Part shown: in pieces, positions 1-64,000 of the stretch
How the letters are laid out: each line of letters opens with the position of its first letter
How positions within the stretch are numbered: position 1 is the first letter of the stretch
Assembly: GCA_965249725.1 (NCBI GenBank)
Contig: CBDFMQ010000002.1
Span: forward strand, 448,001-512,000
Direction: 5' to 3'
Source: Longimicrobiales bacterium
Lineage (GTDB): Bacteria > Gemmatimonadota > Gemmatimonadetes > Longimicrobiales > Gaopeijiaceae
DNA: 64,000 bases
Notes under the pieces: generated by a model
What the model was told of the DNA's origin: nothing
Databases searched by the model: none
The model's input: only the letters and a program-made list of their open reading frames with translations
Translations under genes and position numbers: made by a program

Positions 1-74
1 CCGGAGATGAACTTCTTGACGCTCTCCTTGGACTTTCCGCAGAAGCTGCAGCGCAGATGTTTGTCACTGGACAT
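1..74 (-). CDS. clpX: ATP-dependent Clp protease ATP-binding subunit ClpX, N-terminal fragment (runs off window edge)
   Basis: Manual translation MSSDKHLRCSFCGKSKESVKKFISG matches the ClpX zinc-binding domain start; lies directly downstream of clpP. Confidence 0.93.
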   Translation of the reverse strand, partial: MSSDKHLRCSFCGKSKESVKKFIS

Positions 75-96
75 AGGCTTCTATCCCTCCGCAGTT

Positions 97-750
97 CTAC
101 TCTTCGTCTTCGTCGGTGGGCCCGTCAACCTTTTCGTGCGAGTCGGTCGGCTTTCCGCCGTTCGCCAAGGGCCCCTCGAGAATCCGGTCGATCAGGCCGT
201 ATTCCAGCGCCTCTTCCGGGCTCATGAAGCGATCTCGGTCCACATCGTCGGCCACACGCTCGAGGCTCTGCCCCGTGTGCTTGGCCATGATCTGGTTCAG
301 CCGCTGCCTGGTGTAGAGGATCTCCTTCGCCGCGATCTCGATGTCGGCGGCCGTGCCCTGCGATCCGCCGGACGGCTGGTGGATCATGATCCGGGCGTTG
401 GGCAGCGCCGCGCGCTTGCCCTTTTCGCCGGCGGCGACGAGCACGGCGGCCATCGACGCGGCGATACCCACGGCGAACGTGGAAACCGGCGCGCGCATGT
501 GCTGGATCGTGTCGTAGATGGCCAACCCGGCGTAGACCCCGCCACCTGGCGAGTTCACGTAGATGTAGACGTCCCGCTCCGGGTCCTCGGCATCGAGGAA
601 CAACAACTGGGCGATGATGATGTTGGCCACGTTGTCGTCGATGGGCGTGCCCAGGAAGATGATGCGGTCCATGAGGAGGCGGCTGAAGATGTCATAGCTC
701 CGCTCCCCGCGGCTCGTCCGCTCGATGACATACGGTGGGTAGATCGCCAT
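97..750 (-). CDS. clpP: ATP-dependent Clp protease proteolytic subunit
   Basis: [42 protein letters not shown] and [11 protein letters not shown] motifs; start re-called at MAIYPP. Confidence 0.97.
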
Positions 751-778
751 TGGTTCTGATTGCTCCGTGGTTGTCGGC

Positions 779-2041
779 TCAGTTCGGTACGATTTCCGAC
801 TGTTCTTTGAGGAAGTCGAAGACCTTACGCTCCGTGATCTCTCTCTCCAGTGCTTCCAATCTCTCGCTTTTCTGGAGATTGGCGTAGACCTTGGCCGGAT
901 TCTCTCCCGCCTTCTCAGCGATTTCTTCGATCCGGGTGTCCAGTTCCTCCTCGGTTGCCTGAAGCCCCTCGCTGTCCGAAACCCGTTCAATTACCAGGAT
1001 TCGCTTGACCGCCAACTCCGCCTGAGGCGTGATCTGCTCCTTGGCTTCCTGCCACTTCTCCGGGGGGACCTCCTCCGGGTCTCCGAGCAGCGATTCGACG
1101 TAGCGATCGACCATCGACACCGGCACGGTGAAGGGATTCGCCTCGACGATCGAGTCCAGGAGCTTGCCCCGGACCACGCCCTCCGCTTGATCCTCCGCCT
1201 CACGCTCCAGGTCCGAACGCACCTTTGTCGAGAGATCGTCCAGCCCCTCGAAGTCTCCCAGGTTCTTCGCGAAGTCGTCGTTCAACTCCGGAATCTCCAG
1301 GTGACTTCGCGAGGCGAGGCGAATACGGAGTTGCTCCTCGTCACCGCGCCGCTCCTCGTTGGGGAAGTCGTCCGGGAAGCGCACGACGAACTCGCCGCTC
1401 CCCCCGAAGTCGAGCGACTTGATGGCCTCCTCGATGTCCGGAATGGCGTCCCCTCGACCTAGCACGAACTCGTACGGTTGCGTCACCCCCTCGCCATCCT
1501 CCTCCATCCGTTCGATCTCGACCCCGACCAGGTTGCCTTCCTCGGGCCGTCCGTCTTCCAACGCCTCCCAAGTGCCGTTCTGTTCCTGAAGGCGCTCCAA
1601 GACCTGCTGCAGCTTCTCATCGATCCCCTCTATGTCCGGGCGCTCCACCTTGAAGCCGCCCAGCCTGGAGATGTCGATCTCCGGCCGGACATCGAACGAA
1701 ATGGAGAAGGTGAGGTCTTCCTCCGGTTCGTACTGTACCTTCCCGACCTCCCCTTCGGAGATGGGGTTGAGCTCGTTCTGGTTGAGCGCCTCGCGGTAGG
1801 CATCCCCGATCAACTTGTCGAGCGCCTCCCGGTTCAGGGCGGGCCCATACTTCTGCTCAACGACTTTGGCCGGCACCCGTCCCTTGCGGAACCCCGGCAG
1901 TTTGAGCCGCGAGGCGAGCTCTCCCGTGATGCGGCGCCGTTCGGTCTGAACGACGTCCGCGGGCACGGTGACGTTCATGGTGCGGCGCCAGCGCTCGCCT
2001 TCCTCCACCGAGATCCGCAGCTGTGTTCCGTCGATAGCCAT
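779..2041 (-). CDS. tig: Trigger factor
   Basis: [10 protein letters not shown] ribosome-binding signature, FKBP-like middle domain; tig-clpP-clpX synteny. Confidence 0.96.
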
Positions 2042-2081
2042 CTATACTCAATCCGTCAAGAAAGAACCGTACAAGGCCGAA

Positions 2082-2165
2082 TGCGAAAGGGGGGACTCGA
2101 ACCCCCACGGCATTTGAGCCACAGGATCCTAAATCCTGCGCGTCTACCAATTCCGCCACTTTCGC
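2082..2165 (-). tRNA. tRNA-Leu (anticodon TAG), CCA not encoded
   Basis: Minus strand GCGAAAGTGGCGGAATTGGTAGACGCG-CAGGA-TTTAGGA-TCCTG, long variable arm, then GGGGGTTCGAGTCCCCC-CTTTCGCA; tRNA-Leu upstream of tig is a common arrangement. Confidence 0.96.
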
Positions 2166-2206
2166 CAGTATTGTCGCCGAAAATCGGGTATTTTGCCGAA
2201 TTAGTG

Positions 2207-2235
2207 AAGATAACCGACCCCCAAAATGCCATCAA
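2207..2235 (-). promoter_or_regulatory. Putative sigma70 promoter for tRNA-Leu/tig
   Basis: Minus strand TTGATG-17 bp-TATCTT, about 40 nt upstream of the tRNA. Confidence 0.6.
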
Positions 2236-2279
2236 CAGATGGGCGTTCTAGGGTGATGGGAAGACCTCAACCGAAGGGT

Positions 2280-3878
2280 CTAATTGGCGACTGGTATGTG
2301 GAAGACGCGGGGCGTACCGGTGGCTGCCTGCACCCGAAGCGTGACGATGTCACCCCGGTCCACGTCGGCCATGAGGCGCCGCACGTCAGAGGCGTCCTCG
2401 ACCGGTTGTCGGTTGATCTCGAGCACCTTGTAGCCGGCGCCCAAGCCCCTGCGGGCTGCGGGACCGTTCACTTGGACGTCGGTGATGGCCGCACCACCGA
2501 CCTCGCGGAAGCCGAAGCTGGACGCGAATTCACGCGTCATGTTCTCGATGCGTATGCCGAGCTTGTCGTCCATGCGCTCTTCCTCGCGCACCGGGGCGGC
2601 GGCGACCTCGACGGGCTCGCTGTTCAGCGTGGCCTCACCTAGACGAACGTTGATCGTCCGAGGACGGCCGTTGCGATAGACCGTCACGTCGATGCGATCA
2701 CCGGGACGCTTACGTGCGATGCTCTGCTGCAGCTGCCCGGTGCGTCCGACCTGCTGATCGTCGATGGCCACGATCACGTCGTACGCCATGAGCCCGGACT
2801 CCTCGGCAGGCCCGTCCGGCGTGATCTGTGCCACTTCCACGCCGGAAACAGTGGGCAGACCGTAGGTCTCGGCCGATATCGCGTCGATGGGGGTCATGGC
2901 GATACCAAGCCAGGCTCTGCGCACGCGCCCGTACTCGACCAGATCTTCCATCACGCGCCGCGCCAGGTCGATGGGGATGGCGAAGCCGTATCCCTGATAG
3001 AACCCGGTCCTGCTGGCGATGGCCGAGTTGATGCCGACCACCTGACCGCGGAGGTTCACCATAGGCCCGCCGGAGTTGCCCGGATTGATTACGGCGTCCG
3101 TCTGGATGAAGTCCTCGATGGCGAACCCTCTGGCATCGCGCGTCTCGGGGTTCTCCTGGAGCTCGCGTTGCAGGAGGTTCAGCGGACGTCCGAGGGCGCT
3201 TACGATGCCCACCGTGACCGTGTAGTCCAACGGACGACTCGTGCCCCCGAATCCGGGGTTGCCGATCGCCACGATCCACTCGCCCACACGCAGCTCGTCG
3301 GAGCTTCCAAAGCTCAGGCTGCTGAGATCGTCCGCGTCGATCTTGATGACCGCCACGTCCGTGAACGGATCCCGCCCGACCAGAGCAGCAGGGAAGGAAC
3401 GGCGGTCCTGTAGGAACACCGTCAATGCGCTCGCCTCAGCGACCACGTGGTTGTTCGTGAGAATGTACCCGTCGCTCGAGACGATGAACCCGCTTCCACC
3501 CGATACCTGGTCGGGCCGATCCCGCTGGTCCTGTTCCGGTAAGTTCCGGAACAGCCTGCTCGGCTCCTGAGCCGTCTGGGCCTGCCTCCGAGCCTCGATC
3601 CTCACCACGGCCGGCGTCACCATGTCCGAGACGTTGACGAACGCATCGCTCAGATCCAGAGCAGGCTGAACCGCATCGACCGGAACCTGAGGCTCCGTCT
3701 CGATGACCGGCATCGAGTGCTTCACGCCGGTCCACCCGAGGGTCGAGGCGATGCCCAGCCCGAACAGAGAAGCCACCGTCGAGAAGAACACGATCTTCAT
3801 CTTCGCGCGCAGAGGATCATACATATCAAGCAGTTCCTTAAGTCCGGTTTTGATCGAGTGTTGCCGCGAATCCGACAC
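2280..3878 (-). CDS. HtrA/DegP-family serine protease with two PDZ domains
   Basis: LTNNHVV, DVAVIK, IQTDAVINPGNSGGP catalytic triad motifs, N-terminal TM/signal, two PDZ-like C-terminal segments. Confidence 0.95.
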   Translation of the reverse strand: MSDSRQHSIKTGLKELLDMYDPLRAKMKIVFFSTVASLFGLGIASTLGWTGVKHSMPVIETEPQVPVDAVQPALDLSDAFVNVSDMVTPAVVRIEARRQAQTAQEPSRLFRNLPEQDQRDRPDQVSGGSGFIVSSDGYILTNNHVVAEASALTVFLQDRRSFPAALVGRDPFTDVAVIKIDADDLSSLSFGSSDELRVGEWIVAIGNPGFGGTSRPLDYTVTVGIVSALGRPLNLLQRELQENPETRDARGFAIEDFIQTDAVINPGNSGGPMVNLRGQVVGINSAIASRTGFYQGYGFAIPIDLARRVMEDLVEYGRVRRAWLGIAMTPIDAISAETYGLPTVSGVEVAQITPDGPAEESGLMAYDVIVAIDDQQVGRTGQLQQSIARKRPGDRIDVTVYRNGRPRTINVRLGEATLNSEPVEVAAAPVREEERMDDKLGIRIENMTREFASSFGFREVGGAAITDVQVNGPAARRGLGAGYKVLEINRQPVEDASDVRRLMADVDRGDIVTLRVQAATGTPRVFHIPVAN

Positions 3879-3991
3879 ACGCCCGTACTACCCAAAAGGC
3901 CGACCCGACGGTCCCGCGGCGTTTTCCAACGACTCTGATGAAGCTGCAACCGATTTGGTTGCTTACCATTCCGCCCAAGCCAGATGCGAGA

Positions 3992-4089
3992 GGTGAGGTT
4001 CAGGGTCTCCCGGCGAACCCGTCCGGCGCGCAGCGCCGGAGCGCAGCGTGGGTAGCAGCGTGGGTAAGCGGGAGTCCCTGAACCTCACC
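3992..4089. repeat. Long inverted repeat / REP-like stem-loop downstream of dnaK
   Basis: GGTGAGGTTCAGGGTCTCCC (3992-4011) pairs with GGGAGTCCCTGAACCTCACC (4070-4089) with one mismatch; inner hairpin 4022-4040 and tandem GCAGCGTGGGTA x2. Confidence 0.75.
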
Positions 4090-4094
4090 GCGAC

Positions 4095-6038
4095 TTACGC
4101 GTCATCCACGATCTCGTAGTCCGCCTCGACCACTTCCTCCTCTTCCGCCTCGCCTTCGGCGGTCTCGCCCTCGGCCTCACCGGCCTCGGCGCCCTCACCG
4201 GCTTCGCCCTCTTCGGCGGCGTCGGTTTCGGCGGCCTGCGACTGGTACATCTCCTGGCCGGCCGCACTGAAGGCCTGCATCAGCTCGTCACGGGCCGAGT
4301 TGAACGCCGCTGCGTCGTCGCCCTTCAGGGCCTCCTTCGCGGCCTCGACGGCCTGGTCGAGACGCTCCTTGGTGCCCTCGGAGACCTGATCGCCCCACTC
4401 CTCGGAGTCCTTCTCCACCTGATAGACCAGAGAGTCGAGCTGATTCCGGGCCTCGACCTTCTCTCTACGCTGTTCGTCCTCGTCGGCGTGGGACTCGGCG
4501 TCCTTCACCATCTTGTCGATCTCGGTGTCGCTGAGTCCGCTGGACGACTCGATGCGGATCTTCTGCTCCTTGCCGGTGGCCTTGTCCTGAGCCGACACGT
4601 GCAGGATTCCGTTCGCGTCGATGTCGAACGTGACCTCCACCTGGGGCATGCCCCGGGGTGCCGGTGGAATGCCCGTGAGCTGGAACTTGCCGATGGTCTT
4701 GTTGTCCACCGCCATCTTCCGCTCGCCCTGGAGAACGTGGATCTCCACCGTGGTCTGATTGTCCTCCGCCGTGGAGAAGATCTCGGCCTTCTCGGTCGGG
4801 ATGGTCGTGTTCCGCTCGATCAGCGCCGTCATGACACCACCGAGCGTCTCGATGCCAAGCGACAGCGGCGTCACGTCCAGCAGTAGGACGTCGGTCACGT
4901 CACCGGCGAGCACGCCACCCTGGATGGACGCACCAACTCCGACGACCTCGTCGGGGTTCACGCCCTTGTGGGGATCCTTGCCGAAGAACTCGGTCACCAC
5001 CTCTTGGATCTTCGGAATCCTGGTCGAACCACCCACCAGGATGACCTCGTCGATCTCTGAGGGGTCGAGCCCCGCGTCTTCGAGCGCCTGCTTCATGGGC
5101 GGGATCGTGCGCTGCACGAGGTCGTCCATGAGCTGCTCGAGCTTGGCGCGGGTCAGCGAGTAGTTGAGGTGCTTGGGGCCCTCTTGGGTCGCCGTGATGA
5201 ACGGCAGGTTGATGTCGGTCTGCTGCGTCGAGGACAGTTCCATCTTGGCCTTCTCCGACGCCTCCTTGAGGCGCTGGAGAGCCATGGCGTCCTTGGACAG
5301 ATCGATGCCCTGGTCCTTCTTGAATTCGGTGACGAGCCAGTTGATGATCCTCTGGTCGAAGTCGTCACCACCGAGGTGCGTGTCACCGTTCGTGGACTTC
5401 ACCTCGAAGACGCCGTCGCCCAGCTCCAGCACGGAGATGTCGTACGTACCGCCGCCGAGATCGAAGACGGCGATCTTCTCGTCCGCCTTCTTGTCGAGCC
5501 CGTACGCCAGTGCGGCGGCGGTGGGCTCGTTGATGATGCGAAGGACCTCGAGGCCGGCGACCTTACCGGCGTCCTTGGTGGCCTGTCGCTGCGCGTCGTT
5601 GAAGTAGGCCGGCACCGTGATCACGGCCTGGTCGACTTTCATTCCCAGGTAGTCCTCGGCGGTCTGCTTCATCTTCTGCAGGATCATCGCCGAGATCTCG
5701 GGAGGCGTGAACGTCTTGTCGGCGTTGGGGACCTTTACCTCGACACGGCCCTTGGCGTCGGTCTTCACGTCGTAGGGGACCAGCTTCTGCTCCTCGGTCA
5801 CCTCGGTGCCCTTGCGGCCCATGAAGCGTTTGATGGAGAAGATGGTGTTCTCCGGGTTCGTGATGGCCTGTCTGCGTGCCACCTGACCCACGAGACGCTC
5901 ACCGTCCTTCGTGAAGGCCACGACGGATGGGGTAGTGCGTCCGCCCTCCGAGTTGGGGATGACGACGGGCTCGCCCCCCTCCATGACGGCGACTACCGAG
6001 TTGGTCGTCCCCAGGTCGATCCCGATTACCTTTCCCAT
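4095..6038 (-). CDS. dnaK: Chaperone DnaK (Hsp70)
   Basis: [33 protein letters not shown] motifs; acidic tail ending in [10 protein letters not shown]. Confidence 0.99.
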
Positions 6039-6090
6039 GTCTGCTCCTTTATGGGCCTAACGTGTCAGCATGTTCTCCTGGCACGGCCTG

Positions 6091-6106
6091 TGCAATGATC
6101 ATGCCC
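6091..6106 (-). promoter_or_regulatory. Putative sigma54 (-24/-12) promoter of dnaK
   Basis: Minus strand GGGCATGATCATTGCA = GG-N10-GC with TTGCA at -12, about 50 nt upstream of the dnaK ATG. Confidence 0.6.
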
Positions 6107-6125
6107 GGTAGGAGGCCCCAAAAGC

Positions 6126-6168
6126 CGCCAAACTGGCGCCTTTCTGGCAGAAGCCTGCCAAAATGGCG
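6126..6168. promoter_or_regulatory. Three YGCC(A/T)-N3-TGGCR palindromic boxes, candidate regulator sites
   Basis: CGCCAAACTGGCG (6126-6138), CGCCTTTCTGGCA (6137-6149), TGCCAAAATGGCG (6156-6168). Confidence 0.55.
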
Positions 6169-6314
6169 CATCTCTGTGTCATCCTCCCATGACTCCCCGG
6201 TGCCGAGTGGACATTGGCCGCTTTGGCGAAGGGCCCCGCAGACCGTTAGAGTGGCCCGCGCAGTACGCCGTCTTCGGCGGTGGCGCGCACCCTCCTACGA
6301 ACGGGATCCGGGCG

Positions 6315-7835
6315 ATGAAGCGGCCCCCAGCGGGCATCCTCTTCTTGTGGACCGCGGCGGCGATGCTCCTGCTGACCGGGGCGACGTTGGCCGGGCGGTC
6401 GAGCGGCGGCCCGGCTGATGCGATCGCATCGGCGGCGGTCGTCCCCGCTCCTTCCGTCGTGACATCATCTGCGCCCCCGCCCACGCAGATCTCAGAGCTC
6501 GGCCGTGATCTGAACACCCCTTTGCTGGACCGGGCACGATCCCTGGTCGGACTCGTCGTGCTCGCGTTCGTCGCGTGGCTGCTGAGTACAGACCGGAAGA
6601 CCATTCCCTGGCGTGTGGTGATCTGGGGGATGGCGCTGCAACTGCTCTTCGCGGTCTTCATTCTGAAGACGCCGGTCGGCGGGGTCGTTTTCGACGGCCT
6701 GAACCGGATCGTTATGGCCCTGCTCGGCTTCACCGTCGACGGCGCCCGCTTCATCTTCGGCAATCTGGTCTGGGACAACGTCCCGGTAGGTGAGGGGCCG
6801 GCGGGTGCGGCGGGGCAGGGTGTGTTCCGACCGACCGACGGGCAGGTGGCCAACGCCGGGGCGCTCTTCGCGTTCAACGTGCTGCCCACGATCATCTTCT
6901 TCTCGTCGCTCATGACCGTGCTGTATCACCTGGGGATCATGCAGTGGGTCGTGAAGGGCTTCGCCTGGGTCATGCAACGGACCATGCACACATCAGGGGC
7001 CGAGACGCTGTCCGCCGCCGGCAACATCTTCGTGGGGCAGACCGAGGCGCCTCTTCTGATCAAGCCCTTCATCGACCGCATGACCCGCTCGGAGATCATG
7101 GCGGTGATGACCGGGGGGTTCGCGACGGTGGCCGGCGGCGTATTGGCAGCCTACGTAGGGATGCTGGTCGCTTTCTTCCCGGATATAGCGGGACACCTCA
7201 TGGCAGCGTCGGTCATGTCGGCGCCCGCGGCTCTGGTGGTGGCGAAGCTGATGCACCCCGAGACGTCGGAGCCCGAGACGTCCGGCACTCTGGAGCTCAA
7301 GGTCGAACGTCCGGATCCCAACGTGATCGGAGCCGCGGCGCGGGGGGCGTCCGAAGGGCTGTACCTCGCCTTGAACGTGGGGGCCATGCTTTTGGCCTTC
7401 GTGGCTCTCGTGTTCATGTTTGACGGCATTCTCGGCTGGCTCGGCGGTCTGGTCGGGGTGGGCGGCCTTTCCCTTCAGGTCGTCCTCGGATGGCTGCTGT
7501 CACCCGTGGCCTGGATCATGGGAGTGGCTTGGGTAGACGCCGCCGAGGTGGGCGCATTGCTGGGCATGCGGACTGCCCTGAACGAGTTCTTCGCCTACCT
7601 CCAGTTGGCAGCGACGCTGGGGCAGGGCACCGACCTCCAGCCGCGATCGATCATCATCGCGGCCTACGCGCTCTCGGGTTTCGCCAACTTCTCGTCCATC
7701 GCGATCCAGATCGGCGGGATCGGCGGCATCGCCCCGTCTCGCAAGGACGACCTCGCGCAGATCGGGCTGCGGGCCATGATCGGCGGCACGATCGCCGCGT
7801 TCATGACGGCGACGGTGGCGGGGATGCTCCTGTGA
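6315..7835 (+). CDS. Concentrative nucleoside transporter (CNT/NupC family)
   Basis: FAFNVLPTIIFFS, SGAETLSAAGNIFVGQTEAP, GFANFSSIAIQIGG motifs; start uncertain (6189 or 6315). Confidence 0.93.
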   Translation: MKRPPAGILFLWTAAAMLLLTGATLAGRSSGGPADAIASAAVVPAPSVVTSSAPPPTQISELGRDLNTPLLDRARSLVGLVVLAFVAWLLSTDRKTIPWRVVIWGMALQLLFAVFILKTPVGGVVFDGLNRIVMALLGFTVDGARFIFGNLVWDNVPVGEGPAGAAGQGVFRPTDGQVANAGALFAFNVLPTIIFFSSLMTVLYHLGIMQWVVKGFAWVMQRTMHTSGAETLSAAGNIFVGQTEAPLLIKPFIDRMTRSEIMAVMTGGFATVAGGVLAAYVGMLVAFFPDIAGHLMAASVMSAPAALVVAKLMHPETSEPETSGTLELKVERPDPNVIGAAARGASEGLYLALNVGAMLLAFVALVFMFDGILGWLGGLVGVGGLSLQVVLGWLLSPVAWIMGVAWVDAAEVGALLGMRTALNEFFAYLQLAATLGQGTDLQPRSIIIAAYALSGFANFSSIAIQIGGIGGIAPSRKDDLAQIGLRAMIGGTIAAFMTATVAGMLL

Positions 7836-8671
7836 GTGCGGTGCCCGACTTCGGGCCGGCGCAGGTCGAACAAGCAGCGCAAGCGCTGCACGAACGTCTC
7901 GACGGGGATCCCGAAGTGCTCGTGGTGCTGGGTTCAGGGCTGGCGAACGTTGCCGATCTGATCGAAGAGGCCGTGACCGTGGAGTTTGGTGAAGTGCCCG
8001 GCTTTCCAGGGACGTCGGTGGCCGGGCACTCCGGTCGTTACATCTTCGGCCGACTGGAAGGGCACGCGACGCTCGTCCAGGTCGGGCGTGTCCATGCCTA
8101 CGAGGGGCACTCCATGGATGTGGTCGTGGCGCCCATCCGGATCGCTTCGGCACTCGGAGTGCAGACCGTAGTCGTCACCAACGCGACCGGGGGCCTGCAC
8201 GCCGATATGGCTCCAGGGACCCTGGTACTCCTTGATGACCACATCAACCTGATGATCAGGAGCCCGTTGGCGGGGCCGGTCCGTGACGGCGAGGGTCGCT
8301 TTCCGGACATGAGCCAGCCATACGACCCGGGGCTGCAGGCGTCGGCGGTCCAGGTGGCGCTCAAGCTCGGCATCCCTCTGCGGCGGGGGACCTACGCTGG
8401 CGTGCTGGGGCCCAGCTATGAGACCCCGGCGGAGGTGCGCATGCTGGCTTCACTCGGGGCGGACGTGGTGGGAATGTCCACGGTGCCCGAGGTGATCACG
8501 GCCCAGGCGCTGGGGCTGAGGGTCTTGGGCTTCTCGGTGGTCACGAACCTTGCCTCAGGGTTGCGCGGGGGCGGAGAGACCTTGTCCCATGGGGAGGTAC
8601 TGGAGATGGGCGAGGGGGCGGCTGTGCATCTGGGGGCCATTCTGCGAGGGGTGCTGGGGTCACTGCCGTGA
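7832..8671 (+). CDS. Purine-nucleoside phosphorylase (trimeric type)
   Basis: VVLGSGL, GRVHAYEG, TNATGG, GPSYETPAE, VGMSTVPE; GTG start overlaps the transporter stop (GTGA). Confidence 0.93.
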   Translation: MSAVPDFGPAQVEQAAQALHERLDGDPEVLVVLGSGLANVADLIEEAVTVEFGEVPGFPGTSVAGHSGRYIFGRLEGHATLVQVGRVHAYEGHSMDVVVAPIRIASALGVQTVVVTNATGGLHADMAPGTLVLLDDHINLMIRSPLAGPVRDGEGRFPDMSQPYDPGLQASAVQVALKLGIPLRRGTYAGVLGPSYETPAEVRMLASLGADVVGMSTVPEVITAQALGLRVLGFSVVTNLASGLRGGGETLSHGEVLEMGEGAAVHLGAILRGVLGSLP

Positions 8672-8702
8672 GGGAATCGCCTCGGCGGTGAGTCGTGCGC
8701 GG

Positions 8703-8790
8703 GGCCGGTCGGAGTGAATCTCCTGACCGCAGAATCAGGCTTCCCCCGACTGGCCGGCGCCCTCACGGAGGGCCCCCTTCGCTCGGGGAT
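8703..8790. terminator. Cluster of stem-loops between convergent PNP and thiD
   Basis: GGCCGGTCGG (8703-8712) / CCGACTGGCC (8746-8755) enclosing CCTGA/TCAGG, plus two short hairpins downstream; no U-tract. Confidence 0.35.
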
Positions 8791-8805
8791 GTGACCGGAG
8801 GGGCT

Positions 8806-9612
8806 TCAGCCCGAAGGGAACGCCGACACGAAGTGGTTGATCGGACCGTGACCGGATCCGAGCCCCGGGGCCGCCGCGAGGGCCCGGGCCACGAAGTCGA
8901 TCGCGGCGGCGCTGGCATCCGTCAGCGGTAGTCCGAGAGCCAGGCCCGCGGCCAGGGCGGCCGAAAGGGTACAGCCGGTGCCGTGACCGGCCGCAGTCTC
9001 GAGACGGGGGCGAGACCAGACGCGCTGCCCGTCTTCCGTGAGCAGCAGGTCGACTGCGTCCGCCCCTTCCAGGTGTCCGCCCTTGATCAGTGCCGTGCGG
9101 GCGCCCATGCCCAGCAGCTCCCGGGCCGCCGGTTCGAGGTCGTCCGGCCCTTCAATGCGTCGGCCGGTCAGGATCTCCGCCTCATGGAGGTTCGGGGTGA
9201 CCACCGTAGCCAGCGGGATCAAGCTGCCCCGGATGGCGTCCACCGCGTCGTCGTCAAGAAGCCGATGCCCGCTCGTGGAGACCATCACCGGATCGAGCAC
9301 ATAGTTGGAGAGGCCGTGGTGGCCGATGCGCTCCGCCACGGTCAGGACCAACTCGGCGGTGGCGAGCATTCCCGACTTCACGGCGGCGGGTGCCAGGTCG
9401 CCCACCACGGCGTCGATCTGTGATCGCACCACGTCTTCGGGGATGGCGTGCACGGCCTCGACCCCCTTGGTGTTCTGAGCCGTCACGGCGGTGACCGCGC
9501 TGCAGCCGAAGACCCCGTATGCGTGGAAGGTCTTGAGGTCCGCCTGGATTCCAGCGCCGCCGCCGCTGTCGCTCCCGGCGATTGTGAGGGCTACCGGAGG
9601 TGGGTTATGCAT
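8806..9612 (-). CDS. thiD: Hydroxymethylpyrimidine/phosphomethylpyrimidine kinase
   Basis: [44 protein letters not shown] motifs. Confidence 0.96.
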
Positions 9613-9674
9613 TTAGTCTACGGATGTGGTGGTCGATTTTCAGTTTCCTGACACGGTCCGAGGCCAATCTACTG

Positions 9675-10478
9675 TTGCCGAGCAAGAACAAGATACTCCT
9701 GGTCGAACGCCTGAAGACCCGAAAGGGCCGTCCCAAGGAGGGGCAGGTCCTGGTGGAGGGGGTGCGTTGCGTGCGCGAGGCATTGGCCGCGGAGGTGAAG
9801 GTTCGGTTCTTGGCGCGGTCTCCTCGGCTTCTGAAAACGGAGGCCGGAAGGACCCTCGCGGACGACATCTCGGCTCGAGGGTTGGCCGTGGACGAGGTCG
9901 CCGATGATGACCTCGAGCGCATGGCGGACACCGAACATCCGCAGGGCGTGCTTCTCGTTTGTGAAGAACCGAAGGGGGAACTGGCGCCTCCTTCCGCTTC
10001 GGCGACCGGGACGGGTGTGTCCGGCGGGCCGATTCTGCTTCTCGACGCCATCCAGGACCCCGGCAACCTCGGCACGCTCATCCGGGCGGCTCGGGCATTC
10101 GGCGTCTCGACGGTAGTGGCGCTCGACGGATCGGTCGATCCCTGGAATGCGAAGGCCGTACGGGCCTCGGCCGGGGCGAGCTTCCATGTGCCTGTCGTCC
10201 GGGCGCCATGGTCCGAGGTGGCCCCGTGGCTCGAGAGCCACCGGGTGCAAGTTCTGGCCGCCGATCCCGACGGGCGCGATGTTAGCCAGGTGGAGCCGAC
10301 GACCCCATGGGCGTTGGCGGTTGGCAACGAGGGAGCCGGCCTGCGATCCGAGATCGTGGCGTCCGCTTCGAGCAAAGTGGCCATCCCCATGGGGGCCGAC
10401 GCGGATTCCTTGAACGCCGGCGTGGCGGGTTCGATCCTGCTCTACGTTCTCACAACACGGGGGAGTGACGCTCCTTGA
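9675..10478 (+). CDS. TrmH/SpoU family RNA methyltransferase
   Basis: IQDPGNLGTLIR, GNEGAGL, IPM..ADSLNAGVAGSILLY SPOUT motifs; start uncertain. Confidence 0.92.
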   Translation: MPSKNKILLVERLKTRKGRPKEGQVLVEGVRCVREALAAEVKVRFLARSPRLLKTEAGRTLADDISARGLAVDEVADDDLERMADTEHPQGVLLVCEEPKGELAPPSASATGTGVSGGPILLLDAIQDPGNLGTLIRAARAFGVSTVVALDGSVDPWNAKAVRASAGASFHVPVVRAPWSEVAPWLESHRVQVLAADPDGRDVSQVEPTTPWALAVGNEGAGLRSEIVASASSKVAIPMGADADSLNAGVAGSILLYVLTTRGSDAP

Positions 10479-11254
10479 TCGACCCTTTGATCATCGCTGT
10501 GATCGCCGGAGCCTTCGGGCTCCTCATCGGATCGTTCTTGAACGTGTGCACCCTGCGCTGGCCGCAGGACGAATCCGTGGTCTTCCCGGGCTCACACTGC
10601 ACGTCGTGCGGCGCCGACATCCACTGGTACGACAACATCCCGGTTTTGAGCTACCTGATTCTGAAGGGACGTTGTCGCGCCTGTAAGGAGTCCTATTCCG
10701 TCCAGTATCCGTTGGTCGAACTCACCACCGCTCTCGTGTGGGCCGGCGTGTTCGCCTACGGAGGACTCTCGGGCGAGGCATTCCGCGGTGCGGTCTTCCT
10801 GACGATGCTCTTCGGGATCTCACTGAGCGATGCCCGCTTCTACATCATCCCGGATCAGTTCTCGCTGGGTGGATTGGTGGTCGGACTCGGACTCGCGTTC
10901 GTGCCGGGCGGGCTGACGTGGCTCGAAGCGCTTCTCGGGGCCGTGGTGGGGTTCGCCCTGCTCCGGGGCGTGGCCGTGGCGGGGAAGTGGATGTTCAAGA
11001 AGGACGCCATGGGCGGCGGCGACGTGAAGATGATGGCGATGATCGGAGCGTTCCTGGGATGGCCGGGGGTGCTTCTGACCATCTTCCTGGGATCGCTCCT
11101 GGGCTCGGTGATCTTCGGGCCCATTTCGTGGAAGACCGGGAAGCTCGTGCCCTTCGGGATCTTCCTGGCGGCGGGCGCCGCGGTGACCTACGGGTGGGGG
11201 GACCTGATCATCGGGTGGTATGTGACGTCGGTGCTGAAGATGCCGGCGCCGTAG
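10475..11254 (+). CDS. pilD: Type IV prepilin peptidase / N-methyltransferase (A24)
   Basis: GSFLNVC, two CxxC pairs, DNIPVLSY, MGGGDVKM, VPFGIFLA motifs. Confidence 0.93.
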   Translation: MIDPLIIAVIAGAFGLLIGSFLNVCTLRWPQDESVVFPGSHCTSCGADIHWYDNIPVLSYLILKGRCRACKESYSVQYPLVELTTALVWAGVFAYGGLSGEAFRGAVFLTMLFGISLSDARFYIIPDQFSLGGLVVGLGLAFVPGGLTWLEALLGAVVGFALLRGVAVAGKWMFKKDAMGGGDVKMMAMIGAFLGWPGVLLTIFLGSLLGSVIFGPISWKTGKLVPFGIFLAAGAAVTYGWGDLIIGWYVTSVLKMPAP

Positions 11255-11302
11255 GGGGACGCCCCCGAACTGCGTCGCCCGACCCAGGGCGACGGCCGAT
11301 GC

Positions 11303-11620
11303 TCACCTCGGACCGAACGAACGTCCTTCCAGGCGGTCGATTCGTTCGCCGTTCGCTGTGACCCCCTCGGCCACGGCACGCAGGTCGTAGCTCAGCTGTT
11401 CTTGGCCCACCTCGACGCGGGTCAGTGCCCCCTCGACACGGGTCAGTCCCCCCTCGACGCGGGTCAGTCGCCCCTCGACGCGAGTCAGTCCCCCCTCGAC
11501 GCCGTCCAACCGACCACCGTGCTCCTCGTACACCCGGCCAATCATCTCGTAGTTTCGCGCGATCCCCTTCGCGTTCCCCTGAATCAGGGATTTCAGCTCT
11601 TGGAATTGCTGATTGGTCAT
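11303..11620 (-). CDS. Small coiled-coil protein with (LTRVEGx)n heptad repeats
   Basis: ORF MTNQQFQELK... containing five heptads encoded by a 21-bp tandem repeat. Confidence 0.6.
   Translation of the reverse strand: MTNQQFQELKSLIQGNAKGIARNYEMIGRVYEEHGGRLDGVEGGLTRVEGRLTRVEGGLTRVEGALTRVEVGQEQLSYDLRAVAEGVTANGERIDRLEGRSFGPR
11408..11512. repeat. 21-bp tandem repeat x5 (in-frame heptad)
   Basis: CCTCGAC recurs at 11410, 11431, 11452, 11473 and 11494; unit CCCCTCGACGCGGGTCAGTCC with variations. Confidence 0.9.
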
Positions 11621-11700
11621 CGGTAGCCCGGTGCCCGCAGGATGCAAGAGCGAAATCTACGCAACGGGATTGAGCTGGAACATGTCTGGGTGGGACGGCA

Positions 11701-11808
11701 TCACTCCGGCACCAACCGCTTGGTGGCCATGCCGCCCTCGCCGAGCTCACGCTCGATGGTGTAGCGGCCCCCAAGGGCGGCGTTCAGGCGGGTGACGGGA
11801 CCGGACAT
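11701..11808 (-). pseudogene. 5' remnant of a second Ser/Thr kinase paralogue
   Basis: MSGPVTRLNAALGGRYTIERELGEGGMAT then an abrupt end; near-copy of the N-terminus at 12322. Confidence 0.8.
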
Positions 11809-12322
11809 CAGTTGCCATGCGCTGGCGAAGCTCCTCGGCGAGTGCGATCCCGAAGTCGGCGACGAGTGGCTCACCCTGTGCACTCAGGAGGATGTTGGCC
11901 GGCTTGATGTCGCGGTGGACCACGCCGTTCTGATGTGCGTAGTCGAGTGCGCCCGCCACCTTCTGCGTGATCGCCAGGGCGTCGTCCACGCCGAGTTGTT
12001 TCTTGCGGTCGATGCGATCCCTGAGGGACTCCCCTTGCACGTGGGGCATGACGTAGAACAGGAACGAGTCAGCCTCGCCGGAATCGAACAGCGGCAGGAT
12101 GTGCGGGTGCTGGAGGTTGGCGGTGGTCTCGATCTCAGCCAGGAAGCGTTCGGCACCCACGACCGCGGCCAACTCGGGCTTGAGGACCTTGAGCGCGACG
12201 TTGCGGTTGTGCTTCAGGTCCGTGGCGAGATAGACGGTGGCCATGCCGCCCTCGCCCAGCTCGCGCTCTATGGAATAACGGCCTTCGAGGGCTGCGTTCA
12301 GGCGGGTGACGGGATCAGGCAT
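11808..12322 (-). pseudogene. Truncated Hanks-type Ser/Thr protein kinase
   Basis: LGEGGMATVY, VALKVL, HRDIKPANILL and DFG are present, but the activation loop/APE and C-lobe are missing after DFGIALA. Confidence 0.85.
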
Positions 12323-12385
12323 GGCCGCAAGATGCGCTTAGGGTGCGAATACCCACAAGGCTGGCGCCAGGGCTCGCACCACCGA

Positions 12386-12700
12386 CTACCGGTCCAAGCG
12401 GCCCCAACGGTCGAAGTCTCGTCGTTGGTGCAGCACGCCGAGAATCACGACGTTGAGCTCGGCGACTTGGTACAGGAGTCGGTAGGGACCGACGAGGAGT
12501 TCTCGGACCATCGGGTCGTCCCGCTCGGGCACGACACGCCCCCGCTCAGACGCGGATCGAAGAGAGTGCGCGGAGTCGAGGATGTCCTCGAGTAGGCGGC
12601 CGGCGCCCTCGAGCGATTCGTCTGCAATGAAGGCTATGGCGGCGTCAAGCTCTCGACGTGCTCCCTCGGTCCAGACTACCCCGCGGTGCCCAGGGCCCAT
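12386..12700 (-). CDS. ParE/RelE-family toxin
   Basis: VVWTEGARRELDA...GRVVPE...RELLVGPYRLLY...ILGVLHQRRD pattern; overlaps the upstream antitoxin. Confidence 0.85.
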   Translation of the reverse strand: MGPGHRGVVWTEGARRELDAAIAFIADESLEGAGRLLEDILDSAHSLRSASERGRVVPERDDPMVRELLVGPYRLLYQVAELNVVILGVLHQRRDFDRWGRLDR

Positions 12701-12873
12701 CTCCGCCGGAGTTCGTCGGCAACCTGCTCATGGGGAATGGTCCTGCCCGCATCCGCGTCCGCCAGGCCTCGGTCCACGGTTTGTAGCACATAAAGATGGT
12801 AGAGCACCTCGTCGAGGGAGCAGTCGTCCGGTAAGCGGTCCAGCACCTCCTGGACCCTTTCCTTTGTAGTCAT
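12676..12873 (-). CDS. Putative antitoxin of the ParE/RelE module
   Basis: 65-aa MTTKERVQEVLDRLPDDCSLDEV...RGLADADAGRTIPHEQV; GAGGAGG SD upstream; precedes the toxin. Confidence 0.8.
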   Translation of the reverse strand: MTTKERVQEVLDRLPDDCSLDEVLYHLYVLQTVDRGLADADAGRTIPHEQVADELRRRWALGTAG

Positions 12874-13008
12874 GCAACCTCCTCGATTCTCGTCTGTTGG
12901 GGCGCAGACGGCCATACACGAAAGATAGGCTCGGGGTCGATCGGCGCCATGACCCTCTGGGACTGAGAGCGAAGGTCCCTCATTGTGGGACCGTTCAGTC
13001 TCGGTTCA

Positions 13009-13039
13009 TGGACATCGTGATGCGATGATGCTATGATGC
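13009..13039 (+). promoter_or_regulatory. sigma70 promoter with overlapping TGATGC x3 operator for vapBC
   Basis: TGGACA (13009)-17 bp-TATGAT (13032) with extended TG; TGATGC at 13018, 13026 and 13034. Confidence 0.7.
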
Positions 13040-13042
13040 GTC

Positions 13043-13267
13043 ATGCGAACGACGCTGAACCTGGAAGACGACCTGCTCCGCGCCGTACGCTCCCTCGCCA
13101 GGGAGCGGGATGAGAGCCTCGGAACGGTGGTTTCGTCGCTCCTACGGCGGGCTCTCAGGCCGGAGCCCGAGCTGGGCTACGAGCAGGACGTGCCGGTCTT
13201 CATGGTCAGAGAGAACGCGCCGCCGATCACCCCCGAGATGGTGGAGTGGGCGCTGGAGGACCTCTGA
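13043..13267 (+). CDS. VapB-type ribbon-helix-helix antitoxin
   Basis: MRTTLNLEDDLLRAVRSLA...SLGTVVSSLLRRAL RHH pattern; upstream of the PIN toxin. Confidence 0.88.
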   Translation: MRTTLNLEDDLLRAVRSLARERDESLGTVVSSLLRRALRPEPELGYEQDVPVFMVRENAPPITPEMVEWALEDL

Positions 13268-13692
13268 CTACCCTCTTGGACGTCAACGTCCTCGTGGCAC
13301 TGGCCTGGCCGAACCATATCCACCATCGCCGTGCAGTCGCCTGGTTTGTCGAGGCACGGTCCGAGGGGTGGGCCACATGCCCCACCACCGAGTCTGGATT
13401 CGTGCGGGTGTCCTCGAATACGCGCGCGATTCCTGATGCGCGCACGCCCGGCGAAGCGATTGGACTCCTGACGCAGCTCAGAGGATCAGGTCAGCACGAC
13501 TTCTGGGAGGATACGGTAACGCTCACCGCCGACCCCTTCGACATTTTCGCTCGCGTGGTGGGGCATCGGCAGGTGACGGACTCGCATCTGCTCACGCTTG
13601 CACTCCATCAGGGCGGATGCTTCGCGACGTTCGATCGGGCGCTACATGAGCTGGCGGGATCTCACCGAGAGAGCGTCTTGTTGATCGACTGA
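13264..13692 (+). CDS. VapC-type PIN-domain ribonuclease toxin
   Basis: LLDVNVLVAL, TESGFVR, QVTDSHLL, ATFDR acidic PIN motifs; start is either CTG at 13264 or the ORF-track start at 13246. Confidence 0.9.
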   Translation: MTTLLDVNVLVALAWPNHIHHRRAVAWFVEARSEGWATCPTTESGFVRVSSNTRAIPDARTPGEAIGLLTQLRGSGQHDFWEDTVTLTADPFDIFARVVGHRQVTDSHLLTLALHQGGCFATFDRALHELAGSHRESVLLID

Positions 13693-13709
13693 AGGACGCG
13701 CCTGACCGT

Positions 13710-14339
13710 CTACGGATCCGAGCAGTCCCGCTGATACCCGCAGTCCAGACACACGATCTTGCAGTGCCGCTCTAGGACCGGCCCCCCACACAGCTCGCAG
13801 CGGGCGACATCAGGCTGCCCCACCCCCTGCGCCAGATACTCGCGGGACAGCTCGATGTAGTGCCGCCCGCCTTTGGCGAGCCAGGGCGCTGAATCATCGA
13901 GGGTCTTCTTCACGACGCCCGGAGCGCCTACCACCAGGCTCCGGTCCGGAACCTCCGCGCCCTCCAGGATCACCGCGTTCGCGCCGATCACACACTCGAC
14001 ACCGATCCGGGCCTCCTGGAGAATCACCGCGTTCATGCCGACGACGGTGCGATCCCCGATCTCACAGCTCTCGAACTTGGCGCCGTGCCCGACGGTGACC
14101 TGCTCACCGATCACGGTGGGGCGCCAGTCTCCCACGTGCACTACGCAGTTGTCCTGCACGCTGCTGCCCGCCCCGACCACGATCCCGTTGTCGGGGTCGT
14201 CACCACGCAGCACGGCTCCAAACCAGATGCTGGCCTCTTCGCCGACGGTCACGTCTCCGATCAGCACCGCGTTGGGTGCGACGAACGCGGACTCGGCGAT
14301 GCGGGGTCGCTTTCCGTTAAACGGCAGGATGATGGCCAT
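13710..14339 (-). CDS. Gamma carbonic anhydrase-family protein with C-terminal Cys-rich extension
   Basis: AFVAPNAVLIGDV, IWFGAVLRGD, SVQDNCVVH, VGHGA hexapeptide motifs; tail CELC...HCKIVCLDCGYQRDCSDP. Confidence 0.9.
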   Translation of the reverse strand: MAIILPFNGKRPRIAESAFVAPNAVLIGDVTVGEEASIWFGAVLRGDDPDNGIVVGAGSSVQDNCVVHVGDWRPTVIGEQVTVGHGAKFESCEIGDRTVVGMNAVILQEARIGVECVIGANAVILEGAEVPDRSLVVGAPGVVKKTLDDSAPWLAKGGRHYIELSREYLAQGVGQPDVARCELCGGPVLERHCKIVCLDCGYQRDCSDP

Positions 14340-14345
14340 CAGGGC

Positions 14346-15602
14346 TTACTCGAGTTCGTCTCGACCGGTCGAGGAGAGCTTGGTGAGGCGCGCTCGCATC
14401 ACTTGGGTGTCCGAAGCTTCCAAGATCTCGATGCGGACTCCGGCGCGGTCCAGCGTCTCCCCGGCCTCGGGCACCTGACCCAGCTCCTCAAGGATGAATC
14501 CGTTCAAGGAGCGGTGCTCCAGCTGGGGAAGGGTGACGTTGAACGCGTGGTTGATCTCCCGCACGTCCATGCCGCCGGGTGCTTCGACCTCGGTCCGCGA
14601 CATTCGCAGCAGGACCTCTTCGTCCACGTCGGTCTCGTCGACGATCTCTCCGACCAGCTCCTCTAGGATGTCCTCGAGGGTGGCGAGTCCGTCCGTCCCC
14701 CCGAATTCGTCCGCGACGATGCCCATGTGGATTCGACGCGACTGAAACTGGCCGAGAAGCTGCGTCAGCGGCAGTGAGCCCGGCACGAAGAGCGGTTCCC
14801 GCGACAGCTGGTCCAGGGTCATCGAGGTGCGGCCGGCCACGTAGTTCTCGTAGGCCTCACGCACGTAGAGGATGCCGGAGATGTCGTCGGTGGTCTCCTT
14901 GTAGACCGGAACCCTGGAGTACGGGACGGTAGCGATCTCACCGATGATCTCCTCGAGGGTGAGTGAGTCCTTCCAGGCGAAGATATCCACCCTCGGGGTC
15001 ATGACGTCCCATGTCGTCAGCTCGTCCAGCCGGAAGGCTCTCTCCACGAGGAGGTGCTCTTCCACTCCCACCAGTCCCGCTTCCTGGCCTAGCTCCGCGA
15101 TCTCCCGGACGGCCCGCTCTTCATCGGTCGAGTCGTCGTCTCCGTTTCGCCGCACGAGGAATCCGGATATGCGCCCGAAGGGGCCCGCCACCAATCCCAC
15201 GGTCCTCTCGATCGAGATGAGCAGGGGTGCCGCACCGAGGGCCAAGCGCAGAGGTCGGATGGTCGCCAAGAAGCGGGGGATGCTCTGCCCCATGACCAGG
15301 ACGACCCCACCGCCGATCAGCAGACCGAGGACTCCCCCCGTGGTTCCCCTCAGCAGTGTGCCCAGGATAACCGAGATACCCACGGCACATGCGTTGAATA
15401 AGGTGGTGAGAAGGAGCAGTGATGTCCGAACGGTCCCCGGCCGGCTTCTCAGGTCCGCGAGGGCTTCGGCTCCTCGGAAGCCCTCTTCTTCCAACGTCCG
15501 CAGGCGCGACGAGCCGACGGCGAAGGCCGCTGCATCGGCGGCGGTGAGAATCGCCGAAAGCAGGACCGAGACGACGGCCGCAGCCAACAGCAGCCAGATC
15601 AC
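14346..15602 (-). CDS. CNNM/hemolysin-family protein (DUF21-CBS-CorC)
   Basis: N-terminal TMs, VMTPRVD, YSRVPVY, VADEFGGTDGLATLEDILEELVGEI. Confidence 0.92.
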   Translation of the reverse strand: MIWLLLAAAVVSVLLSAILTAADAAAFAVGSSRLRTLEEEGFRGAEALADLRSRPGTVRTSLLLLTTLFNACAVGISVILGTLLRGTTGGVLGLLIGGGVVLVMGQSIPRFLATIRPLRLALGAAPLLISIERTVGLVAGPFGRISGFLVRRNGDDDSTDEERAVREIAELGQEAGLVGVEEHLLVERAFRLDELTTWDVMTPRVDIFAWKDSLTLEEIIGEIATVPYSRVPVYKETTDDISGILYVREAYENYVAGRTSMTLDQLSREPLFVPGSLPLTQLLGQFQSRRIHMGIVADEFGGTDGLATLEDILEELVGEIVDETDVDEEVLLRMSRTEVEAPGGMDVREINHAFNVTLPQLEHRSLNGFILEELGQVPEAGETLDRAGVRIEILEASDTQVMRARLTKLSSTGRDELE

Positions 15603-15651
15603 TTTGTTCCCCAGAGACTCGGCGGGCGATCGCCCGCCTGGCTACTCGGAC

Positions 15652-16671
15652 CTACGTCCATTCGTTGGTTCCCTGCAGGAGCTCGGCGATCACGTCCCGG
15701 GTCACCCTTCCGTCCGCTTCGGCCTCGAAGTTGAGCACGATGCGGTGCGCCAGCACGGCGGGTGCGACAGCCAGGATGTCGTCGTAGGACGGGATCGGGT
15801 CACCGCGGAACGCGGCACGCGCCTTCGCACCCAGGACGAGGTACTGCGAGGCGCGAGGGCCGGCACCCCAACTCACGTAGCGATCCGCCACCGCCGCCGT
15901 CTCATCCAGACCGGGTCGGGTGGAGCGCGCCAGGTGCACCGCGAACGACACGAGCGAAGGAGAGGCCGGAACCCTTCGCACGAGATGCTGCAGCTCGATG
16001 AGCTCCTCCGCAGCGAGGACGGGCTGAATCTGAGGATTCTCCTCGCCGGTCGTCCTCATGGCGATCTCTTCTTCTTCGCTCTTGGACGGATACCCGATCG
16101 GCAGCTCGAGCATGAAGCGGTCGAGCTGGGCCTCGGGCAGGGGGTAGGTGCCCTCCTGCTCGATGGGGTTCTGCGTCGCCAGCACGAAAAACGGGGCTTC
16201 GAGGTCGTAGGTTTGTCCGGCGGCCGTTACCTCGCGCTCCTGCATGGCCTGGAGGAGCGCGGCTTGAGTCTTCGGTGGGGTCCTGTTGATCTCGTCGGCC
16301 AGCACCACGTTCGCGAAGATCGGCCCGCGGACGAATCGGAATACGCGGCGTCCCGTGGAGCGATCCTCCTCGATGACCTCGGTGCCGGTGATGTCCGTGG
16401 GCATAAGGTCGGGGGTGAACTGAATGCGGCTGAAGTCCAGGTCGAGCGCCTCGGCCAGCGTGGAGATCAACAGAGTCTTCGCCAGGCCGGGGACCCCCAC
16501 CAGCAACACGTGTCCGTTGGCCAGAAGAGCGATGAGCAGTTCCTCGACTACCTCGTGCTGGCCGACGATCTGCTTTTCGATCTCGGAGCGGAGCTCCTGG
16601 GAAACCTGTGCCACGCGCCGGAGGAGCTCGAGGTCCCGATCCTGAACAACGGTTTCTGTCGATGACGTCAT
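15652..16671 (-). CDS. MoxR-family AAA+ ATPase
   Basis: GVPGLAKT, RIQFTPDLMPTD, LADEINRTPPKTQAALL, ATQNPIEQEGTYPLPEAQLDRF. Confidence 0.95.
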   Translation of the reverse strand: MTSSTETVVQDRDLELLRRVAQVSQELRSEIEKQIVGQHEVVEELLIALLANGHVLLVGVPGLAKTLLISTLAEALDLDFSRIQFTPDLMPTDITGTEVIEEDRSTGRRVFRFVRGPIFANVVLADEINRTPPKTQAALLQAMQEREVTAAGQTYDLEAPFFVLATQNPIEQEGTYPLPEAQLDRFMLELPIGYPSKSEEEEIAMRTTGEENPQIQPVLAAEELIELQHLVRRVPASPSLVSFAVHLARSTRPGLDETAAVADRYVSWGAGPRASQYLVLGAKARAAFRGDPIPSYDDILAVAPAVLAHRIVLNFEAEADGRVTRDVIAELLQGTNEWT

Positions 16672-16998
16672 CAGTTCGCTTTCCGCGTCCTGCTGAAGGG
16701 GTAGAGCCGCGCGGCGGGCGTGGCCTGGCATGGCGGCCACGCAGGGTACACGCCACCTGTTCCGAGAGGTCCCGAGCCGGGATCACTCACAGGGGGCGTC
16801 GGACGACCACGTCGAGCCGATTGGAGCCTGCTTTTCACACTGCCTTTCACGTCGCGAAGTTGTCGGACCCGCGGTTCCCAGTCAAGCGCGCCGGATTGCC
16901 TGAAATGCCTCTTCCTCAGGGCCAAAGCGGCGCTTGCGCTTTTTTTCACAAGCTTCTAAATTTCGCTGGCTTTGGGCAACCGACCGGAGTTCCCGCCA

Positions 16999-17268
16999 AT
17001 GCAGAGGTCAGGAAATCCGAGCGGAGACCAGCGGAAGGACATGGTCCGCACCTCGTCCCAGTACATGGGACACGGGATGGCTTTGGCCGCGTCGGTAGCG
17101 CTCTTCGGGTGGGTCGGATCCGAGATTGGAGAGAGGGTCGGATACGAGTCACTGCTGACGCTCCTCGGGATGCTCTTGGGGGGTGCGGCCGCGTTCTACA
17201 ATCTCTATGTCCAGTTGGTGATACGTCCACGACAGGAACAGGACCGCGAGGAGAGTGAGACGGATTGA
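16999..17268 (+). CDS. AtpZ/AtpI-like small membrane protein
   Basis: Two-TM protein (YMGHGMALAASVALFGWVG...LLGMLLGGAAAFYNLY) at the head of the atp operon. Confidence 0.75.
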   Translation: MQRSGNPSGDQRKDMVRTSSQYMGHGMALAASVALFGWVGSEIGERVGYESLLTLLGMLLGGAAAFYNLYVQLVIRPRQEQDREESETD

Positions 17269-17642
17269 GTGGCCTTGGCAGGTACGCTTTGATCGCGCTC
17301 TTGATAGTCGGTTTGGGAGCGGCGGCGCTCGCCGCGTTTCTGGATGACGCCGGCAGAAGAGGGATTCTCCTGGCGGCGTTGATCGCTTACCCTGTCCAGG
17401 TCATGGCCTTCGGGTTGCTGCTTCGCGCGCGAGGCGAGCAGACCCGATTCATGGTGTGGTGGGGAGCCGGAATCGCGCTCCGCGTGGCGGTCGTCGTGGC
17501 GGTGGGCTTTGCCTCCGCGACGCTCGCGTCGGTCGACCCGGCCGCGTTGTTGCTGTCGCTGGTGGGATTCTTCTTCGTCTTGTTGTTGATAGAACCGGCC
17601 TTTCTGAAGGCCGACACTAAGGACGCACGGACGACAACATGA
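17265..17642 (+). CDS. ATP synthase protein I-like membrane protein
   Basis: Four hydrophobic segments, positioned between AtpZ and atpB with overlapping stop/start codons. Confidence 0.7.
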   Translation: MSGLGRYALIALLIVGLGAAALAAFLDDAGRRGILLAALIAYPVQVMAFGLLLRARGEQTRFMVWWGAGIALRVAVVVAVGFASATLASVDPAALLLSLVGFFFVLLLIEPAFLKADTKDARTTT

Positions 17643-18577
17643 GTCTATTCGGAGCTCTGCAGGAGCACGCCGAGGGTGGGGCCCAGGAGGCCGCCCAAGA
17701 GGCCGCTCACGGCGCTGAGGCCGCACATGGAGCCGAAGCTCTTACCATGGAAGGGCTGCCCGACTTCATCTCGCACCACATCGGCGACGCGAAGGAAATC
17801 GAGTTCGCCGGTGGGCACTGGAGCCTGGAAGCGCTGAGCATCGACCCCATCCATTTGGGATCCGTGGCCATCGATCTGTCCCCGACACGCCAGTTGGTGG
17901 TGATGCTGCTCGTCGCCGTCCTGCTCCCGTTGATCTTCATCCCGGTCGCCAGGATCATCCGGTCTAAGGGAGTGGAGAAGGCCCCCAGCGGGTTCGCCAA
18001 CTCCATGGAAGCGATGATCCTCTACTTCCGTGACGAAGTGGTGCGGACGAACATCGGGCACGGTGCGGACGCGTTCACGCCGTTCATCCTGACGCTGTTC
18101 TTCTTCATCCTCGGCATGAACCTGATCGGGCTTACGCCTTTGGGCATCACACCTACGGCGAACGTCTCCGTGACTGCCGCGCTGGCCGTCATCAGCTTCA
18201 TCGTCATCGAAGTCTCGGGATTTCGGGCTCTGGGCCCCGCAGGGTACGCCAAGACGATCTTCTTCATGCCGCCGGGTGTTCCGGTGTTCATGAAGCCCTT
18301 CATACTCGTCGTCCTCACGATAGTCGAGGCCCTCGGTAAGCTGGCCAAGCCGTTCGCGTTGGCCGTGCGTCTCCTCGCCAACATGACAGCCGGTCACACG
18401 CTGATCCTTGCCATCATGGGCATGATCTTCGTGCTCCAGAGCTACCTCATGGGCGTCACCGCGGTCGGCATGGCCAGCGCTCTCATGATTCTCGAGTTGT
18501 TCATCGCCTTCTTGCAGGCCTACATCTTCACGATGCTCACGTCCGTCTTCATCGGGCTCATCCGTCACGCTCACTAG
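17639..18577 (+). CDS. atpB: F0 subunit a
   Basis: TPTANVSVT, KPFALAVRLLANMTAGH, ELFIAFLQAYIFTML. Confidence 0.97.
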   Translation: MSLFGALQEHAEGGAQEAAQEAAHGAEAAHGAEALTMEGLPDFISHHIGDAKEIEFAGGHWSLEALSIDPIHLGSVAIDLSPTRQLVVMLLVAVLLPLIFIPVARIIRSKGVEKAPSGFANSMEAMILYFRDEVVRTNIGHGADAFTPFILTLFFFILGMNLIGLTPLGITPTANVSVTAALAVISFIVIEVSGFRALGPAGYAKTIFFMPPGVPVFMKPFILVVLTIVEALGKLAKPFALAVRLLANMTAGHTLILAIMGMIFVLQSYLMGVTAVGMASALMILELFIAFLQAYIFTMLTSVFIGLIRHAH

Positions 18578-18599
18578 TCACCATCACAAAGGACGAAAG

Positions 18600-18854
18600 A
18601 TGCACTTCTTGCTTATCGCTGTTCAGGAAGCCGTGGGCGGAGGGGGCAATGCCCTCATCGGTGCCGGACTGGCCATCGGCGGCGCCGCCATCGGTGCCGG
18701 ACTCGGAATCGGTCCCATCGGTGCCGCTGCGGCGTCGGGGATCGCCCGTCAGCCGGAAGTCGGGGCGCAGATCCAGACGGCGGCGATCATCTTCGCGGCC
18801 CTCATCGAGGGCGTCGCGCTCTTCGGTCTCGGCCTCGCGTTCGTAATGTTCTAG
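18600..18854 (+). CDS. atpE: F0 subunit c (probably H+-coupled)
   Basis: Gly-rich helix, IARQPE loop, ALIEGVALF; no Na+-type ES/T motif. Confidence 0.96.
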   Translation: MHFLLIAVQEAVGGGGNALIGAGLAIGGAAIGAGLGIGPIGAAAASGIARQPEVGAQIQTAAIIFAALIEGVALFGLGLAFVMF

Positions 18855-18870
18855 CTGCGGCTCCGCCCCG

Positions 18871-18894
18871 TCCCTGCGGGATACCTCGCGGGGG
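18871..18894 (+). other. Intercistronic hairpin after atpE
   Basis: TCCCTGCGGG-ATAC-CTCGCGGGGG 10-bp stem with G-U pairs; may stabilise the atpE mRNA segment. Confidence 0.4.
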
Positions 18895-18951
18895 TAGGGT
18901 CTGGTGTCTCATGAGAGCGTTGCAGAACTCGAAGAGCCATAAGGAGTCGGC

Positions 18952-19455
18952 ATGTTCGACCTGAACCTCGGACTTTCAGTCTGGACCACCTTCGTCTTCC
19001 TCGCGTTGCTCGGCATCCTGTGGAAGTACGCCTGGGGACCGGTACTCGCCGCGGTCGACGCGCGGGAGAGCGGCATCCAGGACACGCTGGACAAGGCGAC
19101 CAACGAGAGGGAAGAGGCCGCCAAGCTGCTCGCCGCGCACCGGCAGCAGATGGCCGAGGCTCGCCGCCAGGCGCAGCAGCAGATCGCCGAGGGCAAAGAG
19201 GCGGGCGAAAGGGTTCGGCAGGACATCGAAGAGAAAGCCAGGTCCGAAGGCCAGGCCCTCATCGAGCGTGCCCGGGAGTCCATAGAACGTGAGAAGGACT
19301 TGGCGCTCGAAGCACTCCGAAAGGAGTCCGTCGACCTGGCCCTGGCGGCTGCGGCCAAGCTCATGCACGAGAACTTCGATGCGGACAAGGATCGTGAATT
19401 GGTAATGGGCTACATCGATGACCTCAGCGATCGAGGCGAGGGAGCCCAGGCGTGA
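18952..19455 (+). CDS. atpF: F0 subunit b
   Basis: N-terminal TM, KYAWGPVLAAVDARE, long coiled coil. Confidence 0.95.
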   Translation: MFDLNLGLSVWTTFVFLALLGILWKYAWGPVLAAVDARESGIQDTLDKATNEREEAAKLLAAHRQQMAEARRQAQQQIAEGKEAGERVRQDIEEKARSEGQALIERARESIEREKDLALEALRKESVDLALAAAAKLMHENFDADKDRELVMGYIDDLSDRGEGAQA

Positions 19456-20012
19456 GAGACGAAACCGTCGCCCGTAACTACGCCGAGGCTCTCGTCGAAG
19501 TAGCGGAGCGGCATGAAGGGCTGGAGGTGTTCGGCGACGGCCTCGAGGTCGTGGCCCGGCTCATCGACGAGAACCCGAGCTTCAAGGTCTTCCTCGAGAC
19601 GCCGCGGATCACGGTGGGCCAGAAGAAGGAGGTGCTTCGGAGCGTCTTTTCCGAGTCACTTCCGGCCACACTGATCAACTTCTTGCTCGTCACGATCGAC
19701 AAGAGACGCCAGCGTCTCATTCGGGAGATCGCCGAGGAGTTCCACACTCTCGTGGACGAACGACTGGGGCGCGCACGGGTCGAGGTGACCCTTGCTCGCA
19801 AGATGGACGATGAGTCGCTGGCGGAGCTGCAGACGCGGCTGTCGACCCTGATCGGCCGAGAGGCCATCCCCCAGGTGCGGGTGAAGCCGAGTATCCTGGG
19901 CGGCGTGGTCGTAAGGGCGGGTGACACGATTTACGACGGATCCCTGCGGCGCAGGTTGGATGGAATGCGTCGGAGGCTGCTTTCGAAAGACCTCCCCTCA
20001 ACGGGTTTCTAG
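19452..20012 (+). CDS. atpH: F1 subunit delta
   Basis: VARNYAEAL, ILGGVVVRAGDTIYDGS. Confidence 0.95.
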   Translation: MRDETVARNYAEALVEVAERHEGLEVFGDGLEVVARLIDENPSFKVFLETPRITVGQKKEVLRSVFSESLPATLINFLLVTIDKRRQRLIREIAEEFHTLVDERLGRARVEVTLARKMDDESLAELQTRLSTLIGREAIPQVRVKPSILGGVVVRAGDTIYDGSLRRRLDGMRRRLLSKDLPSTGF

Positions 20013-20015
20013 GCA

Positions 20016-21608
<1,593 letters not shown>

Positions 21609-21662
21609 GCCGGCCCGCGAAGCTGATCTTGGACGCTGATCTTGGTAAAGGGACACTAGACG

Positions 21663-23982
<2,320 letters not shown>

Positions 23983-23983
<1 letters not shown>

Positions 23984-24315
23984 TGTCGGACCTGAACGTC
24001 CGGGTCGTTTCGCCCGAGGAGGTGCTGTTCGAGGGCGCGGCAGCCTCTGTGGTCGCGCCGGCTTGGGACGGTAAAGTAGGAGTCCTTCCCGGACACGCCC
24101 CGATGATCGCACTGCTGGGGTCTGGCGAGTTGTCGATCGATCTACCTGCCGGCGGGAGCGAGAGCTTCTTCGTGGCCGGGGGTGTGATGAAGGTGGAGGG
24201 CTCTGAGCTAACGATCCTCACCGAGTATGCGGGATCGGAGCCGTCGGAGGATCTGCCGTCGGGTGCCCGGGTCGATGTCGATGCCATCTTCGAGGCGATG
24301 GGCGGCAAGCCCTGA
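23983..24315 (+). CDS. atpC: F1 subunit epsilon (short, lacking the usual C-terminal helical hairpin)
   Basis: VRVVSPE, GKVGVLPGHAPMI; last gene of the atp operon. Confidence 0.92.
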
Positions 24316-24322
24316 CGGGCCC

Positions 24323-25141
24323 ATGAAGCTGGATCTGCACGTTCATACGTCGGCTTCAGACGGCGCGTGCGACCCCAAAGAGGTGGTCGCCCTGGCGAGT
24401 CGAGCCGGCCTGGACGTCATCTCGATCACGGACCATGACACCGTGGCGGGGCTGTCCGGCGCCGTAGAGGCTGCGTCGAGCCAAAGCGTGCATGTCATTC
24501 CGGGCGTGGAGATGAGCAGCACGCTCGACGACCACGAATACCACATCCTGGGATATTTCATCGATCCGGATGCTCCCGCTCTCCGGGATCACGAGCGTAC
24601 CGCGCTCCAGGGGCGCGAGAATCGCATGATCGAGATGGTGACGCGGTTGCGCCAGCAGGGACTCCTCATCGAGTACGACGATGTTCTCGAGGAGGCGGGT
24701 CCGGAGAGATCGGCCATCGCCCGTCCGCATCTGGCCCGGGCCCTGGTGACCAAGGGGTACGCATCCTCGACGCCCGACGCGTTCGATCGGCTGATCGGCG
24801 ATGGGCACCCGGCTCATGTCCCGACCCGACTGTCCACCCCAACCGAGGCCATCCGGATCATCCTGGAGGCCGGAGGGGTCCCCGTATGGGCGCACCCACA
24901 CACATCCGTGCTCGCGCGGTCGCTGCCCGATTTGGTCCGAGCGGGTCTTCTCGGTCTCGAGGTCTATCGGCCGCGGTCGCGCCCGAATCACATCCTCAGG
25001 CTCGAAACGGCGGCTCGCGCGTCGGATCTGTTGATGACCGGTGGGTCGGATTGGCACACGCCGGACAGTGGAAACTCGCTCGGGGACTTCTTCGTCACCG
25101 AGGACGAGGTCGCGAAGCTACTCGCAGCGGGTGGGATGTAA
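24323..25141 (+). CDS. PHP-domain phosphoesterase (TrpH/YciV-like)
   Basis: DLHVHTSASDG, ITDHDT, HILGY, ARPHLA, AHP, TGGSDWH. Confidence 0.92.
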   Translation: MKLDLHVHTSASDGACDPKEVVALASRAGLDVISITDHDTVAGLSGAVEAASSQSVHVIPGVEMSSTLDDHEYHILGYFIDPDAPALRDHERTALQGRENRMIEMVTRLRQQGLLIEYDDVLEEAGPERSAIARPHLARALVTKGYASSTPDAFDRLIGDGHPAHVPTRLSTPTEAIRIILEAGGVPVWAHPHTSVLARSLPDLVRAGLLGLEVYRPRSRPNHILRLETAARASDLLMTGGSDWHTPDSGNSLGDFFVTEDEVAKLLAAGGM

Positions 25142-25769
25142 ACGGCTCCATCAATCGCCGGACCGCGTCCCATGGGTCGTTGGCACTCATCACCGCCCCG
25201 ATGACGGCGATACCCTGAGCCCCGACACCGGCCACATCGCTTGCCGTCTCTGGCGTGACCCCTCCGATCCCTACGACCGGGATCGACACCGCCTCAACGA
25301 CACGCTCTAGCCCGGACAGACCGATGACCTCTCCGGGATCGGACTTGTGGGTGGTGGGATACACGGCGCCGCAGCCCAGGTAGTCGGCGCCGTCGGCCTC
25401 GGCCCGAGCGGCTTCGCCCGGATCGTCGGTGGAGTATCCCACGATGAAATCGTCCGGGACGGCGGCTCGAACATTCCCGACGGGCGGATCGTCGGGGCCC
25501 AGATGAACGCCGTCGGCTCCCGTAGCGAGGGCCACGTCGAGCCGGTCGTTCACGAAGAAGAGAGAGTCCGCATCGTGTACGATGGGGAGGAGTCGCCGAG
25601 CCATCGCGGCGACCTCACGGGCTGTGGCCTCCTTGGCTCTGAGTTGTATCGCCGGCGCCCCTGCCGACAGCGCCTCGCGGACCACGTGTTCGACTCCGTG
25701 GGGCTCGGCCAGGCGTTCGTCCGTGATCACGACGAGCCGGAGCCGTCGACCGAGTTCGGTGCTATTCAA
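25095..25769 (-). CDS. thiE: Thiamine-phosphate synthase
   Basis: IQLRAK, VNDRLDVA, GVHLGPDD, VYPTTHK, VGIGGVT. Confidence 0.95.
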   Translation of the reverse strand: MNSTELGRRLRLVVITDERLAEPHGVEHVVREALSAGAPAIQLRAKEATAREVAAMARRLLPIVHDADSLFFVNDRLDVALATGADGVHLGPDDPPVGNVRAAVPDDFIVGYSTDDPGEAARAEADGADYLGCGAVYPTTHKSDPGEVIGLSGLERVVEAVSIPVVGIGGVTPETASDVAGVGAQGIAVIGAVMSANDPWDAVRRLMEPFTSHPLRVASRPRPR

Positions 25770-25790
25770 CGGATCTCCCTCGCAGGGTGC

Positions 25791-26771
25791 CTAGGGGCGG
25801 TTCGATGCGTCCCACTCCCTACGAGCGACTCCCCGGGCCCGATTGTGCTCCTCTAGGCTGTTCGTAAAGAGGTGGCTGCCGTCAGGTCGGGCTACGAAGT
25901 AGAGATAGGACTCGTCCGAGGGATACAGTGCGGCCTGTAGGGCCGCGTCACCCGGCGCCCCGATGGGCCCCGGAGGCAGCCCTCGCTGCGTATACGTGTT
26001 GTACGGATTGTCGGCCACCGAGTCGATGGCCGCGAAGAGCAGTCGTTCACGACGGCCCCCGAGGGCGTAGAGCACCGTCGGGTCGGCCTGGAGCAGATAG
26101 CCGAGCCGGAGACGGTTGTGATAGACGGCCGAGATGGTGGGCATCTCCGTGACCTGTCGTGCCTCCGCCTGGATGATGGAGGCGAGCGTGACGATCTCCG
26201 CTTCGCTCATCTCGAGCTCGGCGAGTCGCGCCGTCCGCTCCGGCGTCCACACGGAGTGGTACTGTTCGACCATGGCCGCGACGACCACGTCCAGGGCGAC
26301 GCCCCGGGCGAAGCGATAGGTGTCCGGGAAGAGGTATCCCTCTAGTCCGGGGCCGGGAACGTCCCAGCGTGAGTGTGCCGTCGAATCCGACAACTGAGCC
26401 CCGACGGTCTCGGGAGCCTCCTCCGTCACCTGTGCGATCCGTTCCGCCATGTCCGCCAGGGTGAAGCCCTCGGGAATCGTGATCTCCTCGGTGTTGACCC
26501 GACCGGTGGTCAGAGACTCGAGGATGTCGCCCCACGAAGCGCCCGGAGTCAGGTCGTAGTCCCCGGAGCGGATCTGGCGATCGGCGCCCTTGAGCCGAGC
26601 GTAGAGTCCGAAGCGGCGTGGTCCGTCCACGATGCCGCGCTCCACTAACGTGTCCAGCACGGTCGCGAACGACACGCCAGGCGGCACAGTGACCCTCACG
26701 GGCTCGCCGAGCTCGCCGGCTCCGCAGCCGAGAAGGAAGAGGCACCCCAGAAGGACCACCCGCCGTCTCAT
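25791..26771 (-). CDS. mltG: Endolytic transglycosylase MltG
   Basis: TIPEG, LEGYLFPDTY, LASIIQAE, LQADPT, PYNTY..GLPPGPI. Confidence 0.95.
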   Translation of the reverse strand: MRRRVVLLGCLFLLGCGAGELGEPVRVTVPPGVSFATVLDTLVERGIVDGPRRFGLYARLKGADRQIRSGDYDLTPGASWGDILESLTTGRVNTEEITIPEGFTLADMAERIAQVTEEAPETVGAQLSDSTAHSRWDVPGPGLEGYLFPDTYRFARGVALDVVVAAMVEQYHSVWTPERTARLAELEMSEAEIVTLASIIQAEARQVTEMPTISAVYHNRLRLGYLLQADPTVLYALGGRRERLLFAAIDSVADNPYNTYTQRGLPPGPIGAPGDAALQAALYPSDESYLYFVARPDGSHLFTNSLEEHNRARGVARREWDASNRP

Positions 26772-27193
26772 GCACGCCTCTGGGCGTCGAGCCAGCTCTG
26801 GAGGATCAGGACGGCGGCGGCAGCGTCGATCCGGCCCTTCTGTTCCTTCTTCCGCTTCGGGAGACCGATGCCCCTGACTGCCCGCTCGGCCCGGGCCGAC
26901 GTGAATCGCTCGTCCACGAGGTGGACGGGCAGCCCCGACCGCTCGTTGAGCTTCTCGGCCGTCTCCCTCACGGTGCGCGTCCAGTCCGTGTCGTTCCCTG
27001 ACAGGGCCAGCGGAAGCCCGACGACGATGGCCTCCACACCGTACTCCTCGACCAGGTCCTCGAGGGCGCGCAGGGGCATGCGTTTGCCCGCCCTCCGCTG
27101 CAGCGTGGAGAGCGGTTGGGCGATCACTCCGGTCGGGTCGCTCACCGCGACGCCGACCCGCCGTTCACCGAAATCGATTCCCAGGACGCGCAT
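26768..27193 (-). CDS. ruvX: YqgF/RuvX family nuclease
   Basis: LGIDFGERRVGVAVSD, VVGLP, DERFTS, IDAAAAVLILQ. Confidence 0.95.
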   Translation of the reverse strand: MRVLGIDFGERRVGVAVSDPTGVIAQPLSTLQRRAGKRMPLRALEDLVEEYGVEAIVVGLPLALSGNDTDWTRTVRETAEKLNERSGLPVHLVDERFTSARAERAVRGIGLPKRKKEQKGRIDAAAAVLILQSWLDAQRRA

Positions 27194-27311
27194 ATCCCCC
27201 TAAACGAAGGTTGGGATAGATTAAACAGTCAGGACCGGTGCTCAATATACACCCGAAATAGCCGTCGTCGGCCCATGACGACCGGCTACGTGGACTGAAT
27301 TCCAGGAGTGG

Positions 27312-27563
27312 ATGATGCGATACGATCAAGACGCGAATGCCATGAACTTCGTGTCCGGCTTCTTGCTGGGTGCCTTCGTGGGGGCCGGTATCGCCCTGCT
27401 CACAGCCCCGGAGCCCGGGACCCGGACCCGCCGCAGAATCCGGCGCGTGGCGGGCGAGCTGAGGGAGACGGCCACCGATCAGCTCGACGACTTTGCGGAG
27501 GATGTGAAGTCGAAGGTGGATGAGGCCGTGCGAGGGGCCCGGAAGAAACTCGTGACCAAGTAG
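27312..27563 (+). CDS. YtxH-domain small membrane protein
   Basis: FLLGAFVGAGIALLTAPEPGTRTRRRI signature. Confidence 0.85.
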   Translation: MMRYDQDANAMNFVSGFLLGAFVGAGIALLTAPEPGTRTRRRIRRVAGELRETATDQLDDFAEDVKSKVDEAVRGARKKLVTK

Positions 27564-27573
27564 GAGGGCCCCC

Positions 27574-28902
27574 TTGAATCCTTCCCGCCTCATCGAGGAT
27601 AAGCGGGACGGCAAAGAACTCGATCCTGAGGCGTTGACCGCCTTCCTGCGGGCCTACCTCGAGGACGAGCTGCCGCACTACCAGATGGCGGCCTTCCTGA
27701 TGGCCGTCCTCTTCCAGGGTCTCTCTCCTGAAGAGCTCGAGGTCATGGTCGAGGTCATGCTGCACTCGGGGAGCCTTCTGGAACTGGATCACATCCCCGG
27801 CCCCAAGATGGACAAGCACTCGACCGGCGGTGTGGGGGACAAGGCATCGCTGGTGCTCGCCCCCCTGGCCGCGGAGCTGGGGCTCTTCGTTCCCATGATG
27901 GCCGGCCGGAGCCTGGGGCACACGGGAGGGACTCTCGACAAGCTCGAGGCCATAGCGGGTTTTCGCACCGATCTCGGTCTTTCCGAGTTCGGCGGGATCC
28001 TCGCCGACCTGGGCTGCGCGGTCACCGGTCAGACGGCCGAGATCGCGCCCCTGGACAAGCGTCTCTACGATCTCCGCAGCGTCACCGGCACCGTCTCGTC
28101 CATCCCCCTGATCGCCGCCAGCATCATGAGCAAGAAGCTCGCGGAGGGATTGGATGGGCTCGTGCTCGACGTAAAGGCGGGCTCGGGTGCGTTTCTCCCC
28201 CGAATCGAGGACACCCTGACCCTGGCCCAGACCATGGTGGACATCGGGGAGAGGCGGGGCACGCCTACCGTGGCCCTCGTGACGGCCATGGACAGGCCAC
28301 TGGGGGAGGCAATCGGGAATGCGCTGGAGGTGGGCGAAGCGGTGGAGTGCCTTCACGGGGGAGGGCCGTCGGACCTGAGAGAGTTGGTGGTGGCTCTGAC
28401 GGGGGAGATGCTCGTGCTGGGCGGACTGGCCTCCGACGTGGTGGAGGCACGGGAGCGTTGCCGCGAGACGCTTGCTTCGGGAGCGGCCTTTGAGCGTTTC
28501 CGTCGACTCGTCGCCGCCCAGGGAGGCGACGTGTCGGTCATCGAGACTCCGGGCCACCTACCGCAGGCACCGTCTCGTGTAGACGTCCGTGCCGAGGCGG
28601 AGGGCGTCGTCCAGGAGGTGTCACCCCGGCCTCTCGGCCAGGCGGTGGTGGAGATGGGTGGGGGACGGCGGGCCCTCGGGGACGTCATAGATCACCGGGT
28701 CGGGTTCGTCGTCCACGTAAGCCCGGGGGATCCGGTGGCATCAGGAGATGTGATCGGAGAGGTGCACGCGGCGGACGAGGCCTCAGCCGAGGCCGCGGTC
28801 CGGGCGTTTGTTGCGGCTGTATCGATCGGCCCTGACACGGATCCACAGACCTTGCCGGTGGTGTCTCACCGCATCACGCGCGAGGGAGTGCAGGTGCGCT
28901 GA
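27574..28902 (+). CDS. Thymidine/pyrimidine-nucleoside phosphorylase
   Basis: DKHSTGGVGDK, GRSLGHTGGTLDKLE, SIMSKKLA, DVKAGSGAF. Confidence 0.95.
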   Translation: MNPSRLIEDKRDGKELDPEALTAFLRAYLEDELPHYQMAAFLMAVLFQGLSPEELEVMVEVMLHSGSLLELDHIPGPKMDKHSTGGVGDKASLVLAPLAAELGLFVPMMAGRSLGHTGGTLDKLEAIAGFRTDLGLSEFGGILADLGCAVTGQTAEIAPLDKRLYDLRSVTGTVSSIPLIAASIMSKKLAEGLDGLVLDVKAGSGAFLPRIEDTLTLAQTMVDIGERRGTPTVALVTAMDRPLGEAIGNALEVGEAVECLHGGGPSDLRELVVALTGEMLVLGGLASDVVEARERCRETLASGAAFERFRRLVAAQGGDVSVIETPGHLPQAPSRVDVRAEAEGVVQEVSPRPLGQAVVEMGGGRRALGDVIDHRVGFVVHVSPGDPVASGDVIGEVHAADEASAEAAVRAFVAAVSIGPDTDPQTLPVVSHRITREGVQVR

Positions 28903-28949
28903 GGTGAGCTGAGGTGCGCCGCCAGGCTCCGCCCCACCTGGCTACGAGG

Positions 28950-31103
28950 TCAGTTGCCGCTTGCGCCGATGTCCTCGCCGATGCGGAAGAGACGGGAGTC
29001 GTCCCGATCGCAGTAGTCGGTGGGTTCGGTTCCGGGCAGGAAGAGCTCGAGAATCTGATCCCCCTGCGGACACCATTGAGACGCCAACTTGCCCGTTGTC
29101 TTGTCGATCAACCGTGTGACCAGGCCGTCCGGGATCGACCACGGCTCCGGGATGGGCAGGACCGGTTCTCGCATCTCCTCGTCCAGCGAGTCGGGGTCTC
29201 CATAGTAGACCCGTCGCATGAAGTTGCCCCAGACCGGTGCCGCATCACCTCCACCTGTGGCCCCGCGTCGGATCGGCTCGGGTAGATCCAGCCCGAACCA
29301 GACGGTACCCAGGAGGTTCGGCGTGAAGCCGTTGAACCAGACGTCCGTCCCCTCGTTCGTGGTGCCGGTCTTGCCTGCGGCGACCACCTCTCGGTTGAGT
29401 CCGGCAACGATGCGGACGGCGATGTTCCCGGTGCCCTCGTCCACGACCCCCTGCAGCATCGAGATCATGATGCGCGCGACCAGCGGATCCAGGACCTGCG
29501 TACGCTCCGGCTGCGGATCCCATATGATGCGGCCCTGGGCGTCCTCGACCCTCAAGATGGGGAAGGGGCGCACCTTGGTGCCCTGGTTCGCGAAAGTGGA
29601 ATACGCCTCGGCCATCTCGATGGGGAGTACCTCGGCGGCCCCGATGGCGGTCGAGGGATAGCGCTCGATCTCACTCCGGATCCCCATGCGCCGAGCGGTC
29701 TGCGCCACGCTCTCGAGCCCGACCTCCTCGGCCAGCTTGATCGCGATGATGTTCTGCGACTTCATGAGGCCCCTGCGAATCGTCATGGGCCCCTCGAAGC
29801 GCTCCGAGAAGTTCGCGGGCCGCCACTCGGTTCCGTCGACCTGCATGGTCACGACGGGCGCGTCGAGGACGATGAACGTGGGGGGGATGCGTGCCGCCAC
29901 GGCGGCGGTGTAGACGAACGGTTTGAAGCCCGACCCGGCCTGGCGCAGCGCCTGCGTGGCGCGGTTGAACTTCGACACCTGAAAGTCCCGCCCGCCGATC
30001 ATGGCCCGAACCGATCCGGTCCATGGATCGAGCGACACGAACAGCCCCTGCACGTATCTCAGCTCGGTCATGTCTACGCCAGCGGCAACGGAGTCCTGAT
30101 AGGCTCCGTAGCTCAGGTGCTCGAATCCGGGACGGGCCTCCATCCGCGCCCATCCCTCCTGCATCGAGACCTCCGCGGCGCGCTGCATGCGGACGTCTAA
30201 GGTGGTATAGACCTTCAGCCCGGCGGTGTAGAGCTTGCTCCCGAAGCGGTCGTCCAGAATCTGACGGACCCACTCCTCGAAGTAGGGGGCGATGCTACCG
30301 CCGGCCACCGCCCGCTCCGTCGGGATGGGGGCCGCCGTGTATCGTTCCAGGTCCTCGGCCGGAAGGAAGCCCTGATCGACCATGCGTCGAAGTACCAGAT
30401 CCCGGCGCCGCTTCGCGTTGTCGGGGCGGAGAAGGGGGCTGTAGTATGCCGGCAGGTTGGGGATGGCCGCCAAGAGCGCCGTCTCGGCGGGATTCAACTC
30501 GGAGGCGTTCTTCGCGAAGTAGTTGCGGGCGGCGGTCTGGATGCCCCACCACCCGTGCCCGTAGTTGATCTCGTTGACGTAGGCCTCGAGGATCTGGTCC
30601 TTCGTGTAGGATCGCTCGAGGGCCAAGGCCACCTGGAGTTCCTTCAGCTTCCGCACCACGCGTCGCTCGAAGCCGATCTGGCTCTCGAACATGTTGCGGG
30701 CGAGCTGCTGGGTGATGGTGCTCCCACCTCCCCTGTTCTGCCCCGTCAGTACACCGACCACCGCTCGAGCGATGCCCCGCAAGTCGACACCGTGGTGCTC
30801 GTAGAACCGCTTGTCCTCAATGGCGATGAACGCCTGCTTCACGTAGTCGGGGAGTGCGTTGATGGAGACCGGCGTCCGGCGCTCGATACCGATTTCAGCG
30901 AGAAGCCGACCGTCATGGCTGTAGAGTTTGCTGGTCTGTTCCGGCTCGAAGGTCCGGATCTGGGCGACGGACGGGCAGTCGGAGCAGAGATTCTGCCAGG
31001 ATCCCCACGCCACCCCCGCCCCGGCGCCGACAAAAAGAAACCCCAAGAGAAGCAACAGCCTGGGTTGCCATAGCTTCTTGATCACTGGGCTCCGTCGGTT
31101 CAT
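28950..31103 (-). CDS. Class A penicillin-binding protein (PBP1A family)
   Basis: EDKRFYEHHG and GGSTITQQL transglycosylase motifs; SGFK, SQN and KTG transpeptidase motifs. Confidence 0.95.
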   Translation of the reverse strand: MNRRSPVIKKLWQPRLLLLLGFLFVGAGAGVAWGSWQNLCSDCPSVAQIRTFEPEQTSKLYSHDGRLLAEIGIERRTPVSINALPDYVKQAFIAIEDKRFYEHHGVDLRGIARAVVGVLTGQNRGGGSTITQQLARNMFESQIGFERRVVRKLKELQVALALERSYTKDQILEAYVNEINYGHGWWGIQTAARNYFAKNASELNPAETALLAAIPNLPAYYSPLLRPDNAKRRRDLVLRRMVDQGFLPAEDLERYTAAPIPTERAVAGGSIAPYFEEWVRQILDDRFGSKLYTAGLKVYTTLDVRMQRAAEVSMQEGWARMEARPGFEHLSYGAYQDSVAAGVDMTELRYVQGLFVSLDPWTGSVRAMIGGRDFQVSKFNRATQALRQAGSGFKPFVYTAAVAARIPPTFIVLDAPVVTMQVDGTEWRPANFSERFEGPMTIRRGLMKSQNIIAIKLAEEVGLESVAQTARRMGIRSEIERYPSTAIGAAEVLPIEMAEAYSTFANQGTKVRPFPILRVEDAQGRIIWDPQPERTQVLDPLVARIMISMLQGVVDEGTGNIAVRIVAGLNREVVAAGKTGTTNEGTDVWFNGFTPNLLGTVWFGLDLPEPIRRGATGGGDAAPVWGNFMRRVYYGDPDSLDEEMREPVLPIPEPWSIPDGLVTRLIDKTTGKLASQWCPQGDQILELFLPGTEPTDYCDRDDSRLFRIGEDIGASGN

Positions 31104-31347
31104 ACAGGTCCTAAGAGTGGGGAGCGTCCGCGTGTGACGCTCGAAGACAAAGTACCGGGCCGGACCCTTGAGGGTCCCTCGACGGTTACGCTGTCAGCAC
31201 TCGTGCAGCTTTCATGCCACCACCGAGCCGCGGGGCGGACCCGTGCGCCCTTGACCAGGGTCGGAGGCCTTGGCACTGTCCCTTCCGCAGGCAGCCGCCG
31301 GCTCGGTGGCTGCCCTTACCTCAGGCCAGAACCGGCTGGACCCGACC

Positions 31348-31713
31348 TTGAAACGAACTCCGACACGCGTTGAAAAGCCCTGGGGCCACGAGCTCATCTG
31401 GGCCGAAGCGGAAGAGTACGTGGGGAAGATCCTCCATATCAAGGCGGGCGAGGCGCTCTCCCTTCAGTACCACGAGCAAAAGGACGAGACCATCCACCTT
31501 CTCTCCGGTGAAATGAAGTTCGAGGCCGGTGTGTCCATCGAATCGCTGGAGGACGTCGACCTGAAGGCCGGTGAGAGTTATCACGTCCGCGCCGGAACCA
31601 TCCATCGCATGACCGCCGTTACGGACTGCGATGTGCTCGAGGCGTCGACTCCCCATCTCAGCGATGTGGTCCGTCTCGACGATCGTTATGGCCGAGTTCC
31701 CGCGGGAGACTGA
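31348..31713 (+). CDS. Cupin-domain protein (mannose-6-phosphate isomerase-like)
   Basis: VEKPWGHE, LSLQYHEQKDET, IHRM, EASTPHLSDVVRL; start uncertain. Confidence 0.85.
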   Translation: MKRTPTRVEKPWGHELIWAEAEEYVGKILHIKAGEALSLQYHEQKDETIHLLSGEMKFEAGVSIESLEDVDLKAGESYHVRAGTIHRMTAVTDCDVLEASTPHLSDVVRLDDRYGRVPAGD

Positions 31714-31747
31714 CCTGCGCACTCGGCCGGCGCCCCCGGGGGCGAGG

Positions 31748-32962
31748 ATGATCGTGCTCGCGATACTGGTGGTCGTCGGGTCCGCTGCGTGCGCCCCTGA
31801 CGAGACCGACGAGACCTCCGACCTGGTGACGTCGTCGGACCCGATGTTGGCGAGCGCGGCGGCCAGGCTTCTGCCCGATCTGGCAGATCGCTCCGGCCTC
31901 GAGCTCGTCGAACCCGTGCGCCTCGAGCGTCGCACCCGCGCCGAGTTGGAGCGCTATCTCGAGTTCAAGCTCGACGAGGCGTTGCCGATCGACGAAGCGG
32001 AGCTTTTGAGCGAGTCCTACCAGCTGTTCGGTATGGTGCCCCGAGGCATGGATCTGCGGGCCGTCCTGAAGGACCTCTATCTGGAGCAGGTGGCGGGCTT
32101 CTACGATCCGGATTCCACCACGCTGTTCGTCCTGGACGATCAGCCCGAGGACGCCCTGGAGTCGCTTCTCGTGCACGAGCTGGTACACGCCATCCAGGAT
32201 CAGAGCACGGACTTGGACGCAATTACCGATCCCGAGTTGGGGAACGACCGACAGGTAGCGGCTCAGGCGGCGATCGAGGGTCACGCCACGCTCGTCATGT
32301 TCGAGTTCCTCATGGAACTCCAAGGAGGCTCGGTAGACCTGACCGAGATGAGCAACTTCACCGATCTGCTGCGTCCCGCCCTCGAGGCCGCGCGGACCCA
32401 ATCGCCGGCGCTGGCCGGGGCCCCTCTGGTCCTGCAGGAGTCGCTTCTGTTCCCATATCTGGGGGGAGCAGCGTTCGTCGAGGCTCTTTGGAAGGCGGAG
32501 CCGGGGCGTCCCCCGCCTTTTGGTCCGCGACTGCCCGCATCCACTGAACAGATCCTCCACCCCGAGAGGTTCCTCGGCGCCGAGCGGGACCTGCCCGAGA
32601 CCGTCGAGCTGGAGGCCCCTGCCGGGTGGCATCAGGTCTACGAAGGCGGCTTGGGTGAACTGGAGACGGCGATTCTGCTCGAAACGCACACGGGCTCTCG
32701 CGAACTGTCGGGGGGTTGGGACGGCGACCGGTATCTCCTGCTCGAGAGCGAAGCGGGGACGCGCGTGCTGGTGTGGGTGAGCGTGTGGGACGAGGAGAGC
32801 CAGCGCGATCGCTTCCTCGGAGCGCTGAGGCAGCATGCCAATGGGTTCCCCGTCCAAGCCTCCGCGGACGCAGTGGACGTCAGCGGCCGACCCGGCGTTC
32901 GCCTCGAGATCGGAGACGCGCCCGACGTGGAAGCGTCCCTCACGGGACCTGCGGGGGGCTGA
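31748..32962 (+). CDS. Putative lipoprotein with zincin-like HExxH motif
   Basis: Lipobox-like SAAC; VAGFYDP, LVHELVHAIQDQ, AAIEGHAT, STEQILHP. Confidence 0.75.
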   Translation: MIVLAILVVVGSAACAPDETDETSDLVTSSDPMLASAAARLLPDLADRSGLELVEPVRLERRTRAELERYLEFKLDEALPIDEAELLSESYQLFGMVPRGMDLRAVLKDLYLEQVAGFYDPDSTTLFVLDDQPEDALESLLVHELVHAIQDQSTDLDAITDPELGNDRQVAAQAAIEGHATLVMFEFLMELQGGSVDLTEMSNFTDLLRPALEAARTQSPALAGAPLVLQESLLFPYLGGAAFVEALWKAEPGRPPPFGPRLPASTEQILHPERFLGAERDLPETVELEAPAGWHQVYEGGLGELETAILLETHTGSRELSGGWDGDRYLLLESEAGTRVLVWVSVWDEESQRDRFLGALRQHANGFPVQASADAVDVSGRPGVRLEIGDAPDVEASLTGPAGG

Positions 32963-32967
32963 GCCAT

Positions 32968-34095
32968 ATGACCTCTCCGAACGCGACGTCTACTTCGGTC
33001 CAAAGCGGCGGCCAGACCTCGGACTACCGGGTGCTCGTTGGCCGTGGTTTGCTGGCCGCGCTTCCGGACCTGCTCCGGGAACACGCGCCGGCCCACCGCT
33101 ACGCCGTCATTACGGATTCGACCGTTGCCGATCTCTACGGCACCCCAGTGCTGGAGGCTCTCCGTGAGTCCGGCCTGGCGGCGGATCTGTTGTCCTTCCC
33201 CGCCGGGGAGCGGCACAAGACCCGAGCCCACTGGATGGACCTCACCGACGGCCTGCTCGAACGAGGCTTTGGACGGGATTCCTGTGTGGTGGCGCTTGGC
33301 GGTGGAGTCGTGGGGGATCTGGGCGGCTTCGTAGCAGCGACGTACATGCGGGGGGTGCCGGTCGTTCAGGTACCGACGAGCCTGGTAGCCATGGTCGATG
33401 CCTCGATCGGAGGAAAGACCGGGGTGGACGTCGAGTGGGGCAAGAACCTGGTCGGGGCCTTCCATGCACCGAACCTGGTGGTGGCCGATCCGGAGGTGAT
33501 CCGGACCTTGCCGCGCGAGGAGCGCGCTCAGGGTCTGGTGGAGGCGGTGAAGCACGGCGCCATCATGGACGGTCCCTACCTCGAGATGCTGGAGCAGAAC
33601 ATGGCCGCGTTGCTGGACGGCGAGGTCGACGCGGTCGAGCGAGCCGTCGCACGGTCCGTGGAGCTCAAGGCCGAGGTGGTTTCCGCAGACGAGCGGGAGG
33701 CGGGACGGCGCGAGATCCTCAACTTCGGGCATACTCTGGGACATGCGCTCGAGGGCGCTTCGGCATATGGCCTACCCCATGGAACGGCGGTCGCAGTGGG
33801 CATGTTCCTCGAGGCCCGTCTCGGAGAAGAATGCGGGGTGACCGAGGGCGGAGTCGCGGACCATCTCGCTCGCGTCGCCGAAACGCTCGAGCTGGATCTG
33901 GCGTTACCCGAAGGGGCCGCGCCGAACGAGATCGTGTCGTATCTTGGGCTCGACAAGAAAGCACGGCAGGGCCGACCGAAGTTTGTGCTTCTCTCGCGAA
34001 TCGGTATGGTGCACCGCACCGACGATTCATGGAGTCGGGCGGTAGACGACGACCTGGTGCGGGATTTGTTGAATTCGATGACCACGAAGGGGTGA
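32968..34095 (+). CDS. aroB: 3-dehydroquinate synthase
   Basis: GGGVVGDLGGF, PTSLVAMVDASIGGKTG, LNFGHTLGHALE. Confidence 0.96.
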   Translation: MTSPNATSTSVQSGGQTSDYRVLVGRGLLAALPDLLREHAPAHRYAVITDSTVADLYGTPVLEALRESGLAADLLSFPAGERHKTRAHWMDLTDGLLERGFGRDSCVVALGGGVVGDLGGFVAATYMRGVPVVQVPTSLVAMVDASIGGKTGVDVEWGKNLVGAFHAPNLVVADPEVIRTLPREERAQGLVEAVKHGAIMDGPYLEMLEQNMAALLDGEVDAVERAVARSVELKAEVVSADEREAGRREILNFGHTLGHALEGASAYGLPHGTAVAVGMFLEARLGEECGVTEGGVADHLARVAETLELDLALPEGAAPNEIVSYLGLDKKARQGRPKFVLLSRIGMVHRTDDSWSRAVDDDLVRDLLNSMTTKG

Positions 34096-34127
34096 TTCGG
34101 AGGATTGAGGCCTGTTGAAGGAGTACA

Positions 34128-35753
34128 GTGGTAGAACTCTCTAGCGGTGTAGCGGAGTTGGGCCGCGTGCCGAACCAGAGCGTGGCGAGCGTTCTTGCTG
34201 CGAGGGCGACGACAGATCCCGAAGGGGTGTTCCTGGTCCTGAACGACGAGCAGGTAACGTTCGGACAGTTGGAAAGCCGGGCAGAGGCTCTCACGGCCTC
34301 TCTCGCCGGACTCGGCATCGAGGCGGGTGACCGCGTCGCCGTCGTCATGCCCTCCTGGCCCGAGTTCGTCATCTCGATGTTCGCCGTGGCCAAGCTCGGC
34401 GCGGTTCTCGTGCCGCTGAACCCGCGAATCACCGCCACGGATCTCCAATACACTCTCCGGCACTCCGAGGCCGTGGCAGCCATCACGGCCGAGTCGCTCG
34501 GGGACCTCGACTTCCTGCAGCTCTTCGAAGACCTCCTGATTCAGCTCCCTGATCTTCAGTACCTGATTACCGTAGGTGATGAGGACCTCTGGTACGACGA
34601 TCGAATCTTCCAGTTCGAAGATCTGTTGTCTGCCGGTGGAGGTCGGGACTACGCGGCTCAGGCCGTCGAGCCGAGCGAAGACCTGTTCGCGGTTGTCTAC
34701 ACGTCGGGGACCACGGGAAAGCCGAAGGGCGTCGAGTTGACGCACAGCAACATCTTGGGGGTGGCAGCGAGTACCGCGGAGGCCCTCCGTTTGACTTCGG
34801 ACGATCGGGTAGTGGGAGTGACGGCCCTCTTCCACGTGTTCGGCCTGGGCCCGGGTGTGCTCGGGAGCCTGGTCTCGGGGTCGGCCTTGGTTCTCCAGGA
34901 CCAGTTCGGGGGCGCCGGTTCACTCGATCTGATCGAGCGCCACGGTGCGACCGTGCACCACGGCGTCCCGACGCTCTTCGCGACCGAGCTTCACGAGCAG
35001 AAGTCGCAGCCCCGTGATCTCTCTTCTCTCAGGGTGGGATTGGTAGCCGGAGCACCCGTGTCCGACGAATTCGTTTCGGCCGTCACCGAGTCCCTGTGCC
35101 CGGAACTGCTCGTGGCGTATTCCCTCACCGAGGCCTCGTCGACCGTCTGCATCACACGGTCGGACGACCCGGAGACCAAGCGTCTCTTCACGGTTGGCCG
35201 GCCCATCGAGGGCACCGAGGTGAAGATCCTCGATCCGGAGGGGGGAGAGGAGCTTCCGGTAGAGAGCGTAGGCGAGATCGGGGTGCGCGGACCGGGCGTA
35301 ATGAACGGTTACTACAGGCAGCCCAAGGAGACCGCGAACTCGTTCGACTCGGATGGGTTCTTCCTGACCGGCGACCTGGGGATGATAGACGAAGAGGGCT
35401 ACGTCCATTTGGTCGGTCGTCAGAAAGAGGTTATCATCCGCGGTGGCTACAACGTTTACCCCCGGGAAGTTGAGGATAGACTTCACTCTCACCCGGCGGT
35501 GCGGGAGGCCGTGGTGGCCGGAGTCCCAGATGATATTCTGGGAGAAGCCATCTGCGCGTGCGTCGTTCCCGACGAGGGCGCCATCGTTACCGGTCAGGAA
35601 GTCTTAGACTGGTGCGCGGCAACGCTCGCGGACTACAAGGTTCCCGATCTGGTCCACTTTGTGGACGATTTTCCAATGACGGGCACCGGCAAGGTCCGAC
35701 GAGTAGAGCTCTCACGCAGAGTTCGGGCGGAGCACGAGCGCTACAAGACATGA
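34128..35753 (+). CDS. Class I adenylate-forming enzyme (acyl-CoA ligase-like)
   Basis: [36 protein letters not shown]. Confidence 0.93.
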   Translation: MVELSSGVAELGRVPNQSVASVLAARATTDPEGVFLVLNDEQVTFGQLESRAEALTASLAGLGIEAGDRVAVVMPSWPEFVISMFAVAKLGAVLVPLNPRITATDLQYTLRHSEAVAAITAESLGDLDFLQLFEDLLIQLPDLQYLITVGDEDLWYDDRIFQFEDLLSAGGGRDYAAQAVEPSEDLFAVVYTSGTTGKPKGVELTHSNILGVAASTAEALRLTSDDRVVGVTALFHVFGLGPGVLGSLVSGSALVLQDQFGGAGSLDLIERHGATVHHGVPTLFATELHEQKSQPRDLSSLRVGLVAGAPVSDEFVSAVTESLCPELLVAYSLTEASSTVCITRSDDPETKRLFTVGRPIEGTEVKILDPEGGEELPVESVGEIGVRGPGVMNGYYRQPKETANSFDSDGFFLTGDLGMIDEEGYVHLVGRQKEVIIRGGYNVYPREVEDRLHSHPAVREAVVAGVPDDILGEAICACVVPDEGAIVTGQEVLDWCAATLADYKVPDLVHFVDDFPMTGTGKVRRVELSRRVRAEHERYKT

Positions 35754-35888
35754 AGTACAGCCGGGCACTCTGATACCGGCCCCCCTTACCCCTACCAGAT
35801 TCGACTGTCGAAACGGACACGATGACCTGGTGTGGGTGGGGAGGTCTTGCGAGTGCAGCCGGCACACACGCATCGCAAGAAGGAACCA

Positions 35889-38105
35889 ATGAATCAGTAC
35901 AGTCAGGCCCCCCATGTAGAGGGGCCCAGCAAGGCCATGGCCGACGCCCCCAATGCGGCCCTCCTCATCGACTTCGACAACGTCACGATGGGGATGCGGA
36001 GTGACCTCTCCAAGGAACTGAAGAGCCTCCTCCAGTCCGACGTCATTCGCGGCAAGGTCACCGTGCAGCGGGCCTACGCCGATTGGCGTCGCTACCCGCA
36101 GTACATCGTCCCGCTTTCCGAAGCCTCCGTCGACCTGATCTTCGCTCCCGCGTATGGGAGCTCGAAGAAGAACGCCACCGATATTCGGATGGCCATCGAC
36201 GGTGTCGAGCTCGTCTTCATCCGTCCCGAGATCGGGACCTACATTCTCCTGACGGGTGATTCCGACTTCTCGAGCCTCGTCTTGAAGCTCAAGGAGTACG
36301 GTAAGTACGTCATCGGCGTGGGAATCCAGGAGTCCAGCTCCGACATTCTCGTGCAGAACTGCGACGAGTACTACTCGTACACGAGCCTGACCGGTCTGCG
36401 GAAGACCACCGACAGTGTCGGCAAGCCCGCGGATCCCTGGGAGTTGGTGGGCGAGGCCCTTTCCCGGATGACCAAACGGAACGACGTCATGCGGTCGGAC
36501 CGCCTCAAGCAGGTGATGATCGAGCTCGACCCGACCTTCGACGAGGGGGGCTTCGGATTCAGCAAATTCTCCAAGTTCCTGGCGGAGGCCGCATCGCGCG
36601 GGATCGCCCAGCTCCACAAGCTCGAAAACGGGCAGTACGAGGTGAAGCCGGCTCGCAAGGGCGCGAGCACGTCGTCGTCGGACAGCGGCACCCGCGAGCG
36701 TAAGGGCCGGGGCCCCGCCGCCCGTAGAACGAGATCGGGGAGGCCGGAGCGGTCCGGGAGGCCGGAACGATCCGAGAGGGAGGAACGGTCCGAAACGTCT
36801 GATGCGTCCGCGGGGGCATCGGAGTCCGCCTCATCGAGCGAGACCGGCGGGGATCCGCTCCGTGACGCCTATGACCTGATGCTGGCCTGCCTGCGCACGC
36901 TCAAAGAGAAGGGCCGGGATTCGGTCCGTGATTCCGACGTCAAGCGGAAGATGCTCGAGCGTGCATCCGGGTTCGATGAGGCCGAACTGGGGTTCGCCAA
37001 GTTCAGCAAGTTCCTGCTGCAGGCCGAGGAGCACGGCGTGGTCCGCCTGGAGAAGACCGAGACGGGCAACTATCGGGTCTCCCTCAATGAGGGCGACGTG
37101 GGCGACGTGGACGGCGAGCCGCGGCAGGCTGATGAGCCGTCTCGTGAGCCGGTAGCATCGACGGCGGAGACGACGGTGGAGACGACGGCGGAGTCGCCGG
37201 TGGAGTCTCGAGGCGCAGAGGAGGGTCGCGCGCCGGCGGGTGATCCGGCGAGGGACCCAGCGGGTGGTAGGGGACGGACCAGTCAGACGAGCCAGGCGGC
37301 CGCGGGTCGTCTAGGCCCCCGCGGCGGATCGGGACGGCGCCGCGACGCGGACGGCCCCGTGCTCTTCGAGGGCCAGGCAGTCGGCAAGAGCACGGGTGCG
37401 AGCGGCTCGTCTCAGAGTTCTGGAGCAGGGCAGGTGCCGGTGAGCGCCTTGGACCTGCCTACCGGCAGCGACGCGATGATCGGTTATCTGACCAACTCCT
37501 ATAAGGGAGTCGGCAAGAAGACGGCTGAAGCCCTGGTCGGGGCATTCGGGGACTCGCTCTTCGAGGTCTTTCAGAACTCGCCCAAGCGGGTGAACGAGGT
37601 CGTGCCCCGACGGGCCGAGCAGGTCCTGGCGGAATGGCGTACGGACTACGCGAGGCGCACAGAAAGCGCCGGCGGTGCCGCTGCGTCGGCCCCGTCACCT
37701 GGCGTTGGCCGCGAAAAGGCCGAGCAGCGTGGTCCCCAGAGAGACCGTCAGCCTCGCGGAGGAAGGTCCTCCGGGGGACAGCGCCAGTCGCAGGGGAGGG
37801 GCGCGGCTAGGGTGCAGAGCCAGCCTCAGGGAGGAAGCTCGTCCAGGGAGCAGAGCCCGCCGCAGGGAGGTCGCTCGTCCGGGGAGCAGCGCCCGCCGCA
37901 GGGAGGTCGTCCACCCAGAGAGGAACGTCAGCCCTTGGCCGAGCAGCCGCCCACTGAGAGACAGCAGGACGTCTCTGTGAGCACCGAGCCGGACCGTGAG
38001 GGGCAGTCCTCCTCCAGAGCGGTGCCGCGAGGTCGTGGTGGGGCGCGGAGAACACGTCGCGGATCGAGGCGAGATTCGCCCGGTTCCGACAACGAAGCGA
38101 GCTGA
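35889..38105 (+). CDS. NYN-domain ribonuclease with two LOTUS/OST-HTH domains, an HhH-like domain and disordered linkers
   Basis: LLIDFDNV, RAYADW, KNATDIRMAID, LTGDSDF (NYN); FDEGGFGFSKFSKFL and FDEAELGFAKFSKFL (LOTUS); YKGVGKKTAEALV (HhH). Confidence 0.88.
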   Translation: MNQYSQAPHVEGPSKAMADAPNAALLIDFDNVTMGMRSDLSKELKSLLQSDVIRGKVTVQRAYADWRRYPQYIVPLSEASVDLIFAPAYGSSKKNATDIRMAIDGVELVFIRPEIGTYILLTGDSDFSSLVLKLKEYGKYVIGVGIQESSSDILVQNCDEYYSYTSLTGLRKTTDSVGKPADPWELVGEALSRMTKRNDVMRSDRLKQVMIELDPTFDEGGFGFSKFSKFLAEAASRGIAQLHKLENGQYEVKPARKGASTSSSDSGTRERKGRGPAARRTRSGRPERSGRPERSEREERSETSDASAGASESASSSETGGDPLRDAYDLMLACLRTLKEKGRDSVRDSDVKRKMLERASGFDEAELGFAKFSKFLLQAEEHGVVRLEKTETGNYRVSLNEGDVGDVDGEPRQADEPSREPVASTAETTVETTAESPVESRGAEEGRAPAGDPARDPAGGRGRTSQTSQAAAGRLGPRGGSGRRRDADGPVLFEGQAVGKSTGASGSSQSSGAGQVPVSALDLPTGSDAMIGYLTNSYKGVGKKTAEALVGAFGDSLFEVFQNSPKRVNEVVPRRAEQVLAEWRTDYARRTESAGGAAASAPSPGVGREKAEQRGPQRDRQPRGGRSSGGQRQSQGRGAARVQSQPQGGSSSREQSPPQGGRSSGEQRPPQGGRPPREERQPLAEQPPTERQQDVSVSTEPDREGQSSSRAVPRGRGGARRTRRGSRRDSPGSDNEAS

Positions 38106-38117
38106 CCGGAAGACCTC

Positions 38118-38777
38118 ATGACCCCGGGGTCGGCGAGCCTAACGCTGGGCGAACCGTCCCTCGAAGTGCTCGACCGTGACTTCTTCGCCCGGTCGGCTGA
38201 GGACGTGGCTCCGGACCTGCTCGGTACTCGGTTGGTCTCCACCGTGGATGGGCGGCGCACCGAAAGCGTGATCGTCGAGGTCGAGGCCTATCTCGGCCCG
38301 TCCGACCCGGCTTCACACGCATCGACCAGGAACGGCCGGACGCGACGCAACGCCACCATGTTCGGTCCGCCCGGACTCGCCTACGTGTATCTCAGCTATG
38401 GGATCCATTGGTGCCTCAACGTGGTGACCGGTGTGGACGGCGTGGCCGGTGCCGTGCTCATTCGGGCGGTGGACCCGGTGGACGGGTTGGATGTCATGTC
38501 CGACCGCCGCGGCCGATCGCAGGATCTCGGCTCGGGTCCGGGTCGCGTGGGTCAGGCGCTGGGTGTCACGAAGGCGCTGGATGGACACGACCTCTCGGCC
38601 CCTCCGCTCAGGCTCCTGGCGGGCTGGCCTGTGGAGCCTTCCACCGTCGCAGTATCCCCCCGGATCGGGATATCCCGGGCAAAACAACGGCCGCTTCGCT
38701 TCTATGTATCGGGCAATCCATGTGTGTCCCGAAGTCGAGGCGGTCAATCGCTTGAACGGCCTTTTGCGGGACGGTAA
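38118..38777 (+). CDS. DNA-3-methyladenine glycosylase (MPG/AAG type)
   Basis: IVEVEAYLG..DPASH, YVYLSYGIHWCLNVV, AVLIRA, SPRIGIS. Confidence 0.93.
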   Translation: MTPGSASLTLGEPSLEVLDRDFFARSAEDVAPDLLGTRLVSTVDGRRTESVIVEVEAYLGPSDPASHASTRNGRTRRNATMFGPPGLAYVYLSYGIHWCLNVVTGVDGVAGAVLIRAVDPVDGLDVMSDRRGRSQDLGSGPGRVGQALGVTKALDGHDLSAPPLRLLAGWPVEPSTVAVSPRIGISRAKQRPLRFYVSGNPCVSRSRGGQSLERPFAGR

Positions 38778-38825
38778 CTTTAGCGTGCCAAATCGTTGAA
38801 CGGCAATGAATTGGAGTAGAGGACC

Positions 38826-39575
38826 TTGAATATCATCGTATGCATAAAGCGGGTGCCGGACACGGAGACACGCATCCGCCTGGCGGATGGCGAAAAGGAC
38901 ATCGATTCGGGCGGGGTGAAGTACGTCATGAGCCCCTATGACGAGTTCGCTCTCGAGGCCGCTCTCCGCATGAGGGACGAGCGGGGTGAGAGCGAAGTAA
39001 CCGTGTTGACTCTCGGTGAAGACAGTGCCCAGGAGACGCTGCGCGCGGGTCTGGCCGTGGGTGCGGATGCCGCCGTCCTTCTCAAGGGAACCGTCACCAT
39101 GGACGGCCTCGCCACTGCGAAGGTCCTGGCTGCGGAACTCGAGGACCGGGATGCCCCGCTCGTGCTCTTCGGGGTCAAGGCGGCCGACGACGACCAACAG
39201 CAGGTTGGCCCCATGGTCGCGACGCTCCTTGATCGTGCGTGTACGTCGAACGTGACGAGCTTCGAGCTCGGTGACGGAGTGGTGACGTGCCGTCGGGAGG
39301 TCGAGGGAGGTACCGAGGTGGTCGAGCTGCAGCTGCCGGCTGTGGTGTCCATAACGAAGGGGGCATTCGAGCCTCGCTATGCCTCGTTGAAGGGGATCAT
39401 GGCGGCGAAGAAGAAGCCCCTCGAGCAGAAGGATGTCGAGGTGCCCGAGAGCCGCCTCACGGTTGAACGACTGGAGTATCCCGCCGCTCGGGCCGAGGGC
39501 CGCATTGTCGGCGAAGGTGCCGAAGCCGTGCCCGAATTGGTGCGCCTCCTTCGCGAGGAGGCCAACGCTCTCTAG
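38826..39575 (+). CDS. etfB: Electron transfer flavoprotein beta subunit
   Basis: VCIKRVPDT, SPYDEFALE, EPRYASLKGIMAAKKK. Confidence 0.95.
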   Translation: MNIIVCIKRVPDTETRIRLADGEKDIDSGGVKYVMSPYDEFALEAALRMRDERGESEVTVLTLGEDSAQETLRAGLAVGADAAVLLKGTVTMDGLATAKVLAAELEDRDAPLVLFGVKAADDDQQQVGPMVATLLDRACTSNVTSFELGDGVVTCRREVEGGTEVVELQLPAVVSITKGAFEPRYASLKGIMAAKKKPLEQKDVEVPESRLTVERLEYPAARAEGRIVGEGAEAVPELVRLLREEANAL

Positions 39576-39616
39576 CTGATCCTGTACTTCAGACTGAATA
39601 GCATCGGAGACTAGCA

Positions 39617-40603
39617 ATGGGCGACATTCTCGCCTTCGCGGAACAGAAGGCCGGCCAGATCAGAGCAGCGGCGCACAAAGTGGTATCAACGGCCGCAACC
39701 ACGTCGGCGGAGTTGGGTGGTTCGGCGCACGCATTGGTACTGGGCGGACCCGGGGTCGCAGATGCGGCGGCTGGGCTGGGAGCCTTCGGAGCCGCGAGCG
39801 TCCGGGTAGCCCAAGACGAGGCGCTATCCGAGTATTCGCCGGATGTCTATGCCTCTGTCGTGGCTGAGGCTGCTCGGGCGGGCGGCTACGACGCGGTGCT
39901 CTTTCCGGCCACGGCCCAGGGGAAGGATCTTGCGCCCCGGGTGGCCGCCCTTCTCGACGCACCCATGGCGTCGGACATCACTCGTCTGGAGGCGGACGGT
40001 GGAGAGCTCGTAGCCGTGCGACCGATCTATGCGGGCAAGGCGCTTGCCCGGATCAGGTTCCAGTCCTCCCCCTGTGTCATGTCTCTGCGCCCGAATTCGT
40101 TCGGAGCTCAGGAGGTCGACGGCGCGGGTGCGGTCGAAGTTCTCAGTCCGACGATTCCGACGAGCAATGGGACGCGCACGGTGGAGTTCCAGGGTGCCGA
40201 GGGGGGATGGGTAGACGTGTCCGAGGCGAGCGTGGTCGTTGCTGGCGGGAGGGGCATGAGGGAGGCCGAGCAGTGGAAGCTCCTGGAAAACCTCCGAGAC
40301 GCCCTCGGTCCAGGAACGGCTCTCGGCGCATCTCGCGCCGTGGTAGACGCGGGCTGGCGGCCCCACTCGGAGCAGGTTGGTCAGACGGGTAAGACGGTCG
40401 CTCCGGCACTGTACTTCGCGATCGGCATTTCAGGGGCCATTCAGCACCTGGCCGGGATGAGGACGTCTCAGACCATCGTAGCCGTGAACAAGGATGCGGA
40501 TGCACCGATCTTCGGTGTGGCCGACTACGGGATCGTGGGGGATGCCTTCGAGGTGCTGCCGCGCCTGACCCAGGAGATCGCGGCTCTGCGGGCCGAGGGG
40601 TAG
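39617..40603 (+). CDS. etfA: Electron transfer flavoprotein alpha subunit
   Basis: GASRAVVDAGW, QVGQTGK, GISGAIQHLAGM. Confidence 0.96.
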   Translation: MGDILAFAEQKAGQIRAAAHKVVSTAATTSAELGGSAHALVLGGPGVADAAAGLGAFGAASVRVAQDEALSEYSPDVYASVVAEAARAGGYDAVLFPATAQGKDLAPRVAALLDAPMASDITRLEADGGELVAVRPIYAGKALARIRFQSSPCVMSLRPNSFGAQEVDGAGAVEVLSPTIPTSNGTRTVEFQGAEGGWVDVSEASVVVAGGRGMREAEQWKLLENLRDALGPGTALGASRAVVDAGWRPHSEQVGQTGKTVAPALYFAIGISGAIQHLAGMRTSQTIVAVNKDADAPIFGVADYGIVGDAFEVLPRLTQEIAALRAEG

Positions 40604-40662
40604 GGCGGGTCAGGGGGAAGCCCCTCAGAAGAACGTCAGAGGGGGACGTCAGAGGGGCGACG

Positions 40663-41118
40663 TCAGGGCCCGGGAGGGCCTCCGAGCATCGCTACGGGGT
40701 CGAGTTGGACCCCTCGCCGCCAGATCTCGAAGTGGAGATGCGGCCCGGTGGCGTTCCCCGTGCTTCCGCTGAGGCCAACGATGTCGCCCTTGGCGAGTTG
40801 ATCACCCGCCTCGACCGAGAGTTCGGAGAGGTGCGCGTAGACCGTCACCACCTCGTCGTCATGGTCCAGCCAGACCACTAGACCAAAGTCTTCCATGGTG
40901 CCGGAGAAACGCACCCGTCCGTCGTTCATGGCGGCAACCGGAGTCCCGACCGGCACCAGGATGTCCACTCCTCGATGCATGTCGGGGAGGGCACCGTCCC
41001 ACCGTACTCCGAAGGGGGCTCCGAGAGGGCCCTCTACGGGCCATCGGGAGATGCTGCAGCCCGCCACCAGGGCCACGCAGAGCAGTGCGAGTGCCGGGGT
41101 GGCGTGCCGAGGCCTCAC
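40663..41118 (-). CDS. M23-family metallopeptidase lipoprotein
   Basis: LVAGC lipobox, HRGVD, YAHLS, TGPHLHFE. Confidence 0.92.
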   Translation of the reverse strand: MRPRHATPALALLCVALVAGCSISRWPVEGPLGAPFGVRWDGALPDMHRGVDILVPVGTPVAAMNDGRVRFSGTMEDFGLVVWLDHDDEVVTVYAHLSELSVEAGDQLAKGDIVGLSGSTGNATGPHLHFEIWRRGVQLDPVAMLGGPPGP

Positions 41119-42443
41119 GCCTCGGCTGACCCGAGCGGTGGTGACCCGAACAACGGTGACCCGTCTGACAGTCCGGGTGTGTAGTCCAGGAGGATGACAT
41201 CCACGGGCGAACCCTGGCTGATGACCTCGACCCCTTCGGGTATGACGGCCAGACCGTCCGCCGAACCCAGGCTGTTGACCAACCCGGAGCCCTGAGGACC
41301 CGTCAGGGAGGCCAGGGTAGCTTCCCCGCGCCGGCTCAGTTCCACCCGCAAGAAGCCGGTGATCCCGGCGGAGGCACGGAGGTCCTCGGCTGCGCGCGCC
41401 GAGACCACGGTCCGGTGAACTCTGGTGTGCCCTGCCAGTGCCATGAGAAACGGACGCACCAGGATCTCGAAGGTCACGAATGTGGATGCCGGGTTGCCGG
41501 GGAGGCCGAACACAGCCTGGTCCATGCGTCCCTCTCGGGGCAGATGTCCAAAGCTCGTCGGCGTACCCGGACGCAGCTTCACGCGCCAGAAGTCCAATCG
41601 AAAGCCGGTGTCATCGAGCACCCTCTTGAAGAGATCTCCTTCTCCCATCGAGGCCCCGCCGAGGGTCACCAGAACATCTGCGTCTCGGGCCTTCTTGATG
41701 TGGGCCCGGATGTCCTCGGGATTGTCTTTGGCGATTCCCACCCGTAGCGGCGTACAACCCGCCCGTTGGACCGCGGCGGCAACGACCCGGCTGTTGCTCT
41801 CGGGAATCCGGTGGGGGCCGGGGGGACCGAGCTCGATATCGTGGAGCTCGTCACCGCTCGCGAGAATCGCCACTAGCGGCTTCCTCCGCACCGTCACCTT
41901 GGCGGCGTGTCCGCTGGCCAGCACGCCGATCTGACCCGGGCCGATGGCGGTACCGGCCTCCAGAATGATGTCACCTTCGCTCCAATCCTCCGAGGCCGGC
42001 CTTATGTGTCTCCCCTCGTCACGGTCTGCTTGGATGAGGACGCGCCCCGGGGTCCCGTGCTCGCGATCGGTGTCTTCGACTCGAACGATCGTATCTGCCC
42101 CCTCGGGCACGGGCCCGCCGGTCATGATCCGTACGGCCTGTCCCTCGCCTACCACTTCCTCGAAGCGCGTGGCCGCGAGCACAGCCCCTACGACGGCGAG
42201 CGCGACGGGTTCGTCAAGACTCGCGCCGGTGATGTCGGCACCGCGAACGGCGTACCCGTCCATGGCGCTGTTCTTCCAGGGCGGAAGGCCTGTCGGGGCG
42301 ATGAGGTCAGCTGCGAGAACTCTTCCGAGGGAGTCCGGCAGGAGAACTTCTTCGAGGTCGAGCGGTGAGGCGGCAGCGAGGATGCGCCTCATCGCGTCAG
42401 AGACAGAGAGCCAATCGGCAGGTCTGGACTCGAAGTCCGTCAT
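41115..42443 (-). CDS. moeA: Molybdopterin molybdotransferase MoeA
   Basis: SAMDGYA, IMTGGPVPEGAD, SGDEL, FGLPGNP; start re-called at MTDFES. Confidence 0.94.
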   Translation of the reverse strand: MTDFESRPADWLSVSDAMRRILAAASPLDLEEVLLPDSLGRVLAADLIAPTGLPPWKNSAMDGYAVRGADITGASLDEPVALAVVGAVLAATRFEEVVGEGQAVRIMTGGPVPEGADTIVRVEDTDREHGTPGRVLIQADRDEGRHIRPASEDWSEGDIILEAGTAIGPGQIGVLASGHAAKVTVRRKPLVAILASGDELHDIELGPPGPHRIPESNSRVVAAAVQRAGCTPLRVGIAKDNPEDIRAHIKKARDADVLVTLGGASMGEGDLFKRVLDDTGFRLDFWRVKLRPGTPTSFGHLPREGRMDQAVFGLPGNPASTFVTFEILVRPFLMALAGHTRVHRTVVSARAAEDLRASAGITGFLRVELSRRGEATLASLTGPQGSGLVNSLGSADGLAVIPEGVEVISQGSPVDVILLDYTPGLSDGSPLFGSPPLGSAEA

Positions 42444-42445
42444 CC

Positions 42446-43144
42446 TCAGAGACGCCAACTGGCTCCGAGGGAGAGGCTCTTGGCCGACACCCACTCGTCC
42501 TCCGGGAACACTCCGAGGTCGGTGTCGTCGGTGATCCACCCCGCCGGCGTGCTGATCTTCCATAGGTTCATCACGCCGTCGACCCGTAGCATGAGCTTCG
42601 ACGAGAGATGGAGGTTGATACCGCTCCCCAGGGCGGCGATGAACTTGCTCCCGAAGTCGTACCGGTCCACCAACAGCATGTTGGCTTCGTCCTCCAAGGT
42701 GCGGTCCAGATTGCTGCTCAATGCCATGCCCCCCCCGAACGAGACGAAGGGTTGGAGGCCTCTCCAACTTCTCTGGCCCGTCAGGTTGATCCTGAGACGG
42801 ACCTGGAAGGCCAACAGGTCGATCGAGGACTCCCCGAGAAGCTGATTCTCCTCGCTCTCGCGAATGTCGATCACGTCTCGTAGGCCCTTGAAGAAGGTGG
42901 CATCGCCTTCGAACGCCAAGGCGCTCCCGAAGCTGACCGAGTAGCGACCGCCGAGTGCGTCCGCCGATTTTGGCCCCACTCCGAGTTGCCCTGGATTGAG
43001 ACTGGTGACGCCCGCGAACAAGCCGCCCTCCTGAGAGTGCTCGATGAACCGGTAGGCCGAGGGAATACTCTGGGCGGTCACCTGGCGGGACTGGAGCAGG
43101 ATCGCGCAGGACAGCAGCGCGAAAATCGTTCTTGGGAGTGGCAT
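42446..43144 (-). CDS. Putative outer-membrane beta-barrel protein
   Basis: Signal peptide, alternating amphipathic strands, C-terminal SLSLGASWRL beta-signal-like end. Confidence 0.6.
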   Translation of the reverse strand: MPLPRTIFALLSCAILLQSRQVTAQSIPSAYRFIEHSQEGGLFAGVTSLNPGQLGVGPKSADALGGRYSVSFGSALAFEGDATFFKGLRDVIDIRESEENQLLGESSIDLLAFQVRLRINLTGQRSWRGLQPFVSFGGGMALSSNLDRTLEDEANMLLVDRYDFGSKFIAALGSGINLHLSSKLMLRVDGVMNLWKISTPAGWITDDTDLGVFPEDEWVSAKSLSLGASWRL

Positions 43145-43286
43145 AAAAGCTGGTTCGACGTTTCGTTTAGTGATATTTGACGACTGCCACCGGCCGAAAC
43201 AGATTCGTCCAAGTGACGTCGGCCCTCGTCCAGAGGGCCGGAAGATCACCCTTTCAACACCGTCTGTCGAGGATCGTTTCAGGAAG

Positions 43287-44285
43287 ATGAGCGCGAGTTT
43301 TCAGCGATCACGGGCCGTCACGGTCTTCCTTGGGGTCTGCCTGCTCGTTTTCGTCCGAGGCCTCTGCGCCCAGGCCGGAACCGTGACGGACGAAGAGAAT
43401 TTTCGCGCTCTGCCGAACGGGACCTTGCTGGGCCAACTCTACCCGGGCGCGGACCTGGCCGTGCTGGATACCTCTGGGGATTGGCTGCAGTTCGAGCTGG
43501 GGGGTTGGGTCTGGACCCCGTCGCTTCAGGTGGTGGGTCGGGGCGACTTCGATCTGGTCGTATCGGCCGTGGAGGGTGAGAACGTTCGTACCATTCCGTC
43601 CGGCGACATCATCGGCCATTTGGAGGAGGGGACTCTGCTCCAGGAGGTCGAACGCGTGCCCGGTTGGGTGAGGGTGCGCCGCACTGCCTGGATCTGGAGT
43701 CCGTCCGTGGCGCTGGAGGAGCCGAGTTCCGGAGAGTCGGCCGGGGCCGTCGACGTCGCCCTCGCCGAAGAGTGGACCATCAGGGGGGAGACCGATGCGG
43801 CGATCCTCAGCACGCCGGATGGAGATACCCTGGCCGCCGCGGCACCCGGGGCGAACCTGAGGATCCTCGCGAGAGAGGGGAACTGGGCCAGGGTCCGGAT
43901 GGACGGTTGGCTGTGGCTTCCCGAGGGAACGGCAGTAGAGGGCGAGACCACGATCCTCACGGACGTGAGCATTCAGGACGTCTCGGCGTCACCACTCGAG
44001 TATCGAGGCCGCGTTCTGCAGTGGGACGTGCAGTTCATCTCGCTGGAGCGCGCTGAGAAGATCCGCACCGACTTTTATGAGGGAGAGCCCTTCCTGCTCA
44101 CCAAGACGGGCCGCGGGGAAGGTGTCTTCGTCTATGTGGCCATTCCGCCGGAGCGGATTCAGGAGGCGGAGGGTCTGAGTCCCCTGGAGCGAATCAGGGT
44201 CGTCGGGCGTGTCAGAACCGGGGCCGCGACCCTCACGGGCAGTCCCATCCTCGAGCTGCTGGCTTTGTCGACCATTCCTCGGTGA
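43287..44285 (+). CDS. Secreted protein with about three SH3b-like repeats and a C-terminal OB-fold-like domain
   Basis: Repeated ENxR..P.G..(L/I)G.L..G...W..V...(G/A)W(V/I/L)W segments; C-terminal YRGRVLQW...IRVVGRV. Confidence 0.6.
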   Translation: MSASFQRSRAVTVFLGVCLLVFVRGLCAQAGTVTDEENFRALPNGTLLGQLYPGADLAVLDTSGDWLQFELGGWVWTPSLQVVGRGDFDLVVSAVEGENVRTIPSGDIIGHLEEGTLLQEVERVPGWVRVRRTAWIWSPSVALEEPSSGESAGAVDVALAEEWTIRGETDAAILSTPDGDTLAAAAPGANLRILAREGNWARVRMDGWLWLPEGTAVEGETTILTDVSIQDVSASPLEYRGRVLQWDVQFISLERAEKIRTDFYEGEPFLLTKTGRGEGVFVYVAIPPERIQEAEGLSPLERIRVVGRVRTGAATLTGSPILELLALSTIPR

Positions 44286-46474
44286 TGGACATGCGAATGC
44301 ATCGGCTCCGAGCTGGAGTCGCATTGCTGGCATCGTTGAGCGTCGCCACCTGCTCGAAGGACGGGACCACCCAACCGCCCACGACCGACCTCGAGTTGGT
44401 GGCCGTGTCGGGAGGGGGTCAGTTCGGCCCCGCGGGTCAGTTGCTCATCGATCCCCTGATGGTGGCCGTCCAGGGAAGCGGCGATGGGCGACCCGCCGCG
44501 GATGTGACGGTGGATTGGACGGTCACCGAGGGTTCTGGGGCCGTGTTGGGACCGGCAACCAGCTCCAGCGACTCCACCGGGCTCACCACGACGGTGTTTC
44601 GGCTGGGGGCGGCGTTGGGTCGGTACCGAGTACAAGCCCGACTGCGAGATCAGCCGGAGCGATTCGTCGAATTCGAGGCCTGGGCCGTGCTGCCTCCGGC
44701 CCTCACCTCTTTGTCCTCGGCGGAAGCCGAGGCGGGGCAAGTGATCACGCTCGAAGGGGACAACTTCAGCTCGATCGCCCCTCACAACATCGTCCTGTTC
44801 TCGGGGATTCGCGGCTCCGTCGTGGCTGCGCAGCCGACACAACTCTCCGTGGAGGTGCCCCCCTGTCTCCCGAGCAGGTCGGTGGAGGTCTCGGTCCGAC
44901 TGGGAGGCGAGGCGAGCGGAGAGCTACCCCTGGCCGTCGAAGCTGCCGGGGACGGTCTGGACTTCGACGTCGGCGCGGACACTACCGTGGTGATTGGAGA
45001 GGCCCCTTCGTGTGTGCGTCTTGCCGCGGGGAATTGGCTTGCGGTGCCGCAGTCGGTGAGCTCGATCGGAGCGGCACGGTTCGACTATCGACTGACCGGC
45101 TTGCGAAAGCCGGTCGTGATCGCGTCTGGCCAGGCCCAACCGCCGGCTCGGTTGGTCGAGGCGCCGTTGCCAGGAAAGACCGCTTCCGCGGCGGGGTCTG
45201 TCCGGGAGGAGTGGAAGCTGTTCCTCAGATCCGTCGAGAAGCGGCTCTTGGGGCGAGGGCGTCGGGCCTTGGAGGGGCCGGCTCTGTCGCCTTCGGCTCT
45301 GTTGCCTCCGGCCCCCGATGTGGGCGATCGAAGGGACTTTGAGGTGGTACGCAGCGACGGAGACTTCGACCAGATCACTGCAGAGGTACGGGTGATCTCG
45401 GAGCGAGCGATTCTATACGTCGATGTCGAAGCGCTGGCCGATTTTCCACAGCAGGATGTCGAGCGTTTCGGCACCATCTTCGATGATCCGATCTACACGG
45501 TCGACGCCGCCGCCTTCGGCAATCCGTCCGACGTGGACCAAAACGGCAAGGTGCTCATTCTCTTCACCCCCGGCGTCAACCGGCTCACCAGCCCGGGGTC
45601 CAGCGATTTCGTGGGGGGGTTCTTCTTCGGTCTCGATCTGTTCACCGAGGCCGAGCACAGCAACGCGGCTGAGGTCTTCTACGTGATGGTGCCCGATCCG
45701 ACGGGCAAGTACGGGAACGTGCAGAACCTCGACGTCATTCGGACGACCGTGCCGGCCATTCTCGCCCACGAGCTGCAGCACATGATCAGCCACAATGAGA
45801 GGATCATCGAGCGCGACGGCGAGCGTGCCGACGCACTCTGGCTCTCCGAGGCTCTAGCCCAGATGGGCGAGGACCTGGTCGGAGAAGAGTTGCGGAGGAG
45901 GGGGAGCTCCGAGGCTGCGGACTATCAGAAGGGCAATTGGCGACGCGCGAATCGCTTCCTCGAGGACCCGGCGGACGTGAGCCTGATCGTCGCCACCGGC
46001 CAGGGAACGCTCGCCGAGCGCGGTGCGGGATGGATGTTCGTTCGCTATCTGAGGGATCAGGCCGGGAGCAACGCCGTGCTGGTGCGGTTAACGCAGACCA
46101 CGCTTACCGGTATCGACAACGTCGAGGAGGTGACGGGTGAGTCTTGGGAAGACCTGTTCTCGGACTGGAGTGCGGCTATTGCGGTTGAGGGCCAACTCGC
46201 AGAGGGCGGCCCGCTGTCTGTCCGTTCTGGTCTGGAGTTTCCCGGTGTGGACCTCGTGGAGACCTTTACCGAAGGGGTTGGAGACTATTCGTTGATCCCC
46301 ACTCTGCTCACCGTTGGTGACTTCAATGCCAACGGGCGACTTTGGTCGTCGGCGGGTGCACACTTCTTGCTGGGAAGTGGGGAGGGCGGATTGGCCCTGA
46401 GTCTGGCCGGAGCGGAGGGGGGAGTGGCTCCTCCTCAGGCCGGTCTCCGGCTCAAGCTCGTGAGGTTGTTCTAG
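44282..46474 (+). CDS. Lipoprotein with Ig-like/IPT domains and a gluzincin-type metallopeptidase domain
   Basis: VATC lipobox-like site; SGGGQFG/VDWTV Ig-like segment; ITLEGDNF IPT-like segment; LAHELQHMI...WLSEALA. Confidence 0.75.
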   Translation: MMDMRMHRLRAGVALLASLSVATCSKDGTTQPPTTDLELVAVSGGGQFGPAGQLLIDPLMVAVQGSGDGRPAADVTVDWTVTEGSGAVLGPATSSSDSTGLTTTVFRLGAALGRYRVQARLRDQPERFVEFEAWAVLPPALTSLSSAEAEAGQVITLEGDNFSSIAPHNIVLFSGIRGSVVAAQPTQLSVEVPPCLPSRSVEVSVRLGGEASGELPLAVEAAGDGLDFDVGADTTVVIGEAPSCVRLAAGNWLAVPQSVSSIGAARFDYRLTGLRKPVVIASGQAQPPARLVEAPLPGKTASAAGSVREEWKLFLRSVEKRLLGRGRRALEGPALSPSALLPPAPDVGDRRDFEVVRSDGDFDQITAEVRVISERAILYVDVEALADFPQQDVERFGTIFDDPIYTVDAAAFGNPSDVDQNGKVLILFTPGVNRLTSPGSSDFVGGFFFGLDLFTEAEHSNAAEVFYVMVPDPTGKYGNVQNLDVIRTTVPAILAHELQHMISHNERIIERDGERADALWLSEALAQMGEDLVGEELRRRGSSEAADYQKGNWRRANRFLEDPADVSLIVATGQGTLAERGAGWMFVRYLRDQAGSNAVLVRLTQTTLTGIDNVEEVTGESWEDLFSDWSAAIAVEGQLAEGGPLSVRSGLEFPGVDLVETFTEGVGDYSLIPTLLTVGDFNANGRLWSSAGAHFLLGSGEGGLALSLAGAEGGVAPPQAGLRLKLVRLF

Positions 46475-46569
46475 CGGCTGCCATGGCCGATGAGAGGCTG
46501 AATCTTCTCCGGAACGAACACGTAGTGTCGAGTGTCTACCTTGAAGGAAGACTCCTGCGTCGAGGCTGA

Positions 46570-47367
46570 ATGCGCTGTTCTACCTGTGGTGAGCATCTAA
46601 GAGAGCACGAAACCGCTTGTCCCACGTGTGGGGTGGCGGTTTCGTCTCGCTCTATCGTGCGTCCGGTGGGGGTGGGCGTTCGGAATTGTCCTCGGTGCGC
46701 CTACGTCGGGAACGGAATCGAGTACTTCAAGCGGCCCGGACACATGGGTCTCCTCATCGGCGTTTCGCTCTTCACGTATGGACTGGGGGGACTGGCGTAC
46801 TGGCTGGCCCGCCGGAAACACCGCATCTGCCCGCAGTGTGGGCTCGGCTGGGAGAACGCGGCGGTGCTCGGACCCGGCCAGGGGCGTGCGCCTGCGTTGG
46901 CCGGGGTCACCGGTGCCGGTCCTCAATTCGGGGCGGATGAAGAGCTTCCCAGACGCGGACTCGCACGGAGAGTGATCGGTGTGGGCATGGTGCTCGCGGC
47001 GGCGCTGATGATTTCGGTCGGCTTCGTCAATTTCGAGTTGGCCGCCGTGGCCGTCGGGAGCGTGCTGGGTGCGGGCGGCACCGGCACCATTTGGTGGGGT
47101 CTCAAGGCCCGCCAGGATCGCCGGAATGCGCTCATGACGCGATTGCAGGGAAGCGTCCTACTCCTGGCCACCGAAAAGGGTGGAACGCTCACCGTGACCG
47201 AGGTAGCCGCCTCACTGAACCTGTCCTTGTCAGCTGCGGAGGGTGTGCTGGAAGGCATGGACGACGGGCTCAGGGTCCGGTCCGACGTGACCAACCAGGG
47301 CATCATCGTGTACGAGTTTCCCGAGGTCAGGCATCACCCCAGGCTCGAGTCGGGCTCGAAGAGCTAG
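46570..47367 (+). CDS. Zinc-ribbon membrane protein
   Basis: Four CxxC motifs, hydrophobic segments, C-terminal GGTLTVTEVA...YEFP wHTH-like tail. Confidence 0.65.
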   Translation: MRCSTCGEHLREHETACPTCGVAVSSRSIVRPVGVGVRNCPRCAYVGNGIEYFKRPGHMGLLIGVSLFTYGLGGLAYWLARRKHRICPQCGLGWENAAVLGPGQGRAPALAGVTGAGPQFGADEELPRRGLARRVIGVGMVLAAALMISVGFVNFELAAVAVGSVLGAGGTGTIWWGLKARQDRRNALMTRLQGSVLLLATEKGGTLTVTEVAASLNLSLSAAEGVLEGMDDGLRVRSDVTNQGIIVYEFPEVRHHPRLESGSKS

Positions 47368-48356
47368 ACCGGACCGTCCCCGGCCGCCGTGTATCCGGCG
47401 GACACCTCTTCCCTGGCTGTCGCCGCCCGGGCCAACCAAACGCCTCCGATGATGATCGCTGCGCCCGTCATCTGAAGAGCGGACGGTTCCTCACCAAGCC
47501 ACAACGCTGCGGTAATGAGCGCGACCACCGGGACCAGATTCGAGAATACCGACGTGCGTGCGCTGCCGATGTGCTCCAAACCGACGTTCCACAGCAAGTA
47601 GGCCACGGCAATGGCCAACACGCCCGCGTATGCGACCCCTGCCCAGGCCAGGGGCGAGACCGCGCGGAAGTCCATGCGCACGACCGCAGGGGCGCCGGCC
47701 ACGACGAGACCGAGGGTTCCGATCCACAGCGTCCAAGACGTCACAGCGAGGGCTCCGTAGCGACGCGTGAGATCCTGAGCTCCGACAGTGTAGACCGACC
47801 ACGTAACAGCGGCCGCCACCAGCAGTAGATCGCCTCGCGGCAGACCGTCGGAGTATCCCAAGGTACTGGCACCTCCCACGACCACGAATACCATGCCAGC
47901 CAGAGTCGCCAACACACCGATCCAGACGGCCACCGTATGCTGTTCCTGGCCCAACACGGTCGCGAGGACCAAGGTCCACACAGGCGTCGTTGCCAGAACG
48001 AGGCTGGCGTTGCCGGCAAGCGTGCCGTCGATGCCGAAGATGAACAGGAACTGATAGACCAGGTTGCCCAACAGGCCCAAGAGGACGATTCGGGCCCAAT
48101 GGGTCTTGTCCGGTATGGGGATGGGCCCGCGCCACCTCAACAGGGCGAACAACGTCGCGGCGGCGAGGGGAAATCGGAGGGCGTTGAACGCGAGGGGCTC
48201 GATTTCGAGCAGAGCCACCTTGATGACGGAGAAGTTCACTCCCCAGATGACACAAAGTGTTACGAGTCCGATGTCGATCCAGATTTCGGATCCGGTGACC
48301 GCGGAAGCAGGGGTTTGCGGCCCTCCGGGCCCATCACCTGCGGAATTGGGGGCCAT
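47364..48356 (-). CDS. DMT/EamA-family transporter
   Basis: IWGVNFSVIK, two EamA repeats, NLVPVVALITAALWLGE. Confidence 0.92.
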   Translation of the reverse strand: MAPNSAGDGPGGPQTPASAVTGSEIWIDIGLVTLCVIWGVNFSVIKVALLEIEPLAFNALRFPLAAATLFALLRWRGPIPIPDKTHWARIVLLGLLGNLVYQFLFIFGIDGTLAGNASLVLATTPVWTLVLATVLGQEQHTVAVWIGVLATLAGMVFVVVGGASTLGYSDGLPRGDLLLVAAAVTWSVYTVGAQDLTRRYGALAVTSWTLWIGTLGLVVAGAPAVVRMDFRAVSPLAWAGVAYAGVLAIAVAYLLWNVGLEHIGSARTSVFSNLVPVVALITAALWLGEEPSALQMTGAAIIIGGVWLARAATAREEVSAGYTAAGDGPV

Positions 48357-48376
48357 TCGAGGAGGCCTGGACGGGG

Positions 48377-48409
48377 GAGAACGTCACGCGAGAGTCACGA
48401 GAACGTCAC
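48377..48409. promoter_or_regulatory. Three 11-bp-period direct repeats ending in GTCAC
   Basis: GAGAACGTCAC / GCGAGAGTCAC / GAGAACGTCAC contiguous at 48377-48409. Confidence 0.6.
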
Positions 48410-48476
48410 CGTTGTTTTTCCAACTGGCGGTGCCTAGCTTGAAGCATCCCCCCACAAGCTAAATATTCCGGTGTAG

Positions 48477-50300
48477 ATGCCCACTTCGAACGTCCCACGC
48501 CTTGAAGACTACCGCAGCGGGCGGGCAAAACGGTCTGAGCAGACCGCGGCGCTTTACCGAGGAGATCCCGCACGGTCTTGCCTTTTGGGGCATCTTGCCT
48601 CGGCGCAAGAGTTGGTGGGGGCCGATCGGGCCGCTGTGGTATGGGTCGACGAGTATGGCCCAGGCTTGGTTCACGTCCATTGCCTACTCGATCTCGTAGG
48701 GAACCCTCCGCGACGCGATTCTGTAGCCCAGGCGTGCAGGGTAGCCTGGGGCAAGGGTGTGCCCGGTCTCCTCGATGTGCCGGACGTAGAGCGCGGCGGT
48801 GGAATCCCCATATCCGGGGTCCGCAGCTCTTGCTGCGTTGCGATGGGAAGCGATGGGACCCGCGCGTGGTTCCTGGTGGTCGACTCCCTGACACCTCGAT
48901 CGTGCTTGGCGGTCGAGGTCACCGACGAATTGATGTTCGTTGCGGGTGAAGCCGCTGCGGTGGTTCTCCATCAGGATCTGGACCGCAAGGCCACTGGCCC
49001 GAGGCGATTCGGAAAGAGTGCCAGTCCGGAGGCCGGTGAGACCTTCTCGGGATGGGCGATCCTCAAGGACCTCGACGGTCGTGAGGCGGACGCCGAAACG
49101 AATCGCCGCATCGCTACGCGCTTCCTCGTCGCACGTGCGGTGCGCTCCGCTCTGGACGAGGAGCTCACCATGGATCCCGAGGCTCTTCGGCAGCAGGTCG
49201 AAGGAGTGGGGCGTGAGCTCGACGCGGTAGAGCGGGGCGATCCCGAACGCACGGCCTGGGGAGAGGTCCTAGAGGCTCTCGGCTCCGGGGACGGGGTCGA
49301 GCTTGGACGTTCTCTCCTCGAGTTGGCGGATCGCGTGGACATGCTCGGGCACCTGCATGGGTCCCGCGAGCTGTGCAGTCTCGCCTACCAGGTAGCCGTG
49401 ACCTGTGGGTCTGGTGCGATCGCCGGTACCGCGGCCCGCTTCCTGGGTAGAACGCATCGGCGGCTCGGGGCGTGGGAGGACAGCGAAACTTGGTACGGCG
49501 TAGCCCAAAACCTGGGCGAGGCGCTCGGCGACGGGAGGCTCTCGGCTCTGGCCACGAACGGTCTTGGGAGCACCAGCCGCGAGAAGGGCAACCTGCCGCG
49601 GGCTCTCGAGCTGCACACCGAGACTCTGCAATGGGGCGTCGAGGACGGGGACCGCTACATCCAGGGGCTCAGTCATCACGATCTGATGACGGACCAGAAG
49701 CTGTCAGGGCGTTTCGGAGACGCGATTCGGCATGGCTGGGAGGCGGTTCGCCTCTATCCATCCGAGCGAGACCAGCTGCAGGCCCTCACCGACCTGGCAT
49801 GGGCGTTCGTCGAGGTGGGCGAGTACGGAGCTGCCGAGGATGCCTACACCGTGGTGGCGCATCGCACGCAGGACTTCAGATATCGGGTGTATGCGCTCGA
49901 CGCCCTGGCGTATATCGAGGCTCTCCTCGGGAGACGCGAACAGTTCGAGGATCGTATCCAGGCGGTTGACGAAACCCCCTGGAGGACCGGACAGCCCTTC
50001 ATGGTCTCGGAGCTACTCTACTACCGAGGCAAGGCGTACGGCCTTTTGGGCGACGTCGAACTGGCACAGCGTTGGCTTGCGGAGGCGAAAGCCTACTCCG
50101 AAGAACACGGCAACAACCAGATTTCATTCCAGGCGGAGACGGCCCTCGAAGCCCTCGAGTCTGGAGAACTCACGGATGAGGACGCGAGCGGCCGCGCCGA
50201 GCCCGTATCGCTCGACGATATCGATGGCGTCCGCACCGAGCTGAGCTCGATGCGGGGCCAGTTGGTTACAGCAGGTGGAGCGGAGGTACCGGCTACTTAG
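48477..50300 (+). CDS. Cytoplasmic protein with N-terminal GAF-like domain and C-terminal TPR array
   Basis: ADRAAVVWVD...CCVAMG...FLVVD...ELMFVAGEAAAVVL (GAF-like); repeated TPR helices such as FLGRTHRRLGAWEDSETWY, NGLGSTSREKGNLPRALELH and YYRGKAYGLLGDVELAQRWL. Confidence 0.75.
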   Translation: MPTSNVPRLEDYRSGRAKRSEQTAALYRGDPARSCLLGHLASAQELVGADRAAVVWVDEYGPGLVHVHCLLDLVGNPPRRDSVAQACRVAWGKGVPGLLDVPDVERGGGIPISGVRSSCCVAMGSDGTRAWFLVVDSLTPRSCLAVEVTDELMFVAGEAAAVVLHQDLDRKATGPRRFGKSASPEAGETFSGWAILKDLDGREADAETNRRIATRFLVARAVRSALDEELTMDPEALRQQVEGVGRELDAVERGDPERTAWGEVLEALGSGDGVELGRSLLELADRVDMLGHLHGSRELCSLAYQVAVTCGSGAIAGTAARFLGRTHRRLGAWEDSETWYGVAQNLGEALGDGRLSALATNGLGSTSREKGNLPRALELHTETLQWGVEDGDRYIQGLSHHDLMTDQKLSGRFGDAIRHGWEAVRLYPSERDQLQALTDLAWAFVEVGEYGAAEDAYTVVAHRTQDFRYRVYALDALAYIEALLGRREQFEDRIQAVDETPWRTGQPFMVSELLYYRGKAYGLLGDVELAQRWLAEAKAYSEEHGNNQISFQAETALEALESGELTDEDASGRAEPVSLDDIDGVRTELSSMRGQLVTAGGAEVPAT

Positions 50301-50536
50301 CCGTTGCCGCCCGGATTGTGCCCGTTACCACCGGGGTTATGTCCGTTGCCACCAGGATTATGCCCGTTGCCACCAGGATTATGCCCGTTGCCGCCGGGGT
50401 TATGGCCGTTGCCGCCAGGATTGTGAGTCTGGCAGAGGCTGTCACCGGCTGCGCAGTCCAGGCCTGCGGGCGATGAGCAGGCGCTCAGGGCGAACGAAAG
50501 GGCGGCGACGGCGAAACAGAGGCGAAGCTTGGTCAT
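50297..50536 (-). CDS. 79-aa secreted (lipo)peptide precursor ending in (HNPGGNG)x6
   Basis: GGAAGGA SD, MTKLRLCFAVAALSFALSA-C lipoprotein signal, short two-Cys linker, six identical heptapeptides with synonymous-only DNA differences. Confidence 0.85.
   Translation of the reverse strand: MTKLRLCFAVAALSFALSACSSPAGLDCAAGDSLCQTHNPGGNGHNPGGNGHNPGGNGHNPGGNGHNPGGNGHNPGGNG
50300..50425 (-). repeat. 21-bp coding tandem repeat x6 (HNPGGNG)
   Basis: 126 bp = 6 units of CAYAAYCCNGGYGGYAACGGN on the minus strand. Confidence 0.95.
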
Positions 50537-50668
50537 CAAACCAGTTTCCTTCCAGAAGAGAGACTCTGGCTGGGGAGTACGGTACGTCATAGCTTGGTTG
50601 TAAGGTGGATGCGGCATCTTTGGGTGCCGCAATCCTTTCCGACTAGGGGTATACCTTTTCCGAAGGTC

Positions 50669-51472
50669 ATGGCACTAGTAAGCACGTTTACACGGGATCC
50701 GGAGGTTCAGGCGGGCCTCCGAGAGGCGCTCTCGACCGTGCACGACGTCGCCGAGTCCAGGACGCTCGGATGGCTCGCGCTGTCGCTGCGAGAGCGTCCT
50801 GTGAGCGTGTGTATGATCGATTTGGCGTCGATGGGATGGGGTCCGGGCGGACTCGAGCGACTGTTGAGGGTGCGACGCCAGTTTCCGAGCGTCGGGTTCG
50901 TGCTTCTGGCGGGAGCCAAAGAGGATCCCCGGACGCTTTTCGAGGTGGGTCGCCTCGGTTTTCGGAGTCTGGTGGTGCTGAACACCGAGAATCAGGCGTG
51001 GCGGCTGCGCCGAAGCGTGGACAAGGCCCAGGAGAGGGGCGTGACGTCGCGTGTACTCCGCGAGGTGAGCCCCGAGATTGCGCCGCGCGAAACCAAGGCG
51101 CTCCGGCTGGTACTGGACGAGGTCCACAAGTGCTGGTCCGCCGAGGCCTTTTCCGACCTCATGGGCTTGTCCCGTCCCTTCCTGAGCGTCTGTCTGAAGA
51201 GGTCGGGCCTGCCGGCCATCGGACGTCTCCTCGTGTGGTCGAGACTCCTCCATGCCGGCAACTGGCTGGGAGATCCCGGACGGACGGGACAGAGTGTCAG
51301 CCGGCAGCTGGAGTACTCGTCCGGCGCGGCCTTCCGAAGGGCGCTGAAGAGCTACACCGGCGCCACGCCCACCACGGTGGCTTCGCATGGAGGTCTGACC
51401 TTCGTGCTCAGGCACTTTCTGCACGATTGCGGGTTTGAGACTCCGGCCACACCACGCATCTCCGTGGCTTGA
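50669..51472 (+). CDS. AraC-family transcriptional regulator with receiver-like N-terminal domain
   Basis: N-terminal RPVSVCMIDL...LLRVRRQFPSVGFVLL (REC-like); C-terminal WSAEAFSDLMGLSRPFLS and VSRQLEYSSGAAFRRALKSYTGATPT (AraC double HTH). Confidence 0.85.
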   Translation: MALVSTFTRDPEVQAGLREALSTVHDVAESRTLGWLALSLRERPVSVCMIDLASMGWGPGGLERLLRVRRQFPSVGFVLLAGAKEDPRTLFEVGRLGFRSLVVLNTENQAWRLRRSVDKAQERGVTSRVLREVSPEIAPRETKALRLVLDEVHKCWSAEAFSDLMGLSRPFLSVCLKRSGLPAIGRLLVWSRLLHAGNWLGDPGRTGQSVSRQLEYSSGAAFRRALKSYTGATPTTVASHGGLTFVLRHFLHDCGFETPATPRISVA

Positions 51473-51519
51473 TTTCGGCCTAAGCCGTTGGCCGCAACGC
51501 TCATCTCCAATCCAAGCTC

Positions 51520-51756
51520 ATGACTGAATTCCTGGACGAATCAGGACGCGCCTGGGTGGCGACCGTACGATCGGAGTCGGGTACGGACTACAAGGGCCGC
51601 TACTACCTGTACCTCGCGGAAGAAGGTGCGACCGACGCCGGAGTCAGCCTTCTGGACGTGCGGTGGAACAGCCCGGGCACGGCGGAACGAGCGCTCTCCA
51701 CGATGTCCGACGTCGAGTTGCGCAGGCGACTACGGTCAGCCCTGGGACGGGCCTAA
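51520..51756 (+). CDS. Small hypothetical protein
   Basis: 78-aa ORF with typical codon usage filling the gap between the AraC gene and dacB. Confidence 0.65.
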   Translation: MTEFLDESGRAWVATVRSESGTDYKGRYYLYLAEEGATDAGVSLLDVRWNSPGTAERALSTMSDVELRRRLRSALGRA

Positions 51757-51769
51757 GCTCCGACCGGGC

Positions 51770-53362
51770 CTATGGCTCGGGTGTATCCGGCTGGGCCCGT
51801 CGGAAATCCGCCAGCCTCGATCCGATTCGATCTTCGATCCGCTTGGCGGCACTGGTGGACGGGACCTCGTTGGAGAGAATACTGAACAGAAGCCTCTCGC
51901 CGTCCCGCGCTTTCACCATTCCGGTGAGGGCCGACACTCCGTCAATGGTGCCCGTCTTCGCCCTGAGGTTCCTCGCCGCTCGCGTACGGTACATCCGCCG
52001 CAGTTTCCCCCCGGCCTCGGGCAGGGTGGAGAGGTATGCGTCCCATTCGGGAGACTCGGCGACGTGAAGTAGGATCCCGACCAGGCCTCCGGCCGTTACC
52101 CGGTTGTTTTCCGAGAGCCCGGAGCCGTCCACCGCGATGATATCGCCGTCGTCCAGCCCGACCTCACCTGCCGTATAGCTGCGCACGGCCCTCGCTCCCC
52201 CAGCGAACGATCCTTGGCCCATAACGACTTTGCCCATCGTCTTGTAGATGGTCTCTGCGAATAGATTGTGACTCTCGTGGTTGACCACGTTCAGATACTC
52301 GATCATCTCCGGTGACGTGTGGCTGGCCAGAATGCGGGGCTCCTCGTCTTCCAGAAGGCCCGGGACCCAAGCCTCCCGCCCGGTGATGCGTGAGCTCGCG
52401 GCTCGGTGTACGGCCTCTGCGTCGTCCCTCACAGTCAGACCCTCCGACTCCAACACCTCGCTCAGGGTCCGAGCCGAGTAGAGGGCGGGATCGGAGACCG
52501 TCAGGCGTCGCCAGATGGCGGGACCGCCCCGCGTCATCTCGCCGGCGATGCGAATGAGCGACGTCGGTGTCGGCCGATCGAGCCACAACCTCGGCCGTGG
52601 TCGCCCGGCCACGGTCTGGGCGGTGTTGTGAAAGCCGGCCGGTATGGTCTCCACTGTGGGCACGCCGCCTAGTCGTGCCGAGGGGAGAATCTGCAGCGTC
52701 ACGATGTTCTCGTTGAACGAGAGGGCGGTGGCCGGGGCTGCGAATCGCTCGTTCAGGTCTCTTGGATTCCACCCGGGTCCGAGATCCGGCCCGGAGAAGT
52801 AGGTCGCGTCCCCGACCACCGAGCCGTCGATATGCGTGATGCCCGCCGTCCTCAGTTGCTCCGCCAGGTTCTCGAACACTCTGTTGCGGGTGGGAAAGAA
52901 CCGATCGGAGATACCGGGGTCACCCGTGCCGTACAGGATCAGATCGCCCCGCAGATGGCCGTCCTCCACAGGCCCGTCGCCGAGTAAGAAGGTCTGATAC
53001 GTGAAGGAGGGGCCGAGAAAGTGGAGCGCCGCCGCCGTCGTCACGACCTTCATGTTCGAAGCCGGAATGACCAGGACGTCTTCGTTCCGCGCGAAGAGCG
53101 TGTCTCCGTGATCGAGCGACACGACGAGAACGCTCCAGTCCGCCGCGCGCAGCCGGGTCCCGTCGAGAAAACGGGCTAGGTCACGGCGCAACGCCTCGAC
53201 TTCGGGCCCCGGGGGGGGCGAGGGTGGACTGACGACTACCGTGACGCGCTCCTCGGGAGGCGGCGCTGCCGGAACCGAGTCGCCGGACCCGCCCGGTCGC
53301 CAGGCGATCGACGTGGCCGCAAGGGCGCCTACGCCCAGCGACAGAAGCCGAGTACCCTTCAC
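51770..53362 (-). CDS. dacB: D-alanyl-D-alanine carboxypeptidase/endopeptidase PBP4 (S13)
   Basis: PASNMKVVT, GTGDP, SHNLFAE, DGSGLS, AKTGTI. Confidence 0.94.
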   Translation of the reverse strand: MKGTRLLSLGVGALAATSIAWRPGGSGDSVPAAPPPEERVTVVVSPPSPPPGPEVEALRRDLARFLDGTRLRAADWSVLVVSLDHGDTLFARNEDVLVIPASNMKVVTTAAALHFLGPSFTYQTFLLGDGPVEDGHLRGDLILYGTGDPGISDRFFPTRNRVFENLAEQLRTAGITHIDGSVVGDATYFSGPDLGPGWNPRDLNERFAAPATALSFNENIVTLQILPSARLGGVPTVETIPAGFHNTAQTVAGRPRPRLWLDRPTPTSLIRIAGEMTRGGPAIWRRLTVSDPALYSARTLSEVLESEGLTVRDDAEAVHRAASSRITGREAWVPGLLEDEEPRILASHTSPEMIEYLNVVNHESHNLFAETIYKTMGKVVMGQGSFAGGARAVRSYTAGEVGLDDGDIIAVDGSGLSENNRVTAGGLVGILLHVAESPEWDAYLSTLPEAGGKLRRMYRTRAARNLRAKTGTIDGVSALTGMVKARDGERLLFSILSNEVPSTSAAKRIEDRIGSRLADFRRAQPDTPEP

Positions 53363-54930
53363 GACATCCCGCCGTGCTGCGGCAACAATCCGTCCAGTGG
53401 ATCCTGGCCGGGAAGGGGGAGGATGACACCGGGGTTGAGGACGGCCGTCGGGTCGAGGTGGCGCTTGACGTCTCCAAACGCGCGGGTGAGCGGTTCACCC
53501 CAGATTCGCTCGAGAAGCGGTGCCCTGATGCGTCCGTCTCCGTGCTCGCCTGAGAGCGTCCCGCCGAGGCCGGCCACGAGGTCGGTTGTCTCCTCGAGAA
53601 TTGCCCGAGCGCTCTCACGCCATCCGGCGCGGCGGACATCCAGAAGCGGATTCACGTGGACGTTCGCGTCACCGGCATGACCGAAGATCACGGCGTCGGT
53701 CTCCCACTTGGCGAGAATCTCATCGAGCTCCGTGAGGTAGCGGCCCAGGCTTTCAGGCGGTACGACCGAATCCTCGATGATCTGCGTCGAAACGAGGCCG
53801 CGATCGGCGCACGCTGCGATCAGAGGACTGGCGGCGTGTCGGATCTCCCACAGGGCCTCCCGGTCGGCGTCTTCCATGGCGGTGATGGCGGGTGAACCTA
53901 GCTCCTGTCCCAGCCGCTGCAACGCCTCGGCACCGCCGGACACCTCGTCGTGCCCGCCGTCGATCTCGATGAGGAACACGGCCGCCGCACCTTCTACCGC
54001 GCGTCCGACGATCGGGTGTGACGACATCGACGTAATCTCCAGGAACCGACGCCCGAAGAACTCGCACGCCGCGGCACCTACCTGAGCGGCTGCGCCGAGC
54101 ACCGATGGAACCTCGTCGAGGCTCGGGACCGCGAGGAGGACCAGCGCGGCGGCTTCCGGCACGGGGGCCAAATCCAGCACAGCCCCGGTCACGACGGCCA
54201 GCGTCCCTTCGCTGCCTACGATCAGCTCGACGGGATCCCCAGCGGGCATGAACCGATCCAGAGCGTATCCGCTGGAGTTCTTGCGGACGGATGGCCAAGA
54301 ACCGGGAGTAGTGCCGATCTCTTCACAAAGCGACCGGTGCAGGTCCTCGAACACCAGAGGCCCCCGTGCTCCGCGCACCAGACGGTGCTGCGATCCATCG
54401 CCAAGGACGATCTCCAACTCGCGCACCCAGTCGCGGATCGCTCCGTACTTGTAGGTCCGAGCCCCCGCCGCGTTGTTCGCCACCATACCACCGATGGTGC
54501 ATCTCTCGGCGCTCGACGGGAGCGGGGCCAAGAAGAGCCCTGCGGTCCTGGCGGCTCGTTCGACGTCGGCGGCGATGGCTCCTGCTCCGACATGAATGGT
54601 ACGGCTGTTCGGTTGAGGCGGAGCGATGTATGTGAACGAGGCGCTGAGATCCACTGCGATGCCCGGTCCCACGTTGCCGCCGGGCATTCCCGTGCCCGCT
54701 CCCCGTGGGACGACCGACGCGCCTTCGGCGAATACCCAGGAAAGGAGCACCGAGAGGTCGTCCTGATCACGGGGACGCACGCAAGCGATCGGCGGTATGC
54801 TTACCGGCCCGGACGCACCGCCGTAAGGAGCGAGGGCGACGTCGTCCACGAGCGTCTCACCCCTGAGTGCGGGGAGCCGGGAGAGACAGCCCAGCGTGGT
54901 GTCAGCCGACGGTGACGACCGCCTCGCCAT
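53359..54930 (-). CDS. FAD-binding oxidoreductase (GlcD/D-lactate dehydrogenase-like)
   Basis: PRGAGTGMPG, TIGGMVANNAAG, GSEGTLA, GHAGDANVH, SGEHGDG; start uncertain. Confidence 0.9.
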   Translation of the reverse strand: MARRSSPSADTTLGCLSRLPALRGETLVDDVALAPYGGASGPVSIPPIACVRPRDQDDLSVLLSWVFAEGASVVPRGAGTGMPGGNVGPGIAVDLSASFTYIAPPQPNSRTIHVGAGAIAADVERAARTAGLFLAPLPSSAERCTIGGMVANNAAGARTYKYGAIRDWVRELEIVLGDGSQHRLVRGARGPLVFEDLHRSLCEEIGTTPGSWPSVRKNSSGYALDRFMPAGDPVELIVGSEGTLAVVTGAVLDLAPVPEAAALVLLAVPSLDEVPSVLGAAAQVGAAACEFFGRRFLEITSMSSHPIVGRAVEGAAAVFLIEIDGGHDEVSGGAEALQRLGQELGSPAITAMEDADREALWEIRHAASPLIAACADRGLVSTQIIEDSVVPPESLGRYLTELDEILAKWETDAVIFGHAGDANVHVNPLLDVRRAGWRESARAILEETTDLVAGLGGTLSGEHGDGRIRAPLLERIWGEPLTRAFGDVKRHLDPTAVLNPGVILPLPGQDPLDGLLPQHGGMS

Positions 54931-55372
54931 CCGACTCGCGCGCGCAGTCAGGGCAATACCCCGTGAGCTCGAGCTGATAACCGGTAACCTGGAAGCCACT
55001 GGCGCTCGACCCTACGTAGGAAAGATCGGAATCACGGAGTTCGCCGGGGATGTCGGACACGGACCCACACTCTACGCACCTGGCGTGGTGATGGGGATCG
55101 GTCCGGCCATCGTACCGGGCAGACCCGTCGGCGTGACTCAGCTTGTTGGCCAAGCCACACGAGACGATGGCTTCGAGGCTCTTGTAGACCGTGGCCAGCG
55201 AGATTCCCGGGACTTCATCGCGGACGCCGAGAAACACTTCATCCGCCGTGGGGTGGACCGTGGTGTGCGCGAGAAGCCGATAGACGGCCGCGCGCTGCTC
55301 GGTGAACCGATGCCCTCGCGCCTCGAGTGCGCTCCGGAGGACGTGGTCGCTCGAAGAAGAAGATGTGGACAT
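54902..55372 (-). CDS. Fur-family transcriptional regulator (PerR-like)
   Basis: RFTEQRAAV, HPTADEV, ISLATVYKSL, HHHARCVECG, GYCPDC. Confidence 0.92.
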   Translation of the reverse strand: MSTSSSSSDHVLRSALEARGHRFTEQRAAVYRLLAHTTVHPTADEVFLGVRDEVPGISLATVYKSLEAIVSCGLANKLSHADGSARYDGRTDPHHHARCVECGSVSDIPGELRDSDLSYVGSSASGFQVTGYQLELTGYCPDCARESDGEAVVTVG

Positions 55373-55407
55373 GTTGCGGCCATACCCGACAACGGCGGTG
55401 TTGATCC

Positions 55408-55980
55408 ATGACGAAGACCAGTGAGCCACTTCTCACCCTTGAACCGCTGATCGAGGCCGTGCGAGATGGGGTGGCGGGAGCCGGCTGGGATCTGTCCGGA
55501 CTGCAGAAAACGACCAGCCATCAGTTCGAGGGACGCTGGGATGGGGAGAGCTCCAGAAGCGCCTACCTCTTCTTCCACAACGAGGCCTTCCCGGACTTCG
55601 TGAGCGTCGACGTGTTCCTGGATGAGACCACCAAGGGGCTCCGTGGCAATCTGGCTTTGGTCGTTGAGGGTCCGGAGCTGGCCGAGCTCGGGCCCATGAA
55701 GGAGCTCCTCTCCTCCCTCGCCAAGGTGAGCGATGCGTCCATGCCCGAGGGTTACCGGACGCCACTGACGGTCCGCTTGCGGCTGGCCACACCGGATGAG
55801 GATCCGGCGGACGCCGAGAGCGAGGTGCGCCTGAAGCTCAGGATTCCGGTCAAGGCGATGAAGGCGGGTGCCGACGCGGTCTCGGCCCTGGCGTCCGCCG
55901 CCGTCGCCGCCTTCGAGCGGGCGCTGGCACACGAGGACTTCACAGTCCTTCGTGTGGGTGGCGACACGGAGATTGCTTAG
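55408..55980 (+). CDS. Hypothetical protein
   Basis: 190-aa ORF with typical codon usage; no recognised motif. Confidence 0.65.
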   Translation: MTKTSEPLLTLEPLIEAVRDGVAGAGWDLSGLQKTTSHQFEGRWDGESSRSAYLFFHNEAFPDFVSVDVFLDETTKGLRGNLALVVEGPELAELGPMKELLSSLAKVSDASMPEGYRTPLTVRLRLATPDEDPADAESEVRLKLRIPVKAMKAGADAVSALASAAVAAFERALAHEDFTVLRVGGDTEIA

Positions 55981-56119
55981 TCGACGACGCTTGCCTCGGT
56001 GCGCGCCGCCCCCCTAGTCTGACGTGCCGACACCAGGTCGGACCTTCCCGCCGGACCTGCTCGCCGGACCTGCCACACGACACGCGTACCCAGTCATCCA
56101 GACGCTTGGAGGTAGTGGA

Positions 56120-58078
56120 ATGAGTACCGAAGGCGGAGCCCTCGACGTACTCCTGACCGAAGACCGCAGTTTTCCCCCACCCGAGCACTTCAAGGACGGG
56201 GCCGTGGTGGCGGATCGCCGACCCTACGATGAGGCCTCCGAGGACTATCTGGCTTTCTGGGAGTCCTGGGCGGAGGAGCTCGACTGGTTCGAGAAGTGGC
56301 ACACGGTGCTCGAGTGGGAACCGCCTCACGCCAAGTGGTTTCTGGGCGGCAAGCTCAACGTGTCCCAGAACTGCCTGGACCGTCATCTGGCCGGTCCCCG
56401 TCGGGACAAACCGGCGCTGATCTGGGAGGGGGAGCCGGGCGACACGCGCTCCTACACGTACTCCGAGCTACACGCCGAGGTGTGCCGCTTCGCCAACGCG
56501 CTGAAGGGCTTGGGCGTGGGGAAGGGGGATCGTGTCGCCATCTACCTGCCGATGATCCCGGAAGCAGCGATCGCCATGTTGGCCTGCGCCCGCATCGGTG
56601 CGCCGCATTCGGTGGTGTTCGGCGGGTTCAGCCCGGAGTCGCTCGCGGATCGCATCAACGACGCCGAAGCGAAGGCGCTGATCACCGCCGACGGTGGGTA
56701 TCGTCGAGGGGGAATCGTGCCGCTCAAGGTCAACGCCGATGAGGCGGTGGCGTCGTGCCCCAGCATCGAGAGCGTGGTGGTCGTGGCTCGTGGTGGCCCA
56801 CTCACCGAAGAGGTGAACGCTCAGATGGAGCAGGGCCGCGACCACTGGTATCACGACCTGGTCGCCGCTGCCAGCGTCGACTGCCCGCCCGAGGTGATGG
56901 ACGCGGAGGACCTGCTCTACATCCTCTATACGTCAGGAACGACCGGTAAGCCGAAGGGCGTGGTCCACACGACCGGGGGATATCTCACGCAGGTGCACGC
57001 CACCACCAAGTGTGTCTTCGATCTTCGAGAGGACGACGTCTACTGGTGCACGGCCGACGTCGGTTGGGTTACCGGGCACAGCTACATCGTCTACGGGCCG
57101 CTGTCGAACGGGACCACCCAGCTCATGTATGAGGGTGCGCCCAACTGGCCCGAGAGCGACCGATTCTGGGAGTTGTGCGACAAGTACGGCGTCACGGTCT
57201 TCTACACCGCTCCGACGGCGATCCGGACCTTCATGAAGTGGGGTGACGAGTGGCCCGCGAAGCACGACCTGTCCAAACTGAGGCTCCTCGGAACCGTGGG
57301 GGAACCCATCAATCCGGAAGCCTGGATGTGGTATCGCGAAGTGATCGGCGGCGAGCGTTGCCCCATCGTCGATACGTGGTGGCAGACCGAGACCGGGGCG
57401 ATCATGATCACTCCGCTCCCGGCGGTGACCACGACCCGCCCGGGGAGCGCCACCGAGCCCTTCCCCGGGATCTCGACAGCATTGTTGGACGATGCCGGCA
57501 ATGAGGTGACCGCAGGCTTCCTCGCCATCACCAAGCCCTGGCCCTCGATGTTGCGCGGGATCTACGGAGACGAGCAGCGGTTCCGTGAAACCTACTGGTC
57601 CAAGTGGGACGGCATCTACTTTCCAGGCGACGGCGCCAAGTTCGACGAGGACGGATACCTGTGGATTCTGGGTCGCGTGGACGACGTGCTGAACGTCGCT
57701 GGCCACCGGGTCGGGACCATGGAGGTGGAGAGCGCCCTGGTCGATCATGAGGCCGTGGTCGAGGCGGCGGTCGTCGGTAAGGCACACGAGGTGAAGGGTC
57801 AATCGATCGCTGCGTTCGTGTCGTTGGGGCAGGGCTACGAGGGTAGCGACGAGCTCGAGGCAGAGCTGAAGGGGCACGTCGCCGACAAGATCGGCGCCAT
57901 CGTTCGTCCCGAGATCGTGGTCTTCACGGCCGACCTACCGAAGACGAGGTCCGGCAAGATCATGAGACGACTGCTGAAGGACATCGCCGAAGGCCATGCG
58001 CTGGGTGACACGACGACCTTGGCCGATCCGGCCGTCGTGGCGGGGCTTCAGGAGCAGTACGAGGCCGAGGAGGGGTAG
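56120..58078 (+). CDS. acs: Acetyl-CoA synthetase
   Basis: [59 protein letters not shown]. Confidence 0.97.
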
Positions 58079-58945
58079 CTAGCCCTCGGAGTCTTCGGCC
58101 AGCGGATCGGGCGTCGGTGGCGGGCGCTCTCGCGACGGCTTGTCCTTGATCTTCTTGGCCGGAATGCCTGCGTAGATGCTCTGGGGGTCGGTGTCTCGCG
58201 TCGCCATGCCGAAGGACCCGAGCATGGTCCCGTCGCCGAGATGGACCCCTGACATCACGGTGGCGTGGTACGTGATCCGGACTCCAGCCCCGATAACGGT
58301 CACGGGTGTGGTGATGTCGCGCCCCTCGACCAGATCGTGTGCGTGACTGTAGATGTTGGCGAAGTCCGACACGGAGGCCCCGTCTCCGAGCTGGATGCCG
58401 CCCCGGTCGTCGAGGAGCACATGCCGGTGGATCACCACGTCGTCACCGACCTCCATGTTGTACCCGAACGACAGCTTCACGTGGTGGAACGCCTTGAAGT
58501 TTTTTCCACAGCGCCGAAAGATGCGCTCCGCCAGCATCCGGCGGAACTGGACTCCCAGGTGGACGTTTTCTCCCAGCGCGCTTCTGTCGAAGCCCTCCCA
58601 CATCCAGATCAGGGGTTTCACCCGGTCGTAACGCTCCAGGTCCGTGTCGGCGTAGTACTCGGGCTCCAGCGTGACGCTGCGGGCGTCCATCTGAGCCAGA
58701 AGAACACGGGTCGCCATGGGGAGGGTCGCCTGATCCACCCCGACAAGGTCCGGAAAGTGGATCTCGGTCAGCACCGATCGGCAGAGCTCGTAGCGATCGC
58801 ACGAGGGATCATCGAGACGGGCTTCGATGGACCCGAGCCAATCGTCGTACAGACGCTCGGCCTCGGCGTCGATGTATACTTTTCGATTGGGGAGAAAAAC
58901 CATTGGCGGTATAGCCCCGTAGGGGTTGATGGGTTCAGCAGGCAC
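58079..58945 (-). CDS. Hexapeptide-repeat (LbH) acyltransferase
   Basis: VVIHRHVLLDDRGGIQLG, IYSHAH, YAGIPAKKIK. Confidence 0.85.
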   Translation of the reverse strand: MPAEPINPYGAIPPMVFLPNRKVYIDAEAERLYDDWLGSIEARLDDPSCDRYELCRSVLTEIHFPDLVGVDQATLPMATRVLLAQMDARSVTLEPEYYADTDLERYDRVKPLIWMWEGFDRSALGENVHLGVQFRRMLAERIFRRCGKNFKAFHHVKLSFGYNMEVGDDVVIHRHVLLDDRGGIQLGDGASVSDFANIYSHAHDLVEGRDITTPVTVIGAGVRITYHATVMSGVHLGDGTMLGSFGMATRDTDPQSIYAGIPAKKIKDKPSRERPPPTPDPLAEDSEG

Positions 58946-59011
58946 GATAGGGGCTCGGGTCCGGCCTGCAAAGCCGTCGCCTCCTCCGGGGGGCCCGTGT
59001 TAACTTGCTCG

Positions 59012-59071
59012 AAGCCCACCTGGGCCGCGCCAAGCCCACCTGGGCCGCGCCAAGCCCATCTGGACCGGGCG
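59012..59071. repeat. 20-bp intergenic tandem repeat (two exact plus one degenerate)
   Basis: AAGCCCACCTGGGCCGCGCC x2 followed by AAGCCCATCTGGACCGGGCG. Confidence 0.85.
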
Positions 59072-59117
59072 GCGCCCGCCCTAAGCGGGTACTGCAACCA
59101 ATTCGGGAATATCGGCC

Positions 59118-59507
59118 ATGCACGACGTACTGCGGCAGCGCCTCATGCGGAAGATCGAGAGCCTGCCCGAAGAGCAGGTCTATCAGATCCTCGACTACAT
59201 CGAGTTTCTGGAGGGTAAGTACGCCACCGATATCGCTCAGGAGGCGTCGGGGCTCCAGAAATTCGCCGAGTCCATGGAAGACAAGCTCCGGAAGAAAGCG
59301 ATGAGTCCGGCCACAATACGCGAGGCGTTCCAGCTCATATCGGCGGCCGATCGGGTTCTCTCGAACGTATCATCGGCCGGCAAGCAGCTTCTCGATGAAC
59401 TCACACCGTCCCTCGGAGAGCCGTCGGAGTCTGAGGTCCCGAGCTTGGATGAAGGGCAAAACGATGAAGGCCCAGACGGTGAAGACACTGTGAACGAGGA
59501 GGGTTGA
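59118..59507 (+). CDS. Hypothetical protein (DUF2281-like N-terminus)
   Basis: KIESLPEEQVYQILDYIEFLEGKY pattern; acidic tail. Confidence 0.7.
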   Translation: MHDVLRQRLMRKIESLPEEQVYQILDYIEFLEGKYATDIAQEASGLQKFAESMEDKLRKKAMSPATIREAFQLISAADRVLSNVSSAGKQLLDELTPSLGEPSESEVPSLDEGQNDEGPDGEDTVNEEG

Positions 59508-59533
59508 CACCCCGAGACGCCTTCGGGTAAGAT
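59504..59533 (+). promoter_or_regulatory. Putative sigma70 promoter of guaB
   Basis: TTGACA (59504-59509)-18 bp-TAAGAT (59528-59533). Confidence 0.65.
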
Positions 59534-59630
59534 CTTCCATGGTAGCCAATAATGCGCCTGTTCGCCGGGGGTCTCGACAGGAGACTTCGGGTGGGCGGGC
59601 GTCTCGTTTATGGGTGATCGGAATGACGTC

Positions 59631-61088
59631 ATGGCGATGATAATCAAGGAATCTCTCACCTTTGACGACGTGCTTCTCGTGCCGGGTCATTCGACAGTGC
59701 ACCCGAAAGACACGTCAGTCGCCACCCCCCTCACCAACAAGATCCAGCTCCAGATCCCTCTCCTCACGGCGGCAATGGATACCGTGACCGAGTCGAGGAT
59801 GGCCATCGCCATCGCTCGGCAGGGGGGAATGGGCGTCATTCACAAGAACCTGTCGATCGACCGGCAAGCCGAGGAGGTCGATCGGGTCAAGCGGTCTGAG
59901 AGCGGGATGATCCGGGATCCCATCACACTTCCTCCGGACAAAACGCTACGCGACGCCCACGGGCTCATGGCGCGCTTTTCGATATCGGGCGTACCGATCG
60001 TCGAGGAGGGCGGCCGTCTGATCGGGATCGTCACCAATCGCGACCTGCAGTTCGAGACCGATCTGGATCTCACGATTCGTGATGTGATGACCTCCGAGAG
60101 TCTGATCACCGCACCGGTGGGCACCACCCTGGAAGACGCGGAGAAGATCCTCCACCAACACCGGATCGAGAAGCTCCCCGTGGTCGATGATGAAGGCATT
60201 CTCCAGGGGCTGATCACGGTGAAGGACATCTTCAAACGCCGCCTCTTTCCGAACTCCTGCAAGGACGAACACGGGCGACTACGTGTGGGGGCTGCGATCG
60301 GCGCATCGAATGTCGATCTGGACCGTGCCGAAGCGCTGTTGGCAGCCGGCGTCGACGTACTCGTGCTCGACACCGCTCACGGCCATTCGGAGGGCGTGCT
60401 CCAAGCCGTTGCGCGCACCCGCGAGAAGTTCCCGGATGCACAGATCGTAGCTGGGAACATTGGAACGACCGAAGGCGCCGCTGCTCTGTTGGAGCGGGGC
60501 GCGGACGCCATCAAGGTCGGAGTCGGACCGGGTTCGATCTGCACGACGCGGATCGTGACCGGCGTGGGTCTACCACAGCTGACCGCCATCATGGACGCGG
60601 TCGAGGGAGTGCAGGGGAAGGTCCCGGTCATCGCCGACGGCGGCATCCGCTACTCCGGTGACATGGTCAAGGCGCTGGCCGCAGGAGCCCAGTCGGTGAT
60701 GATGGGGTCCATGTTCGCCGGCACGGAGGAGTCCCCAGGCGAGAGCTTCCTCATGGAGGGCCGTCGCTTCAAGACGGTGCGAGGCATGGGTTCGCTCTCC
60801 GCGATGCAGGAGGGCTCGGCCGACCGATACTTCCAGGATCCCGGGACCGAGAAGCGTAAGCTGGTGCCGGAGGGCATCGAGGCCCGGGTGCCCTACAAGG
60901 GTCCCATGGCCGACTCGGTATTCCAGTTGGTGGGAGGACTCCAAAGCGGCATGGGCTATTGCGGCGCGGCCGACCTGACAGAGCTCTGGGACAAGGCCAC
61001 CTTCGTGCGCGTGACCCCCGGCGGCCTACGAGAGTCGCATCCCCACGACGTTACCATCACTCGGGAAGCGCCGAACTATCACATGTAG
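59631..61088 (+). CDS. guaB: IMP dehydrogenase
   Basis: [21 protein letters not shown] pair, [20 protein letters not shown]; start at 59610, 59631 or 59637. Confidence 0.98.
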
Positions 61089-61163
61089 CGTCGGCCGACC
61101 TGCCCCAATGCGAGTTCACGACATACCGGCCAGGCTCCTGAGTGCGGTGGACGGCGTGCTTGC

Positions 61164-62354
61164 ATGATGAGTGGCCGGCCGGCGTTCCGGACCGCACTGG
61201 CGGTGGTCCTCCCGGCGATCTCGGGGGCCTGTAGGGCTAGTGTGCCCGATCCTCCACCGTCGTTCGCGGGGCCTGCGCTGCAGACTCACGGCCCCGCCTT
61301 CGTCGATGTGGGTAGCGGTCCGATTCTCACAGAGCCACCCGAGGTGGTACGAGATGCCATCCTCGGCTCCCCTTGGGCACGCCATCCGACCGTGGCCCAA
61401 CGCATCGCGCGGTGGCTCGAGTACTGGAGGGGGCCTGGAGCGGCCGAGTTTCAGATCTACCTGGCTCGGATGGAGCAGTACCGGGAGGTCGTGGATCGGG
61501 AGATCGAGGCACGGGGGCTCCCGGGTTCACTTCGGTACCTGCCCATCATCGAGAGCGGGTATGCTCCCTCGGCTCGGAGTCCGGCAGCTGCTGTGGGTCT
61601 TTGGCAGTTCATGAGCGGGACGGCCCGAGATGTCGGGCTGACGGTGACCCCGCTACTCGACGAGCGCAGGGATCCGGTGCGATCTACCCCGAAGGCGTTG
61701 GACGTTCTGGCCGAGCACCACGAGCGATTCGGCTCTTGGTTTCTGGCCCTGGCCGCTTACAACGCTGGGCCCAACCGCGTTGCACGCATTCTCAGGCAGC
61801 GCGCGCCTCTCGCGCCTCAGAGCGACAGTCTCTTTCTAGTGCTATACGAGTCACTTCCCGTTGAGACGCGGGACTTCATTCCGAAGCTGCTCGCGGCCTC
61901 GACGCTCGGAGAGTCGCCGGATCGGTATGGTTTCGAGCCCCCGTCCACCGCGCCCCTTCGATTCGAGGAGGTGACGGTGCCTGATGCGACCTCCGTCGAC
62001 GTGATCGCTGACGCGGCCGAGAGCCGCCAAGAGTCCATCGAGACGCTGAACCCCCAGCTCGTACGAGGGTTCACGCCGCCCAATCGGGAGACGATCGTTC
62101 GGGTGCCTGAAGGCCGCGGTGCCGTGTTCGAGAGGAACTACGCGCTGATTCCGGCCGAACAACGGGTCAGTTTCCTGGAGCACCGGGTCCGGAGCGGGGA
62201 AACGTTCAGCCACATCGCCGTAGCCTATGAGGTGAGCCTCAGCCTGTTGCAGGCCGCCAACCCCGGTATCGAGCCACGACGGCTTCAGATAGGGCAATGG
62301 GTGGTGGTTCCGCGAGCCCCCCGGTCGGGAGAACGTGGCCGCAGCGGGTCCTAG
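61164..62354 (+). CDS. Lytic transglycosylase with LysM domain (MltD-like)
   Basis: YLPIIESGY, AVGLWQFM, ALAAYNAG, ETRDFIPK; C-terminal LysM HRVRSGETFSHIA. Confidence 0.92.
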   Translation: MMSGRPAFRTALAVVLPAISGACRASVPDPPPSFAGPALQTHGPAFVDVGSGPILTEPPEVVRDAILGSPWARHPTVAQRIARWLEYWRGPGAAEFQIYLARMEQYREVVDREIEARGLPGSLRYLPIIESGYAPSARSPAAAVGLWQFMSGTARDVGLTVTPLLDERRDPVRSTPKALDVLAEHHERFGSWFLALAAYNAGPNRVARILRQRAPLAPQSDSLFLVLYESLPVETRDFIPKLLAASTLGESPDRYGFEPPSTAPLRFEEVTVPDATSVDVIADAAESRQESIETLNPQLVRGFTPPNRETIVRVPEGRGAVFERNYALIPAEQRVSFLEHRVRSGETFSHIAVAYEVSLSLLQAANPGIEPRRLQIGQWVVVPRAPRSGERGRSGS

Positions 62355-62375
62355 CTAGGCCTGCGGCCCCCCCGG

Positions 62376-63959
62376 TCAGTTCCCGTTGTCCGCGATGATC
62401 TGCTGGACTTCGGCCAGCCCGCTCTCCGTCCACTGTGGGTCCTCGTCCCCACCGGCAATGCGCGCCCCGAGATAGAACACCATTCGCGCGATGCGAGCGG
62501 CCTTCTCAGAGTCGATGAGGTGGGATTCGTCGGAGGGCTTGTGGTAGTCCTCGTGGTCCCAAGTGGTGAAGAAGATCGCCGGAATATCCTTGTTCACGAA
62601 GTGGAGGTGATCGCTGCGGAAGAAGGCCTGCTCCTCGGGTTTCGGATCTTCGATGACCGTGAAGCCGAGGTCCGGATGCTCTTCCAGAATGCGGTCCGTG
62701 AGAGGGCCGAGATTGGTGTACTGCCGACCGACACCGATCACCGTGTCGGGGTGGTTCCGGCCCACCATGTCGAGGTTGATGTTCATGATGATCCCCTCGA
62801 GGGGCACGGTGGGGTTCTCCGAGAAGTACTTCGACCCCAGGAGTCCCTTCTCCTCACCGCTCACGGCGAGGAAGATCACCGAGCGTGCCGTCGATACGTC
62901 CATGGCCGCAAAGGCCTCGGCCGTCTCCAACAACACGGATGTACCGGACGCGTCGTCGTCGGCGCCGTTGTAGATGGAATCACCTGATTCGTCGGGCAAC
63001 CCGACGCCGACATGGTCGAAATGGGCGCTGTAGACGATGTACTCGTCGCGAAGGACCGGGTCGGTTCCTCGGGACATCGCCACGATGTTGGGGGGGGTGT
63101 GCTCAGAGACCTCGAACGGGGCGGCCACCGTCATGGTGATGCCGTCCAGGGTGATCGCACTTTCAGGTGGGGACTCGCGCAGCGCGGGTAGGTCGAGCCC
63201 GGCAGCAGCGAGGAGTTCGCGCGACCGGTCGGCGGACAGCCCCACGATCGGGAGCGGCGTGGCCAACCCGGCGCCTTGAATGCCGCTCGCGAGATCGAGA
63301 ATGCTGTCCGGAGCGTTGGTGTCGTCGAGGAGCAGCACCAGGGCGGAGGCACCACCCTGTGCGGCCGCCTGGAACGCCCCGAGGAGCGCCTCGCCCGTGC
63401 CCACGACCGGATTCCCGTCGGTCGTAAAGAGCAGCACGTTTCCGCGAGCTACCTGTACGAGCCCTGCCGCTGGCTGTCCGGCCGACCCACCGAAGACCAC
63501 CTGGACTCCCTCGGCCACTTGTTGTCCCGGGATCACGTAGTAGTCCCGTCCGAAACCGAGGTCCTGGGGTCCGGAGGGTCCCTCGTACGCCACTTGCCGG
63601 CGGTCGACGACCATGGCGGTACGCGTGTAGGGGAAGCGCTGGAAGTAGGTGCCGTCGTCCCCGGCCGGCTCCAGGCCCGCGGCCTGCAGCTCGGCTGCCA
63701 GATACTCGGCGGCCACCTCGAGACCAGGGCTCGGCGTGTCGCGCCCGCCCAGCTCGTCGCTGGCCAGGAAGGTGATGTGCTCCTGGATCTGGTCCGGCCT
63801 GATGGTGGCTGCTGCTCGGGTCGTCGCTTGCGAGTAGCTGGCTCCGGATGACACCTCCGGCTGGGCCGGGGGCGCGGCAGGAGCGGCGGGAGCGGCCCCG
63901 CCTCCGGTGCAAGCGCCGGCACCGACGATAACGAGAGGGATCAGGAGTGAGTTTCTCAC
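62376..63959 (-). CDS. M28-family peptidase, probable lipoprotein
   Basis: GAGAC lipobox-like site, SAHFDHVG, GADDDASG, SGEEKGLLGS, NLDMVGR, RSDH, DYHKPSD. Confidence 0.93.
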   Translation of the reverse strand: MRNSLLIPLVIVGAGACTGGGAAPAAPAAPPAQPEVSSGASYSQATTRAAATIRPDQIQEHITFLASDELGGRDTPSPGLEVAAEYLAAELQAAGLEPAGDDGTYFQRFPYTRTAMVVDRRQVAYEGPSGPQDLGFGRDYYVIPGQQVAEGVQVVFGGSAGQPAAGLVQVARGNVLLFTTDGNPVVGTGEALLGAFQAAAQGGASALVLLLDDTNAPDSILDLASGIQGAGLATPLPIVGLSADRSRELLAAAGLDLPALRESPPESAITLDGITMTVAAPFEVSEHTPPNIVAMSRGTDPVLRDEYIVYSAHFDHVGVGLPDESGDSIYNGADDDASGTSVLLETAEAFAAMDVSTARSVIFLAVSGEEKGLLGSKYFSENPTVPLEGIIMNINLDMVGRNHPDTVIGVGRQYTNLGPLTDRILEEHPDLGFTVIEDPKPEEQAFFRSDHLHFVNKDIPAIFFTTWDHEDYHKPSDESHLIDSEKAARIARMVFYLGARIAGGDEDPQWTESGLAEVQQIIADNGN

Positions 63960-64000
63960 TTGAGCGTCTCCAATGGGTGAATCGAGTTGAGAGAGTTGCC

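Follow-up and report, generated by a model that had tools for sequence, protein, structure and literature searches.

A lipopeptide, TPR and AraC gene cassette in Gemmatimonadota with a likely role in peptide signalling

Gene arrangement at the locus

The window (the whole stretch of DNA that was analysed, 64,000 nucleotides) comes from a Longimicrobiales genome (Gemmatimonadota). Three adjacent genes within it encode a GAF-TPR protein, a small pre-lipoprotein and an AraC-family regulator. Features are listed by window position.

48477 to 50300, + strand: GAF-TPR gene, open reading frame of 607 aa; cytoplasmic product without a signal peptide
48501 to 48971, + strand: GAF-fold domain, residues ~9-165, from domain model, Foldseek and ESM-Atlas; only in the version of the window's family
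49044 to 50162, + strand: helical N-terminal bundle plus TPR superhelix, residues ~190-562; core common to the class-wide family
50297 to 50536, - strand: peptide gene, small open reading frame, 79 aa counted from its ATG
50297 to 50299, - strand: stop codon of the peptide gene, TAA, overlapping the TAG of the TPR gene (50298-50300) as TTAG
50300 to 50425, - strand: six tandem 21-nt units, each HNPGGNG, exact at the amino-acid level and running into the stop codon
50426 to 50476, - strand: linker SSPAGLDCAAGDSLCQT with two Cys, candidate disulfide loop
50477 to 50536, - strand: lipoprotein signal peptide, residues 1-20, MTKLRLCFAVAALSFALSAC, lipobox LSAC
50537 to 50668, no strand: divergent control region between peptide gene and araC, 132 bp
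50647 to 50668, + strand: conserved DNA element GGGTATAyCTTTTyCGAAGrTC, abutting the araC start codon
50669 to 51472, + strand: AraC-family regulator gene, 267 aa; receiver-like N-domain plus HTH_18

The peptide gene is convergent with the TPR gene and divergent from araC. Coordinates given for the three genes in a preliminary description of this DNA held to the base, including the 132-bp spacing, and the overlap of the two stop codons was confirmed at 50297-50300. A Pfam scan of the window neighbours identified MoeA, an SH3 protein, an M30-like protease, a zinc-ribbon membrane protein, EamA, an S13 peptidase, an FAD oxidase and an acyl-CoA synthetase. The M30-like protein is an exported metalloprotease lipoprotein encoded two genes upstream of the cassette. 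None of these neighbour genes is conserved beside the cassette in other families.

The GAF-TPR protein

The N-terminus of the protein is hydrophilic and lacks a signal peptide. An AF2 model was obtained at a pLDDT of 85.8, and orthologues share 35-89% identity. Pfam found only TPR_12, and the Pfam GAF models gave no match in the window protein at E<=0.1. The presence of a GAF-like domain, claimed previously, was established by fold. The domain model (residues ~9-165) has a pLDDT of 86.1, and the 50 Foldseek matches listed include phytochrome/cyanobacteriochrome GAF domains, sensor-kinase GAF domains and the GAF-fold free methionine-R-sulfoxide reductase (fRMsr), with a best E of 1.7e-6 among the matches listed and TM of about 0.5-0.6. 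ESM-Atlas GAF clusters score 0.97 for the window protein. Sister-family homologues of the TPR protein have no GAF domain, which is confined to the family that also has heptad repeats.

The TPR part comprises 8 or more helix pairs. No DNA-binding domain is recognisable in the protein, which has 607 aa here and 420-490 aa in other families. Its helical bundle and superhelix are Rap-sized, and the protein shares with the Rap branch of RRNPP/RRNPPA receptors a cytoplasmic location and a TPR superhelix. Structural matches to Rap/NprR were no better than those to generic TPR superhelices, the best matches being LGN, and membership of the Rap family was not shown at the sequence level. The gene is annotated only as 'TPR repeat protein' or 'hypothetical'.

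The AraC regulator and the divergent control region

Orthologues share the araC start at ATG 50669 (MALVSTF...); a longer TTG start at 50594 is not conserved. The receiver-like N-domain is encoded at about 50669-51043 and HTH_18 at about 51155-51379. HTH_18 scored 28 bits in the window protein by Pfam, under the 33.6-bit cut-off, and 42-65 bits in orthologues. When the AraC profile was compared with the PDB, AraC DNA-binding domains were matched with E down to 1.5e-17 (AdpA), and the C-terminal double helix-turn-helix of the AraC/XylS family is present. Positions 3-121 matched the receivers of FleR (E 4.7e-4), PhoP (1.2e-3) and RcsB (about 0.08-0.13), with positions 3-106 covering the FleR and PhoP matches.

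Receiver domains are marked by an acidic pair after strand 1, a phospho-acceptor Asp ending strand 3 and a Lys after strand 5. Asp occupies the expected phospho-acceptor site in the window protein (CMIDL) and in most orthologues, but some orthologues have E, N or H instead. Neither the acidic pair nor the Lys is conserved. Judged by these residues, the N-domain is probably a pseudo-receiver. The receiver likeness first reported for this regulator is weakly supported, by the profile matches to FleR and PhoP.

The element abutting the araC start has at least 80% conserved columns across 40 distinct loci. It occurs once in the 4.16-Mb genome, is missing from the loci of other families and has no Rfam match. 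No sigma-70 consensus promoter was found in the 132-bp region.

The peptide precursor and its repeat units

The signal sequence MTKLRLCFAVAALSFALSAC has the basic N-terminal residue, hydrophobic stretch and lipobox of bacterial lipoproteins (lipobox consensus [LVI][ASTVI][GAS]C), and a K/R-hydrophobic-[AGS]C pattern is present in the peptides of all related loci. The two Cys of the linker SSPAGLDCAAGDSLCQT possibly form a disulfide; Cys loops (C-x6-9-C) are a C-terminal feature of the peptide in other families. No family match to the pro-peptide was found in the databases searched.

The window's six units carry 8 synonymous codon variants and 0 amino-acid variants. Across 45 distinct loci (194 units), differences between units at codon positions 1/2/3 numbered 32/26/251, and codon variants were synonymous in 243 cases and non-synonymous in 27. 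Since between-unit differences fall almost entirely at third codon positions, each unit is under purifying selection as a peptide. Units kept identical over drifting DNA are expected if the precursor supplies many copies of a single peptide, and a multi-copy precursor with perfectly kept units is a rare bacterial polyprotein-style peptide precursor.

Metagenomic loci were judged if the TPR gene was complete at its 3' end and followed by at least 260 bp of sequence (n=52). Two to 10 exact tandem heptads were present in 42 of the 52, with the consensus [HY]-x-P-[DG]-x-G-[NSQ]. Copy number ranges from 1 to 10 and differs (5 vs 2) between loci with 100% identical TPR proteins; it seems to behave in a dosage-like manner. 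The units are conserved and do not diverge fast: 0-1 of 7 positions change at 60-85% TPR identity. When peptide positions were compared with TPR columns by mutual information, phylogeny dominated the signal.

Short repeated cores behind a leader resemble multi-core RiPP precursors. The aromatic-x-Pro units could accordingly be modified by enzymes encoded elsewhere, with the TPR protein as scaffold or recognition factor. A weak NCBIfam match links the TPR region with a TPR protein from a cyclophane RiPP pathway, but at 27 bits it lies far below the cut-off of 1125 and covers the TPR repeats only. No radical-SAM, YcaO, lanthionine or other tailoring enzyme is encoded within about 8 kb either side of the cassette, nor is a tailoring enzyme encoded beside it in other families. 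The leader is moreover a lipoprotein export signal of the usual kind, and the cores therefore exit the cytoplasm. We regard RiPP-like maturation as very improbable.

The mini-lipoprotein might alternatively be the output of the AraC/TPR pair and stay anchored in the envelope, while the GAF-TPR protein senses an unrelated cytoplasmic cue. Its polar tail may then bind metal (His/Asp/Asn), hydrate, adhere or serve as ligand for a periplasmic partner. Regulators and their targets are usually laid out about a common divergent promoter, as araC and the peptide gene are here, a membrane anchor is predicted from the lipobox, and the GAF domain offers a different input. Such a role needs neither the release nor the import of a peptide, both only inferred for a signalling circuit. 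His starts many units, with Asp or Asn inside, but it is not conserved, being absent from YDIGSNS, YQPGPNA, GTLGSGN and IQPGTGN. A structural element would need more than one to three heptads or a Cys loop of 10 residues, and the units are kept identical, whereas structural repeats usually tolerate variation.

Conservation and distribution of the cassette

A convergent open reading frame with a lipoprotein signal follows the TPR stop in all 52 judged metagenomic loci, with its start at -3 to +105 bp from that stop. In the genome that the window comes from, small open reading frames fitting the lipoprotein-signal pattern have a chance density of 0.016 per 410 bp per strand, so the peptide gene is more than a chance occurrence. 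The convergent small signal-peptide frame was also present in 13/13 genomes of the family with downstream sequence. The AraC gene is kept in 43/52 metagenomic loci; the remaining 9 contigs end within 555 bp.

Sister family f3 has AraC->TPR with a convergent lipopeptide. Gene order is altered there and 0/8 other window neighbours are shared, so the linkage is not mere collinearity. Families f4, f5 and f6 have the TPR gene convergent with a lipopeptide gene in 22/22 loci and AraC next in 20/22, with a lone receiver gene directly after AraC in at least 10 of the 22. The three genes are linked across two orders of Gemmatimonadota. The preliminary description had proposed a signal-peptide frame with a Gly-rich C-terminal motif and an AraC gene as conserved neighbours of the TPR gene. 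The former was kept in every set (13/13, 52/52, 22/22) and the latter wherever the metagenomic contigs extended far enough.

Other Gemmatimonadota families carry an older form of the cassette without repeats. Its TPR protein lacks the GAF domain, its lipopeptide terminates in a Cys loop or -GSGN, and a lone receiver often follows AraC. The heptad repeats and GAF domain are an elaboration of this form, specific to the window's family.

TPR paralogues number up to 8 or more per genome in other families. One complete genome has 8, of which 6 or 7 have their own convergent lipopeptide ending -G[SA]G[NGH]. TPR paralogues without any AraC still adjoin a private lipopeptide, so the peptide goes with the TPR protein and not with AraC. 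The same observation counts against an anchored lipoprotein as the output of the AraC/TPR pair, a role that we consider unlikely.

Peptide C-termini across families are -GSGN, -GANN, -NNN or a Cys loop. The extreme C-terminus is the feature conserved family-wide, which would suit TPR reading of a free C-terminus; TPR domains such as PEX5 and Hop read C-termini. The TPR protein could accordingly bind the C-terminal tail of the unexported pre-lipoprotein and, once freed by export, act on AraC as activator or inhibitor. Transcription would in that case reflect the capacity for export or lipoprotein processing, not cell density. TPR protein, AraC regulator and exported small protein are encoded together, the pre-lipoprotein is short enough for export only after translation, and TPR protein and peptide share a compartment only before export. 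LGN, the best structural match, binds long extended peptides, of which the tandem tail could be one, and slow unit evolution fits an internal partner. Copy numbers of 1 to 10, differing even between identical TPR proteins, fit poorly with a fixed TPR number. No secretion-system or export gene is linked to the cassette among the window neighbours or in the loci of other families, and the TPR protein is three to four times as large as class II chaperones. We know of no precedent for such monitoring of Sec/lipoprotein export. Its logic would be that of IpgC/MxiE, where secreted IpaB/IpaC are described as holding the chaperone (PMC3299695, PMC10701871). A switch coupled to export in this way is improbable in our estimate, though well above RiPP-like maturation.

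Distribution within the window's family is patchy. The TPR protein was not found in 43/47 genomes of one sample (genera g36, 0/19, and g6, 0/10) and was present in 13/24 genomes of another. The nearest relative has araC split by an IS630-type transposase, with TPR and peptide genes intact.

Proposed peptide circuit

The cassette, found in dozens of related Gemmatimonadota genomes, likely encodes a circuit for peptide signalling, of a type whose described examples come from Gram-positive bacteria. Gemmatimonadota are a widespread, poorly studied phylum of soil and water. The RRNPP-like reading offered earlier is partly supported: the peptide and AraC neighbours are conserved, and the likeness to Rap/NprR does not exceed that to generic TPR folds.

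The favoured explanation is a Rap-Phr-like circuit, in which the pre-lipoprotein is exported, cut to heptapeptides and sensed by the GAF-TPR protein, with a change in AraC activity; we give it slightly less than an even chance. The precursor would be tethered to the membrane by signal peptidase II processing and lipidation. Units would be released by an extracytoplasmic protease, for which the M30-like metalloprotease lipoprotein is a candidate. The ~0.7-kDa peptides would build up outside the cell and re-enter via an oligopeptide permease. SBP_bac_5 gave 4 matches in the genome, all over the cut-off; two are adjacent and were read as one gene, hence at least 3 OppA/DppA-type genes. The peptide would be bound in the TPR groove and would alter the TPR-AraC contact by analogy with Rap proteins, which sequester ComA or act on Spo0F. 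AraC may control the 132-bp divergent promoter and hence the peptide gene itself, and the GAF domain may add a second, small-molecule input. By analogy, the paralogue spread of TPR protein and lipopeptide resembles Rap-Phr cassette multiplication.

Several observations weigh against the circuit. Units evolve slowly, in contrast to many Gram-positive systems with their private 'pherotypes'. The older Cys-loop tails would need to be imported as disulfide loops or sensed otherwise. No protease or importer travels with the cassette across the families examined, and both the patchy distribution and the split araC of the nearest relative tell against it.

Broader, and more doubtful than the circuit itself, is a phylum-wide family of pheromone circuits in Gemmatimonadota, the first receptor/pro-peptide quorum-sensing family of an outer-membrane phylum. 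Its Longimicrobiales form would comprise a lipid-anchored polyprotein yielding up to ten identical heptapeptides per translation, and a GAF-TPR receptor reading them in the cytoplasm and governing a pseudo-receiver AraC. Literature searches found no description of a lipopeptide-TPR-AraC cassette, and RRNPP systems are treated in PMC9765709 and PMC10075063 as a feature of Gram-positive Bacillota and mobile elements. If true, the proposal would extend peptide signalling to a new cell plan, open dozens of natural peptide/receptor pairs to testing and give a function to a peptide gene overlooked by annotation pipelines. Should the signalling reading fail, the pairing of TPR protein and mini-lipoprotein through paralogue expansion would still need explaining.

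Comparison with known systems

RRNPP/RRNPPA receptors are described as cytoplasmic proteins with 5-9 TPR motifs forming a superhelix (PMC9765709). The cassette is alike to Rap-Phr of Bacillus, plasmids and phages in its receptor part of about 380-430 residues (helical bundle plus TPR, without a DNA-binding domain) and in an adjacent tiny exported pro-peptide gene whose informative part is C-terminal. Both have several peptide copies per precursor and cassettes multiplied as paralogues; Phr pro-peptides of phi3T and phi105 are reported in PMC11343458 with tandemly duplicated pheromones processed into several active peptides. Rap partners are receiver-domain proteins or transcription factors, and here the partner would be a receiver-like AraC; the lone receiver of other Gemmatimonadota families recalls Spo0F. 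The cassette differs in belonging to an outer-membrane phylum, in a lipoprotein signal with lipobox unlike that of classical Phr, and in convergent genes where Rap-Phr genes are co-directional. It also encodes an AraC-family partner, carries up to 10 exact heptads and has an added GAF domain in the window's family, and its older peptides end in a Cys loop.

SicA/InvF, like IpgC/MxiE of Shigella, is a pair of type III TPR chaperone and AraC co-activator. Like IpgC/MxiE, the cassette combines genes for a TPR protein, an AraC-family regulator and an exported protein; a further likeness, under an export-coupled switch, would be that the cytoplasmic presence of the exported protein sets regulator activity. 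Class II chaperones are given about 3.5 TPR motifs in PMC10701871. Type III chaperones have about 155 residues, whereas the cassette protein has 8 or more helix pairs and 430-607 residues, and their partners are large translocators, not a 40-95-residue Sec/signal-peptidase-II lipoprotein. A type III class II chaperone/AraC pair was rejected on size (607 aa; 420-490 aa elsewhere), and apparatus and translocator genes are absent from the Pfam-scanned window neighbours and the loci of other families.

Yeast alpha-factor is made as several identical copies with spacers cut by Kex2 and is sensed by a surface receptor. The cassette shares with such eukaryotic polyprotein pheromones a signal peptide followed by tandem identical peptides, with copy number varying between strains. 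Alpha-factor copies are spaced and surface-sensed, whereas the cassette units abut and their candidate receptor is cytoplasmic. Enterococcal sex pheromones arise by cleavage of lipoprotein precursors and have PrgX, of the RRNPP family, as their sensor, and the likeness lies in a lipoprotein precursor as the source of a peptide signal read in the cytoplasm. The PrgX signal is the hydrophobic signal peptide itself, whereas that of the cassette would be the polar, repeated mature C-terminus.

Organization of the cassette in the window

The cassette comprises a gene for a GAF-TPR protein, a convergent gene for a mini-lipoprotein (the peptide) and a divergent gene for an AraC-type regulator. The coordinates assigned to it in the preliminary description were exact:

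48477-50300, + strand: TPR protein ORF, 607 aa, N-terminus hydrophilic
50297-50536, - strand: peptide ORF, 79 aa
ATG at 50669, + strand: AraC-type gene, preferred start MALVSTF..., conserved among orthologues

As was also described there, the stop codons of the TPR and peptide genes share bases as TTAG, and the gap between the divergent start codons of the peptide and AraC genes is exactly 132 bp with the ATG at 50669. The peptide N-terminus (MTKLRLCFAVAALSFALSAC) consists of a basic residue, a hydrophobic core and the lipobox LSAC. This is followed by a linker (SSPAGLDCAAGDSLCQT) and then by six exact HNPGGNG units, each unit being one heptapeptide repeat, up to the stop codon. A Cys pair precedes the repeats.

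Domain and fold assignment

For the large protein Pfam returned only TPR_12, and for the regulator a sub-threshold match to HTH_18. NCBIfam has no model for either protein: nothing matched the peptide, and the TPR protein gave only a far sub-threshold TPR match. The receptor is named 'TPR repeat protein' or 'hypothetical protein' in public annotations, and a literature search, with subscription journals outside its scope, found no paper tying Gemmatimonadota to peptide signalling or describing the cassette.

The large protein was modelled with AF2 using 20 homologues as input (pLDDT 85.8). In the model, an alpha/beta domain (residues 9-165) is joined by a disordered linker to a helical bundle with a TPR superhelix (approximately 190-562), and a terminal helix makes up the fourth part. 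When the N-domain was modelled separately (pLDDT 86.1), the Foldseek matches listed included GAF domains of phytochromes, cyanobacteriochromes and sensor kinases, and free methionine-R-sulfoxide reductase; ESM-Atlas features agreed with GAF (0.97). The label 'GAF-like' was therefore right. For the TPR part, LGN/Pins was the top Foldseek match (E 1.6e-8), with RapI, NprR and RapJ at ranks 33-41. A family profile of the AraC protein gave strong matches to AraC DNA-binding domains and weak matches to the receiver domains of FleR (4.7e-4) and PhoP (1.2e-3). Asp is present at the expected acceptor position of the receiver-like domain in the window protein and is not invariant in the family.

Conservation of the peptide gene

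A convergent mini-lipoprotein was present at every window-family locus having sequence 3′ of the TPR gene. It was found at 13/13 genome loci, in all eight further judgeable genome records (two of these defective) and at 52/52 metagenomic loci. The metagenomic set was scanned using A2, the narrower of two alignments of the TPR protein; 80 loci were fetched, and 28 were left out with an incomplete TPR 3′ end or less than 260 bp downstream. In the genome of the window, ORFs fitting the signal pattern occurred at a chance density of 0.016 per 410 bp per strand. With 22/22 loci in three other families of the phylum (f4, f5 and f6), the expectation that a small signal-peptide ORF is kept as a neighbour of TPR homologues was borne out. 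On sequence grounds, the small peptide gene is real.

Decayed peptide genes were occasional (L082/L030 and L110): one has an in-frame stop just 5′ of the repeats and comes from the same organism in two collections, and in the other the reading frame is probably shifted beyond the first unit. At two further loci (L026 and L028) the TPR gene contains stops or frameshifts, which may be long-read assembly errors.

Distribution and linkage across Gemmatimonadota

Within the window's family, a 15-kb neighbourhood is collinear in the order MoeA, SH3 protein, protease, zinc-ribbon protein, EamA, TPR, peptide, AraC, 78-aa ORF, S13 peptidase and FAD oxidase. Because the whole neighbourhood is collinear, within-family synteny proves little. 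The cassette is accessory. It was found in 13/24 genomes of the first sample and was not found in 43/47 window-family genomes of the phylum sample, two genera scoring 0/19 and 0/10 in mostly ≥95% complete genomes.

The TPR core was found in 134/301 sampled genomes of the phylum using A1, the broader TPR profile (E ≤ 1e-15), with 65/125 in f4 and 51/69 in f5; these tallies, unlike the inspection of loci, include one unpublished genome, G192. In f4, f5 and f6, each of the 22 inspected loci has, after the TPR gene, a convergent gene for a lipoprotein of 40-51 aa. AraC came next in 20 of these; one contig stops short, and AraC was not found in the one other locus. The peptides of these families are non-repetitive and end in a Cys loop (such as CDQNSQNTCH or CPVSTGSSTCK) or in -QGANN/-QGSNN. 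Directly 3′ of AraC, a single-domain receiver (Pfam Response_reg, E 1e-13 to 1e-19) was encoded in at least 10 of the 22 loci. The homologues of f3, a sister family, are shorter (approximately 430 aa, without a GAF domain), with AraC upstream on the same strand as TPR and the other window neighbours absent; a convergent lipopeptide, acidic and ending in -NNN, was present at 2/4 loci. In f2 the pair is multiplied. One complete genome carries eight TPR paralogues, of which two adjoin AraC genes and two others adjoin a MarR and a CheB gene, respectively. A convergent lipopeptide with the ending -G[SA]G[NGH] accompanies each of six paralogues, and the lipopeptide of a seventh lies 1.4 kb off. Heptad repeats and the GAF domain co-occur only in the window's family.

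From the f3-f6 loci and the pattern of the f2 paralogues, the invariant unit is the TPR protein plus a private lipopeptide, with AraC as the commonest partner. This bears on the reading in which the lipoprotein is merely a regulated output, which is unlikely: paralogues without AraC keep their private lipopeptide, and the brevity and strict uniformity of the tails speak against a structural role. A RiPP precursor is very improbable, as no tailoring enzyme was found near the cassette in any family.

Four f2 lipopeptides (L039, L040, L044 and L045; genome G039) share a motif, D-T-T-G-R-G-G (or TRGGG, EGRGG), ahead of the last 6-9 residues, after which they end in ...TWIGSGN, ...YMGSGG, ...VRGSGG and ...FGIGAGN. 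The motif resembles a conserved cleavage site at which a C-terminal peptide would be released. On its far side, the TPR gene has lineage-specific neighbours: a GspH-like pseudopilin in six f4 loci, a polysaccharide deacetylase in four f5 loci (L133-L150) and, at one locus (L155), an OppA/DppA-type peptide-binding protein (SBP_bac_5). The window's own genome (G000) has a second TPR paralogue outside the window, on contig C3 at approximately 2,921,380-2,922,890. Its N-terminal segment is GAF-like, with 31% identity to residues 27-137 of the window protein, and it has its own convergent 45-aa lipopeptide, Trp/Pro-rich with two Cys in the tail. No AraC gene lies within approximately 4 kb, and the profile match reported one in-frame TAG.

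Control region and neighbouring genes

Rfam gave no match in 50250-50750 at E ≤ 1. A scan of the locus returned no promoter of sigma-70 type, and between the convergent TPR and peptide genes it returned no terminator. The sole terminator-like site lies where araC ends (51452-51467), a count lower than chance would give. Among 23 sequencing runs, none was listed as an RNA run containing the locus.

A 22-nt element, GGGTATAyCTTTTyCGAAGrTC (window 50647-50668), directly adjoins the start codon of araC. It is conserved in 40 distinct loci with only 35-60% protein identity, and in most loci it holds an inverted repeat (ATCTT-5 nt-AAGAT). A second conserved block, TAGTATCAyTTT, lies approximately 12 nt upstream. 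The element may be an operator or a 5′-leader element. It was rejected as the mark of a regulon, a search for further copies having found one occurrence in the genome; none was present in the cassettes of other families.

In L024, the nearest relative (89% TPR identity), an insertion of approximately 1 kb (L024:10203-11256) encoding a DDE_3/HTH transposase (IS630-like, Pfam E 4.8e-27) splits araC after approximately codon 30. Both the TPR gene and the peptide gene with its six units are intact, one unit having N replaced by K. The locus is a natural araC knock-out.

The 78-aa ORF directly after araC (51520-51756, + strand) has no family match and is kept in 7/8 genome records reaching past araC, at 53-86% identity. 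Its place is that of the lone receiver gene in other families. Two genes upstream of the cassette (44282-46474, + strand), a lipoprotein of 730 aa is encoded that has Ig-like (TIG) domains and an HExxH region. It matches lugdulysin, a neutral metalloprotease of family M30 (E 7.7e-17, residues 347-533). Collinearity of its gene with the cassette is confined to the window's family, and the protein is, speculatively, a candidate processing protease.

Copy number and selection on the repeat units

Two to ten exact tandem units were present in 42/52 metagenomic loci, with a period of seven in all 42. Four of the remaining loci have one unit, three have spaced units, one has a Cys loop only, and two look broken (one in-frame stop, one probable frameshift). 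The unit consensus is [HY]-x-P-[DG]-x-G-[NSQGA], and 45 distinct units were counted among 54 distinct loci.

Across 45 distinct loci (194 units), differences between units fell 32, 26 and 251 times on codon positions 1, 2 and 3. Codon variants were synonymous in 243 cases versus 27 non-synonymous, many of the latter being odd C-terminal tails (-IG, -VSGG) swept in by register. The window's six units have eight synonymous variants and no replacements. The units of one genome thus differ in DNA and not in protein, which shows that identical peptide units are kept by selection. The same pattern excludes both slippage of recent date, as an artefact, and the other reading frames.

Copy number is quick to change (five versus two units beside identical TPR proteins), whereas unit sequence is slow to change (0-1 residue in seven at 60-85% TPR identity). 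Fast-diverging 'pherotypes' were rejected, as change in the units does not outpace that in the receptor. A beta-solenoid built from heptads was rejected because many loci carry only 1-3 units, and metal binding by His repeats, as in prion octarepeats, was weakened by units without His. Between the seven positions of the peptide and the TPR columns (54 pairs), normalised mutual information was flat, with top values of 0.4-0.5 spread across both domains, and was dominated by shared ancestry.

The variation in copy number beside identical receptors also counts against an export-coupled partner switch, in which the cytoplasmic TPR protein would be held by unexported precursor and would act on AraC after export. 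In type III secretion, the TPR chaperone IpgC is described as being held by secreted substrates and, once these are exported, as a co-activator of the AraC regulator MxiE (PMC3299695, PMC10701871). A TPR protein and a short, post-translationally exported precursor would share a compartment only before export, and the family-wide conserved part of the peptide is its extreme C-terminus, both of which suit such a switch. Neither the size of the TPR protein nor the absence of cassette-linked export genes does so, and the switch is considered improbable.

Proposed circuit and comparison with known systems

The data fit the Rap-Phr pattern in several respects. The large partner is a cytoplasmic TPR protein lacking a DNA-binding domain, and the small one is a tiny exported precursor that carries its information at the C-terminus. 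This pair has expanded into paralogues and is connected to receiver-type proteins. For Phr pro-peptides, tandem duplication of pheromones, with processing to several active peptides, is described (PMC11343458), and several peptides per pro-peptide are reported to be common in the RRNPP family (PMC9765709). On these grounds, a circuit that pairs a receptor with a pro-peptide, as in Rap-Phr, is proposed tentatively, with slightly less than even confidence. The precursor would be exported and then lipid-anchored. The steps beyond export are inferred: heptapeptides would be freed by proteolysis, re-enter the cell and bind the TPR groove, and the hold of the TPR protein on the receiver-like AraC protein, which would control the divergent promoter, would then change. 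Re-entry is feasible in that the genome encodes at least three OppA/DppA-type binding proteins; neither their genes nor the M30-like protease gene accompany the cassette in other families.

The preliminary description had suggested a circuit analogous to RRNPP systems. The linkage of exported peptide, TPR protein and AraC on which it drew held, whereas structural likeness to Rap and NprR appeared in Foldseek only behind LGN/Pins. On present evidence, the cassette may work like Rap-Phr but is not placed within RRNPP. The convergent layout and lipoprotein signal set it apart from the classical systems, as had been pointed out, and it departs from them further in its AraC partner, exact multi-copy heptads and GAF domain.

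Follow-up and report, generated by a model that had tools for sequence, protein, structure and literature searches.

A conserved, apparently undescribed peptide-receptor-regulator cassette in Gemmatimonadota with a multi-core mini-lipoprotein as candidate signal precursor

The sex pheromones of enterococci are cut from the signal peptides of lipoproteins and are sensed by a cytoplasmic protein of the tetratricopeptide repeat (TPR) type. Peptide pheromones that are read by cytoplasmic TPR receptors have been described for the Bacillota, and the RRNPPA propeptides are 50–120 aa in length, bearing C-terminal pheromones of 5–10 residues that are sometimes present in 1–4 tandem copies, according to the passages of the source drawn on here (PMC11343458). 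In the excerpts used, Rap proteins act on response regulators (PMC5199041, PMC3601965), and both mixed variants and duplicated copies are reported among phr genes (PMC5199041). The cited text on NprR-NprX and PlcR-PapR of the Bacillus cereus group describes heptapeptide signals that bind the TPR domain and are divided into strain-specific pherotypes (PMC4147580). RRNPP_detector, as set out in the part of its publication quoted here, takes signal peptidase II-type export tags at its relaxed level only (PMC10075063).

We analysed a stretch of 64,000 nucleotides from a Longimicrobiales bacterium (hereafter the window), in which a first-pass annotation, made from the letters alone, had picked out a small lipopeptide precursor gene with six identical cores. 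Gemmatimonadota, the phylum concerned, are abundant and mostly uncultured. The observations reported below are three genes in a conserved arrangement, selection on the cores, cores that are specific to lineages, and co-change between the core and the groove of a TPR protein. Together they describe a conserved peptide-receptor-regulator cassette that is real and apparently undescribed in the literature searched; no description was found there, the coverage being incomplete and the supplements of PMC10075063 lying outside it. Features of the cassette in the window are listed in Table 1.

Table 1. Features of the cassette, with positions counted from the first letter of the window.
Feature	Position	Strand	Basis or remark
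TPR protein, 607 aa, candidate receptor	48477..50300	+	Pfam TPR_12 E 5.7e-9; model pLDDT 88.1
Mini-lipoprotein precursor gene, 79 aa	50297..50536	-	ATG 50536, TAA 50297; translation
Six tandem seven-residue cores, ending flush with the stop codon	50300..50425	-	translation
Linker of 17 residues with Cys28 and Cys35	50426..50476	-	translation
Signal peptide and lipobox, Cys20 at its end	50477..50536	-	translation; 19-residue signal peptide
Ribosome-binding site of the precursor	50548..50553	-	purine-rich, 11 bases 5' of ATG (sequence)
7-bp inverted repeat, 8-base spacer, in the divergent promoter region	50610..50631	.	read from sequence
Two-part conserved cis element, directly 5' of the regulator start codon	50629..50667	+	in 60/62 intergenic regions
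Regulator, 267 aa, atypical receiver and AraC-type helix-turn-helix	50669..51472	+	Pfam HTH_18 E 2e-6, below curated cut-off
Hypothetical gene, 78 aa, 3' of the regulator	51520..51756	+	conserved in 62/66 loci with room

The gene order is TPR protein, precursor and regulator, the TPR gene being convergent with the precursor in the middle and the receiver-AraC regulator divergent from it. Using motifs of the receptor, we collected 80 loci, of which 79 are labelled as Gemmatimonadota and one as ‘uncultured bacterium’; 68 of the 80 hold the end of the TPR gene plus 500 bases, and are referred to as loci with room. Among these the regulator is found in 68/68 and the precursor in 67/68, 63 precursors having been recovered by pattern and four by eye (L131, which is partly masked, L133, L156 and L166). 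In the remaining locus, L147, the precursor is broken by an internal stop. L133 likewise has a damaged precursor, its array being frameshifted, and damaged receptors occur in L104 and L106 (internal stop or frameshift).

Beyond the family, the best 28 further loci of the phylum carry a convergent mini-lipoprotein in 27 cases, a regulator nearby in 27 and the same order in 26, one of the 28 (L089) stopping at a contig edge; precursors in these other families have mostly a single core, often placed between two Cys. Within the family, 43 of the 121 genomes have a receptor match; the receptor profile (E <= 1e-8) finds 91 of 151 phylum genomes, weaker TPR paralogues being counted as well. The chromosomal neighbourhood is fixed within the family, with a zinc-ribbon membrane gene in 76/80 loci and a D-Ala-D-Ala carboxypeptidase gene in 41/66. 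The 78-aa gene 3' of the regulator, for which no family was matched, is possibly a fourth member of the cassette. L074 departs from the usual layout in that its regulator shares a strand with the receptor and lies 5' of it, and its precursor tail is acidic and rich in Asp/Asn.

The genome of the window has a second TPR paralogue (L022; G000:C3:2921139-2922888, +) with a convergent 45-aa mini-lipoprotein (2922751-2922888, -), beside which no AraC neighbour was seen; a similar pair is present in L066. Two orphan paralogues of the regulator (G000:C1:88760-89632, +, E 3.6e-44; C3:2749184-2749978, -, E 3.2e-10) are possible partners of this second receptor. At G000:C1:740716-745260 four genes stand in a row, a lipoprotein-like gene and then two TPR genes with a sigma-54-type activator-like gene between them. 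At G000:C1:523157-523913 there are 108-base tandem repeats with a 36-residue period, which we take to be probably a Sel1-type repeat gene.

The precursor gene matched no family in Pfam or NCBIfam. Over its region the frame on the plus strand is interrupted by a stop, and the coding strand is the minus strand. Its signal peptide and lipobox were read directly from the translation; in 65 relatives, which were themselves picked by a lipobox pattern, the residue preceding the lipobox Cys is Ala (60), Ser (3) or Gly (2). Genes for Lgt and LspA (lgt and lspA) were found in the genome of the window, and a sigma-70 promoter scan returned no promoter. The original description of a lipoprotein-type precursor with several cores is upheld. 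The two-Cys linker that was part of this description is present in the window, but at least two extra Cys occur in only 32/65 precursors, and the pair Cys28/Cys35 is a possible disulphide loop that would be optional in the family.

The six units all have different DNA but the same protein sequence, with exactly the codon strings that had been listed: neighbouring units show 18 differences over ~25 synonymous sites, against none over ~80 non-synonymous sites. When 53 distinct arrays of the window and its relatives are taken together, pS is 428/875.5 = 0.49 and pN is 44/2748.5 = 0.016 (pN/pS ~0.03 between copies), pN being somewhat lowered by the definition of array units, which allowed <=2 residue differences; this supports a real gene under purifying selection, as had been proposed. 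The register in which the core was first written is fixed by single-core orthologues and by the stop codon. Six units are likewise present in L102, an orthologue from the same genus, with another synonymous pattern and one residue change, and hence arrays are being reshaped while the peptide is maintained. When the 4.16 Mb genome was translated in six frames, the first five core residues had one further occurrence, in single copy. The whole stretch is present without differences in contigs of three public runs; this argues only against a private assembly slip, as the runs may be the source of this DNA.

A search for related repeats, which the first-pass annotation had recommended, was productive: cores of 6–8 residues in 1–8 copies were found across relatives, lineage-specific and usually flush with the stop codon, and 43 of the 61 that follow a seven-residue register are distinct. 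Among these 61, the first residue is His in 32 cores and Tyr in 16, the third is Pro in 45, the fourth is Gly in 38 or Asp in 21, the sixth is Gly in 43 or Asn in 15, and the seventh is Asn in 31. Divergence of cores is fast even inside the genus and its sister genus, amplification to 6–8 copies is repeated, and two variants are mixed in some arrays. In several relatives the tail extends past the last core or is bracketed by Cys, so no single processing rule fits all of them. In L116 and L063 there are two tandem precursor genes per receptor, diverged in the former and nearly identical in the latter.

Core types track the clades of the receptor in a quick tree of 63 rows, the 81 loci having been reduced by 16 without a computed core label and two with frameshifted receptors; kin share labels, so that kinship alone could produce this agreement, which is not proof. 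Seven loci that were missed by the pattern and labelled by hand lie outside the tree and the co-change sets. Peptide matches outside the cassette (e.g. L008, L010, L012, L013 and L015-L020, among 20 matches) were rejected as low-complexity chance matches.

The TPR protein is laid out as an N-terminal alpha/beta domain (~30-165), a helical linker, about seven TPR repeats (256-562) and a C-terminal helix. No hydrophobic signal sequence was seen at its N-terminus by inspection, and this, with the TPR_12 match and the TPR fold, is what is expected of a cytoplasmic TPR receptor. Its stop codon overlaps that of the precursor by 4 bases, an overlap repeated in 13 loci. Fold searches with the model returned TPR solenoids, LGN first (Z 19.3, rmsd 6.0, 307 aligned), then Rap, NprR and PlcR lower (RapH: Z 16.9, rmsd 4.5, 287 aligned). 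Profile matches to NprR and a Rap were weak (E 0.004–0.008) and ranked below LGN and OGT. Pfam gave no helix-turn-helix match in the protein, whose N-terminus is the alpha/beta domain followed by helices at 193-248. A complex prediction for the 42-residue repeat tail and residues 190-607 of the TPR protein (score 0.02, mark 0.32) is no evidence either way.

Fourteen of the 22 invariant receptor columns are in the N-terminal domain, which is absent from the forms of 420-480 aa found in other families. By our own reading, based only on the order of helices and strands, this domain is GAF-like; there was no Pfam GAF match, and matches to the TPR part took up the fold searches. A stand-alone protein of ~240 aa (G000:C1:372287-373015, +) matches the N-terminal domain alone (E 1e-13), and a similar match is present at G088:C16.

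The regulator starts 132 bases from the precursor, and its model (pLDDT 91.6) has a five-stranded alpha/beta N-domain whose fold matches are response regulators. The receiver keeps Asp10 in 46/54 and Asp51 in 51/54 sequences, the switch Thr/Ser and Lys are absent, and a kinase was not found among the 13 neighbouring proteins scanned. On these grounds a canonical two-component response regulator was rejected; a receiver lacking the switch Thr/Ser and Lys is probably governed by a protein partner and not by a kinase.

The conserved cis element lies ~25 bases 5' of the regulator start and is a candidate promoter, operator and/or ribosome-binding site. It is unique in the genome (best score 37.1 here, next 13.4) and occurs in none of 34 loci that belong to other families or to paralogues, and a regulon could therefore not be inferred from it. 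The 7-bp inverted repeat is possibly an operator or a hairpin; across 60 loci the equivalent 28-base stretch has a mean fold of -7.7 kcal/mol, against -5.0 kcal/mol for shuffles. In the intergenic regions of L075-L101, which lack the conserved cis element, a different element between precursor and regulator, apparently repeated twice, was seen only as recurring short translated words, and in L102 an insertion-sequence-like ORF separates precursor and regulator.

Co-change between core and receptor was measured over the 54 loci for which all three of core, receptor and regulator were at hand, four of the 65 cores being off the seven-residue register and seven more loci lacking a full receptor or regulator. 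Trees were made from random halves of the columns and only held-out columns were scored. The groove was defined as TPR positions 2, 5, 6, 9, 12 and 13, a set chosen after a first run had shown enrichment in helix A; the same positions are given as ligand-contacting in the cited portion of PMC1261162. That first run used a tree of the N-domain and the regulator, a design biased towards TPR columns, and the results rest on the held-out designs. Mean best correlation with the core was 0.238 for 38 groove columns, compared with 0.160 for 181 other TPR columns, 0.131 for the N-domain and 0.136 for the regulator (rank test for groove enrichment, p 4.4e-6). Controls from the same gene, being seven linker and seven signal-peptide positions, gave no groove enrichment (p 0.5 and 0.31). 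When 2000 rate-matched pseudo-cores were drawn over 49 thinned loci, none reached the groove value, 0.7% reached the gap between groove and helix B, and 3% that between groove and other helix-A positions. The signal is modest (single columns have r up to ~0.5), its columns are not independent, and the TPR numbering was taken from Gly anchors in sequence.

This evidence is indirect but specific, and suggests that the tail, and not the rest of the precursor gene, is tied to the TPR groove; we hold it highly probable that the core peptide is the ligand of the TPR protein. The co-changing positions (e.g. 318, 365, 398, 405, 435, 439, 472, 475 and 516 in the TPR protein of the window) predict sites of specificity. 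Co-change would also be expected if the tail binds the TPR protein within the producing cell.

We favour the view, as probable though well short of certain, that the precursor is the propeptide of a Rap-Phr-like three-gene peptide/receptor/regulator system, the core of which is released and sensed between cells. The precursor would leave the cytoplasm by the Sec route, receive its lipid at Cys20 and be cleaved by signal peptidase II, whereupon periplasmic or surface proteases would free the C-terminal seven-residue units, six per precursor giving a higher dose. A peptide permease would take the cores back into the cytoplasm, either of the cell that made them or of a related one; three full genes for family-5 peptide-binding proteins (SBP_bac_5) and one fragment are present in the genome of the window, and are candidate permease parts only. 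With a lipid-anchored precursor and two membranes, release and re-import would be less direct than in Bacillota. Once inside, the cores would bind the TPR groove, and the TPR protein, apparently having no DNA-binding domain, would then release or engage the adjacent receiver-AraC regulator; its conserved N-terminal domain may contribute a small-molecule input. Autoregulation at the conserved element 5' of the regulator is the simplest guess for the output. More tentatively, and as slightly less likely than not, we suggest that the cassette is an independently built peptide quorum-sensing family of Gemmatimonadota, in which lipid-anchored precursors with up to eight cores would mature beyond the inner membrane and the cores, once re-imported, would meet a TPR receptor acting on a kinase-less receiver-AraC partner. 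There would be dozens of lineage-specific pherotypes, and in the family of the window the N-domain would bind a ligand as a second input.

The same parts could serve a single cell, if the tail binds the TPR protein yet reports the state of the cell's own envelope or export and not the presence of neighbours, the source being either unexported precursor in the cytoplasm or fragments that come back after periplasmic proteolysis. Such a monitor would account for the core-groove co-change and for a lipid anchor that keeps the precursor on the cell, and would fit the fixed position beside the D-Ala-D-Ala carboxypeptidase gene. However, it needs neither the rapid divergence of cores within the genus and sister genus nor their amplification to 6–8 copies, both of which are shown by kin-specific signals in the quoted part of PMC5199041, and we judge it unlikely. 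The precursor might, alternatively, remain intact as a small surface or periplasmic lipoprotein with repeats that do their work where they stand, and would then be controlled or accompanied by the TPR protein and regulator without tail binding. The lipobox is conserved, a divergent regulator could merely control the gene, and gene order alone is heritable, all of which would agree with such a protein; it is nonetheless improbable given that co-change with the core is specific to the groove and absent for the linker and signal peptide, that 1–8 copies are tolerated in a mature chain of just 20–68 residues across relatives, and that the pairing recurs at a paralogous TPR gene.

Two further readings concern the chemistry of the peptide and go back to the first-pass annotation, which had likened the gene to a pheromone or RiPP precursor and had raised cleavage after Gly-Gly. 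The likeness to a pheromone gains from the candidate receptor and regulator that flank the gene. A multi-core RiPP precursor whose modifying enzymes are encoded elsewhere would match the multi-core layout and the Cys pairs of some relatives, and the TPR protein has a weak match to the RiPP-associated HaaT model (27 bits vs a cut-off of 1125). Yet neither a modifying enzyme nor a double-glycine transporter was found among the 13 neighbours scanned, a lipoprotein signal takes the place of a RiPP leader and no modifiable residue class is conserved, which makes the RiPP half of the comparison weak and this reading very improbable. Cleavage after Gly-Gly was to yield a metal-binding peptide with N-terminal x-x-His (ATCUN), and His is indeed present in all units of the window and is the commonest first residue of the cores. 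Across relatives, Gly-Gly-x-x-His occurs in only 3/65 precursors, Gly-Gly lies inside 6/61 cores and His anywhere in 34/61, 27 having none; L105, an orthologue from the same genus, has a single core that lacks His. Neither His nor Gly-Gly is conserved, and the ATCUN and double-glycine readings therefore fail as explanations for the family, metal binding being to our minds scarcely credible. Metal titration could not decide the matter, since a synthetic x-x-His peptide binds copper whatever its role.

Were the signalling proposal true, it would provide the first candidate cell-to-cell signal for Gemmatimonadota, and phylum-wide, TPR-read peptide signalling in double-membraned bacteria would widen a picture based on Bacillota. 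It is testable without culturing, the cores being short linear peptides with dozens of natural receptor-core pairs, and these pairs also form a natural series on which the duplication-and-divergence model could be examined for the evolution of signals.

Rap-Phr of Bacillus and its phages (including the tandem Phr3T and Phr105) is the RRNPP branch that lacks a DNA-binding domain. With it the cassette shares a TPR protein beside a short exported propeptide, candidate cores of 6–8 residues that are usually C-terminal, tandem copies that are identical or diverging, whole-gene duplications (here L116 and L063), a receptor in which no helix-turn-helix was matched, and a plausible target that resembles response regulators. 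Unlike Rap-Phr, it has a diderm Gemmatimonadota host, convergent genes, up to 8 copies where 1–4 are quoted, an extra N-terminal alpha/beta domain and a dedicated receiver-AraC neighbour; it also occupies a fixed chromosomal place, whereas many Rap-Phr loci are mobile. The precursor carries a lipobox, which would direct it to signal peptidase II, in contrast to signal peptidase I in RRNPP. Its 79 aa fall inside the range of 50–120 aa, and some relatives with a single core have fewer than 50 aa. RRNPP systems are described from Bacillota, against 79/80 loci labelled as Gemmatimonadota here, and the likeness to Rap and NprR is no greater than general TPR likeness, so that membership of RRNPP is not established by these comparisons. 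NprR and PlcR carry their own helix-turn-helix, whereas DNA binding in the cassette would fall to a separate gene. With the enterococcal pheromones the cassette would have in common a signal from a lipoprotein precursor and a cytoplasmic TPR sensor; there the pheromone is a piece of the signal peptide, whereas here the part under selection and in co-change is the C-terminal tail, the signal peptide showing no such co-change.
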